Shown: positions 1 through 19,677 of the stretch, piece by piece
Position numbering within the stretch: the first letter of the stretch is position 1
Layout: the number at the start of each line of letters is the position of its first letter
Assembly: GCA_023515725.1 (NCBI GenBank)
Contig: JALDTO010000174.1
Coordinates: 1 to 19,677, forward strand
Direction: 5' to 3'
Source: Amoeboaphelidium protococcarum X5
Lineage: Eukaryota > Fungi > Aphelidiomycota
Length of the DNA stretch: 19,677 nucleotides
The notes under the pieces: model-generated
Seen by the model: only the letters and a program-made list of their open reading frames with translations
Database searches by the model: none
Told to the model about the DNA's origin: nothing
Position numbers and translations under genes: made by a program

Positions 1-173
1 AGGCTAGCAAGGAGGAGTTTGAGAGCAAGCAGAAGGAGCTGGAAGGTACTGCCAACCCAATCATGACCAAGCTGTACCAAGCCGGTGGAATGCCTCAAGG
101 TGCTGCTCCAGGCGGTGCTCCAGGTGCACCTCAGCCAGACACCACCGGTCCATCTGTTGAGGAAGTTGACTGA
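1..173 (+). CDS. HSP70: Cytosolic Hsp70, C-terminal fragment (5' partial)
   Basis: The frame from nt 3 reads [56 protein letters not shown] followed by TGA (171-173). [12 protein letters not shown] and the terminal EEVD are diagnostic of eukaryotic cytosolic Hsp70. Confidence 0.97.
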
Positions 174-475
174 TATTCTCACTGAATAAACTGAATTTAC
201 TGAATATGGCAAATGAAAGTGGCTGAATAAATATAATAATAATAACTCATGATTCTTGTTAATATGTTTACATTTATTTTCTTAGTTGATACAACAGTTC
301 CATTCACTATAGTGATGACACGCGTTATTAATTTGCTTCCTCATTGCTCAACAAACTACTTCACTCGCTCACTCTCTCCCTCTATCGCTGTCGAAATCGC
401 CCGCCCGACTTTACACGCGTCAATCGCTTTGAACCACACTGTAAATAGTAATTGCTATACAATTTGGTGGTGGAT

Positions 476-627
476 TTAACTTTAACTGATTGAAATTATC
501 AAGCGCTGGACAATGACAAAGTTGCTTATATCATGGTGCCGTTTATACTAAGAACTGGTTGCATAATGAAAATTTTAAAGTAGAGCCTTGAAGAGTCATG
601 ATTATAAACTATTAGGCTGTGATGACA
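476..627 (+). repeat. Diverged direct repeat, copy 1 (~155 bp)
   Basis: Aligns by eye to 1074-1232 (shared blocks ttaactttaactgattgaaa, ttgcttatatcatggtgccgtttata, gagccttgaagagtcatgatta); roughly 80-85% identity with one 1-nt and one 6-nt indel. Confidence 0.93.
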
Positions 628-1073
628 GTCTGAGTTGGACAATCACAAGGTTACGGTATAATAACGCTCTTATTTCTAACACAATGGGCAGTCTCTTTGT
701 CGTCATGATATGGCCATCTTACAACTGATGTTCACTGCTCGTTCTTTCTACAGTATTTAGTCAAGTTTAATTAAGCTATAGAATGCTTCTACGTGAAGAA
801 ACTTTATTGGCCTCTGATCTTTATTAGATGCTATAACGTGTTCGTTAGCCTTTTCTACCTTTACACCAATAGCCATTAGAGTGTAGAATGCCCGATTCTA
901 TTTAAAAGACGATCAAAGAGCTCAGATTAGTTGCGTTGTTTTATGCGTCTCAGTATATGTTGTAAAAGACTTACAAGCTGATGCTTTCCAACCAAGTTGT
1001 ACAGCGCTGCACAGCTAAACTAATCGAGAGCCTTAATGCACAAGTAGGTGATTACATAATACGAGATTAATGA
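477..1073 (+). pseudogene. Possible decayed coding sequence; contains a 96-aa table-6 ORF at 783-1073
   Basis: One + frame has only two internal TGAs (567, 726) before TGA 1071. ATG 783 gives MLLREETLLASDLYQMLQRVRQPF...GDYIIRDQ*. No homology recognised. Confidence 0.3.
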
Positions 1074-1232
1074 TTAACTTTAACTGATTGAAACTATCAA
1101 GTGCTGGACATTGATGTAGTTTGCTTATATCATGGTGCCGTTTATATTAAGTACTTGTTGCATAACGCAAATTAGAAATTCAAAATTGAGCCTTGAAGAG
1201 TCATGATTAGAAACCACTAGGCTGTAACGACA
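1074..1232 (+). repeat. Diverged direct repeat, copy 2
   Basis: Second copy of 476-627, offset by about 600 bp. Confidence 0.93.
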
Positions 1233-1616
1233 ATACAAACTGAATAAAGGGGAAGATAGTAAACGTTTCATCTAATTTAGAGCTTGAGTATTATGTTGTC
1301 AAGTTATAACGCGGTCTTTGACTGGCTCTAAAAGATAGTATGACTTTTGATAATCAGCCATCAACTTTAGTTCTAATGGTGCAATCGTTTCACTGAATTG
1401 CATAAAGCCTGCACGTTTCACTTTCTCTCCCTCTCTGCCTCTGTCTCTGATTCGTTTTAATCCGCCGAGGCTTGTCTGTCAGAGTTAACGTGTGAGATCC
1501 AAAAGCTTTTCCTTCCCGGTGCGCGCGCGTCGCTCTTTTTTATCTTCCTCTCAAGGAAACTTTCTTCCTTACGATCTTCAATTACCCGAACACGTATTAT
1601 TAATTCCAAAGGGAAG

Positions 1617-3079
<1,463 letters not shown>

Positions 3080-3280
3080 ACCTGAATAGTTGGGAGTGGT
3101 ATCAGTAGGATGAGAGTTTGCATTTACTAAGTTTAATCAAGTACGCGCGTAATAATAAAGTGAGTGATCAATTACTTTAGTTTCATCTTGTCTTTCTCTC
3201 TCTATTTCACCTTTAGGAAGCCTCAATCAATTGAAATCTAAAACTCTCTATAGCGTTAAAGTTTACATTATAAGTAAAAA

Positions 3281-3886
3281 ATGTAGTAATTTAATGTTGG
3301 ACATGTATTCTCTTGGAGCGATTGTGAATAGATTATTTAAAGTGAAGCATTTGAACTGTTTAAGCGAACGCCGGCCCAACTTGAAGATTACCGACGATGG
3401 ACAATATAAACACTGGATAGATACGCTTCCACCGATGATTATATAAAGCATGTCGTTTTAGGATGGGATGTGAAAGAAGAGGCAGTTGATACTAGTCAAT
3501 CAACTAACGGTTTATTGAATCTGTTGAACGTGCAACCTCAGGATGCTGTTACTACTACTCCCAACTCTGCTTATTAAATAGCCCTTAGATTAGTCGCATA
3601 TCGCCGTTTCGAATCCCAATCTATGCTGTAACAAGATCGCCTTTAGGTAATCCTCAAGTTTAATGATTTTCCGTACAAATTTGAAGCTGGCATTCTACAT
3701 TACTGTCTCTGGTCTAACCAAGATCTTTCACGCAATTTCATAGAGTAATACATTGATGAAGCCTTTGATAGTCGTGTGTATGATATTTTATGGTTCATGA
3801 ATCCGCCTCACAAGAAAACGATCAAAAACGTCTGGCACGTTCACATTTTACTAAGGAAATGTTCTAGTGATCATACAGGTGTTTGA
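3281..3886 (+). CDS. GIG1/DUF3605-family (HIT-like) protein, 201 aa
   Basis: TGA-free frame beginning ATG-TAG-TAA: FSWSDCEQII, KRTPAQLEDYRRW, DYIKHVVLGW, NDFPYKFEAGILHYCLWS, WFMNPPHKKTIKNVWHVHI. These match recalled DUF3605 motifs (NDxPY, WFxN, HxH). Absent from the standard-code ORF track. Confidence 0.85.
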
Positions 3887-3939
3887 TTATTAGTTGATCG
3901 AGAATATGCAAAGACATCATCATATTTATAATCTATATA

Positions 3940-5547
3940 TCATTGTAGTTTACTCATTTCCAATGCTAGCCATTTTAAATATTTTTCTTGTGTCATATTG
4001 CACTCTTTGAACTCATTCACCAGGCAGTGGAGCGTGAGGAAATCAAACTGTCGACGCGTCTCAACTATTTTCGATCTGATCTCACTCTGAGACTTTGTTG
4101 CAATCAATTCATGCTGTATTAGAGTAAGATATGCCAAACAGACTCGGAACAAATGTATATCACCATGAAGTAGATAAAGGTCCATAGTTCGGAGACATAG
4201 ATCAATTGGAAGCACATTAGAGCATACTGATTGCAGCAAGTCAACAATGAATTCAAATCCAACGTCAAATTTGACCAAGTGAGTATACAACTCAGGCGCG
4301 TACTAAGCTACAAATAAACCAAATACTTTAATGTGTGCTTATTTAGAACTTTATAGTTGCTAATATTCACCGTGATAGACAGCTTGAAAGAGCGGTTACC
4401 GCAACAGATGGCTTACTATACGGACAGTTTCAACAGGATCTGCAGTTACCATTTAAACAAGTTTAACCAGTTGCAAGTGATTACGCTGAACAATAAATGA
4501 TTCTGATTACCTCGTCATTGATGCAATAACGTGTATCACTTCCTCATCCACAGTAATACTATCATTGACGCGTAGACATTATTATCGCACTTGATCCAAG
4601 AATTCAGATGATTATATAATTTCATTCATCTACCGAATATGCATCGCAGTCTTATATTCTCCACCACAGCAATGCAGGATCCAAACTTGCTTGCGAACAT
4701 CACTCGGCAATGTAAGATCCCAGACTTTATGCATCCTCCTACTGCTTTGTAGCTGTTTAAAGTTTGGTATACCAGTCTACAACCACCATTTAGATGCCTG
4801 TTCTAATCGCTTCTGGAATCTCTTCTCACTTCTCAGGGAGCTCAATTTACGCCTCTATTACAGCTTTTAGAGTCGCTTGTACTCCCTCAAGTGTTTATCA
4901 TCCTCACTCTTACTTTTAGGTGGTAGATTCCGCTATCGTGTCTTGGATACAAAATCTTGCAATGACGGACTAGATACAAACTTTCGCTCCGATACCTTAT
5001 GTCTACTACCTTTACCGCAATGGATGTCTGCTTACGATGTTGATGAAGATGTTTAATACTTTACATCAGATAGTAATGGTGGTGAATTCATTGGAGTAGA
5101 GACTGGAATCTCTTCCATATCGAAATCTTGAATAAACGCCTAATTAGTTGATGGAGGCATCTTGATAGATAATGCACCGCTGGTGGAATATACTTAATGC
5201 GTTTACTAATCTTGATCATGAGCATTATCTATATGCGATTGATACTTATCATCCAGACTTACATCTGATAACTATGCAGACAGTTGACCATCGCTTCTAA
5301 AACTTTATACAGATGGTGAATTACGCTCTTGGGATCTACTTCTCACTTTAGCGGAACTTGATTATTATTACTATTATTATTACTACTACAAGTTTGCAGA
5401 TGACTACTAGGACTACATTAATTCAGCCGCTCTTATGTCCAAACTTGAAAGACTTGATATACTCTATCGATTGCCAGACTTGATATTGTTAACGTTCCTC
5501 TTCTTACTCAGTATCATTGTCCCTTTACTAACATCTTTCTTATCCAT
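3940..5547 (-). CDS. TBC (Rab-GAP) domain protein, TBC1D12/14-like, divergent; 535 aa
   Basis: Single TGA-free frame from ATG 5547 to TGA 3940. TRQRNLPPKSKSEDDKHLREY resembles the TBC1D12/14 LPxKxxxExxKH motif; also LPSDVRKQVW, PELYTHL, LPIDLCLRTMDLYLLHGDIHLFRVCLA. Low-complexity S/Q-rich N-terminus. Confidence 0.82.
5362..5388 (-). repeat. Poly-glutamine tract (Q9) encoded only by TAA/TAG
   Basis: The minus strand reads TAG TAG TAA TAA TAA TAG TAA TAA TAA, in frame within the TBC ORF. Confidence 0.88.
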
Positions 5548-5948
5548 ATCTCTAATATAATATTAATGCAGATATTAATACAGTGGTAGAATAATATATT
5601 ATATAAAGTTAAAATTGAACTACTCAAAAGCGAATCCTTCAACTTGTAACACTATCGTAATAAAGTGCAGACAGTAATGAGATAAAGAGGGTGAGTGAAT
5701 GAAGACTTGCGCTATAATTGCTCAAACAAGTCTGTAACGGTTAGAACGCAATTTTCACGTAATTATAGACTTTATACTTGAGATGATTATATCTTGAAAA
5801 CTTTTAACATAAATTCCAAATCAGACATTTTAATCCTTTAAAAGCTCATACAGAATATTGAGTTGATCGAAACTTTAAAATCTTGATTGACATTCTCTAG
5901 GGCGATCTCTCCTTTTTGGGCTTTCCATCAACAACGTAAATATTGATT

Positions 5949-7836
5949 ATGACTGAAGGAAATTAGTAATAACAGAAATCGGCGGGTAAGTTGATAATAT
6001 TTACAGTAAATTATAGCGACTATATATCACGTCACTTGTATTGTAGCTATATTGTCAGTGTCTGATAAGACTGGCCTAGTTCCATTTGCTGAGGGATTGT
6101 CTAAGCATGGTGTTGAACTATACGCGTCAGGTGGTACGTTTAAATGTCTATAACAGGCTGGTATTCCAGTGAAGGAAGTGTCAGAATTGACTCAGGCTGC
6201 GGAGATGCTTGGTGGAAGGGTCAAGACTCTGCATCCGGCTGTACATGGTGGCATATTGGCAAGGAGAGACATGGAGCAGGATCGCAAAGACATGTAGGAT
6301 CGCGGCTTCCAGTACATTGATTATGTGGTGTGCAACTTGTACCCATTCGAGAAAGTGGTGGCGCAGGCTGGTGAATCTCTGTCGATGGAGACTGCTATTG
6401 AAGAAATTGATATTGGAGGTGTGACGTTGCTGAGGGCGGCGGCCAAGAATCACAATCGCGTCACTATTGTCACTGATGTCAAGGATTATGGTAAGGTGCT
6501 GTAAGAGCTGACTAATGAAGGATAAGTTTCCACCACTTTAAGATAGACGTTGGCATTGAAAGCTTTTGAGAGAACGGCGAGTTATGATCAGCATATATCT
6601 GAATTTCTCTCTACCAGATTTGCTGACTCTAATCAGTTGATGAAACTGCGCTATGGTGCTAATCCACACTAGTAATCTGCTTCAGTGTCTATTGCCGGAT
6701 AACAATTGCCGTTTAAGGTGCTGAATGGAAGTCCGGGTTATATTAATCTGTTGGATGCGTTAAATTCTTGGTAGTTGGTGAAGGAACTTGGCTAAGCCAC
6801 AGGAATTTGTGCTGCTGCATCGTTCAAGCATGTTAGTCCAGCCGGAGTAGGATTAGGCCTCCCATTGTCTGATGATGAGCGCATCGTCATGCAGGTTAGT
6901 GATATGAGCGCGTTGAGTCCAATGGCTAGTGCTTATGCTCGTGCACGTGGTGCTGATAGAATGAGCAGCTTCGGCGATTGGATTGCCCTGAGTGGCCGCT
7001 GTGATTTAGATACTGCCAAATTGATTGGCAAAGAGGTTAGCGATGGTATCATTGCAGCTGGCTATGATGCGGAGGCACTGGAGATATTGAAGAAGAAGAA
7101 GGGCGGCAAGTATTGTGTGCTGTAGATGGATAGTAGTTATGAGCCGGCTAATGCGGTCGAGAGTCGCGATGTTTATGGACTGCGTCTGTCTTAGTCTAGA
7201 AATGGCGCTTAATTCTCCTCTGAACTTGTCAAGAGTTTTGATGTATTGTCCAAGTGCACTGATATCAACGACGCGGCCGCTAGAGATATGCTGGTGGCTG
7301 TAATTGCTTTAAAGTACACGTAGTCTAATAGTGTCGCATTTGCACATAATGGTATGATTGTTGGATTAGGTGCTGGTTAGTAAAGCAGAATTCATTGTAC
7401 GCGGTTGGCTGGGTCTAAGGCTGATTGTTACTGGCTCAGGTATCACCCTAGAGTGTTAGCTATGAAGTTCAAGCAGGGAATTAAGAGGGCGGACATTTCG
7501 AATGCCATCGATTTGTATGTTAGCGGTGAAGTGTAAACTATGCCTAAGAATGGAGTAGAGTATAATGAGTGGGTGTCCAAATTTGATGAAGTAAGTGGAC
7601 CACCGGCATTGCTGACTGAGGCTGAAAGATAGGATTGGTTGAATAAGAGACGTGACGTCGTCTGTGCCTCTGATGCCTTCTTCCCATTCCCTGATAATGT
7701 ACACCGTGCTCATAGAAGTGGTGTCAAGTATATAATTGCGCCAACTGGAAGCGTTCAGGATTAGTAAGTTATCTCTGCAGCGGATGAGTACGGCATGGTT
7801 TACGCCAAGAACTCATTTAGACTGTTCCATCATTGA
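5949..7836 (+). CDS. ATIC: Bifunctional AICAR transformylase/IMP cyclohydrolase (ATIC, ADE16/17, PurH); exons 5949-5985, 6047-7836; 608 aa
   Basis: [101 protein letters not shown] and the terminal RLFHH-TGA. Confidence 0.98.
5986..6046 (+). other. Spliceosomal intron of ATIC (61 nt, phase 1)
   Basis: GTAAGT...TATTGTAG; removal joins [20 protein letters not shown] in frame. Confidence 0.88.
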
Positions 7837-7988
7837 AGGATATTTGTACCTAAAGACATACGTATTAAATGGTGGATTGCATAGATCAAAGCGACAATGT
7901 AAGAGATTCAGGCTAATAAAGATTGAAGAATTAAAAATTATTAAGTCCATATATTTTACCTTGACTTTAGGAATACCAATTAAACAGG

Positions 7989-9602
7989 TCACTATCCGCC
8001 CATAACACAGGCGATAAGAGCTGCACCTACACCACTACCATCTCTGGCCAATTCAAGTTTGATATTATCAGCAGCGATACCGAATATTTCGCGCAAAGCA
8101 TCCAACATTCTATTCTTAAAGTGAGGATAGAATTCAAAGACTGAGCCGTCAATAGCCACAGTGCATCCACTCAAACGGTTCATCTGAGCGATAACACCAC
8201 CGACACAGGCAGCGGACAGTCGTGCGGCACGGATACCAACACACTCACAAACTCTCTTTACAATACGCCTATCTTCAACACTGGTAGAATCAGGACCCAG
8301 GCACATCAGATCCTCAAGAACCCACTTTGTATCGCTCAAGTCCTGGCTGTGATCACGCTCAATTCGCGACATGAACAGCGTAGTGAAAGAGTATGAATGC
8401 ATAAACTTGCTAGCCTCAATCTCTCCAGAGTTGAACAAATGTCCATTAGATGCCAAATCCAAGATGATGTAGCGCACAATCTCACCCATGTAAAGACCAC
8501 TGACCATCTTTTCCAGCGTTTATGCACCAGGATTCTCGCTCGCAGCATCCAACATTCTATCATACTTACTTATAGGCAACACGACTCCTTCATTATCAAA
8601 GTTGCCCCACTCGATATTAATAACCATTCGCTTAGGCTCATTATCATCAAAGAAGCGAACATTTGGCGGAGTGTCCTTCTTCATGTAATGCGACTCCCAC
8701 TTTTTTATATTATCCATACTCTCCACGTATGCAGCATTAGTTCCCGTGCCCAAGATGACACCCACCATGGTCTCGCCGTCCTGATAGCAATGTGCCACCA
8801 GCGTACCGACAGTATCATTCACAATCGCAACAATCTTGATATTAAGATTCCTCTTGGCAAAAGCATCACGCATCATAGCCACAACATCATTACCCAGCGT
8901 TCCCTTGACTTCAAATCCCTTATTCCAGTTCATCAGGATACCAGAATCCAAAGATGTCTAGTCCACAGGGAATGAGAAGGTGAAGCCAAGCAGTAGAGGC
9001 TAACCATCAGCATTAGGCTTGATCATGTTCTCATCCAGGAATTCTTTGGTACAGTCAGCAATGTAGCCAAACAGAGCATCACTATCAGATACTTTGTACT
9101 CATCACTCAACACATACTTCTTCTACCTCAACCTGAACTTCCCGGAGCCTTCAAGAGCAACTTCACACACGCGCAAGTTGGTGCCACCGAGATCCAAGGC
9201 CAGATAAGTGCCAGTCTCCATACCGGCAGGCAGTTTAGTGACGAAAGATGGTAGAGCTTTCAGCGTCTGGCCGTGCTTACTCAATCCAGACTTTAACTCG
9301 GCGACAAAGTGCTTGATAATCTCATGCAATTAAATGGTTGATATTCTAAAAGTATTACCGATTTCTCTAACAGCCAAATCTGCACCATTCAATTACGCGC
9401 TTCTACTAGACGGCAGAGAGCGTCGTCTATTGGAAGACAGGTCGAACTATGGCCAGAGATGGTCGAACAAAGAGAACCAGCTTCTACCACCAGATGAACG
9501 TTTTCGGAGCAGCGATAGCGGGATAACAGCAGCGAATGAACCTGCTAAAAGTCCAAGCCAAAAAGCTCTCGATTAAATCAACGCAGATAAAGTCTAAGAC
9601 AT
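7989..9602 (-). CDS. HXK: Hexokinase with N-terminal hydrophobic anchor; 537 aa
   Basis: One TGA-free frame: ALDLGGTNLRV, LGFTFSFPVDQ, WNKGF, IVNDTVGT, ILGTGTNAAY, NIEWG, NPGAQTLEKMVSGLYMGE, IDGSVFEFYPHF, DGSGVGAAL. Ends GG-TAG-TGA. Joins three fragments of the ORF track. Confidence 0.96.
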
Positions 9603-10413
9603 TTCTAAATAAATTTCTAAATATGTTTAATCAGAATGTGTTGACAGGAGAGTGATTGGATGATTGGATAGAGACTGGTCAAAGGTGATTCCAGCGTTGT
9701 CGCGCAGCACAAATTTTGGTTCTCACGCTTTCTATCGCGCGTCCGTGTTTACGATGTTTCGGTTTATCTGAACGATGATTTGTTTACGGCTCCGGGGTAC
9801 CGACCGTACTGCAGCGATTGATCGAGGCTACTGTAGTAAGTGCTGTAGACTCTATAAAAAGACGGTAATTGGCCAAATAGATTTACTTACTATAAACATC
9901 AGGGTCCAAAGTCCACTAAATGTAAAGCGATATACGTGATCAACCAGTCATCCGTCACCTCAAATGTTTAATCGCCTAGGTAAAAGATATGATGTTAATT
10001 GAATAAGTTAGGGATTGCTTGATTTCTAAAACATCGTTCTACACCAAAATTACATGTATCATGACATGGATGTTTTATAGTAAAAAGCTATCTCTCCATG
10101 GTGGATTGACGGAGCTCCATCTATTCATCTTAAACTCTACCGATCGCCTAAAAGCTAAAGTCACCTCACCATTGTTGCACATCCATAAAATTTATTTATA
10201 CGCGTAGGTTCTCTTGTAACAATCGAATCAAACGGCACCGCCAATCTTTCTCGCTTCGGTCTCTTGCCTGTTAAGGTTGCCGCCGTTGTTCCTCATTCCA
10301 TTGAGCCATTCAACTCCTATCGCTTCAACCAACGACGACGACGACGACGATATCTCTCTGTCTCTCAGCATTTGATAACTTCTCCTTCCTCCTCTCTCTC
10401 TTCTCTTTTTATC
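9603..10413. promoter_or_regulatory. Divergent promoter region between hexokinase and aspartate aminotransferase
   Basis: Head-to-head genes. Tandem CCAAT boxes on the minus strand (ATTGG at 9655 and 9663), CCAAT at 10241, CGCG motifs at 9736 and 10200, CT-rich tract at about 10352-10410. Confidence 0.55.
10332..10350 (+). repeat. (ACG)6 microsatellite upstream of the aminotransferase
   Basis: acgacgacgacgacgacga seen directly. Confidence 0.85.
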
Positions 10414-11703
10414 ATGAGTCGTCCGTCATCTTCATAATCATCATCATCATAAAGAGATTCAGATATGTCTGCTAGAGTTAAATTGTTTTCCAAGGTTCCG
10501 CTGGCTGCTCCTGATCCAATATTCCACCTGAATGCCCAGTATAAGGCGTGCACTAGTCCGCTAAAGATAAATTTGGGTATCGGTGCCTATCGTAATAATG
10601 AAGGTAAGCCGTGGGTTCTGCCTGCTGTTAAGATGGCAGAGAAAAAGATTGTGGACTCTATAATGAAGGATCAGTTGGATCATGAGTATCTTCCTATTGA
10701 GGGATCAGAGAAGTTCTGTGAATTTAGTAGCAAGTTTATATTGGGTGAGAACTCCCCGATGAAGGTGGCCGCTGTCCAGGCATTGAGTGGTACTGGTGCT
10801 TTGAGAGTCGGTGCAGTGTTCTTGGAGAGATACCGAAAGGCCACTGTGTATGTGAGTAATCCAACTTGGGGTAATCACAACAACATTTTCAAGGATGCTG
10901 GCTTGGATGTAAAGCAGTATCGCTACTGGGATGATAAGAATAACAAGCTGGACATTAACGGTATGCTGTAGGATATTCAGAGCGCTCCAGATGGATCCAT
11001 TATTCTGTTGCATTCCTGTGCTCATAATCCATGTGGTATTGATCCTACCTAGGCTGAGTGGAAGAGTATTGCAGAGGTGATCAAGAAGAAGCAGCACTTG
11101 AGTTTCTTTGATTCGGCATACCAAGGCTTCGCTTCAGGTGATCTGGACAAGGATGCTTATAGTGTTCGCCTGTTCACTCGTGAGTATGGCCTAGAAGTTA
11201 TGATTGCTTAGAGCTATTCCAAGAACTTTGGTCTGTATAATGAACGTGTTGGATGTTTGGTCGTTGCCCACTCTGGCGATAATGACACTAGCAAGGCGAT
11301 CAAGAGTCAACTGGCTAGAATCGCAAGACCAATGTACTCTAATCCACCTGCTCATGGTTGCAGAATCGTGACCACCGTTCTGTCTGATCCTGAGCTGTAC
11401 AAGGAGTGGAGCAATAATGTTAAGACTATGGCTGGTAGAATTAACAAGATGAGACATCGTGTGGTGGAAGAGCTGAAGAATTTGGGTACTCCTGGTGATT
11501 GGTCTCACGTTACCACGCAGATTGGAATGTTCTCTTACACCGGCCTCAAGAAGGAGCAGGTCGCCTTGATGAAGGAGAAGTTTCATGTGTATTTGAGCGA
11601 TAATGGCAGAATTTCGATTGCAGGTCTGAATGATAGCAATGTTGCTCATTTTGCTAAAGCCATCGACTATGCAGTTAAAAACACCTAGAAGTCCAACCTA
11701 TGA
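10414..11703 (+). CDS. AAT2: Aspartate aminotransferase, cytosolic type (AAT2/GOT1); start at 10414 (429 aa) or 10465 (412 aa)
   Basis: APDPIF, NLGIGAYR, KPWVLP, VQALSGTGAL, AHNPCGID, FDSAYQGFASGD, the PLP-lysine motif AQSYSKNFGLYNER, YSNPPAHG, QIGMFS, GRIS. Ends TQKSNL-TGA. Confidence 0.97.
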
Positions 11704-11978
11704 ATCAGTTTATGAATTATAAGAGATATATATTTTAAAACATAGTGTCGCGCTTTCTAATAATACTTTTAATACTTTTTTTTATTACATACCTTTTTGT
11801 CTGACCTTACGTAAGATGTTAGTTGGCCTTGCATACTTGAAAGATCTAATTGTGATTTTGATGCTGTTTCAGACCACGTTCTGTTTCTTAAATTCTAGTC
11901 GACACGTTAACGTTGTTCATTGTTTCACATTCCATTGTTTCATTCATTACAATATATCACACTTTTACAATCCACATT

Positions 11979-13118
11979 ATGTTGCCAGTTATTGCAGACG
12001 CGTATATTGAAGCTTAGTAATGTTCTCAAGTGTTGAAGAACTTCAAAGACGATCTTCAAGAAGCTGGAAGAGTGTGCAGAATCATTTACTGGAGATTTGG
12101 ATTCAATCTGATGCAAGACTTGCAAGCATTCGAGTTGCACGTTATCACTCCATTCCTGCTAACTGACACATTGAAGCATATAATTGATATTGCAACTACA
12201 AAAATGCACCCAAACAAAGCTTCTGATACTATCTCTGCTGATACACTGTTTTAGCCTTCTAATGACACGCTTGGCTATGACACAATGCAACCTGTCAGTC
12301 CGTACGATTATGAAACGTATTCCGTAAGAAGACTGTGTATTGAGATCTTGAGTGAAATGTCAAACTATGCAAAGTACAGAGCTGCAATTGGCAGACATAA
12401 AGCATTCTTGCCTGAAATGGTTTAAGTTCTAAAAGCTATTGTACATGAAATAAAGTATTCCAATTTATATGTGAATGATTACTTTAAACTGGTAAATTGC
12501 TCATTCATGGCAGAGAGAATTGTAAACCTGCTGGCCAATCTCGCGTTTGATCTGGACTGCTCAAAGTATGATCGAGTCACTCTGACATTTAAAATCCACC
12601 CCTAATCTCTAACAAGCAGGGTGAATCATCAGGCTCGTAAAGTTAAGCCTCTGAAACGGTACGAGACTGATCTGCGGGCCCTCAAGAGCAACCATCAAAT
12701 CTAATAAAAGACTAATAAGAAGCATTTGGTAAACTCGGACACTGTCTGTAGTTATTTGATTGAGAATGTTGCACCATTGCTGCTTTCCAACTTTGACGCG
12801 TTGTTTGGAGATTAAGAAGACCCTGAGATTGAAAGTCTCTGGTCCGTGACAAGATTCATTTCAAACTGCTCAAGATTTTCTTCCAAGATGGTACTGCTAA
12901 AGCTGTCTGTATACAATCCCGTTATGTATTTGTACAGATGCATGTGGAGACTGCAAGACAATCTGATTTATCTGAATGCACAAGAATAAAAGTATGCAAT
13001 AATTTTAGGGGAGATTGAGGCAGCATCAAAAGCCATCCTGTATCTGTCTAATTAATACCACGAAATGCTACGCCTGCATCAATCTTCTCTCTGCTGGGTG
13101 GAATGTTCCGAAGAATGA
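11979..13118 (+). CDS. Uncharacterised 379-aa protein, possibly an ARM/HEAT-like alpha-solenoid
   Basis: 380-codon frame from ATG 11979 to TGA 13116 with no internal TGA. Segments RRLCIEILSEMS, ERIVNLLANLAFD and SLWSVTRFISNCS resemble ARM helix 3. The fold is an inference. Confidence 0.75.
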
Positions 13119-13479
13119 GTTGTGAAACAGTGCGACACGCTCGGCGACGATCGCGACGGTGACACAACGTCCACAGACTTCCATCGCCCAACGTGAAAGA
13201 TTGCTTTGGAAGAAAAGAACATGAACGACGATGATTCTAGGCATTCTATTTTCCCGCACCCCTGATTGTCCCGAGGCGGAGGATTTTTTCAATCTTCTTT
13301 TTTCCATATCTGTGCTCGTGTTTTGTAATTAATAAATTTGTTAATCTTCACATTTATCTCTGGACGTGTTGTGTGTATATTTGTTTATCACCATCTACAA
13401 TCGTAACTATTATTATTGAACATTATCTTATTAGCTCATCAATAAGGAAACAATTTGGCCCTGCTAGTTATTAGTTGTA

Positions 13480-14631
13480 ATGAATACATCGTCGTCGTCC
13501 TTAGAAGAGAAGGAGCAAAGCCAATCGCCCGCGGCCGCCGAGAATGAATGCAAAGCTAAAGAATGGCCGAAAGATGGATCAGATCACCAAGGTTCTGGCG
13601 CGTCTTTGCGCTATGGTTAAAATGGTAATCATAATTATTCTAATGGTACAACTCCGTCTGACTTGCATGCATCTGGGTATTTAAGTCCATTCGGCTTGTT
13701 GATTCCACAGTCCTTCGTAACTCCACCTGATGTGTATCCGTATAATCAGCTGAGTGGTAGTGGTGGATTACCTATGGCTGCTACTGCGCCTACTCTTCCG
13801 TTGGTTAGTCAACAGTTTATAACTCGAGCCTATTAAATGCCTCCTGTTTAGCCATTCTATCTACAACCACTGCACGCTGTTTCTGTTGCTAATGTGCAGA
13901 GAAGAGGCGAGTCTTCTGTACGCGTTCCTGGAGCTGGCACTTCGCTAGCGTAATTGAATACTGAACACTAATCAGTTGAACCTCAGGTCGTTAAAAAGTA
14001 GTAGCGTAACGTTTACATCAAGAATCTCCCCGCTGATGCAACAAACGATAGTTTGAAGGCTTTGTGTTAGAGTTTTGGTAATGTCGAATCTGCCAAGGCT
14101 ATTTTGGAGTAATAAGAGCTCAAATCGGAGACTGGATAGTTACTGACACAGTACGGTAAATGTAAAGGCTATGGATTTTGTCTATTCTAGACTGAACACG
14201 AAGCAGAGAAAGCTATTGCGGGTCTGCAGCAACTTGGTTATATTGCATCCATGGCCAAAGAGTCTGTATCGAAAAAGCTGAAACAATTGGCCGATGAAAG
14301 TACCAGTAACGTTTATCTTTCCAGTCTGCCTTTGTCTGTGGATGATGATCAGCTGAAAGAGATTGGCGAAAGTTTTGGTGAAGTCATGAGTAGTCGCGTC
14401 ATGGTTGATTCTAATGGAAAGTCCAAAGGCGTCGCCTTTATACGTTACGCGTCGCGTTCCAGTGCGTAGGCAGCTATTGATTCTCTCCATGGCAAGCTGT
14501 TGACTGATGAGTGTAAAATTCCTCTACAAGCTCGATTTGCAGATTCCTAGTCCCAGAAGCAATTCAAGAAGCATTATGCTAATCGTCTCTATCAGAAAAT
14601 GTTGTATCACTAGTCACCAAGACAAGAATGA
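13480..14631 (+). CDS. Two-RRM RNA-binding protein, MSSP/RBMS (Shep/Sup-26)-like; 383 aa
   Basis: RRM1 NVYIKNLP...SAKAIL...CKGYGF; RRM2 NVYLSSLPLS...SKGVAFIRY...PLQARFADSQSQK; P/S/Q-rich N-terminus; ends in TGA. Confidence 0.88.
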
Positions 14632-14878
14632 GGATATTGATGGTAACTGATTCGACCAGCACCCACCCACCCATTCACCCACCTATCAAATTAAGTATAT
14701 TAATTTAAAATGTTTTTTCTCATAAGCCTATAATAAATAATATTAACGTATATAAATAAACTATTAAATTTATTTAAAGACTTTTATTAAAAAGTAGTTC
14801 AATATACTGATGCTTTAACTCGCTTTAAGTAATCAGCACCTCGATATTCAGATATAAAAAACCTCACACACCAAATAA

Positions 14879-16159
14879 TCATTTCAATGGGAGCTTGTTC
14901 AAGATTCTCTAATAATCCTCGATAACGTTCTCATAAGTCTCCTATACTGCATCTTTGCGCTCTTCTTCATCATCAATCTCTGCCAGAGCTTCAGCATTCT
15001 TCGAGTAGATGCGCTTCTTTACCCACGTTCTGAACTACGACGAGTTTTGTAAAATGTCATCAACACTTTGATACTGCAATAAGTGGCGTAGTAAGTGAAT
15101 TTCCATTAAAACTTGCATATGCTGAGGTGAGAATTTAAGTTTGATACGCAGCTCTTCAATCTCAGCAGGGGATGGTATTACGTATCTAGAATCCAAAGAA
15201 GTGTTACCAAGGGCATTCTTTAAAGTATTCAGATCGCATATAGTTCGTAAATCACTAAACGCCTCAGTGGGATCTTCAACAGTGATGTCCTTTGCATGAT
15301 CATCTTCTAGAAAACGTTTATACAGATACTTATACATTGCATATCCAACTCCTTGTCCCTGATAGAAAGGCAGGATTAGTGCCTGACTAATTCGTTGTCT
15401 AATCTTATCTGGAAAGCTGTAAAATTTGTAGCAAGTCCAAACTCCAGCTAGTAATTAAATCTTGGAGTGTCCATCCTTCTACTATTTGTATATCAAGTAA
15501 ATGTCCCACTTGTCATCCTCCTCGTCAATGTACGTGGCACCTTCAATGTAGAACAGCATAAAGATTTAAACGCGCCGATACCAAGAATCAAATCCATCGC
15601 TCTGACCAAAAGAAGCTTTATATACATTGAACGTAGTCCCGCCAACTTGAAATTCACCGTCGTATTCACCATACAATGTCCAACTGTCCTCATCATCTTA
15701 GAGCCACTAATGTTCAAACAGAGCGCGGTCGCAAGTCCATTCGCGTCCTTAAACCGCGAGAGGAGACGTTGACGCGCCATCGTTGAGCTGAAGCATTTCG
15801 CGTAACAGAGGCACCACAATGTCCTATACTGGATCTGTCTAGGTAGACTCTGGCATCGGCGTCATTCTACTAGAGTATTCAATCTCGACTAGTGGCCGGA
15901 AGCTTATATAGCTGAACGTTAAACGCAATTTCAGATCCTTGTAACCAATAATTTCTTCATCAAAACCATAGAAAACGTAGGTGAACTTTGGGTGACAAAC
16001 TGCCGTCTCTCTAGCATGACGGCTCATCAGTCGAAGTTCAACCATTTCATTAGTATTGACTCGCCATTAATCATCCACCTGGGATTCATCATCAAACTTT
16101 AATTTCTTCTTACTTGGTGATACCTGCGATTATTAAGAGGTTGTCATCATGAATAGCAT
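14879..16159 (-). CDS. HAT1: Histone acetyltransferase type B catalytic subunit HAT1; about 426 aa (start 16159, 16150 or 16147)
   Basis: HPKFTYVFYGFDEEIIGYKDL, RVQIFMLFYIEGATYIDEEDDKW, RISQALILPFYQGQGVG, DITVEDPTEAFSDLR, VKKRIY. NLS-like PSKKKLK near the N-terminus. Single TGA-free frame. Confidence 0.95.
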
Positions 16160-16345
16160 GGAATTCTTTTTGAAAGAAAAACAACATCCGCAACTGCTTA
16201 TTGACAAGTAACAGAGAAAAAATCTGTTGAAACAAGACAGAGTTAAAGAGAAGATGAGTGAAATCTAAACGCGAATCAACACTTGTATTGTTTTGCATGA
16301 TTTTGACTAGACATCATAAACTCTGTATGTAGACACTACCGTGAT

Positions 16346-19300
16346 TCATTGTGAATTACCAATACCATTAAGGACATCAAAAGAGGAAGCACTAGCGTTA
16401 TCTCCGAGCTTTTACGCCAAAGACTGCTAGTATAATGCAGGAGTGTTGTTACTATTTCTTCTAGATTGACTTGCCTTTATGAGAATGTTAAATTGACACA
16501 GTAGATGACGCGTCACGGCAGTTATTATATCATCTTAACCAATAATTTGAACTCCACCGCCAAATATAAGGTGTACCGCGGTGTTATCAATCACAGAACA
16601 AAGCTCCTTCATATTAGTAACGGTGGGGTCACTTCGCAGTTGTTCAATCTTGTGCAATCGATCAGCGTCCAGCATACCCATAATAAGAGTTGCCAGGGAC
16701 CACATGATGTAGTTCTAAACTCTTTAATCCAGAGGTTCATTTGGTACTTTTCTCATCCATTTGCCGCTTGATTCCAACTATCTATTAGATGCTCCAGTCT
16801 CCCATCGAATCGATAACGGACCAAAATCTTCTCCATCACTGGAGAGTACATTATCGCCAGTCTGTAGATGACCATTAATGATATACAACTCTTTTGAAGT
16901 GAACTGCAAAGTCTACCAACTTAGTTCGACTGACTCCATATTTGCAACAAGAACCGGAGTAGGAAAGGAGCTGCAGCCATCACAGCGACAGCTGCATGAA
17001 GATATCTTTGTCATCTCATCCCTCAGAGCTTGCATAAAATCATCAACTATGCCACCAATCTTTTAGCGATGCATACCAGGAACCGAAATTTACATAATCT
17101 CCGGCATAGAGAGTATAGAACGGAGTTTAACCGCGTTATCTACAGCGAGCAACTACGCCCATTAGCTCTAAATTCCATGCAAGAAAGACTCATACAACAT
17201 TGGCCTACTGGCTGTAAAATGATGGTGACGCAGGGGACAAGAAGTCTTGCGCTAAGAGTCAGATCCATAGTTTGCGGCTTAGTTAACATCATTGGACTTG
17301 AGCGTATCATACGGAGGGATAGAGACACCAGATTTCAAAATCTATTCAATGTGAGCGGATAGCAGCAATAAAGGTACGGACGCATCGCTATTAACTTTCA
17401 GCACTAGGCTCTTATTAGGCCCACTATCCTCCTCAAAATGTTCAAAGCCGATATAACTTTCATTCAGAAGCATCTTGATCATCATAGTAGGCTTCCACTT
17501 CATTGGATTAAATCTATGCACGACAGTTTGTCTAACTTCTTGAGATGCCTTTCTAGCTAATGATGCCAATAATGCCTCCACCTTACGAACGAATGGCAAG
17601 TTCTCCGAGGCAAGCGATATCAACTCCTAACTAAACATCTCCTTGTGCTAACTCTTCATCAAATCTCCATCAGTCAGTTGTAAAGCATTAGCCAAGCGAG
17701 CATTCCTCAACTTGATCTCACACTCTTCCGTGCAATGAAGCTCACTCTGCTTTTATGAAGCCTCAAAACATGGAACCATTTGCTCAATATTGCCACAATT
17801 ACATGCAATTTTGACTTTCTAATCACATTTTGATATTTCATCACACGGTAGAGATGAACCATTCTAAGCATTGTCATGACAAGACAGTCGACATAGATGA
17901 CCACATATCCTTTTTAGGCCGCACACTTACATGCATTTAATATCCTGACAATCGCCACTATGACAGCCACGAGTACATTTATGATGACAATTCGGCAACT
18001 ACTTACCACACAAGTTCTGGCAATGATAATCCCGTCCGCAATACCATTTAGCAGTTTCGCGCCCACAAACGCACCTCTTATCCAGAACCTGAACCAGGCA
18101 CGTAGGACACGGCGTATCAGGAGGATGACAAGGATGCCTCATACCACTTCTACCCAATAGACTAGACGCTAGTTCGGAGGTGAGCTCATAATGACCACAC
18201 TCTCGCGGCCTGGTGCAGGTGAAAGGACATGAAGGCAATTCTTGGCCGCACCTGACAGGGCCCGCCATAACAGTTCTTCCACAAGAACACACATAATTGT
18301 CATCGTAGTCAATAATCAGCGCCGTACACTTTCTACACTTGCCTTTGTGGCATGGATCTTGACACTTGTGAAGCCCACAAGGTAACTGTTTTCCACATAC
18401 CATCTCACATTTATGCTCTTTAAGCTTACAGCAAACCTATTGACACTTGTGCCGCTTACAATCAAACTTTTCGTTACAGACTTTATCGCACAGAAATTAA
18501 AAATCTTCTCTATTCATGTCGACGCATTTAACATTCTTATGTTATGATCCACAGCGACAATATGCGATAACTTGCTGCTGGCATTCATCGTAATGACAAG
18601 CCATTCCTTGCGGATTCATCTAGTCACCATCATTTAAAATGTCAAGTAATAATGGATTATAATGACATTTTAACTTGCAAGATACTTGATGCCCACAATG
18701 CAAAGTACGCTTCTATGGACACTGCGAATCGCATGTCATTATCGGATCAATGCATTTATACCTCTACGCATTCATAGAAGATTATCGACCACATGGACAA
18801 GCTTTGAATCTTTAAGGCGATAGAGGACAAACGGAATGATCACTATCACTTTGAGAATGACACTTGAGAGCACAACGATGGACACCACACGCATAAGCTT
18901 AACCACACGTTCTGCCACACTGATATGGAAGTAGCTATTGACCCAGACCACCGGATACGCATAAAACATCCTTCGAAGATTATCCACAATAGCATTTAAC
19001 GTTGTAAGTCACCGAGCAAGGTCCACAATTACCGGCATGACACGATTTTTAACATTTGTGTTTACCACAGCTCAGCATCTTATCACATTACTAACCACAG
19101 CTCTTCTAGTCCAACAGCTATCCAGCACCTAGCGCCTACTAATCCATAATTAAATCCCGACACTTCAATTGCAGACGCGTCTTTCCACAATAACAACCAC
19201 AAACAGATGGAGGGGCCATTGCATCACAAGGATCGCACGGACCTGCATGACACAAACTAGTGCATTTATGGGGACACTTATACAGCTAAGAACTGGAGCT

Positions 19301-19677
19301 GTCACCAAACAACGAGCGCGATGATGTCTATTGTTAAAGTTTCTACAATCCCAACAATTTCTGACACTACTAGCCACACGAATGAGCGCTCATAAATCTA
19401 TCACCCGCCGGATTTTCCAACTTGCCACAGAAACAGAAATACTTTTTAGGCAGAGCAGATCGCTAGTGCTGACAATTGGGACATCTCCATACCTATTATT
19501 GCTGAGACTGCGTGGATCCGACAGAAGATACAGACTTTACAGAGTGTTGAGCCCACTCAGAGACACATTTCAAGTGCAATACACCATAACAGTTATCACA
19601 GGACCAAATTGCGTCACGGAATCTAACATTTTCACAGCAGATTGAACAAGTATAAACCTCAGCATCAAGTGCCTTCT
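16346..19677 (-). CDS. NFX1: NFX1/FAP1-family RING + NF-X1 zinc-finger protein (5' partial, about 1110 codons visible)
   Basis: RING YTCSICCENV...IWSCDNCYGVLHLKCVSEWA...WRCPNCQ; YFCFCGK; repeated CGxHxCxxxCHxGxC fingers; LHCTEECEIKLRNARLANAL; an R3H-like region. No TGA in frame until 16346. Confidence 0.95.

Follow-up and report, generated by a model that had tools for sequence, protein, structure and literature searches.

Of the three stop codons in common use, the algal parasite Amoeboaphelidium protococcarum translates two, UAA and UAG, as glutamine. This UAR-to-Gln code has been known since 2013 (Karpov et al., PMID 23058793, as cited in PMC5304391 and PMC6299283) and is built into public annotation; genomes of the species are credited to Mikhailov et al. 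2022 (as cited in PMC10057920). The same code (NCBI translation table 6) is that of the ciliates Tetrahymena, Paramecium, Oxytricha, and Stylonychia, which likewise carry extra tRNA-Gln species with UUA and CUA anticodons, and it also occurs in hexamitids, oxymonads, and ulvophytes. Organisms with the ciliate code have an eRF1 altered in the TASNIKS and YxCxxxF motifs, as does A. protococcarum, whose code nevertheless had an origin independent of the ciliates, in a relative of the fungi; the aphelid Paraphelidium uses the standard code (PMC6299283). The two lineages differ at eRF1 position 126, a known specificity site that is Gln in A. protococcarum and Phe in most ciliates with UAR as Gln (PMC4482090). 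Condylostoma, Parduczia, Blastocrithidia, and Amoebophrya have stop codons of dual meaning, and A. protococcarum would be like them only if its UAA also terminates; it differs from these systems in that UGA serves purely as a stop and was not seen to act as a sense codon. With its tRNA genes and eRF1 as described below, the species offers a test case for a fungal relative converging on the ciliate solution.

The window analyzed here, the whole stretch of 19,677 nucleotides, matches the published A. protococcarum system in species, public assembly, and codon meaning, with no difference in code: this nuclear DNA very probably uses the ciliate-type table 6, with both UAA and UAG read as Gln. When TAA and TAG (TAR) are taken as sense, long frames open across nearly the entire window, and the 11 gene models, comprising 5,062 codons, contain 84 TAA, 96 TAG, 77 CAA, and 77 CAG codons—that is, 180 in-frame TAR—and no internal TGA. 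When TAR is taken as stop, translation of 8 of the 10 complete genes would break off in the first 60 codons; the truncation points are codon 35 in ATIC, codon 17 in SUB2, and codon 59 in NFX1. All windows of this genome need table 6, as most genes are otherwise hidden.

Three independent tests, namely conserved columns, swaps between duplicate copies, and tRNA genes, point to Gln, and the assignment put forward in the first-pass annotation from the letters of the DNA is borne out by each of them. For ATIC and SUB2, the two genes with homologue sets, we compared TAR with alignment columns conserved in at least 80% of the homologues, and all seven such columns facing TAR are Gln (6/6 for TAG and 1/1 for TAA) rather than random residues, while control codons in the same alignments face their standard residues. 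Six of the columns lie in ATIC, including those at 6670 (Gln in 95 of 97 homologues), 7321 (45 of 49), and 7378 and 7381 (40 of 42 each). The SUB2 column, at TAG 2366, is Gln in all 55 homologues and lies within exon 2, so it is independent of how the exons are joined. Since a single TAA falls on a well-conserved column, the meaning of TAA is supported mainly by the swap rates and the tRNA genes. A second copy of the whole window, ~90% identical, is present on contig C264, and between the two copies TAA/CAA and TAG/CAG are swapped at 0.140 and 0.148 per site, rates comparable to the synonymous controls TTG/CTG (0.117) and TTA/CTA (0.205) and above the nonsynonymous first-position T/C swaps (0 to 0.043). 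By these rates TAR is synonymous with CAR (CAA or CAG). TAA and TAG were exchanged 23 times between the window and its duplicate, and no TAA/TGA exchange was found between them. UAA and UAG are thus normal codons for Gln: their usage is similar to that of CAA and CAG, with which they exchange freely.

The sense codons are spread over genes of unrelated function, whose names come in part from Pfam searches run on TAR-free pieces of the translations (helicase, ATIC, hexokinase, aminotransferase, RRM, NF-X1 finger, and DUF3605). The window opens with the final 56 codons of an Hsp70 gene (3 to 173, forward strand), which ends EEVD-TGA, as do its copies on other contigs. The SUB2/UAP56 DEAD-box helicase (1617 to 3079, forward; 426 amino acids, 3 TAA and 8 TAG) was named by homologues and by a Helicase_C match, Pfam having been run on exon 3 only. 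Its exons are 1617 to 1827, 1944 to 2467, and 2534 to 3079; intron 1 (1828 to 1943, 116 nt, GT..AG) is seen spliced in RNA, and intron 2 was placed by GT/AG borders and frame. The motif PSEV-TAA-TAA spans the intron 1 junction, with the two TAA codons (1946 to 1951) giving QQ in the helicase Q-motif region. A DUF3605 gene of ~201 amino acids follows (3281 to 3886, forward, start approximate; PF12239, E value 6.8e-6; 6 TAA and 3 TAG), and then, on the reverse strand, a 537-amino-acid gene that by eye resembles TBC/RabGAP proteins (3940 to 5553; 21 TAA and 16 TAG, with a TAR run at ~5360 to 5415), the duplicate copy of which is 87% identical. ATIC/PurH (6046 to 7836, forward; PF01808; 10 TAA and 10 TAG) ends RLFHH-TGA and is 596 codons long when counted from 6046, its true start lying slightly upstream.

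The hexokinase gene (7989 to 9602, reverse; 537 amino acids, PF00349/PF03727; 4 TAA and 6 TAG) ends GG-TAG-TGA, and its Pfam profile runs directly across TAA 8520, from profile positions 2 to 69 to positions 73 to 242. Aspartate aminotransferase (10465 to 11703, forward; 412 amino acids, 4 TAG) matches PF00155 in both pieces, ends T-TAG-KSNL-TGA, and has a duplicate copy that is 99% identical, and a 379-amino-acid gene to which we give no family name (11979 to 13118, forward; 8 TAA and 2 TAG) has its frame open in the duplicate copy at 86% identity. These are followed by an RRM RNA-binding protein of 383 amino acids (13480 to 14631, forward; PF00076; 6 TAA and 9 TAG), by a HAT1-like histone acetyltransferase of 426 amino acids (14879 to 16159, reverse; 7 TAA and 8 TAG) that was named by eye and gave no Pfam match for the one piece scanned, and by an NFX1/FAP1-like zinc-finger gene (16346 to 19675, reverse; PF01422; 19 TAA and 30 TAG) whose 5′ end lies beyond the window. 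We found no tRNA or Rfam match within the window. All nine sites singled out in the first-pass annotation (1946 to 1951, 2114, 6670, 7321, 7378 to 7383, 8958, 8520, 11209, and 15566) do hold in-frame TAA or TAG; those in hexokinase, aminotransferase, and HAT1 and the SUB2 Q-motif lie outside the deep homologue sets and count as in-frame codons only.

Could the same codons be explained without reassignment? U-to-C editing occurs in other eukaryotes, and editing of TAR to CAR in the mRNA would leave the standard code in place. An RNA contig from a freshwater metatranscriptome (one contig, depth ~4) has SUB2 intron 1 removed and shows no difference from the DNA over 1942 to 2161; the five TAR codons in this interval, TAA-TAA among them, are therefore unedited, and no U-to-C change at TAR is seen there. 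Dedicated tRNA genes with CUA and UUA anticodons also argue against editing, which we consider highly improbable. A variant at codon 1668 changes TAA to TAG in another sample. Pseudogenes or sequencing errors, such as those of a decaying duplicate subgenome, might be invoked because the genome is duplicated, but this is less credible still, to the point of being negligible: both copies carry TAR in intact frames, with 86 to 99% protein identity for complete genes, TAR is placed on Gln columns, the 5,062 codons are free of internal TGA, the source reads agree with the window, and TAR is present in both eRF1 copies too.

The code might also be read correctly but belong to a new lineage with a reassignment of its own, and the first-pass annotation had noted that the observation, already made in A. 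protococcarum, would be new only in that case. Barring a mislabelled public assembly, this is very unlikely given what identifies the source. A TAR-free piece of proteasome beta-5 (contig C57) is 100% identical to the A. protococcarum record KAI3641497.1 (MIR68_000627), which equals our own translation over 269 amino acids and has Gln at all four TAR; among named matches, the next is the aphelid Paraphelidium (91%), followed mostly by chytrids and other early fungi. KAI3631195.1 is a sister record of KAI3641497.1, and the accession blocks given in PMC10057920 suggest that the MIR68 assembly is that of strain X5. The genome-wide GC content of 40.5% and the duplication of the genome agree with the published description (PMC10608142), as does the presence of two TPPP genes (PMC10057920), and the ITS primers of FD01 (A. 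occidentale) have no match in the genome, with 7 to 9 mismatches. The rDNA was located through 5.8S. Because the source is A. protococcarum, the reassignment itself carries no novelty; only termination at UAA, if true, would be new.

The tRNA genes expected in the first-pass annotation are present. The CUA and UUA anticodons are each found in two tRNA genes of the genome (contigs C158 and C200). Compared with tRNA-Gln(UUG), the CUA and UUA tRNAs match at 50 of 72 and 52 of 73 positions, respectively, whereas no other tRNA tested matches them at more than 38; they also resemble tRNA-Gln(UUG) in the type of acceptor stem and in having a U discriminator. The absence of tRNA-Gln(CUG) among the 63 tRNA matches scored is uninformative, since nuclear Leu, Val, Pro, Asp, and Tyr tRNAs are missing from the same list. 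A tRNA-Gln gene may have been duplicated and its anticodon changed to UUA and CUA, the products presumably being charged with Gln by glutaminyl-tRNA synthetase.

On the termination side, the two eRF1 copies each contain in-frame TAR and each close on TGA. Compared with human and plant eRF1 (residues in human numbering), they carry the changes T58A, S60V, L126Q, and K130R in the N-domain motifs that had been proposed for inspection, so that TASNIKS becomes AAVNIKS and YLCDNKF becomes YQCDNRF, while GTS, E55, NIKS, and S70 are retained. L69Q was rejected as a code-linked change, as plant eRF1 (PDB 8ip8) has the identical Gln. The UGA-only ciliates Oxytricha and Stylonychia, whose motif is AAQNIKS, have T58A as well (PMC4695839). 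In yeast, L123Q (equivalent to L126Q) gives readthrough of 4.4% at UAA, 5.4% at UAG, and 3.4% at UGA, from baselines of 2.6%, 2.6%, and 2.4% (PMC4482090, Table S3). Of the UGA-restricted eRF1 anticipated in the first-pass annotation, the altered motifs were found and make a biased factor likely; because the yeast effect is mild, a strict restriction to UGA is something we infer from the motifs. Under this model, the eRF1 changes would weaken UAA and UAG recognition, letting the CUA and UUA tRNAs win; eRF1 would have lost much of its UAA/UAG activity, genes would have shifted to TGA ends, CAR would have turned into TAR by drift, the genome being AT-rich, and UGA would end all or nearly all proteins. 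The A. protococcarum eRF1 is near enough to those of yeast and human for use in standard readthrough strains.

All 11 gene models of the window close on TGA, as the first-pass annotation had it, and so do all 31 distinct gene ends that we read, including those with the conserved tails EEVD, RLFHH, and HEEL; the count is circular where the tail is unconserved, as in hexokinase. A sole stop is what every gene end read shows, but one Ras-family gene pair may be an exception. Both copies of this gene, found by motif search on contigs C136 (319132 to 319146, reverse strand) and C244 (237737 to 237751, forward strand), have CVVM-TAA in frame 20 codons past the Ras-domain match. This TAA may be a stop, as a CaaX box is normally terminal, although these ends can possibly also be read as CVVMQ followed by a stop; the matching search also found a Ras-family gene ending CLIL-TGA. 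UAA could then be Gln inside genes while also terminating, depending on context, some genes toward the 3′ end of their mRNAs, which would refine the reading of TAR as Gln and not replace it. We regard such a double role as possible but rather doubtful. The Ras-family pair speaks for it, as do the residues retained in eRF1 (GTS, E55, NIKS, and S70) and the mild yeast effect of the L126Q equivalent, and the window itself offers no support. If true, it would be the first dual-meaning codon in a relative of fungi and animals, none having appeared in the literature searched.

Against this stand the 31 of 31 gene ends in TGA, partly circular as they are, the lack of TAA/TGA swaps between copies, the alternative CVVMQ reading, and the following counts. 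In the last 20 codons of the 31 genes (620 codons), TAA was observed 6 times compared to ~9 expected, an underpowered comparison that gives no clear depletion of TAA ahead of TGA. Genome-wide, CaaX-like motifs are followed by TAA at the control level (74 compared to 76) and by TGA above it (75 compared to 46), and the codon after H(D/E)EL is TGA in 12 cases, TAA and TAG in 3 each, and TGG in 6, so that TAA is no more frequent than TAG. The gene ends, the HDEL/HEEL tails, and the swaps between copies show TGA dominant as stop, with no excess of TAA, so UAA termination, if real, is a minority event. Finally, one gene copy ends I-TAA-HEEL-TGA, and its TAA, five codons before the end, is therefore apparently read as sense.

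The tRNA genes with CUA and UUA anticodons, which would read TAG and TAA as Gln, lie 15 to 21 kb from each other on both of the duplicate contigs C158 and C200 of this genome (loci L059, L060, L067 and L068), and the two kinds of gene are alike at 68 of 73 positions. Based on this shared linkage and the likeness of the genes, we infer a single common origin for the CUA and UUA tRNA genes, one older than the duplication of the genome.

Reading TAG as Gln also gives the aspartate aminotransferase a C-terminus of -KSNL (window 11686-11703, forward strand), an end that is kept in the second copy of the window and resembles a peroxisomal PTS1 tail. The NFX1-like gene runs on for about 330 codons past its recognisable region (window 16346-17340, reverse strand), and the open frame of this extension is likewise retained in the second copy. 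Host TAR codons are used, too, within two Gag-like frames that end in a CCHC zinc knuckle (L009 1818-2858 and L029 1743-2879), both of which adjoin tRNA genes.

Hsp70 and its downstream flank (window 1-1075; L075, L076 and L077) occur in at least four genomic places, two of them on C264, the contig that carries the second copy, and thus exceed the two copies usual for this genome. Between Hsp70 and SUB2, a stretch of about 155 bp is present twice (window 476-627 and 1074-1232; 83 to 88% alike, spacing about 600 bp), for which Rfam gave no match. Across window 1600-7590, in runs X1 and X4 from the sample nearest this assembly, the contigs that match the window exactly have about twice the depth of those belonging to the second copy (196 versus 95, 153 versus 82 and 117 versus 61), so that the two subgenomes may be present here at a dose of 2:1, contig depth being a weak measure of dose.

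The rDNA on contig C233 (L070 7340-9420) holds two identical 5.8S genes, each inside one unit of a 535-bp exact repeat; the units are 1,545 bp apart and flank a fragment of the 3' end of the SSU gene. This duplication probably arose in the assembly. On the opposite strand, a 5S gene adjoins the LSU end. Contig C346 (L069, 28 kb), which is AT-rich, with clustered tRNAs and an LSU rRNA, is probably the mitochondrial genome.

A biofilm metagenome from 2013 and a freshwater metatranscriptome from 2024 both contain near-identical sequence (L084, Logan SRR845265; runs X8 and X13), and these matches indicate that close relatives are active in the wild.
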